Origin: Curvularia clavata
Lineage: Eukaryota
Assembly (NCBI GenBank): GCA_023920165.1
Contig: CP089279.1
Location: forward strand, 2,852,001 to 2,916,000
Reading direction: 5' to 3'
Length of the DNA: 64,000 nucleotides
Both the position numbers and the translations under genes were made by a program. The notes beneath the pieces were generated by a model. That model did no database searches. It saw only the letters and a list, made by a program, of their open reading frames with translations, and was not told the origin of the DNA. Shown in pieces: positions 1 through 64,000 of this stretch (positions are counted from its first letter, which is position 1; the number at the start of each line of letters is the position of its first letter).

Positions 1-625
1 TGGAAATTTGGCTATTGCGAAGGCTGTCGAGGGCGAACGAGATATCGGCGGCTCGTGTGGCGACCGTTTGATTGATCTTATCATCGGGAATGTCGACACC
101 GGTGACAATGGTTCCGTTGGGATACTCAACGATATCGGCGTCATATGGGTGGTCGATGGAAATGACTAGATATCCGGAAGATGCGATGCTTTGCAGCATG
201 ACACTGTAGAGATATTTGCTAGTGCCTAGTGCAGGCGAGAAGAGAACCAGTGGTGGAGCTGGCGTGGAACAAGAATCTCGGCTCGTTGGCTTATTGCATA
301 CTTCCACCTGCAAAGATGGGAATGTTCCGTTGGGAAGGCCATAGACGGAGAACTTCTTATCCATGAAAGCGGCTGTTTGAGGAGGCATGTATGGTACGAC
401 TCCTTTGTTTTTGCAGTCCAGGACAGGGTAGAAGCTGGATACCATGATGGATCGGCTTCTTCCATCATTAATGTAGGGATCACGGCGATGTGTGTCCGTC
501 AAGAGAAGGGAGGTGCTTCCGATCGTGGTGTTGGCTTGCCCGACATGTTCGATAGTGATACTTGCTGCGGAGAGCGAAGGAAATGATAAAGTGAGAGCTA
601 GAAGTGCGGCGGCGGAAGCGTACAT
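1..625 (-). CDS. Secreted PAF-acetylhydrolase-like alpha/beta hydrolase, 5' part (runs off window start)
   Basis: Manual translation (absent from ORF track): MYASAAALLALTLSFPSLSAAS signal peptide, DTHRRDPY..RSIMVSSFYP, PLVLFSPALGTSKYLYSVMLQSIASSGYLVISIDHPYDADIVEYPNG, typical of fungal PAF-AH family. Confidence 0.85.
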   Translation of the reverse strand, partial: MYASAAALLALTLSFPSLSAASITIEHVGQANTTIGSTSLLLTDTHRRDPYINDGRSRSIMVSSFYPVLDCKNKGVVPYMPPQTAAFMDKKFSVYGLPNGTFPSLQVEVCNKPTSRDSCSTPAPPLVLFSPALGTSKYLYSVMLQSIASSGYLVISIDHPYDADIVEYPNGTIVTGVDIPDDKINQTVATRAADISFALDSLRNSQIS

Positions 626-1104
626 AATGAGTGGCTTAAGGAGAGTTTTGGATCAAGTTGAAAGATGAAGCCGATGGATGAAACAGTTCCGCTGTAGAGA
701 ATGGCGGCTTTATAGGAACCTTTCTCTATCCTCATCAAATATCACCGACGTTTAGCGGCTCTCTTTTGTTTCTATTTGGGGAAAAGTCTACAGCAGATCT
801 TGCTATGGGAAATGCTCATTCTTTGGCTCCAATCATTCCCCACACTATGCTACAGTCAAATCTTTCCAAGTCAGGAGCTGACTCGCGAAAGATCGGCCTG
901 AATGCGGTTAGTGCGCGTTCTAATATTACCGAATTTAGTAAGGTGCCTCATCAGCCACGACTCGGTGAGCAGAGTCATAAAGGACCGAAGTCTCCAGTGC
1001 GCTCTTTCATTCCCAAATTTGAACAGATTTCGTATTCCCGGTGAACAGCCACCTGACTCGCTTTCCCTACTACGTTGTTGCCACATTCTAAGCATTGGGG
1101 ACGA

Positions 1105-2562
1105 ATGGGGTCTAGCGTAGGCCCTTTCGACGGTCGCCGCGCAAGAAGAACGAGATGTGAAGCATGCGCAAGGCGGAAAATAAAGGTAAGTCAAGCGTCA
1201 TCTCTAAAACTTCATGCTGACATAGAATGAGTGTTGTGGTGGTGCTCCGTGTGACCATTGCAAGCGAACGCAGCAATCATGCGTCTTCTCAACCCGTCGT
1301 CCAGCGGGGCTGATCTTCGTTAAGCAGAGCCCCAAGGCTGAGCCAATCATGGAACTCGACCGCGACTTGGACTATTTCTTCGGCTCTTTTCTACCCATGA
1401 ATGCTTTTACCAAGAGCAATGCATCATGGCAGAATGAACTGCAACTTTTGCTGCACCAATCGCCCACGTTGAGTAATGCAGTCTCGGCCATTGCAGCACT
1501 TCATCGTTTTCAGCAGGAAAAGATGATGCTCAACACGAAGAAGGCCAGAAAAGACAAACTACAAGCTCTGCAATCCTACAGTGAGGCTGTGAAGCGGGTC
1601 CGGGTGGCCATCGCGTCGAACGCCTTAGCAAACCCTGCTGTGTTGTGGTCAACATTTCTGTTAGCATTGTTCGAGGTATATCGAGACTGGTATCGAATAG
1701 TCGCCATTGTACTAAATCTTTGCAGTTGATGCGTGACAGCACTGGCATGGATTGGCTCTCACATTTCCTTAACGGTACATGTGCAATCCTTCGTTTGCAG
1801 CACCCGTCAGATTTACTGCTGGCGAACTCGGGTGCTAACCACAGGCGCAACTTCTTTTTCACAGCTCGCATCTTTGAGATTGCACGGGCATTGATATATT
1901 CACAGCCCACGTTTCTATGCGGGTCTGATTGGAGCAATGCGCTGTCGCAATGGTGGAACTCCGAAGAGGGTCGGAAGTTGTGGCATCCGAAGGAGGCCTT
2001 GTTCGATATGCTGCCACACATCTGTGATTTAAGTTTACGCACCCTGCGCTTCGCTCACACCAAGCCGCCATTGCCGCAGTCGGAAATTGATCTAGCAGAG
2101 GCTCAGAGGCTTGGTGAAGAGGGCATCGTAATGCAGCAATGGCTGCAGCAATGGTGGAAATCTGCCGAAGCGTGGGAAAGAGATACTTCCAGAGTTGATG
2201 GTGATCTTTTGGTTGCAAAGAGCTATTACCATGCGATCAGTATCTACCTTTCAGGCTCTTACGATTACCACAGTCATTGGAGCAGACCTGGTGCACCGCA
2301 GGCTCCAATACTGGACCGACCAACCATTGAAGGCCACATGCACGAAATCCTTCGACTGAGCCAAAAGTTGCTTGATCATGGCTTCGCCGGCCTCTTGCTT
2401 TTTATTCCACTTCGCATCGCAGGAGCGCGCGTTGCTGATACAAATGATCGAGACGTTATCCTGCAAATGTTCCTCACTATATCCCAACGAGGATACGCTG
2501 TTGCCGATGCAATTCGTAGCGACCTTGTTGAACTGTGGGCAGAAATGAATAGTAAAAATTGA
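1105..2562 (+). CDS. Zn(II)2Cys6 transcription factor with Fungal_trans_2-like C-terminal domain (2 introns)
   Basis: MGSSVGPFDGRRARRTRCEACARRKIK / intron GTAAGT near 1186 / CCGGAPCDHCKRTQQSC gives the six-Cys cluster; ORFs 1349-1729 and 1645-2562 joined by an intron at ~1676-1725. Confidence 0.85.
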
Positions 2563-2844
2563 ACATGTCTTTAGAACTTCTCGACATAAATCATGAGTCC
2601 TTGGACCAAAGTCTTCACGTTTCTTTCACAAAGGCTGCATTGTCTTGATGTAAAATCTCTTAGCTGCCAATGTTTTTAGTCTTAGTTTGCTTGAGCTAAC
2701 TGACACTGTACTCCATGTTCCACTAGCACACCTAACCAGATCATCGCTGGGGCTTCTCCGCTAAGAACTCCCATTCGTCTACTTCTTATTCTGCACGTAA
2801 AACCTCTATTGACTGAAATGTCCCTGAAACATCTCCTGTACCTC

Positions 2845-4971
2845 TTAGTACGTGCGCTTTACAGGTGCCACGCTTGCTGCTTCGCTCTCGTCCAACGTGC
2901 TCATAATCACTGGCCTTGTACCAAACTGCACCGGCGCACTCACGCTGTTTTGCCAGGTAAGACTGTGCTTCATCCATCTTGCATCATCTCTCTCCCGGAA
3001 GTCGTCACGGGCATGCGCGCCTCGACTTTCGGTCCGCATTAGTGCGGCAGTACTCGTCTGCGCCGCGTTCGTGAGTAGATTCCGCAGCTCTAACGTCTCG
3101 ATGAGGTCGGAGTTCCAGATTAGTGATTTATCCGTCACACAAACGTCCGTGGCGAATTGTTTCTCGAGTCCTTGGAGTTGCGCGTTGCCTTTGGCGAGGG
3201 TATCGTGGGTGCGAAAGACGGCTGTGGTGGATTGCATGGCTGATTGCATTTGGTTTCTCAGAACGGAGGTCGGAGTTCTTCCGTTGGCCTCAGTGAGAAA
3301 AGTGGTCAGTTCATTGAAAGAATCAAGGCCAATATTGCTCGGCAGTGAGTTACGCGTTCCTGAGTGAGAGTGGTTCGATGAGATGTGAAGTGCAGCGGCT
3401 CGGCCCTGGGCGGATTAGTTAGTATACACCGGCATTAGGGTAACGGAGTAAACTCACAAAGACAACAATATCGAGGAGAGAGTTTGCGCCCAATCGGTTC
3501 GCGCCGTGGACGCTCACGCAAGCTGCTTCGCCTGCTGCATACAGGCCCTGTACGATGCTTTCCTTACCGGTTTGTTGGTCCACATCCAAGACTTGTCCGT
3601 GATAGTTTGTCGGAATTCCACCCATGCAATAATGAACCGTTGGAAGCACGGGGATTGGCTCTCTCGTGATATCAATACCAGCGAAAATTCCTGCTGTTTC
3701 TGCAATACCCGGTAAACGTTCCAAGATGACATCCTTTGGCAGATGCGAGAGCTGGAGATGGATATGGTCCCTTTGTGGCCCGCAACCACGGCCTTCGAGA
3801 ATCTCCATATTCATGCTGCGACTGACTACATCACGCGACGCAAGATCTTTGGCAGTGGGAGCGTATCGCTCCATGAAGCGTTCGCCTTGAGAGTTGAGGA
3901 GATAGCCGCCTTCGCCTCGAGCGCCCTCTGTGATCAAAACCTGCCGAGCAATTTAGTGGATTGTGAATATTACCAAGGAGGGTTGATACGTACCCCTGCC
4001 CCGTAGATTCCAGACGGGTGGAATTGCACAAACTCCATATCCTGTAGAGGCAAACCAGCTCTGGAGACCATAGCGCTACCATCGCCAGTACTTGTGTGTG
4101 CGCTTGTGGCGCTAAAGTATGCTCGCCCGTAGCCTGAAGTCGCCATTAGCATGCAAGACACGAGCAAGCTTCAAGGTGAAGAAGGAGACGGCATACCTCC
4201 CGTCGCCAATACGGTGTTCTTAGCAAACATCCTATGGCACGTTCCGTCTTCCATGTTCATCGCCGTGACGCCTACGCATACGCCGTCATTCATCATCAAA
4301 TCAAGCGCAAACCACTCAATAAAGAACTGCACTCCCTCCTTCAGACTTTGTCCATAAAGCGTATGAAGCATGGCATGGCCTGTACGATCTGCTGCACATG
4401 CAGTACGATAAGCCTGTCCACCTTTTCCATATCTAAGGCTTTGGCCACCCAAAGCTCTCTGGTAGATGGTTCCCTCGCTCGTCCGGCTAAAGGGCATGCC
4501 GTAGTTTTCCAACTCCACAACGGCGGGAACGGCTTCACGAGTCATGTAATGTATGGCATCTTGGTCGCCTAGCCAGTCTGAGCCTTTGACTGTATCGTAA
4601 AAGTGCCATCGCCAGTCGTCTTCGGTCATGTTTCCGAGAGCAGCATTGATACCTCCTTGGGCAGCGACGGTGTGCGAGCGAGTAGGGAAGAGCTTTGATA
4701 CACATGCGGTTTTCAGCCCGGCTTCTGTGAGGCCCAGAGCTGCGCGTAGACCTGCTCCTCCTGCCCCGACGACAATTGCACTTTGCAGTCATTAATATCG
4801 CGATGGGGATTGAAGCAAGACAGTAGCCACGTACTCGTAGTGGTGATCAATAACTGTGATATTCTTGGCACCTGGTCCACCCAAAGAAGCCAAACACCTT
4901 CGCTGCGTTCGGAAAGGACACTTTGGGTGTTGAGAATGGAAACGCTGGGCAGCGCGCAGAAACGCCCGCAT
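2845..4971 (-). CDS. SDH1: Succinate dehydrogenase flavoprotein subunit, divergent Sdh1/SdhA-type (4 introns)
   Basis: Arg-rich mitochondrial presequence, [22 protein letters not shown] (FAD-His), [43 protein letters not shown], ends KRTY. Confidence 0.95.
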
Positions 4972-5665
4972 CGTGAAAGAGAAGAGATGGAGGTTCAACA
5001 CATTGAGGAATAAAGCTTAAGAAAGACCAATGAGCGATATACATGCATACATGATAGTCGGAAGCACTAGCTCATCTTAATCCGTCCGGAATACCCCTCC
5101 AGGCGTCAAGTTGATCCTCGGTTGCATCCTGTAAGATTGGGGTCGCGGGACTATAGCACGAATAAGAAGGCTTTTGAAGAAGCATTTTAAACACGTTGAG
5201 GTGAATCAGAGCGAGGGAGACAGTCTAAGAACAGTGAGTCAAGATGAGAATCATTGATATTCTTGATTTGAAAGATGGTAGTGCACAATGAATTTCCACA
5301 TGGCGATGTTTGCGGGGTAACGATGGGATGATAACTGGGGATAGACACGGAATGACTCGCGTAATTACCGAAGGTTATTACCGTCAACCAATTGGAAATA
5401 AAGCAATTGCAATCCTCAAAAGACCGAGATGCATGAGTCGGCTACTTGCTGTGGGTTCTTTTCATCATCCATCTAGTTGGCACCAGTTCACATCACAATA
5501 TACAAGACGGAAACGAACAAGAAAGCGCAAAAATTGAAAGACATGAGATAATTGAAATACAGATATGCGTGATGATGAATCACGTGACAAGACCTCATCT
5601 ATACTCGTACTCTAACGTTCGCTGCTCGCATGTATACTTACCGCACTCAAGCTGCTCAGTAACCC

Positions 5666-6103
5666 TCACTTGCGGATCCTCCACAGAAGCGAGTTCTCAG
5701 CCTTTTTGGCCGCCTCACTAGAAAGCTCTACTTCAACCTCGACCGTTGTCTCATCGAGCCTACCAATGGGCGCGGCACGAACAGGGGGATTCATGGATCG
5801 TCTGAACAGGCTAGGAGACAGTAGCCAAGGCGATGTAGGCTCGGATCGCAGGGGTGGAAGGGAGTGGGTATCCAGACTTGGGCGTGCGGGCTTGCACTTG
5901 GACGAATCTGCGGGCATCTTGATGGCTGTTTCGTGAGTACAGACGGGATCTAAGGGAGACTGGGATTGAGGGGTGATGGACTTGGGTGGGGCAGAGGTTG
6001 ATACTGAAGGTTTAGACGGTGCAGTGGCCTGTTCGCCTACCTGACCGGAGGCAGCGTTGACATCGTTCTGGGTGGACTGAGAAGAAGAGTCCAGGGGAGC
6101 CAT
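5666..6103 (-). CDS. Hypothetical Ser/Pro-rich protein
   Basis: 145-aa ORF with good start context (caacATGG); no recognised domain. Confidence 0.4.
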   Translation of the reverse strand: MAPLDSSSQSTQNDVNAASGQVGEQATAPSKPSVSTSAPPKSITPQSQSPLDPVCTHETAIKMPADSSKCKPARPSLDTHSLPPLRSEPTSPWLLSPSLFRRSMNPPVRAAPIGRLDETTVEVEVELSSEAAKKAENSLLWRIRK

Positions 6104-6537
6104 GTTGCCTCGGCCTTACGAGAGTGCAGTGTTTGAGTTTAAGCGGTGGAGAAGCTGGTCAGTTGTTTTTGGAATATGTCAGAGGTTTGTTGTTGGATAC
6201 AAAACCATAGCGAGGGAACGTTTGAGGGGTGTATATCAGGGTAACGAAATGCATTGTACACGATCATTGACAATGCTAGTGATTTGGCAGGTCTGAACAG
6301 CGCATTGCTGGTAAGAAGAGAAGTATATTCACAGTGTGGGGTGGTAAGCCAGCTAAGCAGGTCTCCTTGTATATACAATGCTCAGCTCCAAGCTGCAAAA
6401 CGCCGATAACCATGCATCCTTTGCAGCCGCTATGCAGTAAACGTTCAATCATATACAGTCGTGTATTTTGGTAAAGTGTCGTGTCCATACGTAAGGGAAC
6501 CGGTAACGCCGGGGATTCTGAATTTTGCTTGACATGG

Positions 6538-7170
6538 TCATCGTTGCATATACATGCCAGTAGTGGCCATGACATGACCATAACGCTCGTTGGCATGCCA
6601 GAGGTACTTGAGAAAGACGATTGCTTTTAGGTAGGCCTTCATGATGCGGCGCCTTCGAATCCGGTCAGCCTCCAAGATTTTGCGGAGGGCTCTGGAAACA
6701 GCGAGCGACGAAGCTGCTCTCCGGGAAGGCGGTTGGATGATTGCGGGCCATGAGGTAGCCCGGGTGAGAGCAGGTGGACTTGCAATGGATGCCTCTGGTA
6801 AGAAAGCGTCTGGTGTCTCTGGAACGTCGTTGAGTGAGGCCGGGCGGTGTCTAGCGTCGAGAGAGTCGTACTCGAAGACTTCTGGAATGCTTCCTAGAGT
6901 GGGTGCAAAGGTCGAACAGCGGGGAGAGTCGGCATGGTGAGACATTCCAGTTGAGCTAGGCTTCGGTGATGGTTGTTTCCCTTTCCGTGGTGTGGGTTGT
7001 GGTGAGGGACGCGAAGGTTGCTGTTTAGGGTTGCGCTGGGAAAGTGGTATCGAGGCAGGGGTAGTAGTAGACCAAAAAGGAACCGAAAGTCGCTTAGAAA
7101 GGGCGGCGGTTTGTTTTGCTGACCCGGGAGCCAGAAGAGAGTCGCATGACGGTGCGGAAAACAGGAGCAT
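6538..7170 (-). CDS. Hypothetical Pro/Ser-rich protein with basic helical C-terminus
   Basis: 210-aa ORF; disordered N-terminus, then LRKILEADRIRRRRIMKAYLKAIVFLKYLW; no family recognised. Confidence 0.45.
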   Translation of the reverse strand: MLLFSAPSCDSLLAPGSAKQTAALSKRLSVPFWSTTTPASIPLSQRNPKQQPSRPSPQPTPRKGKQPSPKPSSTGMSHHADSPRCSTFAPTLGSIPEVFEYDSLDARHRPASLNDVPETPDAFLPEASIASPPALTRATSWPAIIQPPSRRAASSLAVSRALRKILEADRIRRRRIMKAYLKAIVFLKYLWHANERYGHVMATTGMYMQR

Positions 7171-8139
7171 GTCGAACAGCTGTCACCAGCAGAGGGTCCT
7201 TGAATGCCGGGCTGAAGGCAGGTCAGACTAGAGGGATGTGTGTGTGTGAGGGTCGAGAAAAGAAAGCAAAGAAGCGAGGGGCCAGGCTAGAATATCAAGG
7301 TTAGCATCACACACACACGAACCAGGTGCGTAAAGATGAAATTAGACATCCCAGGGTTTGCAGGCGGCCGGATCCACTAGACATGGGGATCCAACGCCTG
7401 GAGCAGAGTGGATGACGGTGGTTGTGTGGACGCGGACGGCTGCCTGCCTGCCTTTGAGACGATGCCGTCGTCAGGCCACTCGGGGGCCGGTCACACGAGC
7501 TTGCAGGGAGCGGCTGGCAAAGATTGGGGATGCTCGGGAGATGGACACTGGCTGGCTGGCTGCGTATGGGGTTGCGATGGGGAACAAAGGCATGACGTCG
7601 CAAAGCAAAAGTTTTGGATCGAGAGATCGAGAACGCGCCAGGCGTTGGGCTGCAGAGGGCGGCCAGCCAATGGGAGGGCACGTGTTCCTTCACGCCCCAC
7701 TCTGCCGCACACCACCACCGAGCACCATCACCACCTGGCCGAGGGTGATACGCTGCCTACGCCTTGCTTGTACAGTACACATACATGCACGCCCCAGCGT
7801 GCGTCATCGGGCAGTAACCGTCGCCCATGGCCGTGTCGTGTCCCAGCCCAGTTTGCTCGGCCCCGCGGCCTGCCCGTGTGCCTGAAGCCATGCAGCAGCC
7901 ATATTACTCCAGGCTTGCATCCAATCCAACAACAACGACATGGTCCTGTCGTGTAACCATGTGCCTGTGCCGCTGGGCCATAGCCTGCCAAACACCTCCC
8001 CGTCTGCGTCTCCTTGTGTCCTTTTCTCCAGCTCACTCCGGCCCTCTCACGCCTATACGACTCGTCTGCATAGTCTCCCAAGCATCCTTCTCGCTCGCAA
8101 CATTCACTCTAGCTGCCTGTAGCTAGTCATCGGCTCGGC

Positions 8140-9211
8140 ATGGCCTACACCACCAAGCAGATTGTCACATGCTTTAGTGTGCTGGTAAGACGGCCACACT
8201 GCCACGCACACACTCCATCCACGTGTTCTCCAGATTACAGTGCTAATCCGGCCCCACAGTACCTCGTTATTGCGACTGCCCTCGCTGGGTAATATCTGCA
8301 CTTCGCAACTAGTTTGGCGCTAATACTTTCCAGCTACGCTGCTTCCCGTGCGAACGCCCGTTCCGTTCCAATCCCACAATCTTTGGCCGGCTTCACTGCG
8401 GTGCTTCCCTTTGTGTCTGGTGTGCTGCTTGAAGCGGGCTATGATCTTACTCGTCGCCAGGAGCGCCGTCGCCGTCTAGGGCGCGGGCAAAACCAGCGCC
8501 CCCCGCTCGTTATCATCGCAAACACCCTCATCCTCATCTGCTCGACTGTCATCATTACTCTATCAGGTACCCATGTCGCTCCTGCTTCAGCCCTGGACTG
8601 TGGATTGAAAGAGCACTGGCAAAACCTGTTCAAACACAAAGATGCGGGTGCTATCCGTCAAATCCAGGACGCCTTCAACTGCTGTGGCCTGATCAATTCA
8701 CGTGACATGGCTTGGCCCTTTCCCGACCGCACCCATGATTCGCACGCATGTGAAGCCACGTACCGTGGTAGGACCAGCGGATGTCTAGCCGCGTGGAAAG
8801 CTGAGGAGCAGAAAATTGCCGGTTTGCTCATGACTGTCGTTGGAATGGTCTTCATCTGGCAGGTGAGTGGCGAAAAAAACAAGCATCCAGAGAAGGCATC
8901 ATACTGACATTTCCCGGCAGTTCGCCATCATCGCCATACCTACCCAAAGAGACTCGTGGCTTCACAGAATGATTCCGGATCGTGTTTCGCGCATTATTGC
9001 TGGCGAAGGACACGGGGAGACTGACCCACGACGTGCCATTGACTATGTTCCTAGCCGCTACTCGGACCGAATCGAGGAGGAGGCTGAAGAAGATGCAGAG
9101 GCACGTGGAACCGCAATCGAAGCTGGCAATCACCGCACCGACCATGTTTTCCCTGCTCATCTTGGACGCGACCACCAACCATCAGTGGAAAACGAGTGGT
9201 CAAGGGGATGA
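8140..9211 (+). CDS. Fungal tetraspanin, Tsp3-like (3 introns)
   Basis: Exons MAYTTKQIVTCFSVL / YLVIATALAG / YAASRANA..; four hydrophobic segments, IQDAFNCCG large-loop motif, GC before last TM, hydrophilic tail. Confidence 0.8.
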
Positions 9212-10582
9212 TCTGAATGTGTGATATCTTTCGTCACATGAGATGCCCAAAGGTGACTTCAATCCCAGATACGAAGACCAGGCAACGACTTTGCGCAGAA
9301 TCCCCACTGATACTTCGACCACTGGTGCTGCTTTACATGGCCAGGCACGCACAAATACCTGCAAACAAGACAGGCTTTTCGGTTAACGTTCTCCTGATGC
9401 TCCACTAGATATGGATGTATCTGCTTGAGTCTTTTTGAAAAAGATAAAATCATGAAATAGAAAAAGTTGAGCAATACACCAGAAAGCATAGCTCCATGTT
9501 CCAACCGTGCCTCTGAATCATGAATCTACCCTTGGCTTTATCCGGGGAAGTTGTGTCCAAAGTTTTGATAGTCTCAAAACGTCAATTCGCACATTTTCTT
9601 TACCTTCTCCCTCACATATCGATCAAGTTTCGACAAGTCGTTCAAACCATCAAAGTCTCAAGTAACAGGCTTTAGTGTGCATCTGCCTGAAAATACACAC
9701 AGCCACGCTCATCTGTACAAGGTGGCAGCGATGATCAATAGCGGTGAGTCCAACCAGGACGTTATCACTTCAATTCGGATACAAAAAATTTGGTTTGGCA
9801 CTATGTGAAGACACCAATCACAACTGCTACTTTGGTACCTATACCGTTCCTGGAGATTGTATGATGATCGTGAATCCTCGCCCCACCGTGATGATTTACC
9901 CCTGTATGAAGGCATTCCATACAGAAATGGCGTTGAAACATGAGGAAGAAGATCGTCTATCTGTGGAAGGTCAAAATGGCAGATGGCTGGTACGTGAAAG
10001 CAAACAGGTTGCTGAAGCCAGGCAAAGGTCCTGCTGAGGGCAAAGAGCTTACTGAAAGCATATACTGTTGAAGTGAAGGGTTCACTTAAAAGAAAGAGGC
10101 CTATCAAAGCAAGTAGCTTGGCCAGCCCAAAAAAAGCAAAGCCAAGGAAAGTCAAGGACAAGAGGAGGAAATAGCGGAAGAGAACATTAGTCAAGGGACC
10201 AGGGCTTCCTACGAATTAATTTACATTTATGCCCTTATACAAACCATTCCTATACCGCGATGCAGTCAAGTGGCTGTGCTGTGTAAGGCCGCCACAGGTG
10301 GATTCGAGCATTCCAGGGGGTAAAACACCAACACCGACATAGGACCGATGAGGCCTCCCACGCCAACCCACAGCCTGTGGCAGTGAAGGTCGTCTACAAC
10401 AAAATGTCTAATTTAATGAGATACCCACCATACACCCGTGGTGTGAGACTTATTGTAAGTATTTGCCTAATAGAGATAGTCCCGCCTCGCTATCCTTGTC
10501 AATAACATGTTCACGGTTGTTGGTAACGGAACTGTGCGATACTTAGCCACACTTGAAAAAGAAGGGATCTGTACTTGAACGA

Positions 10583-10590
10583 TATATAAA
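10583..10590 (+). promoter_or_regulatory. TATA box upstream of the secreted Cys-rich gene
   Basis: TATATAAA about 75 nt before ATG 10663. Confidence 0.55.
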
Positions 10591-10662
10591 TCAGCAGTTG
10601 TTTCTCTAAAGCATGTTTCATTACTACAGTCAGCATCATTGATTCACTATCTCCCTTTCATC

Positions 10663-11703
10663 ATGAAGCAGTCTCAAGTTTTCAATTCTGCGCTTGTCGC
10701 ACTTGCTTCCTATGTCCGCTTGAGCTTCGCGGATGACACCTCTAACGAAAACATCGCCCTGCTAGACTGCGGTTTCGACAAGATTGCAGGCCACCCAGAC
10801 TGGGCGAGCTCCTTCGCCGCCAATTACTATGCCGGCGACATCTGGCAGGACGCCGAAGAGACCAAAGTCAACCCGCCTACTGGCACTGCCGTCGTATCAG
10901 CAGCAGACGGTGCTTATCCCTGGCGTGAAGAAGGCACTACCTTCAAGCTCCTGACCACCGACATTACCGTGACAATCCACCCAGCTGTCAACGACCCGAG
11001 CCCCGCCGGCCTACTCACACGCTCCGAATTCGGCGACAAATGGAACTGCTTCGCATACCACAAGACGATACCTGGCGAGTGCCGCATTACCTACGTCTGC
11101 AACAAAAAGGACCACCCACACCCCGCCGCACGCGACAAGATAGCCGTAAAGTTCTCCATCACCAAGGACTTTGCCAAGCTCTCCGGCAACATCAACCCAG
11201 CAGACGTCTACGGCAAGATCCACTACGGAGACAACGGCATGTGCGACGAGTCATGGACTGAGGTTCCCGGCGGCTGCAAGATCAAGTTCCGATGCCACGG
11301 TAACAAAAAGGGCACTACGCCTGCCATGGCCAAGGCACTCAAGGACATTGGCAACGGATTTCCCGACATGATCAAGCACGAGAACGTCAACGAACGCACA
11401 TGGGACCCCTGCAAGAGCGGCAGAGATACCTGCATTGGCGGCTACGTCGACAAATACGTCGATTACACGTGGGTGCCGCAGACGCTCAGTATCGTTGTTT
11501 CCGACGCAAACGATGCCGATCAGGGAGAGCTCAGCTACGAGATGGACTGCTCGAGTGGCCCGCAGTGCGACATGTGCACTAGTATGAAGTGGGGAGCTAA
11601 CTTTGCCGCCTGGGTTGCAGGCGTCATTGCGCCTGAGCTTGGTTTTGCGGGAAATCTCCTTGCTCAGTCTGTGTCTGGCAGTTGTCTGGCAAATGGATGC
11701 TAG
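10663..11703 (+). CDS. Secreted cysteine-rich protein of unknown function (effector/toxin candidate)
   Basis: Intronless ORF from ATG 10663, signal-like MKQSQVFNSALVALASYVRLSFA, 14 Cys, strong C-ending codon bias, hydrophobic Cys-flanked C-terminus. Confidence 0.85.
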   Translation: MKQSQVFNSALVALASYVRLSFADDTSNENIALLDCGFDKIAGHPDWASSFAANYYAGDIWQDAEETKVNPPTGTAVVSAADGAYPWREEGTTFKLLTTDITVTIHPAVNDPSPAGLLTRSEFGDKWNCFAYHKTIPGECRITYVCNKKDHPHPAARDKIAVKFSITKDFAKLSGNINPADVYGKIHYGDNGMCDESWTEVPGGCKIKFRCHGNKKGTTPAMAKALKDIGNGFPDMIKHENVNERTWDPCKSGRDTCIGGYVDKYVDYTWVPQTLSIVVSDANDADQGELSYEMDCSSGPQCDMCTSMKWGANFAAWVAGVIAPELGFAGNLLAQSVSGSCLANGC

Positions 11704-12463
11704 AGCGGAGGAAATGGCTCGTGAATAAATTCTTCTTTTTTTTTTTCCCTTTGCGATTCTACTTTATTAGACACTTTTCTTTTCTCTAGAAGTCTCTCTT
11801 CTAGCTTGTACAGATGTGCTGGTGATGTAGTTAGGAGACAGACTTATATTGCTTATAGAGTAAACGTTATTCCTTTTTTGATCTTGGCATCAGATATAGA
11901 GTATGTGACAGGTATCATATGTGCCACACTAGCAACAGTATGATTCAACCTGTAAGTGCATCCCTTGCTTGCTTGCTTGCTTGCTCGCTCGCGTAAACTG
12001 CCGCCATCACAGAGCTCCGTAGAGCAAGATAGTCTGAAATCCATGGTCCACAATTGGATACTTTCGAGCCTTTATTCCGGGAGTGGCAGCAGCTATCTAA
12101 GCCGCCGCCCACTCCTTACGACAAGCGCAGTGCGGAACAACTACCAAACAATCTTACTCATTTCAAGCCCATGATCCATCACAGCAGGGTTCTTGGAACA
12201 GAACTCTACAATGCGTTTGTAGAGATTACGCAGCCAAAACTTGTTCTCTTTTTTTTTTCCATAATTTGCTAGTTCATTTCCCTTGCCACCCATCCATCTA
12301 ATCCATGTCCATAAAACTTTTCGTTAAAGTGCGCTGCGGAACATCCGCCAGCAAGTGAATAATGCAGATAATACCCAAGGCTAAGCGCAGTAAAACGCCA
12401 GACGCTGAAGATGCAGCAGAGAATGAAGACGTCGATCCAACACTGTACACATCGGTATTCAGT

Positions 12464-15228
12464 TTAAAATCCAGCGGCCAGCATGAGGCCGTAGCCAACC
12501 GTGACGATGACAACAAAAGTAATAACAGAGGCAGGAATACCACGAGTCAAGAAGTGCTTGACTGCGAGGTACCGCTGGCCTGTTCGCTGGTCTTCCATCA
12601 TGATAGCAGCTATCGTCTGTTAGCATCAAATTCTCAGACACAGCCGGAACAAAACATGACTTACTCATATTGGGGAAGCCACTGGTTGGCAGACCCATGG
12701 CTCCACTCGCCATCAACACAGCGCCCATGACAAGCAGATTCGGGTGTGGCTCTGCCATCTGCTGACCGACTTGCTGGACGAGCGGTAGGACGATAAGAGC
12801 TGCAACAGTGTGGCTAATGAAGGTTGCCACTACCAGAATCAAGGCGCAAAAGACGACAAGCACTCCATACAGACTCATGCCTTCGACGCTAGCTGTAATA
12901 GATTCAGCAATCGTGTGCAAGAGGCCAGACGAATTGACGGCTTTTCCGAGAGAGAGACCGCCAGCAGCGAGAATAATGATGGTCCACAGAAAGTTGTTGA
13001 AGTCTTCCTTGGTAAGGATGCCGGTACCGAAGAATAGCACGATGGGGATGATGGCGACAACACCCATATCGCCAAAGACAAACTCGAGTTGGTGGCTGAC
13101 ACACCATAGCATGATGGTCACAACAGTGACAACGCTGATAAAGTATTGAACGCCAGTAAACCTGTCCTTGAGCGGGCGGATAGGTACAATGCTGGTACCT
13201 TTGCCAGGTTGGAAGGTGACGAGGAGAAGCATCCAAATGAGCAAGATGGAGATGATGCACACCGGGAGGGCCACGAAGAACCAGATACCCCACGAGGGCT
13301 CGGGTTGCATGTTCTGAAGCGCAATCAGGTTCTGCGGCGAGGCAATGGGAGACGCGGCTCCGCCAATGTTGGAGGATAGCGCAATTCCCATCAGCAGAGC
13401 CTTGGTCATATCAGAGTCGGCGGGGAGGTTGCGCAGAATAGGCTGAAGCAAGTTAGCTTGGCGCTGTGAATGTTTGTAAACATGGGACATACCTGGATGA
13501 TAGAGAAGCAGAGGACAGGGGCCGCTACGTTGCTGATCCACATACTGGCGAACATGGCGACAAACATGTTGACAAGCAAGACGGTTCGCGGTTTGGTACC
13601 TGCCTTGCTGAGTACAAGCGTAGCCATCATCTTGGCAATATTGTACTTGGAAAGGGCGGCAGCAATGGTGAAACCACCCAGGAGAAGCATGATGACTGGC
13701 GTCCACATGGCCGAGAAGACGTAGGAAGCAGCTTGCTTAGAGTCGAGTCGGCGATGCGGCTCGACATCGCTTCGTACAACGTTGAGAGTGACGGCCAGGA
13801 ATGGGACCAATAGCGACGTGACAAAGAGTGGTATTGCCTATTCTCGTTAGCGCAAGATTGACCATTACCGCGGGTTTGGTGTAACCGTACCTCAGTCGCC
13901 CAAAGCAAACTGACAAAAACGACCATGGCCAAGCAATTCTGCTGCTCCGGCTTCTCCATAATGGGCACTACTAACAAGACGACAAAGACGGCAATACAGG
14001 TGAGCAGCATCCAGAAGGGCTTGCTGATGAGCCACGAGGGACATCTGTATCTTCCAATTGGTGTGTCCACCTCTTTCATGTCGGATTCCACATCGTCACC
14101 CTGTCGTCGCACGTTGCCGCCTGTAGTCTCGCGACCGAGCAAAGTGTGGGTGACGCCTATGTTGGCCGCTTGCGCCTTGCGCTCAATACCAATCATTTCC
14201 CTCCACACCGTGTTCCGCTCCCAGACGACATGCTCTCGCAAATGCAACCTCAGCTCGCGCTTGGCTTCTGCCATGTCGCCCTTTGTACCAATCTTTGCAT
14301 AGGCAGACTCTATGCGTTCCAGGTTGCGTGATAGCTCGTCCATGGTGCTTTGTTGGAAGGGATAGGCCGGGTAGACGTATTTGGTCAAGTAGGTCTTTTT
14401 CAGCTTGCGGTCCAGGATCTTGTCGTACTTTTTCAATACTTTTTCAAATCCCGTCTTGTTCAGCTGGATAAACGAGCGCAGCTCACAGAGCAAGACGTAT
14501 ACGCTCACGATGCGCTTCTTCAACGAAACACCCTCATCATATAGTGCGGAAAAGGCCATGTCGTGGTAGTCGTCGAATGCGACGCTGGCCATGCGCCTGG
14601 ACGAGGCATGCGAGGCGGCCATGTCCTCGTTTGTTCGGCGGCGTCGGCGCTGGCCATCCGGACTCTTCTTACGCAGCCGTGATGTCTCGTCGATTTCTTC
14701 GTCTGAGTCGTCATCGGGGCCGTGGTCGGTGGAGACACCGCTTGTGGCGCTCATTGTGCGGGGGCGCTGGAAGCCGATGGATTTGAAGATGCTTCCGCTG
14801 CGCATCTTCTTTCCTGGCGGGGCATTCTCGTTTTCCTCGTTGTACTCGGCCTGGTGGTCTTCAAACGTCTCCTCGTCATGAAGCAATGCGCTCAGTTCCT
14901 CGTAAATTTCATTTTCCTTGAGCTTGTAAAAGGACGTGACACGCTCGAGCTCGGTATCGAGTGCATTGGTAAAGGTCTTGTCAGGGTCGTCGGCCTCGCC
15001 ATTGAGCAGCGGAGACGATTCGGCGTCTACGTTTGCATGCGCATTTCTTTGGTTGATCTGGGTCTCGAGGCTGTAGATTCTATAGGCAAAGGCCGGTCAG
15101 CCGCGGTGGCTAGTTACGTCGTGTGCGTGGCAGGCGGGTACGTACTGCTTCTTGAGATTGCTGTAAGCAATGTAGTGGTTGCTCCAGTCCGGGACAGCAT
15201 TGAACTGCAGGCTGTGGGAGAACTTCAT
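12464..15228 (-). CDS. SPX-domain low-affinity phosphate transporter, Pho87/Pho90/Pho91 family (multi-exon)
   Basis: MKFSHSLQFNAVPDWSNHYIAYSNLKK and QLNKTGFEKVLKKYDK SPX motifs; SLC13-type core (SMWISNVAAP, SNIGGAASPIASPQN, GLPTSGFPN); ends GYGLMLAAGF*. In-frame upstream ATG at 15366 is possible. Confidence 0.93.
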
Positions 15229-15969
15229 GTCGTCGGCCTCGCGAAGCTGCTGGAGCTTCTGGGCTCGCTTGTGCTGGCGCTTTGTGTGAGGAGTGGAATC
15301 GAGTACCTGAAGCTCAAAGGCTTGATCGGGCGCGCCGTCACGGTATGGAGAGGGAAGAGAGTCCACGGTGGGCGGGTTGTGGGGGGGACTATGGCAACAA
15401 GTAGGCTAGTAGGGCAGGGCTGAGTGGCAGGCGACCATGTGATGTGGGCTGCAGCATCTCGAGAGAGAGAGTTGTCGAGTGGGTGCGCTGTCGTCACTGC
15501 GAACTGTGAGGCGGCCAAGATAATCGGCCATCGGCTGCCATGTGCCGCCTTGATTGGCTCCCCTTGGCCGCGCCCACGCCTCGACATTCACTGTCACGCG
15601 CTGCATATATCCCACATGGGGGCGCCATGGCACTACAGTGTGCCATCTGCCTCGTATCATGTCTCTGGCACAGAGGAGCATCTTCACCATCAGCCGCCGG
15701 TGCGTCCGGAAGCTAGACGATCCTGCATCGACCTGCATCTCAGTTACAGCAACCCTGCCCATCTCGATCGGCACCCGTCATGCATCCGACCGTGACAGGC
15801 CGGCCGGCGCTGATTAGATAAGGACCAGCTACGTCACGTGTTTCATCCATGTCACATGCACAGCCATCGACATAGCAACCTGGAATATTGCTTTGACCCT
15901 CTCGCCCTCAGCTATGTACATCTATCTGGTCACACACACCCCCTCAGTTTGACATCGCCAGGTGATTGT

Positions 15970-18434
15970 TTAGACTAGATTCGGGGGTTAGCAAACGTCA
16001 TGACAGCACAATAGCACCTGGGCACTTACACCTGAGGTCCCAGCCAATCTTGGGTCCTAGCTTAGGCAGCTCCTCAGCCACGCTCTGAACATCCTTGTCA
16101 CCACGGCCAGAGACACAGATGACAATGTCCTGGTCCTTATTCATCGTCTTGGCCAGCTCAATCGCGCCGTAGACCGCGTGAGACGTCTCCAGCGCGGGGA
16201 TGATACCCTCCAGCTGCGACAAGAGACGGAAGCCAATAAAGGCCTCGGCGTCGGTGCATGCAATGAACTTTGCCCGGTCGCTGTCCTTCCAGCTCGACAG
16301 CTCAGGTCCCACGCCAGGGTAGTCGAGGCCAGCAGACACCGAGTGTGTCTCGCTGATCTGCCCGTGCTGGTTCTGGATCACGTACGTGCGCACGCCGTGA
16401 AGAACTCCCTTGGTGCCAGCCGAAAGCGTAGCACTGTGGCGGTCCGTGTCGATGCCATCACCACCAGCTTCGACACCCAGCAGCTTAACCGAAGCGTCCT
16501 TGGAAAAGGGGTAGAACATGCCAACCGCGTTACTTCCACCACCCACGCAGGCAACTACCGCGTCAGGGAGCTTGCCGCGCTTGGCCTGCATCTGTTCCTT
16601 GGTTTCGTTTCCGATAATCGACTGGAAAGTCCGCACAATCGTGGGGAATGGGTGTGGTCCGATCGCAGATCCAATGATGTAGTGAGTTGTGTCGAGATGA
16701 ACGACCCAGGCGCGCATGGCCTCGTTGACGGCATCGCGGAGCGTCTGAGATCCAGCCTCGACAGCTACAACCTGCGCACCAAGCAGCTTGATACGGAACA
16801 CATTCAGAGCCTGGCGTCTGACGTCCTCGGCGCCCATGTAGATGGTGCACTTCATGTTGAACTTGGCGCACACTGTCGCCGTTGCCACACCGTGCTGTCC
16901 AGCTCCAGTTTCGGCAATAATCTCAGTCTTTCCAAGTCTCCTGGCAATAAGAACCTGGCCAAGCGCATTGTTGATCTTGTGACTTCCAGTGTGGTTGAGA
17001 TCCTCTCGCTTCAGCCAGATGTTTGCTCCGCCAGCGTGCTCGGTGAGACGCTCAGCAAGATGCAAATGTCCCGGTCTGCCCATCCATTCGTAATAAGAGC
17101 GGTACTCTTCCCAAAACTTGGGGTCTTCAATCGCCGAATTGAAGCCTTCTTCAAGCTCAGAAAGGCAGTCCATGAGCGACTCGGGGACGTATTGACCTCC
17201 GAACTCGCCGAAACGGGGTGGGAACTTGTGAGTCTCGTTGAACTCGTTCTTTCCACTGGTGCCATTTGTGTCCTCGGTGTTAAGCATCTCCAGTTGGTCG
17301 GCAAGGCCAGGTCCGTTGGGTGTATCCGCATCAGTAATGACCTTGTCCACGTGAACGCCAGTCGGCTCCTTGGCCTCGTTCAAAGTCTCCACAATGCCAA
17401 CCTCGCGTGTCGTTTCCCTGCTGCTCTTTCCGCAGATTTCATCACAGTACTCTTGTACTGCTTTTGCACCAGTGCCAGGCGCAGCCTTGAGCAGAGTGTG
17501 AATAATCTGGCTACCAATAACGACACCTTCAGCAATCTTGCCAACGCTCAAGAAGTGGTCGCGCGTGCTAACACCAAATCCAACCGCTGCTGGCACGTTT
17601 CCAGAGTACTTGTGTACACGCTCGAGAAGCTGGGGAAGGGCCGCGTTCATGGTTCCGGTAGCGCCAGTGACGCCCATGCGAGAGACGACGTATATGAAGG
17701 AGTCGGCAATCTTGCAGAGGACACGCATCCGGTGCTCCGAGGTAGCGGGTGCAATCAGAGGTACATAGGAAAGGCTATTCGTTGTCGTCAGTCTTGTCTT
17801 AGATACAATTGAGTGGCGGACTTACCCATAACTGCGGCAGAAGTTCCTAAAGCGCAGGGCCTCCTCGGGTGGAAGGTCTACCATGATAAAGCCGTTGGCG
17901 CCAGCTTCCTTTGCGTCCTGTAGCATCTTCTCCTCGCCGTAGCTCAGCAGAGGGTTGTAGTATCCCATGAGCAGAACGGGTGCCTTGAGCCCCCGCTTTC
18001 TCGCATCGCGGATCATTTGGAGGACATCGGTAATCGTAACGCCGTTCTTGAGGGCTTGCTATTGACACAATGTCAGGTCGGAAGGGTTTTTGTGCAGTGT
18101 GGCGAATGAGTCAACGTACAGTGTTTGCTGTCTGAATGGCTGGACCGTCTGCGATGGGGTCGGTGAAGGGCATACCGAGCTCAATGATGTCTAGAAACGT
18201 CAATTGACTGTTTGGTCGCATCGCGAGCGCAACTCCTCATGGTACATACCGGCGCCGCCCGCCTCCATGGCCATCATGATGTCGGGCGTCTCTTGAGCGG
18301 TAGGGAAACCTGCCGTCACATAGGTGATGAGAGCAGACTGCAGGCTGTCAATACCAATTACTTTCCGAGCCTTTACGATAACATACTCTGCCCTCCTTCT
18401 TGCATTGCGCAAACGTCTTCTTGATTCCCTCCAT
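15970..18434 (-). CDS. TRP5: Bifunctional tryptophan synthase (alpha-beta fusion)
   Basis: [28 protein letters not shown] alpha motifs; [20 protein letters not shown]-Lys, [24 protein letters not shown] beta motifs; terminal 5-nt coding exon. Confidence 0.98.
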
Positions 18435-18519
18435 GGTTGTTGAATCTTCTAGGTAGAGAAATAAATGTAACGACGAAACAAACTCAGAAATCCAGAGTCC
18501 TTATACGAAAGAATTACTG

Positions 18520-18526
18520 TGAGTCA
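18520..18526. promoter_or_regulatory. Gcn4/CpcA (cross-pathway control) element upstream of TRP5
   Basis: Perfect TGAGTCA inside near-palindrome ACTGTGAGTCACAGT, ~90 nt upstream of ATG; partial TGAGTC at 18574. Confidence 0.7.
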
Positions 18527-20480
18527 CAGTTTCCAGGGCTGTTGTTGGACACCGAGGCAGATGGGAGGGTGTATGAGTCTTGTGTTCACAATTTATTGAG
18601 CCCGAAAGCGGCATGTCGGAGGGGTTGTTGGCCCCGCCAGCGCTGATTGGATGACGTGGCTAAAGGCACAGGCACAATCTCACTCGCTTCTAGAAGGCCG
18701 ATCCAGCCTCAGCGTTCCAAGTTTTCGGTATCAACGTCATGTGGCGACCATTATGGAAAAATTAACGACATCTTCAACACGGCAGTCGGCATTCGTTGAT
18801 GATATTCCTTCTAGTAGGACAGATGCATATCGTGATTCTGCCGCGGTCGAAGCCATATCCGTCTTGCAATCATAGGGTGTAATTTGGGGTTTCATCTGTA
18901 TAGTACTTCTCGGCGCATTTCACACCGACACAAGGAAACTGTGTCATCACTATCAATGCTATCTATATGCGACACCTTTCTCTGTAATTGCGGAGTGAGG
19001 GAATACTCTGGGTCTTGTTGACCTAAACATCCTTTTGACAGCTTCTCTTCTGGCTTGTTGTTCTACCTCTGGTATACACAATAGAAGCAAGTAGCCACAC
19101 CAGCAACCAAAATACTTCAATCTCACGTATTAGGTACTACCTTCACTACGCGCCGTTGGAGTCACGGGTGATCAGATGAGTTTTACTTCTGATTTGTATC
19201 TGTTATGCCTACCGAGAATAAACACTACAGCTGCTATTATAAGAATTAACTGGGTATTATTCCTACTCATAGTTTCGTACATTCGGCTGTTGTTGCAAGT
19301 TTTCGTCAATACAAGTTACACAGGAATTTCTTCAGCGCCTTGGGAAACTCGCTATCGTAGGAAGCTCAGAGCGGTATTTTCTTATTTCTTATTTCGTACT
19401 GCTGTTCGTATGTAAATGCGCCTAGGTAGCACAACAGTAGTCATATCCTCGACGTGCTACATGCCAGAATATTTGAAGTCTGCTTCCCCGGGCAGCGCGT
19501 CTACAAGTCATCACTCGTTCCCTTTCATTTCTAACCGGGTAACGGTCCTGCTACCCATACATATCCAAAATTCTTCTTCAGGTCGAATAGTAGACGTTTT
19601 GTAATTACGTCTTATTTACAAAGCCTTTTAAGAACCACGTCATGTATGATTCACTATCGAAAGTATGCTAAATGAACTCGCTAGCTGAAAAATAGAAGGA
19701 ACAGTGATATGAGAGTGGCTTACGCTGTAAGTGATGTGTGGCGTTGTTGCGTTAAGAATACAAGAGGCTTTGTGTTTCTTGTTAGAGGCGCGCTTCTTGA
19801 AGACTTGATTCTGAGCGGTGAACAACGACACATTCGTCCCTAACTCAGGCAAAAATTACAACCACCGTAATTCCTCTATTACACCTGCTACCATATAGCC
19901 TGTCTACTTGACAACTATGGCTGGCCGTATATTGTCCTCAGCCTACGGTCCTAGTAGCATGTGCAGCCATGCCATCTAACTCCAGCCGTTCGCACTCTAC
20001 TGACTCCATGTCATTCGTGCTTCCTGCTTCGTCTTCATTGCACTCTACTCTTCTTGAGCCTCCCTGATATGTGTTGTAAGAGATTCACCCGGTTTGCCCG
20101 CTGAGCTCAAGAACCGTGAAACCGTCATGAACGTATGAGGCTCGTTCTATCTTCGCAGGTCTGTCGGTCAGAAGAATCTTGCAGCCTGAAGTTGTTAGAC
20201 GGCTAACCTTGACTATTGGTCATCTGGACTTACCAACCTTTAACACCATCTGGAGGCTCTGTACAGCGTGTTCAATATGAACAGTTCAAAGGTTTGCGGT
20301 TGTTCCAAAATTTGGGATGGAAGTCAACCAGACCATCTGTGATCGGAATGCCGTATTTTCTGGGTTGGGTGCCTAGTTAAGGTTTCACCACCATGACAGG
20401 TGGCGGGAGCTGTCCGCTTTCGAGTCTTGCAGATACCAAGGTAACGGCATTGCAACAGCATGGCGTTCATAGGAAGATCT

Positions 20481-21152
20481 CTATCGCGTTCCATATCTCT
20501 TATGAAGTATGCCCCATTCTGAGTCAAAGTATCGCCCGAATCCTCGGATCTCACACATGCGATTGTAGCACTTCTGGCAAAGTTGATTCCGGAATCTGGT
20601 TCTCTCGCAACGCCCATCTCGTCTTGGATCCTTTTCCCAACTCGGATCGGGTTGCCCATACTTGTCTACCGGTCCAATCTTCCAGTTGGCATCGATGCGT
20701 CTCCTTAGCCTTGGGTCGTCGAACACACATGGAAAGCCAAGTCGGTCACCGTCAAATTTTTCGAGCCATGGGCAGTTTTGTTCCTTTGCCTTACGATAGC
20801 ATCGCGCGCATAACTGTCCACGATAGCGTACTGTGCCACAAAGACGTGAGTCCTTGGGATTAAAGCTGCGGCGCCAGCTGTGGGCGTGGTATTCTGGGTC
20901 CTTACAAGCACACAGAAACGGCCAGCCTTTTCTGATTCGCTCCGCAGACTCCAGTTCGAGCTGTTGTTTGTATGCATCAATGAGCTGGTTGACGGATTCA
21001 GTGTCTGGTTGCGTCTCTGATCGCTTATACAGCTCGTCAAAGCTCATATTCTTACACCATGAGCATATTTCTGGGCCTCTTTCTTGCCCTTCTGGACAAG
21101 AGTCACAAGAAGCGCCAAATACGCAGTGAGTCCTTGGAGGTGGTGCCAACAT
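20481..21152 (-). CDS. Cys-rich protein B, putative zinc-binding modules (one N-module, two C-modules)
   Basis: PPPRTHCVFGASC-x13-CSWC; FLCACKDP..W..CGTVRYRGQLCARC; FPCVFDDP..W..CERTRFRNQLCQKC; ATG at 21152. Confidence 0.75.
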   Translation of the reverse strand: MLAPPPRTHCVFGASCDSCPEGQERGPEICSWCKNMSFDELYKRSETQPDTESVNQLIDAYKQQLELESAERIRKGWPFLCACKDPEYHAHSWRRSFNPKDSRLCGTVRYRGQLCARCYRKAKEQNCPWLEKFDGDRLGFPCVFDDPRLRRRIDANWKIGPVDKYGQPDPSWEKDPRRDGRCERTRFRNQLCQKCYNRMCEIRGFGRYFDSEWGILHKRYGTR

Positions 21153-21241
21153 GGTAAGCAACTATACAGTGGCCAACCTGACGGCGTTAGTAACAATACT
21201 GCCGTGAAAGAGTTTACTTACCCAAAGTAGATACCTCCCAG

Positions 21242-21787
21242 TTATGTAGGATCGGAGTTCAAAAGTGTGTTGTATCCCTCCACATCGTCGTCGGATCCCT
21301 CACTGCCCTCCTCCGAGCTTGCCGGCCTAGTTACGACTTTGTCTGCTACCTCATGGCAGAGCCCAGTCGGCGTGAAATACTGCAAGATCCGGATTTTTCG
21401 AAGTCGTCTCCTCCAGCACTTGGGACAAGCAGTGCCTTTTCTACGGACAGAAGGGCAGTCGAGTCGGGTGCCACGGAGGTTCAAGTCGAGTAATCGCCAC
21501 CGACAATGCTGGAAATCAGGATCCTCAAAAGCGCATAGATAGCGGCCGCGCGCTTCGATGTTTCGTTTTAAAACTTGTTTACGAGTGGTTTCTTCGTTGA
21601 TTGTTGTAATAGCCAAAGAGCTGGAGTTTGCCCACACACGGAGTTGTTGTGGATCGTGTCGTTGAAGACAGTCAGGGCAGACACGGTGAGGAACCTGGAC
21701 TTTCTTGCCAATGCCGAGACAATGAAATCCAGTGACGCATTCAACGATTGGCGGGGGTTTGAATAGCGAGTCGGAAATTGAAGACAT
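21242..21787 (-). CDS. Cys-rich protein A, paralogous to protein B (one N-module, one C-module, acidic tail)
   Basis: PPPIVECVTGFHC-x13-CPDC; YLCAFEDP..W..CPSVRRKGTACPKC; same motif order and spacing as ORF B. Confidence 0.72.
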   Translation of the reverse strand: MSSISDSLFKPPPIVECVTGFHCLGIGKKVQVPHRVCPDCLQRHDPQQLRVWANSSSLAITTINEETTRKQVLKRNIEARGRYLCAFEDPDFQHCRWRLLDLNLRGTRLDCPSVRRKGTACPKCWRRRLRKIRILQYFTPTGLCHEVADKVVTRPASSEEGSEGSDDDVEGYNTLLNSDPT

Positions 21788-24268
21788 TGGCTGGTGCCGA
21801 GGATATGGTAGCCTGAAGTTCCGCGCTCGACTCCTTTACGTTTAGTTCAACGTCCTTGCATCGCGCCTTGTGTAACTTGGTGCTATTTCCGGTACGGGCC
21901 TTGGTGATGTCCAATCTGGTATTCCTGACTATTGTGCCACATGATGAAATGATTTGTAGGAGGAAGCGTTTGTCAGGCACAATTGGGTTGCATTTTGCAC
22001 GCGACGGAAAAAGGATGTCGGACAAGCGGATTGCCCGTTTCCGAGGGCATGAGTAGCAGCCAATGCAACGAAGCGAGCACTTTCAGACGCGGCAAGCTAT
22101 GGTCACATTGATGGAAGCTTCTTGTGGCGTAGAAGCTGTCCGACGATTCGGCTCGATAATAATGACTTGGCGGCCTGCGGCCCTGATCAGCTCGGTTGGC
22201 TAACGAGCGTTGTGGCCAAACCACCCCCTTGGACCAATTGGGTACTACCCGTAACGAGATGCACTTGGACGCCATAGCAGATGTTATGATGCATTTTTGC
22301 CTAAAGCTATGATCACTCTAGGGTGTGAGTTTTGCGGTCAAAGCAAGATCCAGAATATCGGCCGGCTCGTATATCATCGTAGCTGAGCCGGATCTCACAT
22401 ACAGCTCTGATGTTAGCGGTTTCATTCGCTGGCGAGGACTGGGAAATAGTGGCGTTCAGAAGAACTTTGTAGTATGACTGCCGAATCTCCGAAGGCTGAA
22501 ACTCGCCGTGATTCGATGATGCCATGATAAAGTTTCGCTTCTCAAATCCTAAACGTTGCTGAAGATCATCGTGCACGTGCTAAGACCTTGCTGATGAAGC
22601 CCAAGCTACTGACTCGTCCCGGTCCATCCGCATCGCAGTGTGACCAAATATGCGTCGTTATCTGAAACCTTGTACGATGATTCCGTCTTTACAGTACTCT
22701 TGCAAACGCTGCACAGCCTCTTGTACGCGATGTGATCGAGCGATCGTAAGTATTCGATCAATTATCTCCTTGTGGCGCCGTGTGCCGATCGGCTAGGTAG
22801 GTACATAGTTCAGAAAAACGACCTTTGCATACCGATTTCACCTGAGCACTAATCGTCGGAACCTTGAGTCACATTCTCTTTGATGTGATTCAAGAATACA
22901 ATCAAACAGCCAATCTGCTGCCGTTGTGCAGGCATGTACTCTAGCGTCACTTCTTGCCCATGGTAAAATGCCGCCGAAACGACTACGGAATCTTCACAGG
23001 TCACCACTATATTGCTACAACTGGATCCAGCAAGGTGCCATGTGTTGTGCAAAACCAACAAAGAGTTGGGGTAATTTGACCAAAGCTGCAGGTTGCCACA
23101 GTGGACCCATGTTGGCATGTTGACCTTGCCTGAAGCAACAATACAATGCTACTGTAGAGCATATAACTGCGTGTGTAGTGTAGTACGATCGTCCAAAGCG
23201 ATATGAGGATACTCAAGGGTGGGCTCCGACGTGTAATTTGTGCAACCAATTACTCCTGTCTGTTTGCACTGTTGTATGCCCAACCCTGAAGGAGTTGTGT
23301 ACTGCAAACCTGGTGTGTTGGTGGCCTTAACGGACGGCTGGTAGTAACGACACCACCGAGGAAAAAAAATGGTCGCGTGCGTCAAGCGATACTGTAAATG
23401 CCACTGTCAATCTATCAAAGGCAGACATTGTACAATGCACCAAGGACTCTTGCTTGATTCATAGGCGTCAAGGATAGGAGTTGCATAATTTACTTGTTCC
23501 GCACTTGAGCTAAACAGTATTTATCCAGTGGCCTTTTTGTGAGGGCACTGTTTCGTGACTGCGGGGAAAGCCGCACCGAGGCTGGCTGAAGCACGGCCAA
23601 GAAGCAACAGCGGAAAAAGCTACATCATGATTTGTTCGTTGCTTGCCGTCGTGTTGGGCTTGCGTGTAAGTAGTGCAGGGAGCGATCATGTCACTACGCA
23701 GGGCTGATGTCACGTACTTCCAAGGCCAACAGGCTAGTATGTACACGGGCATAATATCCCGTGACCGTTGTCTCCAATTAGAGGTCTTGTGCAGTCAGCT
23801 GGAATACGCACGCTGCGGTCTCACTTATTTTTTTCATGCTCCTGTCCGTCCGACTCGCTCCCGGAGGTTAAGGATTGCTGTGGCAACTGCACGTCGGTCA
23901 GGGCTCGGCAAGGCTGTTTGTCGCCTCAGGCAAAGGGATGTATGTAGGTGTACAATTGTGTATGCAAGGAGTCGGGATCTTCAACACCCTTGTTAAGGTG
24001 GCATTGCGCAGAGACCTTTGACCTCAGCGGCGAAGAAAACATGACAAGGTGAAGGTCTGTTCTTTTGACGCGCGGCTGAAATCAACAATGGCCCTGAAGC
24101 ACGGACCGTGCATCCTTGCGCGTTCATTCAATGAAAACATGTGCAACGACGCGCAACCATCACAAAGCATCCCGAGCCATACAAGCGGATACGTCACGGT
24201 ACGAGCCGTAAGACTCTCATAACCTGTTGCCAATCCGCCCATTAGAATAAAAAGACGAGGCTGGCTGA

Positions 24269-25504
24269 ATGCTTTGGGGCTCCAGCTTCCTTCTTCGGGG
24301 CCGCTCTGCCCCTGAGAGCACACCACCACCACCACCACTTGGCAGCGCCGATGAGGCATCCGATGACGAGGCTGCGCCCTCGGAAATTCGGCAAATCGAT
24401 GCTTCAGAGCTGCAGCCGACCATTGTTTTTGACGACAGTGGTGACTCCATCTTGGTGTTAGGGACCGATTCGTCTGGTTACCAACCAGTTCAGGTGTCGA
24501 GGACGGCCATGATACTGGCCAGTCCTGTCTGGAGGAAAGTATTCGAGCGCCATTGGAACGAGAACGGAACAGCCGCAGTACCGTTACCCGATGAAGAGCT
24601 AGACGCGATGCACATAGTGCTTCGCATAGCTCATCTTCGCTTCCACGAACTGCCTAAGAAGAACGGACTTGACATGGATGCACTTCTCCAGCTTTCAGTC
24701 GTGTGTGATAGGTATGACATTGTCAAGTTGGTCCGACCATTTTTGGATCTATACGGTTGGGCTCAGTGCCACTACCCTGATACCACTTCGGGAGAGCGAT
24801 GCCACCCGGCCTGGTTCTTTGTAGCATGGACTTTCGGGTACAAGGACAGCTTCCAAAATCTCGCCAAGTTTGTCGTCAAGAGGACTGGTTTGGATCAACG
24901 AGGCAATGCGATGATGGACAGCGGCCAGGCATTCCCGCTTCACATGCCACCAGCGCTTCTTGGTAAGTCACCTTGCCGTCTTGTTCCGATCTTTTCGAAT
25001 TATGCTGACATCTGCCAAGAACGTATACTGGAAATCCGGGAGACCGCTCTGACAGCCATGCTAGACGTTCTGTATGACATTTTGGACGACATCACTCACG
25101 TCTATGTATGTCAGGTGGATGAGTCCTGTGAGCCCAAGTGTCGTGCCATGGTCTTGGGCTCATTCGTCTCTTTCCTCTTGGAGAAGAACCTTTACCCTAT
25201 ACGTCGCGCCGCTTCTGAGACCTCACTGAGCATTCAGCAGCTGTATGATTATGCAAACGCGGCCGAGATACTTACCTTCGAATCGCACGACTATGCAGAA
25301 ATGGTAGCTCATGTAAAGCGTACCAACTGCGATCCCACCAAAGCCACAGCCGACACTTTCAAACATCAAGGTGGCCTTACTCTTCATAGAAAATGCTTTG
25401 GAGCCTTTCATCTTCGAACGAAGCTTCGAGCGATTTATTCGGACATCGAATCGGCTGTGCTCCCATCTCACATACAGCATATGGATGAGCAGGCCGCAAA
25501 GTAG
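24269..25504 (+). CDS. Fungal BTB/POZ-like domain protein (one 57-nt intron at 24963-25019)
   Basis: IVFDDSGDSILV..VSRTAMILASPVWRKVF..LPDEELDAMHIVLRIAH..LLQLSVVCDRYD..AWTFG pattern of fungal BTB proteins. Confidence 0.8.
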   Translation: MLWGSSFLLRGRSAPESTPPPPPLGSADEASDDEAAPSEIRQIDASELQPTIVFDDSGDSILVLGTDSSGYQPVQVSRTAMILASPVWRKVFERHWNENGTAAVPLPDEELDAMHIVLRIAHLRFHELPKKNGLDMDALLQLSVVCDRYDIVKLVRPFLDLYGWAQCHYPDTTSGERCHPAWFFVAWTFGYKDSFQNLAKFVVKRTGLDQRGNAMMDSGQAFPLHMPPALLGKSPCRLVPIFSNYADICQERILEIRETALTAMLDVLYDILDDITHVYVCQVDESCEPKCRAMVLGSFVSFLLEKNLYPIRRAASETSLSIQQLYDYANAAEILTFESHDYAEMVAHVKRTNCDPTKATADTFKHQGGLTLHRKCFGAFHLRTKLRAIYSDIESAVLPSHIQHMDEQAAK

Positions 25505-26125
25505 ATTGATCCGGTGTAGTCTACGATAGCGAGCGCAATGCTTCGTAGTTGATTGTCGTTAAAAAAGGTCGCTAGACGCTGAGGGCGACTTTATTCCAGC
25601 TAGCTCACTTTTTTCCACCCGCACGCTCGATGAGCCGCTACTGGTGTTGCTCTGGGTGATTCTGGATCTTGAGTAAGCACCATCTCGCGGGCTTAGAGGA
25701 GGGAAGATTCCTTGCAAACCCGCTCGGGCAACCCCACACCATTGGCATGCGATCGATTTACAGCAAGCGGGACGAAATTTGTTCATCGCAAGGCCTATCT
25801 GCTTGTTCACGGTTGTTGACGCGACGTTCACGCTAACGCGTTGAAGAACACCACCCCGCTTTGCGGTAGGTAAACACTTGGTACTTGGCAACCGTTTCTT
25901 CGACCTTCCGAATGTAGGCAGTCGAACTTCAACAACCCGAATCTAATGTATTCAAAGATGCAGCCAAGAATGCGAACCCTGATGTTACCAGGTCATGGCA
26001 AAAATGATAAGGCTAGAAATGGTTAATTAACGCTTGGAAGGTTTGGCATTCAGCATATCCCCACGTAAATAAATACCTCGACGTACATGCTTGGTACTTT
26101 CTACAGTAGGAATACTCATATCGAA

Positions 26126-28262
26126 ATGTTCCCACCCGCTCGCTTTGCAGTTCCTACGCTGCTGGTACTGGCAGCTCCCACTTTCGCTCAGCTCCAGTCT
26201 GAACCTGCTAGTCTTAAAGTGCTCAAGTCGCGCTTCGGAGATGGTGTAACAGTCACGTATAAAGAGGTACGGATCCAATAGGACAAGTCAATACACGTCC
26301 CAGTTAGATTCCTCTAACAGGGATCTTTAGAACACACTTTGTGAGACCACACCAGGTGTTAAGTCTTACTCTGGTTATGTTCATCTACCCCCTGGAACTG
26401 CAGACTTGGGTCAAGGACAAGACTACCCCATCAACACTGTAAGCCATATGTTGCGACGGCCCTTTTGGCATGATCTGAATCGGTGATAGTTCTTCTGGTT
26501 CTTTGAAGCTCGCAATGATCCCGCCAACGCGCCCCTCACAATCTGGTTGAACGGCGGACCGGGATCGTCGTCCATGTATGGATTACTTGAGGAAAATGGA
26601 CCATGTTACGCGAATCCAGACTCGAATTCTACTAGACCAGCAGAATGGAGCTGGAATGAAGCATCGAACATGCTCTACCTCGACCAGCCAGTGCAGGTTG
26701 GCTTGTGAGTGTTAACTCTTCCAAGCTATCGGCTATGTGTCAGCTAATCATAGATTCCCAGTTCGTACGATACTTTGCAGAATGTCACCAGGAACCTTGC
26801 CACTGGAGAGGTCCGGCTATTGAGTGACAATACCCCTGTTCCTGAGCAAAACACTACTTTCCTTACTGGCACATATCCTAGTCGTGACCCTAACACCACG
26901 ACTTTTGGTAGTGTCAACGGAGCAATAGCAGCATGGGAGTTTGCACAGGCTTGGTTCCAGGAATTCCCTCACATCGTGCCCAATGACACGCGCATTAGCC
27001 TTGCTGCTCAGTCGTACGGTGGCCGTTATGGACCCGCTATGATGTCTTTCTGGGAAGAACAAAATCAACGGATTGAAAACGGCACTCTGACTGAAGGCTA
27101 TGTTATGCACTTGGATACCCTGCTCCTTATCTCCGGCTGCATCGACCGCTATATCCAGTTTCCTTACTATCCTCAACAAGCGTACCAAGGCAATGGATAT
27201 GGAATCGAAGCTGTCAACGAAACAATCTACAATGGCATGGTCAATGCCATTCCTGAATGTCTGGAGAGGATCCAGAAGTGCCGCGATGCTGCTGCTGTGT
27301 CTGATCCCGAAAACCTGGGTATTGACGCTGGAGTCAACGATATTTGCGAGGACGCCGAGACATTTTGCCGCGCAAGAATAGTCACTCCATACAACAACTA
27401 TGCGGGCCGCGACTACTATGACATTTCCACGCCATCGCCTCCGCCTTTCCCACCACCATTTCATGAAGGGTATTTGAACCGTGAATGGGTCCAAGCAGAG
27501 CTCGGTGTGCCACTCAACTGGACGGGCAGCTCCCCACAGGCTTCAGCGGCCTATCGTGGCATCGGTGACTACCCGCGTGATGGTTGGGTCGAAGATCTCG
27601 GCTTTCTCCTCGACAATGGGATCAAAGTGTCACTAGTGTACGGTGATCTTGACTTTGCATGCCCCGTGAGTACCTTTTTCCCAACCCAACCCAACCCTTG
27701 AAGCTGTGTCACTAACAAAAAGACCTTGCAGTGGGGCGGTGGTGATGCCGTGGCCAGAGCAATCAACTGGACAGGGTCCGCCGGGTATGCATCTGCGCAG
27801 TACGCCGAGATCCAAACAAACGACTCCTATGTCGGCGGCCTCGTCCGCCAATACGGAAACTTGAGTTACATCCGCACCTACCAAGCCGGTCATGCCATCC
27901 CTGCCTACCAGCCCGAGACAGCCTTCAGGATCTTCACCCGTGCCCTATTCAACCTCGATATTGCTACTGGTACCGAGTCGACTGCTGGCACGGATGAGGC
28001 GAGCACGTACATGAGCACAGGGCGGCCGGATCCAAATGTGCAGTTTGAGGCGTATACTACCGACGCCCTGAGGTACTGTTACATCTGGGATCTTAGCTCG
28101 TGCACAGAAGACCAGGTCGATGCCGTCCTGGACGGGTCCGCCGAAATCTGCCAATATCTGGTCGTGGATGCTAACTCGACGCAATTGTTTCCAGAGGTGA
28201 TTGCCGGGTGCCGTGCTGGGGCCGGTGGCAACAGCAGTATTTCCTCTGGTGTTAGCTTTTAA
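26126..28262 (+). CDS. Secreted serine carboxypeptidase, peptidase family S10 (4 introns)
   Basis: Signal peptide; [52 protein letters not shown] (Ser), YGDLDFAC (Asp), AGHAIP (His). Confidence 0.93.
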
Positions 28263-28706
28263 CTGTCACAACGAATGATAATCTACCAGAGCCCTTGACA
28301 ATGCTTCCGCGGTACGTTTCAGAGGATGAATGAGATGTGCGGAGACTTTGGTAACTAGGGGTTGATTTTCACGCTGGATTCTTTCTTCATCATTGCCGAC
28401 AAAACAATCACAAATGTTGCGTGAAACGTTAACGTAATTGCATACTTTCATCCCTGCTTTTTCAAAACTCACGACTCCAAGAATTCCCAATTTCTTGATC
28501 GGTGAACCTGTGGCGAGACGGAGACGATAGGGTTGCCCTTATTTTGGTTGTTTTTTCCCAGGGTTCAGACAGCGGGTAAAAGGATAGAAAAAGCAATTCA
28601 CAAGATACACGTTCCGATCCCGAGATTATGGATTTACTCGAGTCATATCTACAAGCTAGTACAAGAAAAAGCAAGCCAGGTCGGTGAAAAAGAAGAGACC
28701 TAATGA

Positions 28707-29622
28707 TTAATCGTCTCCAAGATTGACACCGCCAAACTTCTCTGCCTTCTTCCTCTGTAACATGTCCGCATCAGAAACGACTACGTCGCCACCACCTCCA
28801 CCGCGATTGTGCTTCTCGTTGCCCTCTGAGTGTGCTGTCGTGCCACCATTGATCTTACTATGATCTTTTTTCCCGCTATCGGCTCCATGCGCTTCACGTG
28901 CTCCATGGCCCTGACCAAACGAACCCTTGCCGCCCTCATGCTCTTGACTCTTCTGGCCTCCATTCTGACCAGCACTATGCCCCGCATGACTCTTTGCATT
29001 TGCACCATTGTGCCCACTGTTCTCCTCATCATCGCCTAGGTTAACGCCCCCAAACTTCTCCGCCTTCTTCCTCTGCAACATGTCCGCATCATGCGCTACG
29101 CCGCCATCACCCTGACCGCTCTCATGCTGCTTACTCTTGTCCCCTTCCAGCGTCGCCCGTCCATGCATCATCTCCACATCGGCATGGCCGCCGCCACTCC
29201 TCTTCTCCGACACGTCCTTGCCACTATGCACCACGGCATCCTGGACGCGCTTCTCCCTCGCCCTCGCCTCCTGTTCACCCGTCTTCGCGGTCGCAATGTC
29301 GATCTCGTCTTTATCTAGCTTTGTGAATTTCTGCTCGATATGCGAAGAGCGGTCTGGCGAGGCGTGGTGCGGTTCAGAGCGCTTTTTGGATTCGGAGGTC
29401 TCAGAGGTAGATGTGTGCGGCTCGTTCACACCGTATTGCTCCGATGCGCTGGATACAGGGGCTGCAGCGCCGCCGCCGGAGAGGCCGGGGAGAGCTGTAG
29501 GGCGGTTAGTGAGATGCTGGTTTGTTGTACAAGAATGTCATGTATGTTCAGGCGTTATGGTATGGGAATCCCGGGGGAAATAAGAGCAATGACCTACTGT
29601 CTCCTTTCTCGCTCTCAGGCAT
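28707..29622 (-). CDS. Hydrophilin-like Gly/His/charged protein with a duplicated 21-aa motif (1 intron)
   Basis: Exon 1 MPESEKGD, GTAGGT..CTAAC..CAG intron, then the 28707-29429 frame; DADMLQRKKAEKFGGVNLGDD occurs twice. Confidence 0.75.
28710..29090 (-). repeat. Two 63-nt coding direct repeats (28710-28772 and 29028-29090)
   Basis: Identical peptide; 9 nucleotide differences, all synonymous. Confidence 0.9.
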
Positions 29623-30366
29623 AGGTGCAACATGCTTGGTGTGTTGGAGTGAAGCCTGTGTTTACGCTTGTAAGCAGGCTGTTGTTTACAAAACACGTTT
29701 AAGTGAACATAGCTCGAAGGGCTTTGGTTTATAGACATACATCTCCTGTAGTACCGTGGAGAATCTCGTGACCCTCAATGGGGCCATTGTCACTGGATCC
29801 GTCTCCGTTACGAGGCATTTTGAGAATCAAATTGTGCTAATGGTCTTGGATGGTGATGTGATCGTGTATTGTTGTAACACGTGTATGTGTTTGTGCTCAA
29901 GTACAGGTAAAGAGATTTGAAGCAAGATACCTTCCTTTTCTTTTCTACCCCATGACGCCTTATATTCCAACTACGACTACCTACTTGTCTGCTTGAAAGT
30001 TGGCAATCGCGTGGCTTTCATTTCATGACCAAGCGACGTCATAGTCCGTTTCGTACCACTATGACACTAATAGACGCCACTCAACAACCACGGAGCAAGC
30101 CCCGATGCTACTATGACACGTACCGTTCCAGCTCCTTTTCGCACATGCAAGCCCATCAGTTGTTTTCCGGTAAGTAGCTGCGGGGCCAAATACGTAGAAG
30201 TTCACTAGGATCGATCGCTACATGGCGTTCAAATATCTGGTTGTTGATGTTTCGTAATGTTTAGATTGCAATTCCTAGCAACGGATGCATTTATACAATT
30301 CAGGATATTAGAAAACCATAAAAACGAAAACAGGACTGGTGCATTGGTACTGGTAAAAAGGTAGAC

Positions 30367-33063
30367 TCAATAAACAACCTTGTTCTCCCAGAGAGGCGCC
30401 TGTCGTACATTGTTAGCATCCCATTCCACCTTGCCCTTCTCATTCATGGTCGCGTCCTCATCTGTGATCTGGATTCCATAGCTACTGAGGCTATCTCGAA
30501 GTTCAGTAACTTCGCGCGTGCTTATGCCGGCGCGATCTCTTGGAAGCCAAATGACGTCCTGTCGTTCTTCCAAGGCTGGGTGCAGATAGGCCTCTAGAAC
30601 CTCTTTCTCCGTGTATGGTGGAACGGTTTGACAGAACCGAGTGTCCAAGGATGCGGAGATATCACTGACAGATAGTCGGTGTGGAGTGAATATCTTCTTC
30701 AATAATGATTGACGTGGGGGCGAGTTCGCAGGAGACGCTATGCCGGAAACTTCAGATCCGTTGGTTGCTCGCTGCTCGTCATTGTAGCGCGAGACAAGAG
30801 CCTGATCAGATCTATGATCATGTTTGTTGTTTCCAGTGTGCGTGCGGCTGCTCTTGACTGCATTCCCAGCTTCGGTGTCGTTCTGCTGCCTGGGGTGCTC
30901 TGAGTTGCCGACCAAGTCCAATTGCTTTACTTTTCTCTTCATGAATATGTGGAAAATGATGGTGGCTACAATAAGAACCACCTGGAGCACAGTTGGCCCA
31001 ATAGAATTGAGGTTTCCACCAATACCAATACCAAAAAGACCCAGTAGGCAAAGCTGTCCGAGGTAGACTCCAACCATGAGCTGCTCCAAAGCGCGCGCAT
31101 AGAAACCGCCCTTAGTGTCAATGTGAGTGTCGTGGACATATAGCATGTTGTATCGGTACGCAGCGTAAATGAGTCCCAAACCGATCGTTGCAAAGCCCAA
31201 CACGAGTGGTGCGATCGCCGCATACGAGAGGGCAATGACCCCCAAGTTTGTGAATACAGGGTATTCTGCACCCCATGATGGCTCAGAGAATGTCACATAG
31301 CGAGTATACTTCTTCCTGGGCGTTTTAGCGAACTTGCTTAAGATAAACACACCTACCAAGCCCATCAAGTTGAAAAGATACTTTGAAGACATGGCCAGAC
31401 CGTAGAGAATGAAGTAGGATACGTAGAAGTTTGAAGCCTTTGGCAGGTTCTTGGACAGCAATTTAATGGCGATTGGTGGGTTCGAGACGATTTGGCTGGC
31501 GACTGCTGCGGCAGCCGAAGTGAAGGTGGTAATCAAGAAGACCTGAATTACCTGGAACGCAAAGTACCACTTCTGAGTTTGTTGCTCGACCTGAGAGACG
31601 GTGACTGCACCAGCAAGTTTGGCAACCACTGCGAAAGTGTTAGTCGGGAGAATTACAGCGACTTCAGACTCGATAACGTACAGCGACAGATGATCGGCAC
31701 CAAAGCCATGAGGATAGCGAGGGCCACTACGGGCAAAAGTCCCGTTACAACACCAAGAATAACCTGAGGAATGTCATTGATGAATGACAAGAACGGTACA
31801 TTCTCGGTTAGGTAGTTGATATTACTAATAGCACCGACCACAGCAACGGGGATAGCCCAGAATATTATCAAGGCTGAGATGAAGATGTTCGCGATGACGC
31901 GACGTAGAAATCGACTCTTGGAGCTCATTTTGAGGTTCTTCCAGATGACCTCCTCCGGTAAGACTCCCATTTGCCTGGAGCTGAATTTGATGGGTCTGCG
32001 ATGATGATTCGCGTTGAAGGCAGCCTCGGCGGCAGCAACCGTATCAAACTCGATGAACACAGCGCTGACCAGCTTTTCTTTTCCGGTGAGATGTGATCGC
32101 TGCTTTTGCTGAATTTTCGGAAGCAAGCCTTTGATCTCATTGCGGTAGTAAACAATCGAGTCAACTTTGTGACCGATCAGGAACTTGGTCCTGTTCGTTG
32201 GTCGTAGTACCGCGACATCTTTTTCCTTTTGTCCACCCTTCTTTGATTGTTGTTTATTAACATTCTGCATGTATTTTGTCTCGCTAGCTTCAAGTTGCAT
32301 GATGGCCTTCTCGAGGTCTGCGACATCATCGTCTAAATCATCTACATCTGGTACGAGCCAGATTTGAGCAATGCTGGGGAACATGCCGTGTAAAGTTTCA
32401 AGTGATAAAGACTCTTGTGGGACATCGGTAAAGAGGACCGTACGCTGTGAGATTCGACTCGAATTCCATGCAGTCAAGCAGTAGGCCTTTCGGAGCTTAG
32501 TCAGGTACATCATTTCTCTGCCGATGAGAAACAAAACCCAGCCAAAGAACACCCAAGCAATCAATGCGTGAGCGAAGTAGCGCGTTTGGTTTTCGACATT
32601 GGAGAAGCTTAGAATGTCCAGACCGGACTCACCGCCTCCCCCTGTGGCATTGACGGGAAAGAGAACCGGCCAGGTGATAACAGCACCACCAAAGGCCATC
32701 AAGGTGAGTACCTTGAGGAATCGAATGTAGAGATAAGCATCCAGAGAGTGGTGATTGAGGACATATTCATCACTCAATTCAGTGAAATTCTTGATCCAGC
32801 CTAAGAAACCCTGGCCTGCTGGAGGTGTTTTCTCACTAAGAAGGTTGTTAGCATGTATTCGTCATCCGGAAAACAAGAGAGGCACACTCTTCTGAAAGTA
32901 CGTCACTATGTGCTCGTGGAGCGTAGAGGCCCTTCTGTTTACTTCGTAGCAGTAGGAATACCGCAACCAGAACAACCGCGAGGATCAAAGTGGGCACCAG
33001 AGTCGAGACGAGGGCAGACACTGAGGACCCTTCACCACGATTACTGCCTTGTTGCTGAGCCAT
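30367..33063 (-). CDS. CSC1/OSCA/TMEM63 (DUF221, Rsn1-like) calcium-permeable channel (2 introns)
   Basis: SALVSTLVPT..YAPR, HHSLDAYLYIRFLK, RTVLFTDVP, PEEVIWKNL, FWAIPVAVVG, YFAFQVIQVFL, LPKASNFYVSY, AYLHP. Confidence 0.93.
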
Positions 33064-33750
33064 AGTGATTGTGCGGTGGATGGAATGCAGCGTAACAGGT
33101 TGCGAACCCAGTGACTACGAGGCGGAGCCTCGTCTTATGTAGTTGGCGCATCATACTATGTAATTGTGAGTCTTCCTGTGCAATTGGCGCATGTGCAGTA
33201 GCCACAAACAAAGAGACTTGAACCATGACCACCAAAGTCTGGAAAGGTTCCATAGAACAGCTCATGTCATAGTGCATGATTCGGCACTGAAGTTCCGACT
33301 AGTGGCCTGGCGGTTGTTCGAGCCTCGGACAACATGTGAAGCAGGGGAAAGAGAGGCGAGTGCGGAGTGCTATGCGGAGAGGCTGAGAGGCGGGATGGGT
33401 TGAACTAGGCGGCGCCTCAATTGCGTCGTCACAGGGTCGCGCCATGGCACTTCGCAAAGCTTGTAGTTAAGTGGGCATGTAGCGGTAATGAGGAACTAGC
33501 ATGGTGTGCCGTCATTTGCATTTTCGCAACGGCTGTGGTTACTTTCGCTAGCACTGCATGAACTGCAGCGTTATTCCACGTGTGCCGTTTGCATGCAGAG
33601 AGTTGCTGCTCACCAAGGGAGAGCGTAGCCGCGCAATCACGTTAGCCTTGTTGAGATTCAAGGAAGAAATGTCCGAACAGTTATGTAATAATACAGTTGA
33701 ATACTATACACTAAAATAAGTGCTATATCGGAAACCAAACGGCCATTATC

Positions 33751-35828
33751 TCAACTCATCAGCAACCTGGTCACAGCACCAACGTTCAGTGTCCTCAGAT
33801 CACTGTAGTGCTGGCCCGTACCCAAGAAAACGACAGGGATTCCCGTCGCGTGTACCATAGACACCAGCGTCCCGACCATATCGCCCACTGTATCGCACTT
33901 GGAAATGACGAAGCCGTCGAGGTTCCTCCCTGGCCCAAATGATGCGTTAAAGTTGCGCGCTTGGGCAACGGAATCTGTGCCGACGAGCGCTTCGCCAACC
34001 ATCAGAATCTTGTCAGGGTTGGCCAGTTTTCCAAACTTCTCCAATGACGACATGAGACGCTGATCGTTGTGCCGTCGCCCGGCAGTATCGATGAGCACCA
34101 CGTTGAAGTTGTTCTTGGACGCGAAAGTTACGGCATCGGCGGCAATGTTAGCAGCGTCCTTGCCATAGCCCTTCTCGAACAAATCTACATGCCCGCCTTC
34201 TCTTTGGGATAGCTCTTTTAAACGATCCACGTGTACCCGCAGTTGCTCCACAGCACCCGAACGGAAAGTGTCAGCTGCCGCAATGAGGACGCGGTGATGG
34301 TTCTGGAGCAAGAAAAACGCAATCTTGGAGAGATTGGTAGACTTTCCAACTCCATTAACGCCCACAATCGAGAGCACGTATGGGCGGGTACTGGTAGAGT
34401 TTGTGTGTTGGATCTCGCGAAGCAAGTCAAGAGAGGATGTTGGAGTAAGTATCTTGGTGAGGGCCTTTTCCATTGACGATTTGATCGTTGTCTCGATGGC
34501 TAGACGACAGCGTTAGTATAGAGGCTTGGCCAAGGGGGAGATGCGGGTATGACTGACTGGTAAAGCTGGGAGTCTTCATGCCCACTAGATCACGCTCTAC
34601 ACTCTCGCAGAGTCGCACAGCCGCTTCACGTGCAACGTTCTTGCGCAGCAGATGCTCTTCCATACCCTTGAGAGGTTTCGCTAAATCTTCCTTTGTCAGA
34701 GTCTTGCCGCCCACGACGTTCCTAAACAGGCCGCCAATTGCGCCTAGGCTCGACCCAACCAGTCCGGCAGATGCAGCGGGAGCGTCCTTGTCCTTTTTCG
34801 CGTTTTGAGCTGCAATAATAGCATCCATCTCGTCGTCTAAATCTTTGAGCACAAACTCGCCCTTCTTGGTCTTGTGACCCCACGTCTCCTGCTTGATTTC
34901 CTCCAGTGCCTCGTTTCCTGACGCGTCGGCCTGTGCATCTGATTGCGAGTAGTCGAGGATGGAATCGTCCTCCTCTTCCGCACCAAACTCGCCCCACACC
35001 CTGCCTTTCTTTGCAGAGCCCTTGGCCTTCTTCTTTGCCGATGCCTCGTCGCCCGAGGATACAGGCGCAGAACTGAAGGCCGACGCTTTCTTCTTGTCTC
35101 TCCGCGACATTTTACCACCAATTGGTCTTTGCTTGCCAGTCAGCAATTGACTGTGTGCTGGTGTGGTCGGTCTCGACGTATCTGGGGTAGGGACCGGAGT
35201 CGAATCGGCGCTCGTATCGTACAAAGGCCGCTGGGGTTTTTGCAGCGCCGCTGGCTTCGGCGCAGTCTCGTCAGCGCTTTCATTGTCTGTACTCGACTCG
35301 GGTGTGGTGAGCTTGATGCTGGGGGCACCAGAGTCGCTTGCGCCCTCCAACTCGTGCAGCTGGCGATCAAAGTAGGAGCCGAATTTGTCGCAGTTGATGG
35401 CGCTGCCGTTCCCTGCCTTGATCTTGTCTCCGTAAAGTCCGACAAAGAGAGCGCGGACATTATCGAGAAGCCTGTCTATCCATGTGAGGTGGACGAGGCT
35501 TTGGTATACGGCCTAGGGTTGTGTTAGCAAGCGCGCATATTGAAAAGGCACTGGCGCCACATTTGCCATGCCATGCCCAAGGGGGGATGTCGTGGTGAAG
35601 ACATACTACAAAGATGAGCCCCACGTCCTTTGCTGCCGTCCACTTGAGTGTGTAGCCCTCCTTCCTGTACGCTGGTTTTGAGCCGGCATCTTCAGACTGC
35701 GGCTGTATGCGCTCCTCGATGAAAACGTCTCGTATCAGGCTGTTGATGACGTTGGCGCCGACGGGGACATATGTGCGGGACCACAGGACGACGCCGGATG
35801 TCGTCAGTATCTCAAACGTGTCGAGCAT
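33751..35828 (-). CDS. SRP101: Signal recognition particle receptor alpha subunit (2 introns)
   Basis: MLDTFEILTTSGVVLWS longin N-terminus; GVNGVGKSTNLSK, DTFRSGAVEQL, DTAGR, SKCD, GTGQHYSDL SRP-GTPase motifs. Confidence 0.96.
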
Positions 35829-36135
35829 TGCGAGAGCCTGTGGACGTGTGGGGTAGTGGCAGAGAAGAGGGGACGTGGCTGCGGTGGGTGCGGGCAACCC
35901 ATTCACGTATGACGAACGGCCGTGCGCCGCCGCCGCCGCCTCTTGCCAGATGGTCGGAACTCGGACGTGTGCGCTCAACTCAACCACGACCAGCGCAAAG
36001 CTCCCAGGCAGAAATTCACCCACCAACTATACCACCCCAATCCACCACCACCAGATAGCCTCCGCCTGCCAGCCGTCGTTCCATCTCGCCTTCCACCTTC
36101 CACGGCGATTGCCTGTCCCGCCCTCACGCGTAACC

Positions 36136-37305
36136 ATGCAGCGTCCCAACTACAACAATCCTCCGCCCGCGCATTCACCACCTCGTACGTCTTTCCCCTC
36201 GGATACCAATTACCTCCTCCTTTGCACCCAACTACGGCTCCGCTAACATGCACTCCTCGCAGTCCATCATCCAATCCCACAACATGTCTCCACAGTCCCC
36301 CAACTGCGATCACCACCTCCCCCGCAGCCCCCCTCGCAACCGCAGAGTGGATATGGATACGGACAGCAGGGCGGCGGCATGCCAGCCCAGCAAGGAGGCT
36401 ACAACCTGCATCCCTCGTTTGGCGGCTTCATCAATGATCCCACGGCACAGCTGGGCTTCCAGATGGGAAAGAGCGCTGTGGATGCGGGTCAGCAATACGT
36501 AGAGCAGAATGTATGTCGACTTGCGCCCAGAGCAATTGCTCACGAGACGTGCCTTTCAGTGTCGGTGCACAGCTAACACTCGGTTCAGTTTGGACGCTTC
36601 GTATCTGTCTCGGCCCTGAAGCACTACTTCAACGTAACAAATTCCTACGTCCTCACTAAATTACGCATCATCCTCGTCCCATGGTGGCATCGGCCCTGGT
36701 CTCGCCAGCAGCGCCATGGCTCTGATCCTTCCTCGGCTTCGGCCGCACTGCTCTACCAACCTCCTCGCGAAGACGTCAACTCGCCCGACATGTACATCCC
36801 GACAATGGCTCTGGTAACCTATATCCTCCTCTCGACCCTGCTTGCAGGACTGAGAGGCGCCTTCCATCCGGAGCTGCTAGGCTACACCGCGACTGTCGCA
36901 ATCTCTGTTACCCTGCTTGAGATCCTCATCATCAGGACCGGCACCTTCTTACTCGCCATTAGCAGCTCATCCCAGCTCCTCGACCTCGTCGCCTATAGCG
37001 GATACAAGTTCGTCCACGTTATTGTATCCCTGCTTCTGACACACTTTGCTTCATGGCTGGGAATGGGCGGCACAATGGTCAACTGGATCATTTTCCTCTA
37101 TTGCTTCAGCGCAAACGCCTTTTTCCTTCTTCGCAGCTTGAGATATGTCCTACTGCCCGATCAGACCGGCCAAGGAAACTTTGGAGGCCCTGCAGCCTCA
37201 GGATACACGGTTGCCAAGAGCCAAAAGAACAGGAGAACGCAGTTTTTGTTCGTCTACAGCTACGTGGTCCAGTTTGGCTTCATGATGTGGTTGACTAGGG
37301 TATAA
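36136..37305 (+). CDS. YIF1: ER-Golgi transport membrane protein Yif1/Hrf1 (2 introns)
   Basis: DPTAQLGFQMG, LKHYFNVTNSYV, PPREDVNSPDMYIPTMALVTYILL, QLLDLVAYSGYKFV, ANAFFLLRSL. Confidence 0.94.
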
Positions 37306-37599
37306 ACGGTGGAAATGGGGTCATCATCTTCTACCGTTGGATTGTGCGACTTTGCCGCTAAGGCTGAGTCCTATTGTTCGTATTACATTGTGAGCGTTGA
37401 GCCCTTTCCATGTCATTTTCCTCGCAATCTCATGTATCAAGTGTTACTCTATCAGTAGAAGTTATATACAGCCTGGATAAATACAAGACGCTAGGCCTAC
37501 TGCATGCGACCCGAACAGCTATCTTGTGCCACACTGGACACAGCTATTCCTGTTCAGCTTACCTTGATACGAGGCACTAGAGTAGGGCATTATGACCTT

Positions 37600-38330
37600 G
37601 CATACGTGCATTGAACCGTGGTATAGTCGGTACTATATCTTAGTAATCTTCAAGATGCCAAAGGAGCATCACAGCAGTTCAATCCACGTTGCTAGGCATT
37701 GCGTCTGTCGTAGAGTTATGCATTTGGCTCTTCACTTTCGGCCCTCAAGACGTATTTCGATACTACGGAGCCATCAATCAAACCGCATCTTCATATTATG
37801 ACAGGATCTTCAAATATTCTGCTATGAGGCTGAGTCCATCTTATATGTTTGCTACAATCTCCCTGTTGATAATCTCATTTCTGCTGCGATATCGTCACGC
37901 CCTTATCTGGCGAACATGGCTTCAACCGCATTCTGGAGTGGCATCACTGTCACCAGCTTCAGCCTAGGCGCTGTAACTGACAGTTTGGGTGTGGGGCCCG
38001 CAAAAAGTCTCTATCTCCTCACGATAGCTTGTCAATTGATCTTTCCTTGCGTCTCTGAGCCTAGCACATCCGTGGTAATCATGGTATCCACTGGCCTTTT
38101 CATAGAGCTTATGCTCACTTCCGGAGTTGTCGTTCTTACCGGACTATAGCCAGTCATGATACACGTTACTGCTGTATCATGTGTCGCTTCTGTGGGACAC
38201 TTTAGAACCGCTTTGCTGCGTTTTCTCATTTATGTTTACATCAAGGTATGTGAACTGGTATTTTCTTTGCTACTATTGTCACTTTGACCATCACTGTACT
38301 CTTTGTAAAAGTTCCTATCTCCCAAAGGCG
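37600..38330 (+). pseudogene. Decayed MFS transporter fragment (Bsc6/fucose-permease-like C-terminal half)
   Basis: Pieces in shifting frames: PWYSRYYIL, LGIASVVELCIWLF, FLLRYRHA, MASTAFWSGITV..LGAVTDSLG, GVVVLTGL*PVMIHVTAVSCVASVG; frameshifts and TAG at 38147; ends approximate. Confidence 0.65.
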
Positions 38331-39402
38331 GGCGCCTCAAAATTATATTTATGACGGCAAACTTCACAGTGGGGATGTCTTGTGTTGGCTTCATAGTCAC
38401 CGACCTGATTTTACATTGCGATCAGTGTAGTTGTTTTGGTAAGGCAGCTTATATCCGGCTATTCAGCCGCACAGAGAGGAGAGGCCCTCCTGTTATCCTG
38501 TGGGTCCCATAACAGACATTATAGATACTTCTTGGGGGCTCTAGAGTTGATAACTCCGCACAAAACCAGCAACAAACTACTATTCGCACCACTCAAGCTT
38601 GCTGTCACCCTGTAGCCACTTCCTAAATGCAAGATGTACCTAGATCATACATTTCAAAGGTCGTTCAGTCACCATCAACTGCTCTAGGGAAGAAATCACA
38701 GCACCTAACTGATCCAACATCGTTTTCAAGATTATCATAGCGTACGCTAATTCCGAATGCAACGTCTTCACTACCGCTATCCGCATCATCTTATTTATGC
38801 TGATCGCTCTGCTCATGAAACAGTGTGTCTCGGGTCTACAGCACAGTCTCAGGAATATTCGACCGGTAAAAGAAGCTCATCAGTGAGAGCAGATCCCATT
38901 CCCTTAGTCTCGCTTAACCTGGCACATCTGCAAAACGGAATTATACCAAGCGAGGGCCTAAGAAAATTTCGAAGGATGTGGTGAACAACGGGTTGCTAGA
39001 TCTGCAGACCAAGCTAGAGAAGGGAAAGCAGAAAAGTGAGAGATAGATGCGCGCTTAACGCCTCTTCCATCGAGAGGAAACACGGTTCATGTCTGACAGC
39101 GTCCACACATTGAGAGAACCCATCAAAAAGCAGGAAGTGTGGCGGGCAGTGTCAAAGGGAATGCCTCACTCCAAGGCGGCTGAGTTCCCGCGGTAGCTGG
39201 GTGTCCGCGGCGCATGACTCGCTGCATTGATCTGGATTACACTGTGGCTGCAACAAGATTCACCATACCGCGGCCCCTTACTGCTCGCAGCACGATATCC
39301 TCTGGAAGGACTTGAATTTCCAACTGTTCTCCATTATAGGTGTGCTTGTATCCTCCGGTTTTTTCGATTCTGACTATCATTCTTTACATCATTCTCACAG
39401 CC

Positions 39403-40878
39403 ATGGACCGAGAATGGAAACCAGACGTCAACTTCAGCCCTTGGGGCCCCTTTGTGGGTAAGGGCTTCAAGTATGACACCATCACATATACCGATATCAC
39501 AATATCGTCCGTGGTATGGGCTCTGACGCTCGTAAATCTACTGATAGCGGCATGTCTTGGCTACAAGCAGTGCCGTAGCTCACGTTCGCCTTTAAGGAGC
39601 GTGTACATATGGATGATATGGTTGGAGATGGTTGCATCATTCATCATGGGACTGGAGTGTTACTTATTCGTGCTGAAATACATTAGACCGAGTAGGTTTT
39701 TCCCTATTGACACGCGCTCAAATAACTAATCTGCCTAGGTGTTTACTTTTATTGCTCTGTTTGTAAGGGTTTATGTAAAGATACCAACAGTCCGATACTT
39801 ATATCTAACTCTACCTAGTGGTGATGTGGTGTCTGCAGGTACAGATGTTACTTCAAATCATCATTAATCGAATCCGTCTTATCGTACCCGATCGCAATCA
39901 TACACGGAAGTGGATGATTGTAACTGCGGTTATAGTGACTGCGATCAACATTAGCGTGTTCAACATATGGGTTCCGGCCCGACTCCAAGTTAATCATACG
40001 TACGTTCAGCTTGTCTTTCACAATGCAGACTCTGATAAACATTAGGTATTACCTCGTCAATGAAATCTGGGATCGGGTCGAAAAATTCATTTACCTTATC
40101 ATAGACGCTGGGCTCAACTGGTACTTTCTCAAAGTGGTAAAAGAGAATCTCGTCAATAACGGTCTTCAAAAATATAACAAACTCCTCCGCTTCAACCAGA
40201 GAATCATCATTCTTTCCCTCCTTATGGATGTTATGATTATCGCCGCCATGTCAATTCCAAACTCCTTCATGTAAGCCTACATCTCCCATTTGAAAATAAA
40301 ACATTAATTCAAGCATTTAATTCAGATATATCCTATTTCACCCACTTGCCTATCTTGTAAAACTCAACATCGAAATGACCATGGCAAACCTCATCAAGCG
40401 GATTGCCGTTTCTTCCTCCCACAAAGTCGGAGGCGACCGCGCCCGCATCGCAAACGAATTCGATCTCTCAAATCTGTCCATCTCGGGCCAAAAATCTAGC
40501 ACCATGCGCGGAACGCACGCATGCCGCTCCTCGCTCGTGGAGATGTCTAGCTTCGGACCCAAGTCGGCGCCCGAGCATGAGGTTACCGCCCAGGGAGGAG
40601 TCAGTTTCATGCATATGAGCGATCAGATTAAGATTACGAAGGACATACACATCCAGAGCGAGGCTATTGAAGGAGATGTCTTGGGCTCTGCTAAGGAGAA
40701 CATGCAGGCGAAAGGATTGGAGCCAGGAGAGATTAGCGAGGTGCGGAGTAAGAGCGTGGATGATCTTACAGAAGATGAGAGCGCGAAGAGTGTCTACATG
40801 CAGGGTAGAGGAGACAGTGATGATGAAAGACACTTGGTGGGTTACCAGCAGAAGGGGACATGGTATAGATTAGGGTAG
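39403..40878 (+). CDS. Fungal multi-pass (7TM-like) integral membrane protein (4 introns, 24-nt micro-exon 39739-39762)
   Basis: SVYIWMIWLE, WCLQVQMLLQIIINRI, VFNIWVPARLQ, WDRVEKFIYLIIDAGLNWYF, FHPLAYLVKLNIEMTMANLI; canonical splice signals join ORFs 39340, 39818, 40011 and 40375. Confidence 0.85.
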
Positions 40879-41243
40879 CGAAGTAGAAGGGTCTAAATCG
40901 TAGACGATCAGACGCAACAACAGACGAGAGCATCGTTGATGCTTCATGCGAAATTTGGAGATTATGTAATTGGTATTAACTGCAAAGAGAATCTGTCTCG
41001 CACAGTTACTATAAGCAAAACCCCCACTACAACAACACCACTTCATGCTGCGATAAAAGAGTGAAAATGTGTCAGTAATTATATACTTTCAATCCCTGCT
41101 TTCTACACCTACGTAGGCTTTCGGTTCAAACATACACTTGAGCACATTACTGTTGCGGCATAGTCTTTGGCGCGGACAGAGTTGGTCAAGTTTGGTAGGG
41201 CGGCCAACTTACTGTCATGGCCAACTTACTAATGGCTACTTTC

Positions 41244-41397
41244 TATCTCATGAATCAGGCCCTTGGCCGTAGCATTTATCCGAGCCAATAGAACCGTAGG
41301 CTGCACATGCATCTCCTACATAACCAGCTTCTCATTGGTCCAGATGCTCCTAGCGTCTCGCTAAAGCCTGACAGACAAGCGCCTGATTCATGAGATA
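41244..41397. mobile_element. MITE-like element, ~150 bp, TA-flanked with terminal inverted repeats
   Basis: Left TATCTCATGAATCAGGCCCTTG, right CAAGCGCCTGATTCATGAGATA: 21 of 22 complementary, TA at both outer ends, no ORF. Confidence 0.65.
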
Positions 41398-41923
41398 ATG
41401 CATTCAATGCATTTCCAATCAGATATTATTCCTGTGTGGCTTACAAAGATGGAATGCATATAGGCGAAATAAACCATTTTCAAATTCCCCATTTGGCGGT
41501 TTGGATAGTATCTCCTGATTAGAAAAAAAAATCCAAACTCGGCTACTTGATAGTCTCTATCTCAGGGAGAGACGCGATACTGGCTTCAGCGCGACCAGTA
41601 GCCTACAGGTGCTCACGAGTAGGCTAAATGGTTTCGCCGCTGGCCCATTGCGACGTTTTGTGGATCGGAGTGAAGTTCTTCTTCGCCTTAAACAAGAAAG
41701 TGAACCTGATGCTTGGTCCCGATATCATCTTTGCTCAGTCATCATATTCCCTATTCAAGTTGTTGCCATTGTTCATATTCAGTAGCTAAACTCGCAGAAC
41801 CTCTTCTTGTTTTTCATCGTGCTTCGAAAAGATTCACGTAGTTAGCAATTCCACTTTCACGCCTCGTCCATCTCTTGCTCGCTCTTACATCGTTGGCCGG
41901 TTGACTTTCTGCCTTTAACAACT

Positions 41924-43792
41924 ATGTCGCCTGGTGGTATCGATTCCAGTGCAGCAATCGAGCCATGCGCTATGACAGGAATCGAAAAAGATGGCAGCTC
42001 AGCTCCAGAGACGCTCGTTGCCGATAGTACGAATCTAGCACAATCAACTACTGAGAACGTGGACAAGAGCAAGTCTCCCCGACCTGTCCACGGAGTGAAG
42101 GTATGGAAACAGTACTTCTGCAAAAGCCAATAGGAATTCGGCTCTACTTACTAGTTTGATCGCAGTGGTTCCTTATCGTCGTCTCTCTCCTGGCGTCCTT
42201 CCTGCTCTACGCCCTCGACACGACCATTGTGGCCACCATCCAGCCCGCCATCGTCAACACATATGGCCACGTCGATCTCGTCCCCTGGCTCAGCGTTTCC
42301 TTTGCCCTCTCTTCCGCCGCAAGCACGCTCATCTGGTCTAAGGCATTCGGCCTCTTCTCCGCCAAGAAGCTGTTCCTTGGTGCAACAGCACTGTTCATGG
42401 GGGCGTCGGTTCTCTGTGGCGGCGCTCCAAACATTGCTGGCTTCATCGTTGGTCGTGCTATTGCAGGTGTTGGCGGTACTGGCATGTATATGGGACTTTT
42501 GACTATCCTTTCGGTCAACACCTCTGAAGTCGAGCGCTCCCAATACCTCAGCCTCACTGGTTTCTGGTGGGGCATCGGCACTGTCTTAGGCCCCATCATT
42601 GGAGGCGCCTTTGCTGAGAGCTCGGCGACCTGGAGATGGGCCTTTTACCTTAACCCTTGCGTTGGTGCTGCTGTTGCGCCCATTTACTTCCTGATTATGC
42701 CAGACCACCATCCTGTACCTGGCTTGTCATTGCGCTCGCGCCTTGCCAAGCTAGATTACGTTGGAGCGGCTCTTTCTTGCGGCGCGGTCCTCTGTATCAT
42801 GATGGCAATGAACTTTGGAGGCGTTCTCTGGTCTTGGGGTGACGGCAGGAGCATCGCTCTGTTCATACTGTCTGGCGTCTTGTTCGGTCTGTTCTGTGCC
42901 CAGCAAATCCTCTGTTCCATGACTTCCACAACGGATCGCATTTTCCCCGTACATTTCTTCCTCAGCTACGAAATGGCCATCCTGTTCGCTACCATGAGTA
43001 CGTATTACCATATTGCTTCAGTCCGAAACGAAACCGGGGAACACTAACAGCCTGCAGTGTTTTCCGCATTTGGAACATTCATCACAATCTACTACCTCCC
43101 ACTGTACTTCCAGTTCACTCGCGGCGCCACCGCCCTCCAGACCTCAGTCCACATCTTACCCTATATCTTGTTTCTCTCCGCTTGCGTCTTATTCAATGGA
43201 CATTTCATGTCAAAAACCGGTCATTATTATCCATGGTATGTCTTTGGCTCGGCATTGCAATTAATCAGTGGAGCTTTGCTTTGTAAGTACAACTCATCTG
43301 CGCGAACTGCCTTTGTATTCCCATTGTGCTGACAGACGTTGTGTAGACACTGCTGATGAAAGCACTAGCAACGCCAAAATCTACGGTTACACCATCCTTC
43401 TCGGAACTGGTGTCGGTTGTTACTGCCAAGCTGGCTTTCCCGTCGCACAGATGAAAGTTGCCGCCTCCGACATTGCCTACAGCGTTGGCTTCATGACTGT
43501 CAGCCAAATGCTTGGCATTGCCTTAGGTACTGGCATGTCTGGTGCTGTTTTTGTCAACCAGGCGCATGATGGTCTTCAACGCATTTTCCCTAACGCATCT
43601 GCTGATGAAATTTCTTCCGCGGTCGCTGGTGTGGGAAGCGATGTCATCGATAAGGCAAGCAAGGAGACTGCCTCTGCAGCCATTCACGTCATTGCTTTGG
43701 CAATCCAGGATGCATTTATCCCTGTTTTTGTCACAGGTGCAATATCCTTCTTGTGCAGCTGGGCTATGAAGAAAGAAAAGCTCTTTCAATAA
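41924..43792 (+). CDS. MFS drug:H+ antiporter, DHA2 (14-TMS) family efflux pump (3 introns)
   Basis: LYALDTTIVATIQP, FIVGRAIAGVGGTG, GTVLGPIIGGAFAESSATWRWAFYLNP, YYLPLYFQFTRG, QAGFPVAQ. Confidence 0.93.
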
Positions 43793-44450
43793 AGTGACTT
43801 GGATGGCCACGTGCTGGTCTCGGTGAAATCCTAGTAACTCTCCCCAGTTTTGCAATTCTGTACGATTAACCTGGAGACATGTCCGCGCTGAGAAGCCTGA
43901 TTTGCAGATATGGCACGTAGTGTGTGGGAAATGTAATCAATCAATTCGTTTAAGATATTTGGAAAAGAGAGAAGCTGAGAGCCGTGTGCCAGAAGTTGCG
44001 GACTTGGAACGGTAATCCCGAGCTTGTGGCTAACCGTGGCAAGAGCACTGCCCCATCGACTAGTAGCGGATAACTTCAATTTTGCCACCAATGCACCCCG
44101 CAAAGTGGCCACCCTGTTGGAAAAAATACCGCGACTCAGCACCAACCAAAATTACTAACAAAACCACGTGACTACCAAGTTGCCGTAAGGCCCTTACTTC
44201 GCAAGTCTATAGCGCTACCACGCGATAATAAATATGTAGAAAAATCTCAAGAACCTGTTTTTAATATGTAAGGAGGCACTTGTACGTTTTTAAAAATTAT
44301 GAACATGTAAAAAAGAGAGATAACTACGTATTGATGTTAAGTCAAGGCATTTCAGAGTCACACTATTTTTTTCAGCAGGTGTGGTAGTTTTGCAATCAGC
44401 TTTTCAGCTGCTGTATTCCGCCTATGTCCGCACAAAAATACTACCAAGAT

Positions 44451-45768
44451 TTAAGCAATGATCTCAGTGTCCGGCTCGATATCTTCAAGAACCTCATTGA
44501 CCTTATGTAGCCCCCTCCTCTGACTTGGTCTCCTCCAGCAACCCATTGGTATATTTCTCTACGAGCACCCTCATTTCCTTCTTGGCCCTTTGCTACGTCA
44601 GCATTACTTTACTAAGGCGATGAAGTTGACTTACATATCACGAAATTTTCTCTCGTTGGGGTAGAGAGCGGAGACTAAGAAGTCATAGCGTCTAAAATGT
44701 GGTGAGCATATTCAGATTGAGCCATATAGCAGTAGGATACATACAAAGCATATAACGCATTGCGGTCATCCCAGTCTTCATGTGGTTCAGAACTTCCCAT
44801 CACCTTCTTATAGTGCCAAAGATACGGTCTCCCGAGACGATATCGCTGCGCCCTCCAAGGGCCAAGGTCTGCCTCATTGTGGCCCCAAAAGGCACAAGAG
44901 CCGAACAACATAAAATTCCCAGTGTCTGCATCGAGCATACAGTTGCCAGGCCACAGGTCGGAATGAATCAATCATGGCTTGATGGAGCGTCCTCCGGATT
45001 CCAATGGCCGAAGCAGTCTCGGTATAACGTTCTTGCAGAGGGCATCGAGCAGGCTATCTAGCTCTTTATCCTCACCTTGTGTCAACGTTTCATGCTCATA
45101 TATCGACTTCATGAGCTTCATAAAGAAGGCTTCCCAAGTATCTTGCCAGGCATTATCATTCGGAATGTTCGCGAGATGCGTTGTCGTGTCGAATCCAAAT
45201 TTACCTGTTGGAGAATTGCCCATACTGGCTCGGTGGACTTTGGCAACTATAGCGACCAACTCATAAACTTCTGGCACTTGGTTGAGCATGTCGTGGAATT
45301 CGCACACATAGAACCATGTGCCTGGTTCATCCTTGAATTCCCCAAACCCAGTTGGCTTTGGCACATTGTCTGGGGCGTAAGACCAGTATATCGAGTCAGA
45401 TTAGAAAGCTCCGTACATCATACGTTGGCCAGACTCGCCAGCTTCATACTAGATTCATTCATCAGTGCTATCAAGATTATTCAACATACAAATGTACTTA
45501 CCTTCATGAAGTACGACTGGAGATCACCGTTTTCCAACTTCGCATCAATACGAAATGTCTTACACCAAGCGCTTGCTCCGGAAGGAACCACTCGAAGGAT
45601 CTTAATGCCTTCAGGTAATTCTACGCCAATGAGGACTTTCAATGAAAAACGGCGGAGTCAGGATTTACTTGCAATGACGTCTTCGTCTAGATAGTTGATT
45701 GTAATCGGGTTTGCTTCACATTCACGTTTTAGCTTCTCAGCATACGCTTCGGCTGGGTTTGTGGACAT
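44451..45768 (-). pseudogene. Fructosamine-3-kinase / ketosamine kinase family gene with two in-frame stops
   Basis: SPTGKFGF, VIPRLLRPLESGGRSIKP*LIHSDLWPGN, FWGHNEADLG, DDRNALYAL; TAA at 45401-45403 (GAF*SD) and TGA at 44972-44974; introns still canonical. Confidence 0.85.
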
Positions 45769-45889
45769 GATCGAGATTTCCAAGAGCTGATACAAGACAT
45801 AGCAATCAGAAAAGATGATAAGGTTAAAATATGGGTGACCGTGTCTTTGTCCAGCGAATTCCTTTGTCTGTTTTCGTGACGCTGGCGCT

Positions 45890-46120
45890 TGCCTTCTTAG
45901 TCTGTCTTATTACTAGAACATATTCTAGTCTATTGGATTAGATTCCCGTTTAGCACTACTAAAACTGCATAGGATAGTAGAAATATCTTAGATTAGGTAG
46001 ACACTTAGAAGCCTAATATATAGGGATATCAAAAATCTATGAAAGAGTGTGAAAGAGTTTCTCTTAGTATAGATCTCCTTCAGATATCAACTAAATCCAG
46101 ATCGGGTCCAGGTGAGCTAT
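45890..46120. repeat. TpA-rich, AT-rich relic, possibly RIP-mutated repeat
   Basis: Dense TAG/CTA/TAT, few CA/TG, no ORF; judged by eye. Confidence 0.4.
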
Positions 46121-46435
46121 CTTACTGGGTGACTATTGGGCAGTGAATTGTTATAACCCTACTCTCATCCAACAGAGGATCTTTTTCGTTATTTGTAACA
46201 ACTAAAGTAGATCGCATAGGAGGTGTTAATAGTTCACCAATTGGTAGACATGGATTATCGAGTATATAATCTCTCTAATTCACTAATTTTGAGGAGTAGC
46301 GGATTCAATCATCTGTCTCCATTTTGTTTCCTTGGTTCGAAGTTTCCTAACTCCAACAAAGAGTCATGAGCCGAAATGATTCTAGACAAAGCATATTCAG
46401 TCGTGTCTTATGCACACAACGCTCAAGCGCTTGAA

Positions 46436-46964
46436 TTATTCTTCTTCTAGACTCCAGCCTTTCATTTTGTTTCCTAATTTCTCCACCTCTTCTACTGCCG
46501 CATCTCTCTGACTTTCCAACCCTTTGATGTAGTCTATCTCTACCGCTGGCAACATACGTTTACTTGGCTTCCATGTGTCTGTATCCATTACATCACTTTG
46601 AAGTGACATGGTTACCATCCCCCGCAACCGCTCTAACCTCGAATTTAGCTTTTCGCGGTATTTGCCCTCCCCTTGAGTATATGGCATGCACCCTATGTAC
46701 GGATGAATTGGTTTGTAGTGGCAGGGTCTTCTGAAGTGGGGCGGTGGAGGCGCGGACGACCGTGCTTATGTGGAGGCGGGGGGTGGCGGGAGGCTTAAGT
46801 GTGAGGTCATCCGGGAACGGATGTTGGCTCGCAACAGGGCAGGAATATGTAGGATTACTGTTGCCACTGGGTGTTAACAGAAGTGAAGGAATGGACGGAA
46901 ATGTATTCCTGTAATCGACGGGAATGGAAGTAAACTGAGCATCTCCTGAGCCGCTTGTAGACAT
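46436..46964 (-). pseudogene. Degenerate bHLH transcription factor
   Basis: PYTQGEGKYREKLNSRLERLRGMV..KPSKRMLPAVEIDYIKGLE resembles HxxxERKYRxxLNxxLERLR..KPSK..IDYIKxLE; basic-region residues altered; Pro/Ser-rich 5' ORF is in another frame. Confidence 0.6.
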
Positions 46965-47164
46965 TTAGTCGTAATTTGAATAGGCGCTGAGTTGAATTTC
47001 GGACGATCCAGGTACCGTGTCAGCAATTGGTGGTATGTTGATGAAGATCCTGGGTTCTTTTGGCTGGTGCAACGGCACAATTGGTAAACAAGCCGCTTTC
47101 TTCTTCATGCTGGCTCGATTGTCTTTAATGAACCTGAAGTTTACAAGTTCAGTCTCGTAGCGCC

Positions 47165-48172
47165 TCAACCAGCCCATATTTCATGTTTTGAGTTTAACGA
47201 ATCAGGGCGCCGATTGCGGTCAACCGAAGAGAAATTCGACGGCTGCCCGTTGTTATACTTTGGAACACCATGTATGCGATCCAATCTAAACTGTGACGAA
47301 GCCGTGACATCGCTTCTTTGCGACCTCTGTAATGTGGCAGTGGGCCCCGGAGGCATAAGACGGCAGTCGGAAATATCGAGATCATGTCCAATGAATGAGA
47401 AGGAGTCAGTACAGGTACAGGTTGGGTATTGAGTGATTAAGAGTAGCTGATTTAAGACGTAGAACTCGAGTTTTAACTTGATGCTGTAGACGACGGTCTT
47501 GTAGGTCGTTTGAATATCGAAGTTGTTGGTGAATTCGGTAACGATTAGACTGGCGTCCATGGCGACAACGAGGAGATTGACGAGAATTAGGTGCTGGATT
47601 ATCTTCCTTTCTTTGGGTCCCCTGAATTCTAGAATGGGTTTGAGAGTGCGGGAGGCCTCCCAGATGTAAATGCTGGCAATGATGCTCTCCTGGATAGAGA
47701 AACCGGTGAGTTGAATCTTCTCGTAGATGGAAAAGGCTTTGGTGAGTGAGTTGAAGGTGCGAATGTTGATGGCGAGGTACAATGCCGAGACAGGCAAGTG
47801 GAGGACCATGAAATTGGTAATAATCATGATTAGCACCCAGCGAATCTTTTTGCGATCGCTGACCAGATTTAGTCGCGAGAAAAGCACAACAGCCTGGCCA
47901 GTCACCATGGCCCACCAGCCCAGGACAATAATGAACGACATGACTGCGTTTGGTGCGAGGCCGAACATGCGCAGCAGCACAGCTGTCGCATGGACAGGGA
48001 TCCCGATACATGCAACAAGCATGCTCCAGAAATATAAACCTCGTCGGTTTTTGAATCGGTAGAGGATAGAGAAGAGGATTTCGATAGAATTGTAGATAGA
48101 AATGCCAAAAAGGGCAGCTATCGTCATGGCTCTGGGCAACGATAGATGTACGGACCCTGACTCCCCCGCCAT
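47165..48172 (-). CDS. Intronless fungal 7TM-like integral membrane protein (DUF7703-like)
   Basis: YNSIEIL..FKNRRGLYFWSML, MVTGQAVVLFSRL, YEKIQLTGFSIQESII, YSIKLKLEFYVLNQL; alternative ATG at 48181. Confidence 0.85.
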   Translation of the reverse strand: MAGESGSVHLSLPRAMTIAALFGISIYNSIEILFSILYRFKNRRGLYFWSMLVACIGIPVHATAVLLRMFGLAPNAVMSFIIVLGWWAMVTGQAVVLFSRLNLVSDRKKIRWVLIMIITNFMVLHLPVSALYLAINIRTFNSLTKAFSIYEKIQLTGFSIQESIIASIYIWEASRTLKPILEFRGPKERKIIQHLILVNLLVVAMDASLIVTEFTNNFDIQTTYKTVVYSIKLKLEFYVLNQLLLITQYPTCTCTDSFSFIGHDLDISDCRLMPPGPTATLQRSQRSDVTASSQFRLDRIHGVPKYNNGQPSNFSSVDRNRRPDSLNSKHEIWAG

Positions 48173-48599
48173 CGTGGTCAATAGGTGGAAACGGCTTGTG
48201 CGTAGAACACACGCTCACGAAGGCGAGAATGTAATACCGGATACGAGCAAGTTACACCGTAGCGATCCGTTAGAATGGGAGAGCATCGCAGACAGAGTAT
48301 GAATGAGCTCAACGCTGCGACTCTTTACATTACGTATCTGCTGCATATTTAAGGGGGTATCATTTACGGGCTACCACCCCTCTCTGCCAGCGCCACTAAC
48401 GCCACCAGTGCCACTAGTGGTACTAGTGACACCAATTTTTGCAGCGCTCTCAGCCAGCAACTTGGCTAGTAACTCAACTGGGAGTTCAACAAGAAACTTT
48501 AAAAATGGTCTTTCGCAGCTTAACGTCGTCTACCAGCCATTGTAAGCGCGGTTGGCTTCGGAATAGAGTTGTTAGATCTGCAACAGTACGAGGCTCCCC

Positions 48600-48830
48600 T
48601 GTGCCATACAACTAAAATTACATCAATAGTCAGCTATATAGCAATTCCCTGACAGAGCCTCCTTAGCCTCTAGTATACCTTAGCTATGTTACATGTGGTT
48701 GGGCTATACTCCTTTAGTACTTGATCTGTGTTACAGAGCTAGCTATTAGCGGTAAGCTATGTGATTGCTATGTAATTCTAATAGAAAAAAACTAAAAGAA
48801 ACTATATCTTTTATAGTGTGTAGAACATCT
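48600..48830. repeat. TpA-rich relic, possibly RIP-mutated repeat
   Basis: Many TAG/CTA/TAT (agctatatag, ccttagcctctagtataccttagcta); no ORF. Confidence 0.45.
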
Positions 48831-49296
48831 GAATGAAGAAACTCTTTTTATACATATTGTGAAGCGACGCAACGATACTCGGAGTGCTTTACATGTTCTA
48901 TCGCAGCGCTAGACTGGCTGATCACTTCATTACTAGCGTAGCGCTTCTCTACTTGTAGGTCGTTGCGTTGAATGACGAGGTCGGGGAAGACTCGGATGAT
49001 GGATAAGAGGTTTTGCCCGGTATCATCTGTCTTGAGTAGGTCCTTAGAGGGTAATACCTATATAATGTTATGTTTCAGAGACAAGCATTGTACGTTTCAA
49101 TGCCATCTTTGGTGAAGCTGAACTACTAGAAGTTCGCTCAGATTACACTAAGGGTACTATCATATGTGATGCACCAATGCATTGCGTTTGTAGACTTAAG
49201 ATACAGTGTTAGGTCTTCGTGAAATGCTGCCTTTACTCGCTAATTAAAAGGTGTTTTTTCAAGGTACAGGACCCAGCCATGCCCATCAAAGTTCGC

Positions 49297-51121
49297 TCAA
49301 TGCGCAAATCTGAAATCCAAACGCTTATTGCCCCTATCCTTCGTAGTTGCCAAGTACGTCTCCTTGTCCTCTAATGACATCGAGCTCCATACTGCCTCCC
49401 TCTTCTTGTTTACAATCATGTAGAAAATTTTCGCCCCAATAAACAGCGCGAAATTGTAGGCGCAAATTGCAATTAATACTTTGTTGCCTCTGCGGTACAA
49501 CGGCTTGTCGTCTTCGCGATAGATGTTCTGCGCGATAATGCTACTAGCTTGCACTGTCATATTATAGATCGCAGAGGCCACTGTGCGTGTCCGTACTGTG
49601 CCAGCGTTGCGCGAAGTAATCGCGACAAGAATGGCATGCACATATGGATGGCCAACGATTAGAATCGCTAAAGCCCAGCGTGCCCAAGGGGAACTGTTTG
49701 GAGAAATGCATTCCAGTGCGACGAGTAATGGTAGAGCCCATATCTGCGAGACAAGACCGACAGTGAAGCGGTCGTTGACCTTCTCAGATACCCAAGTCCA
49801 GAAGAGGAGTTGGATAATGAACAGCACGTAAGCTGGGATCTACAATGCGTCAGTATAAGAGTAAGCTGTCCCAGTCAAATATCCATACCGTGAGCAAGTT
49901 CGTCTCGAAGGTGTCAAACCCAAGGGATCGCAGCTGAAGGGTTAGATATGATGTAACTGGATTGAAGGGAATGGTCCAAGAGAGACCAATCAAGTAAATC
50001 GGCCACATGTGATAATCGCTAATACACTGCCATAGCATGGCCAGTGAGAGTCCTTGTCGGTTGTGCATATCTCCCTTCGAAGGGTCATCACGAAGGATTC
50101 GGTTGACCATAATCTTTTCTTCCCTCTCATTAAACCATCCTTTCTCGCCTCTAAATGGGTTGATTTTGCTTGTAGTCGCGGACTGTGTTGGGGATGGCGG
50201 CAAGTAGAACCAAGCAGCGATGCCAATGAGACCAGTGAGCATGCCTTCGAGAGCAAATAACCATCTCCACCCTTCCATACCGTTGTAACCCCTAAGACGT
50301 AGGATGCCGAAGGCGAGGAATGCGGAGATTATCTGTGTGGACTGATACGAAACCCAGAACCAGCTGAGACGGGCGGGCAGCTCAAAGCCCGTGTAAAAGT
50401 AACTCAAGTAGAGGATGTTGTCCGGAATGAAACCGCCTTCGATCAGTCCAAGCAGGGCACGACAGGCGTAAAAGGAACTCTTGCCGCTCAAGAAGGCTTG
50501 CATGCTAGCGACCAGACTCCAGGATATCATCTGAATTGGAATCCAGTTGTCAGGCCCAATCTTCTTGCTTATGAGTTGAGACGGTAGCTCGGCGCAAAGA
50601 AAACAAAGATAAAAGATCGTCTGGCCGTAGTTGTACCTAAAATGATAGCTTAGCGCAAAAGAAGTATATGTGAGGTAGCTTTGCTCACTCATTGGTGTTC
50701 AGGCCGAGATCACTGAGTAGGTTGTCTGAAAGCGCCTGGCTGATGTTGCCTCTGTCTAGTTGAAGCGCGAAGAACATGAGGCACACGAAAGTACAGATCC
50801 TCTTGTCAATCTGGGGGCCCTTTAGAGATACTCCGAGGATAACGAAGACAATTTCCATACCTTTCTGACAACCTTTCTCTCTTCCTCAGGCTCCCATTCG
50901 AAGAAAGGATCATATCGATGAATACCTTCATAGGTATCGACAGGGCGGTAGTGGCTGTTCTTCAGACCAGTAGCAGCCCAAGTTGATCCTTTCTTGCCAA
51001 TACCCACATGCTCAAGACTCGTCGAGCTTGAGTTGGCACTTGAAGGAACATCTGTTTCTAGCTTCCCGGCAACTGGAAGGCCTGTAGTGTTGTTGAGCGC
51101 AGTATTAACGTTACTGGCCAT
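49297..51121 (-). CDS. MFS anion:cation symporter, Dal5/allantoate permease family (probable organosulfur transporter; 3 introns)
   Basis: EERKVVRKIDKRI, LQLDRGNISQA, AELPSQLISKKIGP, LLGLIEGGFIPD, EGWRWLFALEG, NRILRDDPSKGDMHNRQ, GNKRLDFRFAH. Confidence 0.93.
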
Positions 51122-52186
51122 GGTTTGTCGATGTTCAAGGCTTCTTAGAGAGTCCTGGGAGTTTCTGGGCGAGGAGTCCACGAATGTATAAATGAGATGT
51201 GAACGCCCCCATTTCAACAATACGATAGAAAATTCCTTCGTTCTAGGGAAGGTACGTAATTGATATGATAATCAAAAAGCAGCCCATATATCTCTAGTGA
51301 TGCGAACCTGACATACACGGTCCGTAGATAGGCGCGATCCCAGGTTGCGCGCTGTTAGCAGCATAGGGAATAACTGGGACGAGCTTGTCCCGCTAACTCC
51401 TTTGCTGCCATCAACTCTGAGTGCTAACCTTCAGCAATGACTGACATTGGACGATCTTGACCAATAAGAGGCCCGATGATTCGGTTCTCGATACGAGCCA
51501 CACGTGGCAGCGGAGCTTCGGATGATGTGATTCGTACTCGATAAGGTACCGGTGTCGTCGAACATGGGTGGTTGTAATGCTTTCAAGGAAGCACGCAACG
51601 TTTGGGCGCGATGTCGCGCTGCGCTGCCAAGACCACGTTGTGATTGATTCGTCGCGTGCTGATTTGATTGATGCATAACGTGATTTACAGGGCATGTAGC
51701 GACATCAACCACGAACATTGGACCCGCTATGGTATAATTCCTTCGGCACGGGAGTTACTCTAGCGCCAAATATGTCGGATCTTGCAGACGGGAGCGTGTG
51801 CAAGTCGCGCAATGCCGTGCAAACCATGCTGTTTCGGATTGACAATGCTGCGATAAGAAAGTATGGAGTGATTTCTCGCAGATTGATGCCATCAATAGCC
51901 AGTCTGATCAAATCGGCAATACCACACGGCTCGGTGTTTTGCGGTTTTCATTGAGGGGTTGCTTTCACTGCCGTCCCAAGATGGCTAAGTACATTGCCAC
52001 CATAAAAGCAATGCGGGTCGTGCGATATGATGGTATTCCCGCTGCCGTGTCTGCGATACGCGAATAACGCTGATTTATAAGCTAAGACTACGCCTTTGTT
52101 GTATAAGAGGTCTCTTGGTTCACTTGGCAAATGTTTTCTGATTTCAACTCGGAATACAATATCCAAAGTCCATATATCATTTCGCA

Positions 52187-53455
52187 ATGGCCCCCGCAAT
52201 CGATGATACAGTCGTCCGCGAGCAATTCACAGAGGACTTTAAGTCGCAAGCCGGCCAGTACAAGGAAGCAGCTTTTGGCGGACCTAAGCTGTACAAAAAG
52301 GAACTTGAGCTTTGCGGAACTGGCGGGCATGCACCAGCGAGATACCCCAACTACCTCCCGGTGTGGAATTTTGAAGAGAAGTACCCTCCTCTCGAGCCTT
52401 TCGAGCATTATGAGCATGGGAAAGACGCAGATGCATCATTTTCGAACCTCCTGAATGGCGCAAAGGTGGCGGACTTGACTGCAAACATCGGTGCTGAAGT
52501 CCGAGGAGTGCAGCTCAGCCAGCTGACTGATGCCGGCAAGGACGAGCTTGCTCTTTTCGTCGCCCAGAAGAAGGTAGTAGCGTTCCGTGATCAAGACTTT
52601 GCAGACCTCCCCATCCAGGCTGCTCTAAAGATTGGTGGTTACTTCGGTCGTCATCACATCCACCCAACCTCAGGAGCGCCAGAGGGCTTCCCAGAAATTC
52701 ATCTCGTCCACCGTGGAGCTGATGACACAACGGCTCGCGACTTCTTTGAAGAGCGAACAAACTCGATTACATGGCACTCTGATGTCACTTATGAGAAGCA
52801 ACCTCCTGGCACAACATTTCTATACCTACTAGACGGTCCGGCAGCTGGAGGTGACACATTGTTTGCTAATCAGGCAGCGGCATACCGAAGACTCTCGCCT
52901 GAGTTCAGGAAGCGCCTGCATGGTCTGAGGGTTGTGCACTCAGGTAGGTCATGGAATTCAAGATCACGTAGAACGCTTGCTGATCACACTTGCAGCCGTC
53001 GAGCAAGCTGACAACAGCCGAAACCGGGGAGGGGTTGTTCGTCGTGAGCCAGTGTAAGACTTCAGACCTAAACTTGCTTGGCAAAACAGGCGCTAACAAT
53101 CACCAGTTCAAGCATCCATCCCTTGGTCCGCACCCATCCCGCGACCGGCGAGAAGGCGCTATTTGTGAATCCTCAGTTTAGCCGTCGTATTGTTGGCTTT
53201 AAGAAAGAGGAGAGCGACTTCCTGTTGAACTTCCTCTATGATCATATTGCTAAGGGCCAGGACTTCCAAGCGCGCGTCAAGTGGGAGGCAGGCACAGTTG
53301 TTGTTTGGGACAATAGAGTGACTGCGCACTCCGCATTATTGGACTGGGAGGATGGTGCGCGCAGACATTTGGCGAGGATCACACCGCAGGCCGAGGCGCC
53401 ATTCGAAACACCGTTCGAGGAACAGAACGGCGGCGCGGTTGGCTTCGAGTACTAG
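52187..53455 (+). CDS. Fe(II)/alpha-ketoglutarate-dependent sulfonate dioxygenase, TauD/Jlp1 family (2 introns)
   Basis: IGAEVRGVQL, WHSDVTYE (HxD), GGDTLF, HPLVRTHPATGEKALFVN, WDNRVTAH, RHLARIT. Confidence 0.95.
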
Positions 53456-54249
53456 GCATCATCACTGGTTACATATTAAAGCTTCAGCAGCAATGACATG
53501 TAGTCTTTGTGGTGATCTGCGAATAAAAAGATGATGATATTGAAGATGACATGGGCGTTTGAAGAAGCAGGTGCAGATACTGAGATAAAGTAGACTAGTA
53601 AACTAGTAAACCTCATTTATTCGGGCTGTTTCAAAGACCTGTTGAAACCGATTCCTAAAGAATGGTCAGCTGGTTTCATTGCCTTGACGCAAGATATTCA
53701 TGCAACATGGTGGATCATCGATACTGAAAAAGGTTTAGCAATATAAAAAATACACGTATACCACCCGAGAAGTGGTATTGATGCCAGGCATTCTACGTAT
53801 CGGGAGTACACGTTACAAAGAGCCACCAAAAGATTGAGCCTTGGCTTTTGGTGTCTGTTCCACACGATTTTCAACTACATTTTGACGAAATCTATAACAT
53901 GATGGAAGGATTGCCAACGGTTCCTTGTCCGAAGGGGAAGAACTCATGGAACAGAATAACTCAGCCGTACACCTGGGAGATTGGAAGTGTATGTATTGTC
54001 TCATGAAGATTTGACAACACTCTACCAATGTCTGCGAATTAGGTTGTGAGTCAAACATTGCGGAAGCATGGATGACCCAGTCATTTGGATCAGAATGGTT
54101 ATCTTGAGGAGTTCGAGTGGGTACGCTCGCAGGGCTGAACTTGGATCAGGAGGTATATCATACGACTATTTACTTACTAATTACTCTATTCAATCTTGTA
54201 GTATGACAATCTCTGGCCAAAGTTGTAACATAAATGTCGACTAGTTATA

Positions 54250-55683
54250 TTACACAGCCTCAAGTGGCAGAGTCGGCACACGTGGACTAAGTTCAATAGG
54301 TACAGAATGCTCGACATGATGCGTACCCTTTTTGGTATTATCCACTTCCTTCCATCCACTGTTTTCCGTGATTGCTTTAATTGATTCTGAGTCCATCTGA
54401 TGCCACCGAGATTGCCGTTTCGATTGTAATGGCCAGCTTAATTGTTTTGAGTGCTGCCCCTCGTGCTGCTGATTTGTGGTTGGATTGGCACGTGATATGC
54501 TAATACTTTCAATGATACTGCCGCTCATACGCTTGATGAGCGGCATGATATACGGAAAGGAGGCTATATATAAATCAGTATTCTGTTGAATGATGCTTCA
54601 GAAATGTCTAATAGACATACCACAAATTATGCCAGCGTTACACTCAATAGCTCCCCACACTGGTACCATAGAAGCTTGGTAGGTGAAATCCCCGACTCCT
54701 CGGAAGAAAATCATGTTACGTAATCGAACGATGGAACATGCTATAGCAAGGGATCCTACAAAGTAGGTAAAGAGTAACGAAACTACTCTTCTGTTAGTAA
54801 ACGTGTAGCAGTTTGAATCTAGAATTGCTAACTTTTCTTCTTGCGCTTCATTTTCAAATCAAGTAGAGTCGGTAGAGGTAGGAAGAAGATAACAAAGTCG
54901 AAAATTGTGTTGATTGTTGATGTGAAGAAGTTCACGGCCATCATATTCCAGCAGCCCTAAGTCATGTCAGCGTGCATTAGCGTCTCAGCGGCCTTACTCA
55001 CACGTGGAAAGGTGTCAAGATTCCAAGCAGCGCTCATTGGTATACACTGAAAGACTGCAGCCTAAAAGGTTTCAGTAATTGGCTATTCTTGACTAAATGC
55101 AGATTTGTTACTCACGAAGGTTGTGAATATTGTGAATATACAGACTGAACAGCCAGTCCAAAACACGACTTTTTTTTGCATTCCGGGTGCGGCAAGTAGA
55201 CTTAATTGGGCGAGCATACTGGCTTTAATCAAACTATATACACTAATTAGAAAAGAGATATCTCGAGCAACTGACATGTTTGCATGGACTCACCCGACAA
55301 GTGCCTGATAGACGGAGTTTTGTGCTAACCCAAACTTCATGCTCGCTTGAAACATCTTTGGCCTCGCACGCGAGTACTCAATATGTTTACCCATACCAGT
55401 CACGATTTGAAAATGGATTAACACACATGATGCAATATCCATCAAAGATGACACAACGATGAGCCATTCTGCTAAGTTCAAGCGTCCAGTCTTCAAGAGA
55501 TACAAGCGGCTAAAAAGTCTAGATTCAAGTTAGACAGAAATTTAATTGGGACAAACAGCGGGTTATTTCGTACCGAAGAATGACTATCAACAGCGCAAAT
55601 CCGAGACAGGAAAACGTAATAGAGTACAGCATAGGGCTGACATCTTCCTCCATGTATCCGGGATCACTAGGCTTGAGAGCCAT
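54250..55683 (-). CDS. PTH11-like (fungal rhodopsin-domain) integral membrane protein without CFEM (multi-exon)
   Basis: Spliced reading: ILRLFSR..AEWLIV, GMGKHI, LIKASML, FQCIPMSAAWN, NTIFDFVIFFLPLP, CSIVRL, WGAIECNAGIICASFP. Confidence 0.85.
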
Positions 55684-57599
55684 TGCCTCAAGGTTGCACC
55701 AACGTTATAGAATTCACGCGATGACTGCTTCGTGTCTGAGGCGACGATTGAGTATTCTTGCGATCGACATCAGCGTGAAAACATACCCTTATGTCTTTAA
55801 GACATTACTGTTAGCTCATGTCGCGTCGCTCCTCTGAGTATAAAGGGAACAAGCCTTGACTCATGTGTTCTACGTACAAGCGAGCGATTTCCTAGCAAAG
55901 TATATTTCTCGCGTACCCCGCATTATGCATATCTTAGGGCCGGGGTACGGCACATCGCCGAACCAATGGACCCGCTACATTTACGCCCCGGCTTGCAAAT
56001 CAAACCCCCTTTTGTTGCACTAGTCTTTGCGAAACTTGCGGGGAGGGATATTAGAGTTTGAGGATATGCCGAGGAGCAATTAGTTGATCAAGCAAGCCCA
56101 AGGTAGCTAGATCAATGTGCGAACTGAATCAGTCAGGCTTCTTCTGCTAAGCTACAGGTGCCTGGCAAAAGTTCGGTCTGATACTCATTTCCGCCTTTCG
56201 GTCCTACTTTCTTTCTAGCATAGCATCTCTTCTTTGTTGCACCTCTTCGAACAGCCAGGTCACGTAGAAGCACAAAGGCTTTCACCAAGGCTGCCGAGGC
56301 CTACGGGATTCCGCGATCCGTAATCGAGATGACCCAGCTTATATCGATGCTTACAGTTGCACTCTAATTGTGGCATTAATGTCACGCTCTATTGACAAGA
56401 CTACTTCATGTATAGTAGACCTGAGTAGAGTGAATACTCATACAGTATGTTTCTACAAGAGAGCTAATTTGCAGTGAGGAATTATTCAATCCATCTGCAA
56501 ATTTCCAAAATTTGGTGGCGCGCCCGTACGGACGTATGTATGAAGAGTGCTTACTCGCGCAGGGGTAGTTTTCTACGGTTACCCCTGCATTGCTTTAATA
56601 CGTATGTAGTAAGCGTGAACCATCACAGCCGTGCGCGCCAGAAGCCAGCAGGATGCAGAACTCGATGAGGTGCAGAAACCGATAAGATACGAAAACCGGA
56701 AACCGATTGCGGCCATGGCTGTGCTCTCAGCTCAATCTGCTTGTAATCATCTCTTGACTCATTTTCCATTTTCTCTGGATGACAATAGCACATGTAGGCC
56801 TCCAGGATGAATCATGCAAACAAACACATTCCTTCGTGGCATGGTGTTGATCACCCAGTCGTAAAGAAACTCGCAAACTCTATCTGTCACCCAGAGAGCC
56901 CAAGTTTAGACAAAAAAAAACGACCCTTTATGCTAACGATATCAAAAAAGACTTTCCAATCGCTTCTGGCTGGGGCAAGGATTTTCGTCCCTCAAATTAA
57001 GAAGAGTAGCTAGCAACCCCAAGAAGTATACATCCGGCAAAGAAAACGGTCCCTCGCCATGCAAAACTGAGATTATAAAACTCCTTCGACTCGTGGATGG
57101 TTGCAAGACAATTATTCGTGGAGAGCACTGCGCCCTTTGTCAGACGCTCGCATCAGTTCATCGTCGCGCGCACCCTGGCATCGAGCAATACTTCCTACTC
57201 CCCGCACGTGGTGACTACGACTTTAGCATTAAATTAAAAAAGCTTGGGCTGGATCCAGGCCTCAAATGATGTCCTTGTTGGTCTATGACGAGTCCACCTT
57301 CGCTACCAGTATTCATGTGCTATTCCGCACCTGCAAGCCAGATGCCATCATGTAGCCTGGAAATTGGTCCAACCCGCACCTTCGCCGCGAAAGAGAATGT
57401 GGGTTCTTTCGCTTAGATCTGCAAGACAGTATTGGTGGCAGACTCTGCTGCAACCATGCCACAGCTAGTTGCGGCGCTGCTATCTATTGAGACAACATCA
57501 AGTTCTCGCCTCGTTTACGTAACAAGGACTAGGTGAGATACGCGCATGAGCGCTGTGTACGTGAGAGTCACCACTGTTCTGAGGGCGAGGAGTGCAGCC

Positions 57600-58200
57600 A
57601 TATACTCGAGAGAAACCAAAGACTACAGGACCCTATTCCTTCCTACTGCAAATCTGTGAAAATGAGCGAATTGTTGGATATTATCCTCGCTGGCGAACAT
57701 TAACTCGCGCTGAGCTACGTCTGGGACACGTCAGAGTGAACCGTAGGAAGGTTCTCGTTAGCAGCAAACTCATACTGGAACATTGAAACAAACAATTCAA
57801 GATGCGATGGAGTCTTGGATAAGCTTGAATGAACGATATCTATGTTTTGGTTTGGTGCGTATCGATCAAGATGAACCAAAAGATGTTCAGAGCCGGGTTG
57901 CTAGAATAGGTCTTATCTATCATCATACCCGTGTCACTCTCGTTGTGGCCACCGCTATAGACGCTAAAACCTCACTGCCTGGGGTTCAAAATCCCTTTCC
58001 GATCCAAGAGCATGTTTTGCATATCGACAGTTAGCGCGTTTTTTGCAGTATGCAGACGAACTACTATGTAACCATTGTACCCTCAAATTGGGTTCAGCGA
58101 GGCTGGAATTTCTAAGAAGCCTTCTTGTCATGCTGATGTTTGTACTATTCTCGAATTCAAGATAGTCCTCCGGTGTAGACAAGCCATAGGCTTCGAGTTA
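57600..58200 (+). pseudogene. Degraded HET (heterokaryon incompatibility) domain gene
   Basis: LALSYVW (~57704-57724), KQTIQDAM..LNERYL..IDQDE..IGLIY..VTLVVA..LPGV, and WVQRGWNF*EAFLSC*CL (RGWxxQE motif) with stops at 58113 and 58134; ends approximate. Confidence 0.8.
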
Positions 58201-59926
58201 CTCATTCCCACCGGTCCATTCAGTATTGGCGCTCATCCCGAGATAAACTCAGTCTGGTTGTCTGATGATCTCACGCTAGCATTGAACTTTTTTCAACTAC
58301 AAGGAGCGGGTGGATGAATATCTCAGAACAAATGTGACATTTAGTTCAGATAGCATGTCTTGATTTGAACGCGTGGTTGCATGGCTGCATGGCTGCATGA
58401 TCGCTATGGTGTAGTATTCATCTAAGCTTTACTGTTCATGGGCCGTTGACAAGTGTCATGTGAACTTCTAGAAAGGCATTGTGCAATCCGTTTTCCGAAA
58501 TATTTTCCCATAGTGGATTAGAATGGAACAGCAGGGCGGGGTAGGCTATGAGCGAACTACGATTGTTTACATAGGAGAAACATCCATGAGTGGCCCTGAG
58601 CGATCCGAGACGCTAAAACTGCCTCATCAAACTACCACAGAGTCGGACCGCACAGACTCAGTGGTCCAGAAATTTCAGATGAAAACAGAAGCGGGGCGGT
58701 TTGATCGCCATGTTATAAATGAGAATGGCAAGGCTGTGTGTATCCTCAAGGTGTGCGCCTCGAGTGCTTCAAGATTGTGCCCTATCAGTTCTCGTTACAC
58801 AACGTAATTTACTAAGGTTTTTAACTGGATCATTGAATGGATAGCGAAGTCTCATATATCACTTTGCTCTGCTCATGCACGTTACAGATCCTGACCCCGA
58901 TCTAGCTCTGTTTAGCAATGGGACTACTAATGAAACTGATACGATAGGTACGCAAACAGGATCCAAAGAGTGGGAATATACTGTCGATTTACTTGTTCAT
59001 AGCGACCTGATGAATTGTTTGAGCGTGTTAATGTGCTTACGTGCAAAGGTGAGGACTGGTTCTGTGATATTTAGATCTACGAAGACGAACCTATTGTTCT
59101 TATTTGAAAGTGTATAATTACAGTAAAGCAACATTGTATTAAAACTCCATCTATGATATCAAATACCTATACTAAATCTACAGAAGGTAACATACGGATT
59201 TTGACCTTGATCCTAACTGTCTTGGTACATTCGTGTAATAACTAGACACTGTAGCTCTACTAGTGTGTATGAGCTTTTATTAGGACAGTCTTAAAAGATG
59301 GTAGCAAAAGTGACGTTGATTTCATGTCTGTTGTGCAGCGTTTTTGCCGGACACCTCAATAATGACTCCATTGTCGAGGTGTCCCCTGAAACTTGTTATT
59401 CTTCTGATTCCTTTCAAGTGCAGGGATCGAGTGTGCTAAATACAATCATCATTTGCTTCTATACGACACTACCTTTCTCCCCTTCAAGTCAAGAATTTTT
59501 GGTGCAACCATCGCATCTCACGATTCGTTGGTCGATGCTTGTCTTTCTTACGTGGAGCGCCTTCCATTTTAGGCTCTAGCGCTGACATTGAGTTGGATCT
59601 ATATATTGCGACGGCGATGAATTATACATTAACATACAACAACAAATACTGCATTCTGACCGGATAGTTGCACCTAATGTGGAGCCATTGTAACAGCTTC
59701 TGTTGGGCTTATAGCAGCTGACAGAGACTGTACCTCCCCCAGGGACCTTTGGGGGCGTAACAAGGCTGTACATGCTGACTGCAACCGTTACGGCGCTAGT
59801 AATCAATAATATGCCCAGTCCTCTAACACTAGGACTGCCCGCCTGAAATTGCTCAGCCTCTTGTTTTGTTTATTTCAGCATTCACCCACCCCTCTTAGGT
59901 TCTAGTCAGACCGTATTAAGAGTTGC

Positions 59927-62900
59927 ATGCGAGCGATTCATCGCGTGAAAAGCATGTCGCGACCAAACACGAATCCGTCACCAGAGTCGCGAGGGCGTCA
60001 TTCATGGATATCGCTTACTGACATCGAAGAATCTAACGGGAATATGCGATATGAGCAAAGCGGAGCAAGCAACACTATTAGCAACCCTTCTAGGCCAGAT
60101 TTACGGATTCTAGAGCAGTACGAGCACTCAGAATCACGTATGGATCCATCTCCGCATAGGGCGTACGAGCACGAAACACTCTTAACTTCCAGTTATGATC
60201 ATGTATTTAACTCAACACTTGCTTCACCGATTGCAGCCGGTGAACTCTACTCGCTGGATGAGCAGCGGGCAAGAATATGGAATAACAACCAGGAGTGTAA
60301 GCCTAATGCGAGATAATTCTATCTGCGGCTAGGAACCATCTAACGACTTAATAGCAGAGTTCCAAGACACAAATCTGCGGATGCCCACGAATTGGCTGCC
60401 CTACACGCTGCGGCTTCCATATCTGATCGCCCTAGGCGTAACAGCGCTTGTACTTTCTATTGTTCTAGCAATACTTTGCTGGCAGTCTTATAAAAACCAT
60501 GGACTCGGAGATGAAATGAGGTCTACGGGCCTGTTCTTCTCGTGGAGATACACCCCCACTATTGTTGCAGTCTTCTTCACGCAAGCTATTGTCCAGATAG
60601 CTGAGGATGTAAAAAGAACGGAGGCTTATGCACGCATGGCCAGCAGCGAAACCTTCGAAGGAAAGTTTACTCTATTCTACTCGCCAAAGGTGTGGTGGAA
60701 AACCATGTTCATAGGTTTCTCTCGAAAGTGGAGTGGCGGCCACAGAGGATGGATCTTGGCCTTGTCTTCGCTTGCAGCTGGTGTCAGCATACTCGGCATT
60801 TCGACTTTCTCATCGTCTCTCTTAATCGCGAAGGAAGTTATGACGAAGGAAAACGTACAGCTCCAACGTTACACAGCTGGTCAAACAATCGGCAAGGGTT
60901 TGTCACCTATTGAACTCTCACCTCGGAGAGATACCTACTCCCGTACCATCAGTGGATATCTGTTTAATGTCTCTACCTCCATGTGGCTGCCTGGATCATA
61001 TGCCATCGTACCTTTTGGCACATCAGAGAGCGGAAACGACCGTGAATCACTCGGAAATGGCATCTGGCAAGCAGAGACTGAGGTGTTTCATCTCGACTAT
61101 CAATGCGCACCAATGGTTCTATCCGAGAAGACTACACCAAGCATTAGTTACAGATACACAAACACTTCAGCCACCACATGCCAGAACGATATTTGTACCG
61201 CCAAGTCCAAAGGATTGAATTTTCGATCGCAGGATGGCTGTGAGATTCAAATCCAAGGTCCGATCGATATATGGAAGGGGGCATATGAAACAACATCTTT
61301 GGGTTTCTTAGTCGATGATTTTTCGGCGAAAGGTGGCGTACTCTGGACAAACATGTCCTCCAACTACGTTTCATGGCAAACCCTTATTGATGAGTATGGA
61401 AAGACGCCAGACATTCGCGCTAGTGGGGACAAAGTCCTCGAGCAATGGTCTCGCACGTTTATACATAGCTTCTCCGAGCAATGTGTGGGGCGGGACCTGT
61501 TTGTTGTATCGCCACCATGGGTCCCTCAAGGTCATCCTTCTAAGATCCCAGAAGATGTATGGGAACAAAGCTCATGGGAAAATCTCACGATGAGATCCTA
61601 TGTATGCGCTCCTCAGTATAAAGCAGCTAGTCTGCCAGTTACTGCATCGATCAATGAAGCTGGAACATCTATTTTCTTCGATGTTTCTGAGTTTGAGCGC
61701 CGAAGCCAGCCAGTACCGAATGAAGCTATCGATTTTGCCTTGTTGGACGATCTTTCCTTTCGAAACGGCAGTTGGACCAAGTACATAGCCTTACCATCCA
61801 CAGTACCCGGTGATTTTCAGGGCATATCGACACTTCTTGTAGATCATTTCCGTCAGAACACCTCCGACATGCTGGAGAATGTCACACTTGAAGCGGAAGC
61901 TAGCAGACTTCGAACGCGTTTTGCGAGGGAGCTCTTGCTATCTTCTATCACAGAATCGGACACTTCGGAACGAGAGAGTGTGACTGGTAATGCTACACAC
62001 GCGAGGAGAAGAATTCTGGTCGTCACGGAGGTTGGTATAACACTATCTGTGCTCTTTCTGCTCTTGGCATGCTGTATAGCAATATTGGTGATGAATTCAT
62101 CGACCCGAAGGCGACCGCTAGGCCTCAGATCGGACCCTGCCGCGTTAGTTGGGATAGCGTCACTCCTCAAGATGGGTTCGTCTTCTATCGCTGCATTACA
62201 AACATTAGCGAGACATGACCGACCATACATGCAAGAGACGATTGAATCACACGTCTATGTTTTGCGAGAAGGCACTCTTTTGGACAGCACACCGACACAT
62301 GAGCCGATCACAGATGAAAGGGCAGACAAACCCATTGAGAAGTGTGAGCTGTCACCAACCCCTCCAAGATTCAAAACTAGCATTGAGAATGATTGGAGGC
62401 CCTCTATGTTCCATAAGAGGTGGCTGTTATTATTGATGACTTATCTGTTTCTCACCACAGTAGCCCTTTTGATCCTTCGCAAATATGCACGAGAGCAAAA
62501 GCTCTCTCGCACTGCGTTCATCTACCAGGTTGATTTGGGCATTTTCAACACAACTTTCTCGCCTCACTCCGTTATCGCTACACTTATAGCCATTGTTATT
62601 GGTCTGAGCTGGGATGGCATCGACAAGCCTATGCGAACTTTGCAGCCATACCTCTCGATGTCGCAATATCCGGCGGCTCCCAAACGGGGAGCGTCTTTGA
62701 CGTACCAATCTTCGTACTGGCTATGGGCTGCTGCAAAAGCAGCGCTACATAAACATTGGATCTTATGTCTTGTTGCTATCGGTACGACCTTGTCACAGAT
62801 CCGTAAGCAACCTCTTACTCCAGAAACTCCACATAGCTGATTGTGCAGTCATCGTATCTATGGCTGCTGTTTTTGAGAGGCAGGCTGTCGTGCAAACACA

Positions 62901-63962
62901 GGAGATGAAAGATGACGCCGGTTACACCATGACATCACGTATCGAACTTCGGCAAGAAACTCTGGATTGGCGGCAGTACGACGATGGCATGCGGGAACGT
63001 CATTTCGAGATAACCGAAGATCTACTAGAATCCTCTAAGATACAGTGGTTGTATAACGCTTTAGACGAGATTGTTCTTGACGCACCGCGATTATCATGGA
63101 CGAAAGATGAGTGGGTATTCACTCCTTTCAACATAGACTGGCTATCGAACGCCGAGATGGCTTCGAACGCGACCTTTGAAGCTGAAAAAAATTCGATTTC
63201 AGACACTCTAATTTCACCCGCCAACATGTCTGCTGTTACATCTGCGGTTCGAAGCCGGTTGGAATGTTCTCCGATCATCGTTTCGGACTCCAGCTGGCTT
63301 GACCGAGCGGCAGACGTTTACCCGGACCGGACAAACGAGACTTTAACAGGGTTTGCACTACCAACTACCATTTTTAATGGTGAATTATACAACACATCTA
63401 TCTTCTCAGTCCCAAGACGATTATCGTGTTGTGCGAATACTACAGCTTTAGGTCAGCAGGCTGTTGTTGCATACTGGACTAGCAACAGCTCGATGCTTGA
63501 ACCGAAAGATCCTACAGCTCCGCTTCAAAATTGCACCTCGGATGAAAATTCTACAATTTGTACTGCGTTCTCACGTCCTGAAAGTGGGCCTGAGAATGTA
63601 GTTGTTCATGGCTCATGGTATCGCAACTTCACCATAAAATGGATTGTTGGACTGGGAACGACAGCCAAAATCTCTGGAGCTGACCTGTTCGACAAGGTTG
63701 GTTATGAGAACCGTCTAAGTCCACAATATGGAAATGTAGACGAGGAGCTTCTCTACTTTACACAAGAGCCTGCGATATCACTGATCAACTGTGTCCCAGT
63801 TATTGAAGTTGCGAACGCCAGCGTAACCGTAGCCAGGAGTTCTGGAAACGTTCTGGACTACCACTTATTAGTTGATTCTCAGCCTGATCATAATGCATGG
63901 GAGTACGCATGGGATATTGTATATCCTGTTCCAACATCAAACCGTTATGAGGGAAATGTCAG
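59927..63962 (+). CDS. Large membrane glycoprotein with two DUF3433-like domains, 3' end beyond window
   Basis: NWLPYTLRLPYL..WRYTPTIVAV..EDVKRTEAYARM; second copy DWRPSMFH..WDGIDKPMRTLQPYLSM..LTY; introns near 60295, 62802 and donor GTGAGC at 63963. Confidence 0.85.
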
Positions 63963-64000
63963 GTGAGCATTCCGGCTGCTTACATACTGTTTCACGCGCA

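What the first reader, a model, noticed from the sequence alone, without database searches (positions are those of the whole stretch)
20481..21787. Tandem paralogous Cys4-module ORFs joined by an intron-containing 89-nt spacer: candidate bicistronic or stop-recoded unit
Seen: ORF A (21787-21242) stops only 89 nt before the ATG of ORF B (21152) on the same strand. The spacer holds a canonical-looking 44-nt intron (GTAAGT at 21221, CTAAC, CAG at 21178). Removing it leaves 45 nt that put A and B in frame: ..PT-TAA-LGGIYFGLATV-TAG-LLT-MLAPPP. Inference: one transcript may carry both ORFs, expressed by reinitiation, readthrough or A-to-I restoration of stops. UAG-to-UGG restoration is established in Sordariomycete sexual stages and in Neurospora zinc-finger genes next to OTT_1508-like deaminases; I know no such report for Dothideomycetes. 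Caveats: frame agreement has a 1-in-3 chance, TAA needs two edits, and B could simply have a 5'-UTR intron with its start site inside A.
Basis: partly seen in the sequence, partly recalled or inferred. Interest (0 to 1): 0.8.

Follow-up and report, generated by a model that had tools for sequence, protein, structure and literature searches.

The report
Conserved two-ORF fungal transcription unit
Two related cysteine-rich genes of a Pleosporales fungus lie 89 bases apart, are covered by one spliced RNA and remain two separate proteins, so this looks like a conserved two-gene message and not one gene restored by stop-codon recoding.

Summary
ORF A (21787-21242, 181 aa) and ORF B (21152-20481, 223 aa) are paralogues (BLASTP E 5e-8; profile-profile E 8e-9). 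The 44-nt spacer intron (21221-21178) is real: one 2140-nt RNA contig runs 22099-19869 across A, the spliced spacer and B.

The pair is conserved across Pleosporales. Fifteen of 26 related metagenome loci carry A directly upstream of B. The gap is 88-113 nt in 11 lineages. An intron-like GT/GC..branch..YAG signal occurs in 11 of 12 spacers, against 7-10% in controls.

The recoding idea is not supported. After the most likely splice, A and B are in frame in 7 of 11 lineages, and only 3 of those have no further stop. A's stop is TGA in 9, TAA in 2 and never TAG. No listed RNA difference falls on the stops.

Best reading (0.55): a conserved dicistronic unit that makes two proteins, with B started at its own AUG. 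A has a pyrimidine at -3 in 7 of 7 lineages, no internal Met and few AUGs. Main rival (0.35): a nested B transcript whose 5'-UTR holds the intron. That intron persists in a lineage where A has decayed.

One distant relative (Dendryphion nanum) has A-like and B-like halves in one continuous ORF. The function of the Cys4 modules is unknown.

The parts
21788..22099 (-). 5' leader covered by the RNA contig (about 312 nt, four upstream ATGs)
   Evidence: The X7 contig reaches 22099 and the X3 contig reaches 22105. The two ends from two studies lie within 6 nt, which is a weak hint of a transcript start. Upstream ATGs at mRNA positions 50, 107, 158 and 239 open ORFs of 25, 6, 19 and 4 codons.
21242..21787 (-). 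ORF A, 181 aa, two Cys4 modules and an acidic tail with a conserved DDDVEGYN motif; stop TAA at 21244-21242
   Evidence: There are 72 homologues, all named ones from Pleosporales. The start context has C at -3.
21222..21241 (-). Intercistronic exon part 1 (20 nt between A's stop and the splice donor)
   Evidence: The equivalent stretch is 19-35 nt in relatives with a predicted intron.
21178..21221 (-). 44-nt spliceosomal intron in the spacer (GTAAGT .. CTAAC .. CAG)
   Evidence: It is spliced out in X7 RNA contig record 11. The same signal is found in 11 of 12 related spacers, against 7-10% of controls.
21153..21177 (-). Intercistronic exon part 2 (25 nt), containing the in-frame TAG at 21164-21162
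   Evidence: The sequence block just before the ATG is conserved among the closer relatives.
20481..21152 (-). ORF B, 223 aa, three Cys4 modules; start context has A at -3
   Evidence: There are 67 homologues. The AlphaFold2 model has mean pLDDT 82.3.
19869..20480 (-). 3' untranslated region covered by the RNA contig
   Evidence: It holds no conserved ORF and has no similarity to the related loci.
20186..20233 (-). 48-nt intron in the 3' UTR, about 247 nt after B's stop
   Evidence: It is spliced in contigs of X3 and X7. A 52-nt variant is spliced in X18. GTAAGT, CTAAC and CAG were read.

Best explanation
A and B are two separate, conserved protein-coding cistrons. They are paralogous Cys4-module proteins with no known family. 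They belong to one transcription unit that is made as a spliced dicistronic mRNA of about 2.1 kb: leader, A, 45-nt spacer, B, then a long 3' UTR with a second intron. The stops after A are genuine terminators, so two proteins are made and not a fusion. B is started at its own AUG by ribosomes that reach it from the 5' end. The most likely route is leaky scanning past A's weak AUG through an AUG-poor A, helped by reinitiation after very short out-of-frame ORFs. Shown: the ORFs, their paralogy, the conserved layout, splicing of the spacer intron, and an RNA contig that bridges both ORFs. Inferred: that this RNA is a single molecule, that B is translated from it, and the scanning mechanism. The likely origin is either fission of a two-half gene or a tandem duplicate captured in one unit.
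For: (1): X7 record 11 (2140 nt) covers 22099-19869 with both introns removed.
(2): A lies directly upstream of B in 15 of 26 related loci. The A-stop to B-ATG gap is 88-113 nt in 11 lineages. In the window, the next ORFs of 120 aa or more lie about 2 kb away on each side.
(3): an intron signal is present in 9 of 12 spacers with a strict GT donor (controls 2.6-6%), and in 11 of 12 when a GC donor is allowed (controls 7-10%).
(4): the stretch from stop to donor is only 19-35 nt. By the textbook 50-55-nt rule (recalled), a junction that close to the stop should not trigger decay.
(5): A's ATG has a pyrimidine at -3 in 7 of 7 lineages, while B has a purine in 5 of 6. A has no internal Met and 2-4 ATGs in any frame, against 5-7 expected from codon shuffles. 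B has 10-14.
(6): every out-of-frame ATG inside A opens a short ORF (2-22 codons, one of 61) that ends at least 55 nt before B's ATG.
(7): two ORF calls on Logan contigs of 2249 and 2205 nt carry B with a 30-residue N-terminal extension. The arithmetic gives a 55-58-nt spacer, which is the spliced length. The DNA was not seen, so this is an inference.
(8): Dendryphion nanum has an A-like half (E 3e-18) and a B-like half (E 2e-5) in one ORF. That ORF is continuous on a 1413-nt contig, which suggests the two act together.
Against: Short-read contigs can merge overlapping transcripts. The Z. tritici Iso-Seq preprint describes exactly this (passages read). No single molecule, 5' end or poly(A) site was seen here. 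In run X3, A and B lie on separate contigs that break at 21223 and 21122. The ATG depletion in A is modest: P 0.09-0.38 per lineage, and 12% of 543-nt ORF windows in this window have as few ATGs. The lineages are not independent. The leader has four upstream ATGs. A has decayed in at least one lineage (L007). It is unrecognisable in another (L009-L011 and L019), yet B and an intron just before its ATG persist there. B can therefore be expressed without a working A, which fits a B-owned promoter and 5'-UTR intron. Long upstream ORFs usually prevent efficient reinitiation in eukaryotes (established knowledge).
Confidence: 0.55

Rival explanations
1. Nested monocistronic genes. B has its own promoter and start site inside or just after A's coding region, and the spacer intron is simply B's 5'-UTR intron. 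A's mRNA either ends nearby or reads on through B as a long 3' UTR. The bridging contig would then be an assembly of overlapping transcripts, or an A mRNA from which B is not translated.
For: In L009-L011 and L019, A is not recognisable. The only trace is a weak remnant at the syntenic place (E 4.4). B is intact there, and a GTATGT..CTGAT..TAG intron lies 10 nt before its ATG. In L007, A carries frameshifts and stops while B is intact. X3 gives separate contigs for A and B. Overlapping transcripts of neighbouring genes are often mis-joined by RNA-seq assembly in a related class of fungi. Introns near the 5' end of a transcript are common in fungal genes (recalled).
Against: A conserved gap of 88-113 nt leaves no room for a terminator plus a promoter. 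Both would have to lie inside coding sequence in all lineages. No contig start was seen inside A. The X3 B contig starts 30 nt after B's ATG and ends in adapter sequence, so that is an assembly break and not a start site. The X7 contig is continuous. A's weak start context and low ATG count are unexplained by this model.
Confidence: 0.35
2. Stop-recoded single protein. A and B are joined into one polypeptide by readthrough, or by A-to-I editing of the TAA and TAG in the spliced spacer, as in sexual-stage editing of Sordariomycetes.
For: In the window the spliced spacer is 45 nt and in frame. Seven of 11 lineages are in frame after the best-scoring splice, against one third expected; my own binomial estimate puts this near P 0.08, and the lineages are not independent. 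A naturally continuous A-like plus B-like ORF exists in Dendryphion nanum. Stop-loss editing is documented in Sordariomycetes (PMC13123824, passages read).
Against: Four of 11 lineages are out of frame. Four of the 7 in-frame ones have 1-3 extra stops, and only 3 are open apart from A's stop. A's stop is TGA in 9 lineages, TAA in 2 and TAG in none. The edited stops described are TAG, and TAA needs two edits. No listed RNA-versus-DNA difference falls on the stop codons (3 of 21 differences in the two coding pieces of the X7 contig were not displayed, and contigs hide rare variants). A's C-terminal DDDVEGYN tail and B's MLAPPP start are conserved as ends. The passages read place sexual-stage mRNA editing in Sordariomycetes. 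A search for A-to-I, RNA editing and Dothideomycetes found 4 papers, all on Fusarium.
Confidence: 0.03
3. Alternative splicing joins A to B, with a donor inside A and an acceptor at or after the TAG, as in several annotated fused gene models.
For: At least nine NCBI gene models I inspected from Pleosporales fuse the two: P0020, P0022, P0027, P0033, P0144, P0150, P0139, P0175 and P0172. The TAG at 21164-21162 could itself serve as a YAG acceptor (one search lists a 60-nt variant, but it is out of frame).
Against: The join points differ from model to model, and most delete A's invariant C121/C124 pair. All 6 longer relatives of A are annotated gene models and none is a raw ORF call. The only joint seen in RNA is 21221/21178. 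A is conserved through to its own stop.
Confidence: 0.05

Closest known systems
Polycistronic transcripts of fungi found by long-read cDNA: Fusarium graminearum with 914 transcripts from 321 loci (bioRxiv 10.1101/2021.11.08.467853, passages read); Zymoseptoria tritici with 224 robust cases (10.1101/2023.04.26.537486, passages read); Agaricomycetes (cited there)
   Same: Two same-strand ORFs of more than 100 aa are separated by stops and covered by one RNA.
   Different: Those cases are mostly rare read-through products beside independent single-gene mRNAs, and their conservation is not described in the passages read. Here the pair, the gap of about 90 nt and an intron inside the gap are kept across an order. 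No independent single-gene RNA has been seen, and none has been excluded.
Bicistronic loci of green algae translated by leaky scanning (PMC11291117, passages read; PMC7896298, listing only)
   Same: There is a short inter-ORF gap. The upstream ORF has a weak start context. Upstream AUGs would limit translation of the downstream ORF.
   Different: A still holds 2-4 out-of-frame AUGs. No in vivo test exists. The gap holds an intron.
Drosophila dicistronic mRNAs stoned and Adh-Adhr (as summarised in PMC2978622, passages read)
   Same: Adh-Adhr is a pair of related genes on one mRNA. In stoned, the downstream ORF is reached by context-dependent leaky scanning.
   Different: Different kingdom and different proteins. 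For Adhr an internal ribosome entry site is proposed, and nothing here supports one: there is no consistent RNA structure.
Sexual-stage A-to-I stop-loss and premature-stop editing in Sordariomycetes (PMC13123824, passages read; PMC5496914, abstract only)
   Same: There are in-frame stops between two coding stretches in this window.
   Different: The stops are TAA or TGA and not TAG. The frame is not conserved. No edited base was seen. The class differs (Dothideomycetes).

Membership tests
Eukaryotic dicistronic/polycistronic mRNA | One RNA molecule spans two non-overlapping ORFs on the same strand | tested here: inconclusive
   One assembled RNA contig spans both with the introns removed. Assembly from short reads cannot prove a single molecule.
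Eukaryotic dicistronic/polycistronic mRNA | The ORFs are separated by stop codons and each is conserved as its own protein | tested here: met
   The lengths of A and B homologues cluster at 172-182 aa and 219-223 aa.
Eukaryotic dicistronic/polycistronic mRNA | The downstream ORF is translated from the dicistronic RNA | not testable with these tools
   This needs ribosome profiling, reporters or tagged proteins.
Leaky-scanning bicistrons (green-algal type) | Weak start context on ORF 1 | tested here: met
   A pyrimidine at -3 in 7 of 7 lineages for A, against a purine in 5 of 6 for B. The fungal genome-wide baseline is recalled and was not computed.
Leaky-scanning bicistrons (green-algal type) | Few or no AUGs between the two start codons | tested here: inconclusive
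   A has 0 in-frame and 2-4 out-of-frame ATGs, against 5-7 expected (P 0.09-0.38). It has the second-lowest ATG density of 44 long ORFs in the window, but 12% of matched windows are as low.
Termination-reinitiation of the viral TURBS type | Stop and restart codons overlap or nearly so, with a conserved upstream motif complementary to 18S rRNA | tested here: not met
   The gap is 45-61 nt after splicing. A UGGGA next to the stop in the window is not conserved in relatives. The motif identity is recalled.
A-to-I stop-loss/stop-restoring editing (Sordariomycetes) | Editable UAG stop with a conserved in-frame continuation | tested here: not met
   The stops are TGA in 9 lineages and TAA in 2. The frame is lost in 4 of 11 lineages and extra stops occur in 4 more.
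A-to-I stop-loss/stop-restoring editing (Sordariomycetes) | A-to-G differences between RNA and DNA at the stop | tested here: inconclusive
   None is listed at 21242-21244 or 21162-21164. However, contigs drop rare variants, the tissue stage is unknown, and 3 differences in the two coding pieces of the X7 contig were not displayed.
Programmed stop-codon readthrough | Conserved open frame after a single leaky stop | tested here: not met
   This holds in only 3 of 11 lineages. The window has two stops.
Zinc-binding Cys4 modules (zinc-ribbon-like) | Four invariant Cys per module with fixed spacing | tested here: met
   Invariant columns. The first module has the same C-x5-C-x13-C-x2-C spacing in A and B.
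Zinc-binding Cys4 modules (zinc-ribbon-like) | Match to a described family or fold; metal binding | tested here: inconclusive
   Pfam and NCBIfam gave no hit above cut-off. There is no PDB sequence hit. Foldseek's best E is 2.4 and the VIA-align best Z is 2.8. Metal binding cannot be tested here.

The most novel reading that the evidence does not exclude
The unit is an obligately dicistronic nuclear mRNA conserved across the order Pleosporales. It arose by fission of an ancestral two-half Cys4 protein, which is still one ORF in Dendryphion nanum. The former internal intron now sits between the cistrons, 19-35 nt after the first stop. The second protein is made by leaky scanning through a start-weak, AUG-poor first cistron. 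On this reading the two paralogues are kept in fixed proportion because they work together.
Probability: 0.25. Interest if true: 0.7.

Novelty: new member of a known kind. Interest (0 to 1): 0.45.

Why it matters
Polycistronic RNAs in filamentous fungi are mostly treated as read-through noise. A pair that has kept its gap of about 90 nt and an intercistronic intron across a whole order would be a natural, testable case of dicistronic expression in an ascomycete. It would also be a possible example of gene fission that stays within one transcript. On the practical side, it explains why annotations of Pleosporales genomes disagree at this locus: some give separate genes of about 177 and 222 aa, and others give fused models of 310-441 aa that delete invariant cysteines. 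It also defines a small, order-restricted family of Cys4 proteins that has no Pfam entry and no structural match.

Tried and rejected
1. Whole-genome search: no genome is held for this window.

2. Complex prediction of A with B returned 'no answer' (score 0.00, controls not run, alignments not used). It says nothing either way.

3. Function searches all came up empty. Pfam and NCBIfam had no hit above cut-off. The PDB had no sequence match. Foldseek on the PDB gave a best E of 2.4. VIA-align wide gave a best Z of 2.8. The ESM Atlas gave a best score of 0.79, with WRC and Zf_WRKY19 only on minority members of phage clusters, which is at the level of shuffled queries.

4. The gap between the two X3 contigs (21123-21222), and the adapter-tagged end at 21122, could look like separate transcripts. 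I do not count a part without cover as evidence.

5. The X18 and X19 contigs are short pieces, some from a relative at about 91% identity. They do not bridge the spacer.

6. RNA structure around the stop, spacer and start: z-scores range from -2.5 to +0.2 in 7 lineages against mononucleotide shuffles, with no consistent fold. A recurring pairing of A's GGAGG-rich tail with B's CCNCC codons rests on conserved coding sequence and shows no covariation.

7. A TURBS-like UGGGA next to A's stop is not conserved.

8. A third ORF in the 3' UTR: there is none, and the region has no similarity to related loci.

9. Further family members in the window: there are none.

10. Earlier findings of this scan: nothing by place, sequence or words.

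11. Literature: searches found no report of this gene pair or of a conserved nuclear dicistron in Pleosporales. The 9 papers holding 'polycistronic' and 'Pleosporales' concern mitochondria, viruses or unrelated topics, judged from the listing only.

12. Seven of the 26 loci (L017, L018, L022-L026) hold only a C-terminal piece of B and were left out of all counts.

Full report
**What is there**

On the minus strand, ORF A runs 21787-21242 (181 aa, stop TAA at 21244-21242). ORF B runs 21152-20481 (223 aa). They are separated by 89 nt. The spacer holds GTAAGT from 21221, a CTAAC motif and CAG ending at 21178. A TAG at 21164-21162 lies in frame with B's ATG. Removing the 44 nt leaves 45 nt and one shared frame interrupted by TAA and TAG.

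The two proteins are paralogues.
- BLASTP gives 26% identity over 125 residues, E 5e-8.
- Family profiles align with probability 95.8%, E 8.1e-9.
- A has two invariant Cys quartets and B has three. The first quartet has identical spacing in both.

Neither protein matches Pfam or NCBIfam, any PDB sequence or any solved fold. The AlphaFold2 models have mean pLDDT 82.3 for B and 66.3 for A. A profile search of 1.84 billion representative proteins finds only 34 clusters at E up to 0.001. The family is therefore small. All named members come from Pleosporales. The nearest named homologues are from Exserohilum turcicum, with A at 86% identity. No whole genome is held for the window.

**RNA evidence**

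I laid four public runs on 19500-23000.

Run X7 gives one 2140-nt contig covering 22099-19869 with two joints. One skips 44 nt and the other 48 nt, each with GT..AG ends on the minus strand. These correspond to introns 21221-21178 and 20233-20186. So the spacer intron is spliced, and the same contig continues through all of A and all of B.

Run X3 splices the 3'-UTR intron but carries A and B on separate contigs that break at 21223 and 21122. The second break ends in adapter sequence. I treat these as assembly breaks. X18 and X19 give only short pieces.

In the two coding pieces of the X7 contig, 18 of 21 differences from the window are displayed. They are ordinary transitions of another strain. 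None lies on the stop codons.

The caveat is that contigs can merge overlapping transcripts. This is documented for a related fungus.

**Comparative evidence**

A scan of metagenome contigs returned 26 loci.
- Fifteen have A directly upstream of B.
- Four (one sequence type: L009-L011 and L019) have no recognisable A.
- Seven hold only a piece of B and were not used.

With the window, this gives 11 distinct lineages that carry A or its remains. The distance from A's stop to B's ATG is 88-113 nt in all of them. The next long ORFs around the window's pair are about 2 kb away on each side. They include a tryptophan synthase, an SPX/transporter gene and a carboxypeptidase.

A splice donor, branch site and acceptor in the right order and spacing occur as follows:
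- 9 of 12 spacers with a strict GT donor, against 2.6-6% of shuffled or random controls.
- 11 of 12 spacers when a GC donor is allowed, against 7-10% of controls.

The intron is therefore a conserved part of the spacer.

**Against recoding**

After the best-scoring splice, A and B share a frame in 7 of 11 lineages. Four of those 7 have one to three further stops, and only three are open apart from A's stop (L006 and L014, plus L008 unspliced). Four lineages are out of frame.

A's stop is TGA in nine lineages, TAA in two and never TAG. A's acidic tail motif DDDVEGYN is conserved with synonymous changes, so it is read as protein up to the stop. B's MLAPPP start is nearly invariant.

Fifty-one of 72 A homologues are 172-182 aa, and 36 of 67 B homologues are 219-223 aa. 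Annotated fused models exist. Their join points differ, and most remove A's invariant C121/C124. All six longer relatives of A are gene models and none is a raw ORF call. I take them as prediction artefacts. They may have been prompted by transcripts that span both ORFs.

Stop-loss editing is described for Sordariomycetes and for TAG stops. My search for it in Dothideomycetes found only Fusarium papers.

**How B may be made**

A's ATG has a pyrimidine at -3 in 7 of 7 lineages, while B's has a purine in 5 of 6. A has no internal Met and 2-4 ATGs in any frame, against 5-7 expected. B has 10-14. This is suggestive but weak: P is 0.09-0.38 per lineage, and 12% of matched windows are as poor in ATG.

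All out-of-frame ATGs in A open short ORFs that end at least 55 nt before B's ATG. This pattern fits leaky scanning plus reinitiation after mini-ORFs, as shown for green-algal bicistrons and Drosophila stoned.

No consistent RNA structure or conserved restart motif was found.

**The main rival**

In L007, A is broken by frameshifts and stops. In L009-type loci, A is gone except for a doubtful remnant at the syntenic place (E 4.4). B is intact in both, and an intron still sits 10 nt before its ATG in L009. So B can live without A, and the intron may simply be B's 5'-UTR intron with a start site inside A. The data at hand cannot separate this from the dicistronic reading. Both kinds of transcript may exist.

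**Further leads**

Two Logan ORF calls for B, on contigs of 2249 and 2205 nt, carry a 30-residue extension. The arithmetic gives a 55-58-nt spacer, which is the spliced length. This hints at a bridging spliced RNA in a Pyrenochaeta-like fungus, but the DNA could not be fetched.

Dendryphion nanum has a 318-aa protein with an A-like half (E 3.3e-18) and a B-like half (E 2.1e-5). A 407-aa continuous ORF on a 1413-nt contig contains it. It is either a natural fusion or an unsplit ancestor, and it suggests that A and B act together. A complex prediction gave no verdict.

**Verdict**

One transcription unit is likely, and stop recoding is unlikely. The best reading is a conserved dicistronic unit encoding two Cys4 paralogues (0.55). 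The main rival is a nested B transcript (0.35). This is a new, well-conserved member of a known kind, fungal polycistronic transcripts, and is of moderate interest.

Noticed in passing
window 20186-20233 (-): A second canonical intron (48 nt) lies about 247 nt after B's stop. It is spliced in X3 and X7, and a 52-nt variant is spliced in X18. An intron that far downstream of a stop is a classic trigger of nonsense-mediated decay (recalled), so the mRNA may be decay-regulated.
   Followed up: partly
window 21788-22099 (-): The leader covered by RNA contigs has four upstream ATGs that open ORFs of 25, 6, 19 and 4 codons. Contigs of two studies end within 6 nt of each other (22099 and 22105), which is a weak hint of the transcript start.
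   Followed up: no
window 21242-21256 (-): Relative to close relatives, A's usual TGA stop position reads TCC in the window, and the ORF runs four codons further to a TAA that is also present in L020. This shortens the stop-to-donor distance from 32 nt to 20 nt.
   Followed up: partly
P0168 / P0169 (Dendryphion nanum and a Logan contig of 1413 nt): A single continuous ORF has an A-like N-terminal half and a B-like C-terminal half, and lacks B's third Cys4 module. It is either a natural fusion or the ancestral unsplit form.
   Followed up: partly
L007:150-800; L009:2000-2520 (also L010, L011, L019): These are lineages in which A is a pseudogene (L007) or almost erased (L009 type), while B and an intron just upstream of its ATG remain intact.
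   Followed up: partly
P0019, P0178, P0079 (Logan contigs of 2249 and 2205 nt): The N-terminal extension of B on these contigs overlaps, in another frame, the tail of A. This implies a spacer of only 55-58 nt, which is the spliced length. The contig sizes are close to the 2140-nt RNA contig of X7.
   Followed up: partly
P0144, P0170-P0174 (Pyrenophora tritici-repentis gene models): In this species B seems to stop matching after about residue 76. A different Cys-rich ORF of 211 aa follows, and the isolates are annotated in at least five different ways. This may be a rearrangement of the locus.
   Followed up: no
L012:619-735; L013:267-370: The predicted spacer intron starts with GCAAGT in these two lineages. 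A GC-AG intron would be a rare type, and there is no RNA evidence for it.
   Followed up: no
L008:2396-2501: This spacer has no good intron signal. It is in frame and open between A's TGA and B's ATG, 102 nt. It is the one lineage where simple TGA readthrough would give a fusion.
   Followed up: no
window 15998-17821 (-), 12459-15096 (-), 26754-27701 (+): The neighbouring genes are ordinary housekeeping types: tryptophan synthase (PALP plus Trp_syntA), SPX with a CitMHS transporter, and a serine carboxypeptidase S10.
   Followed up: no
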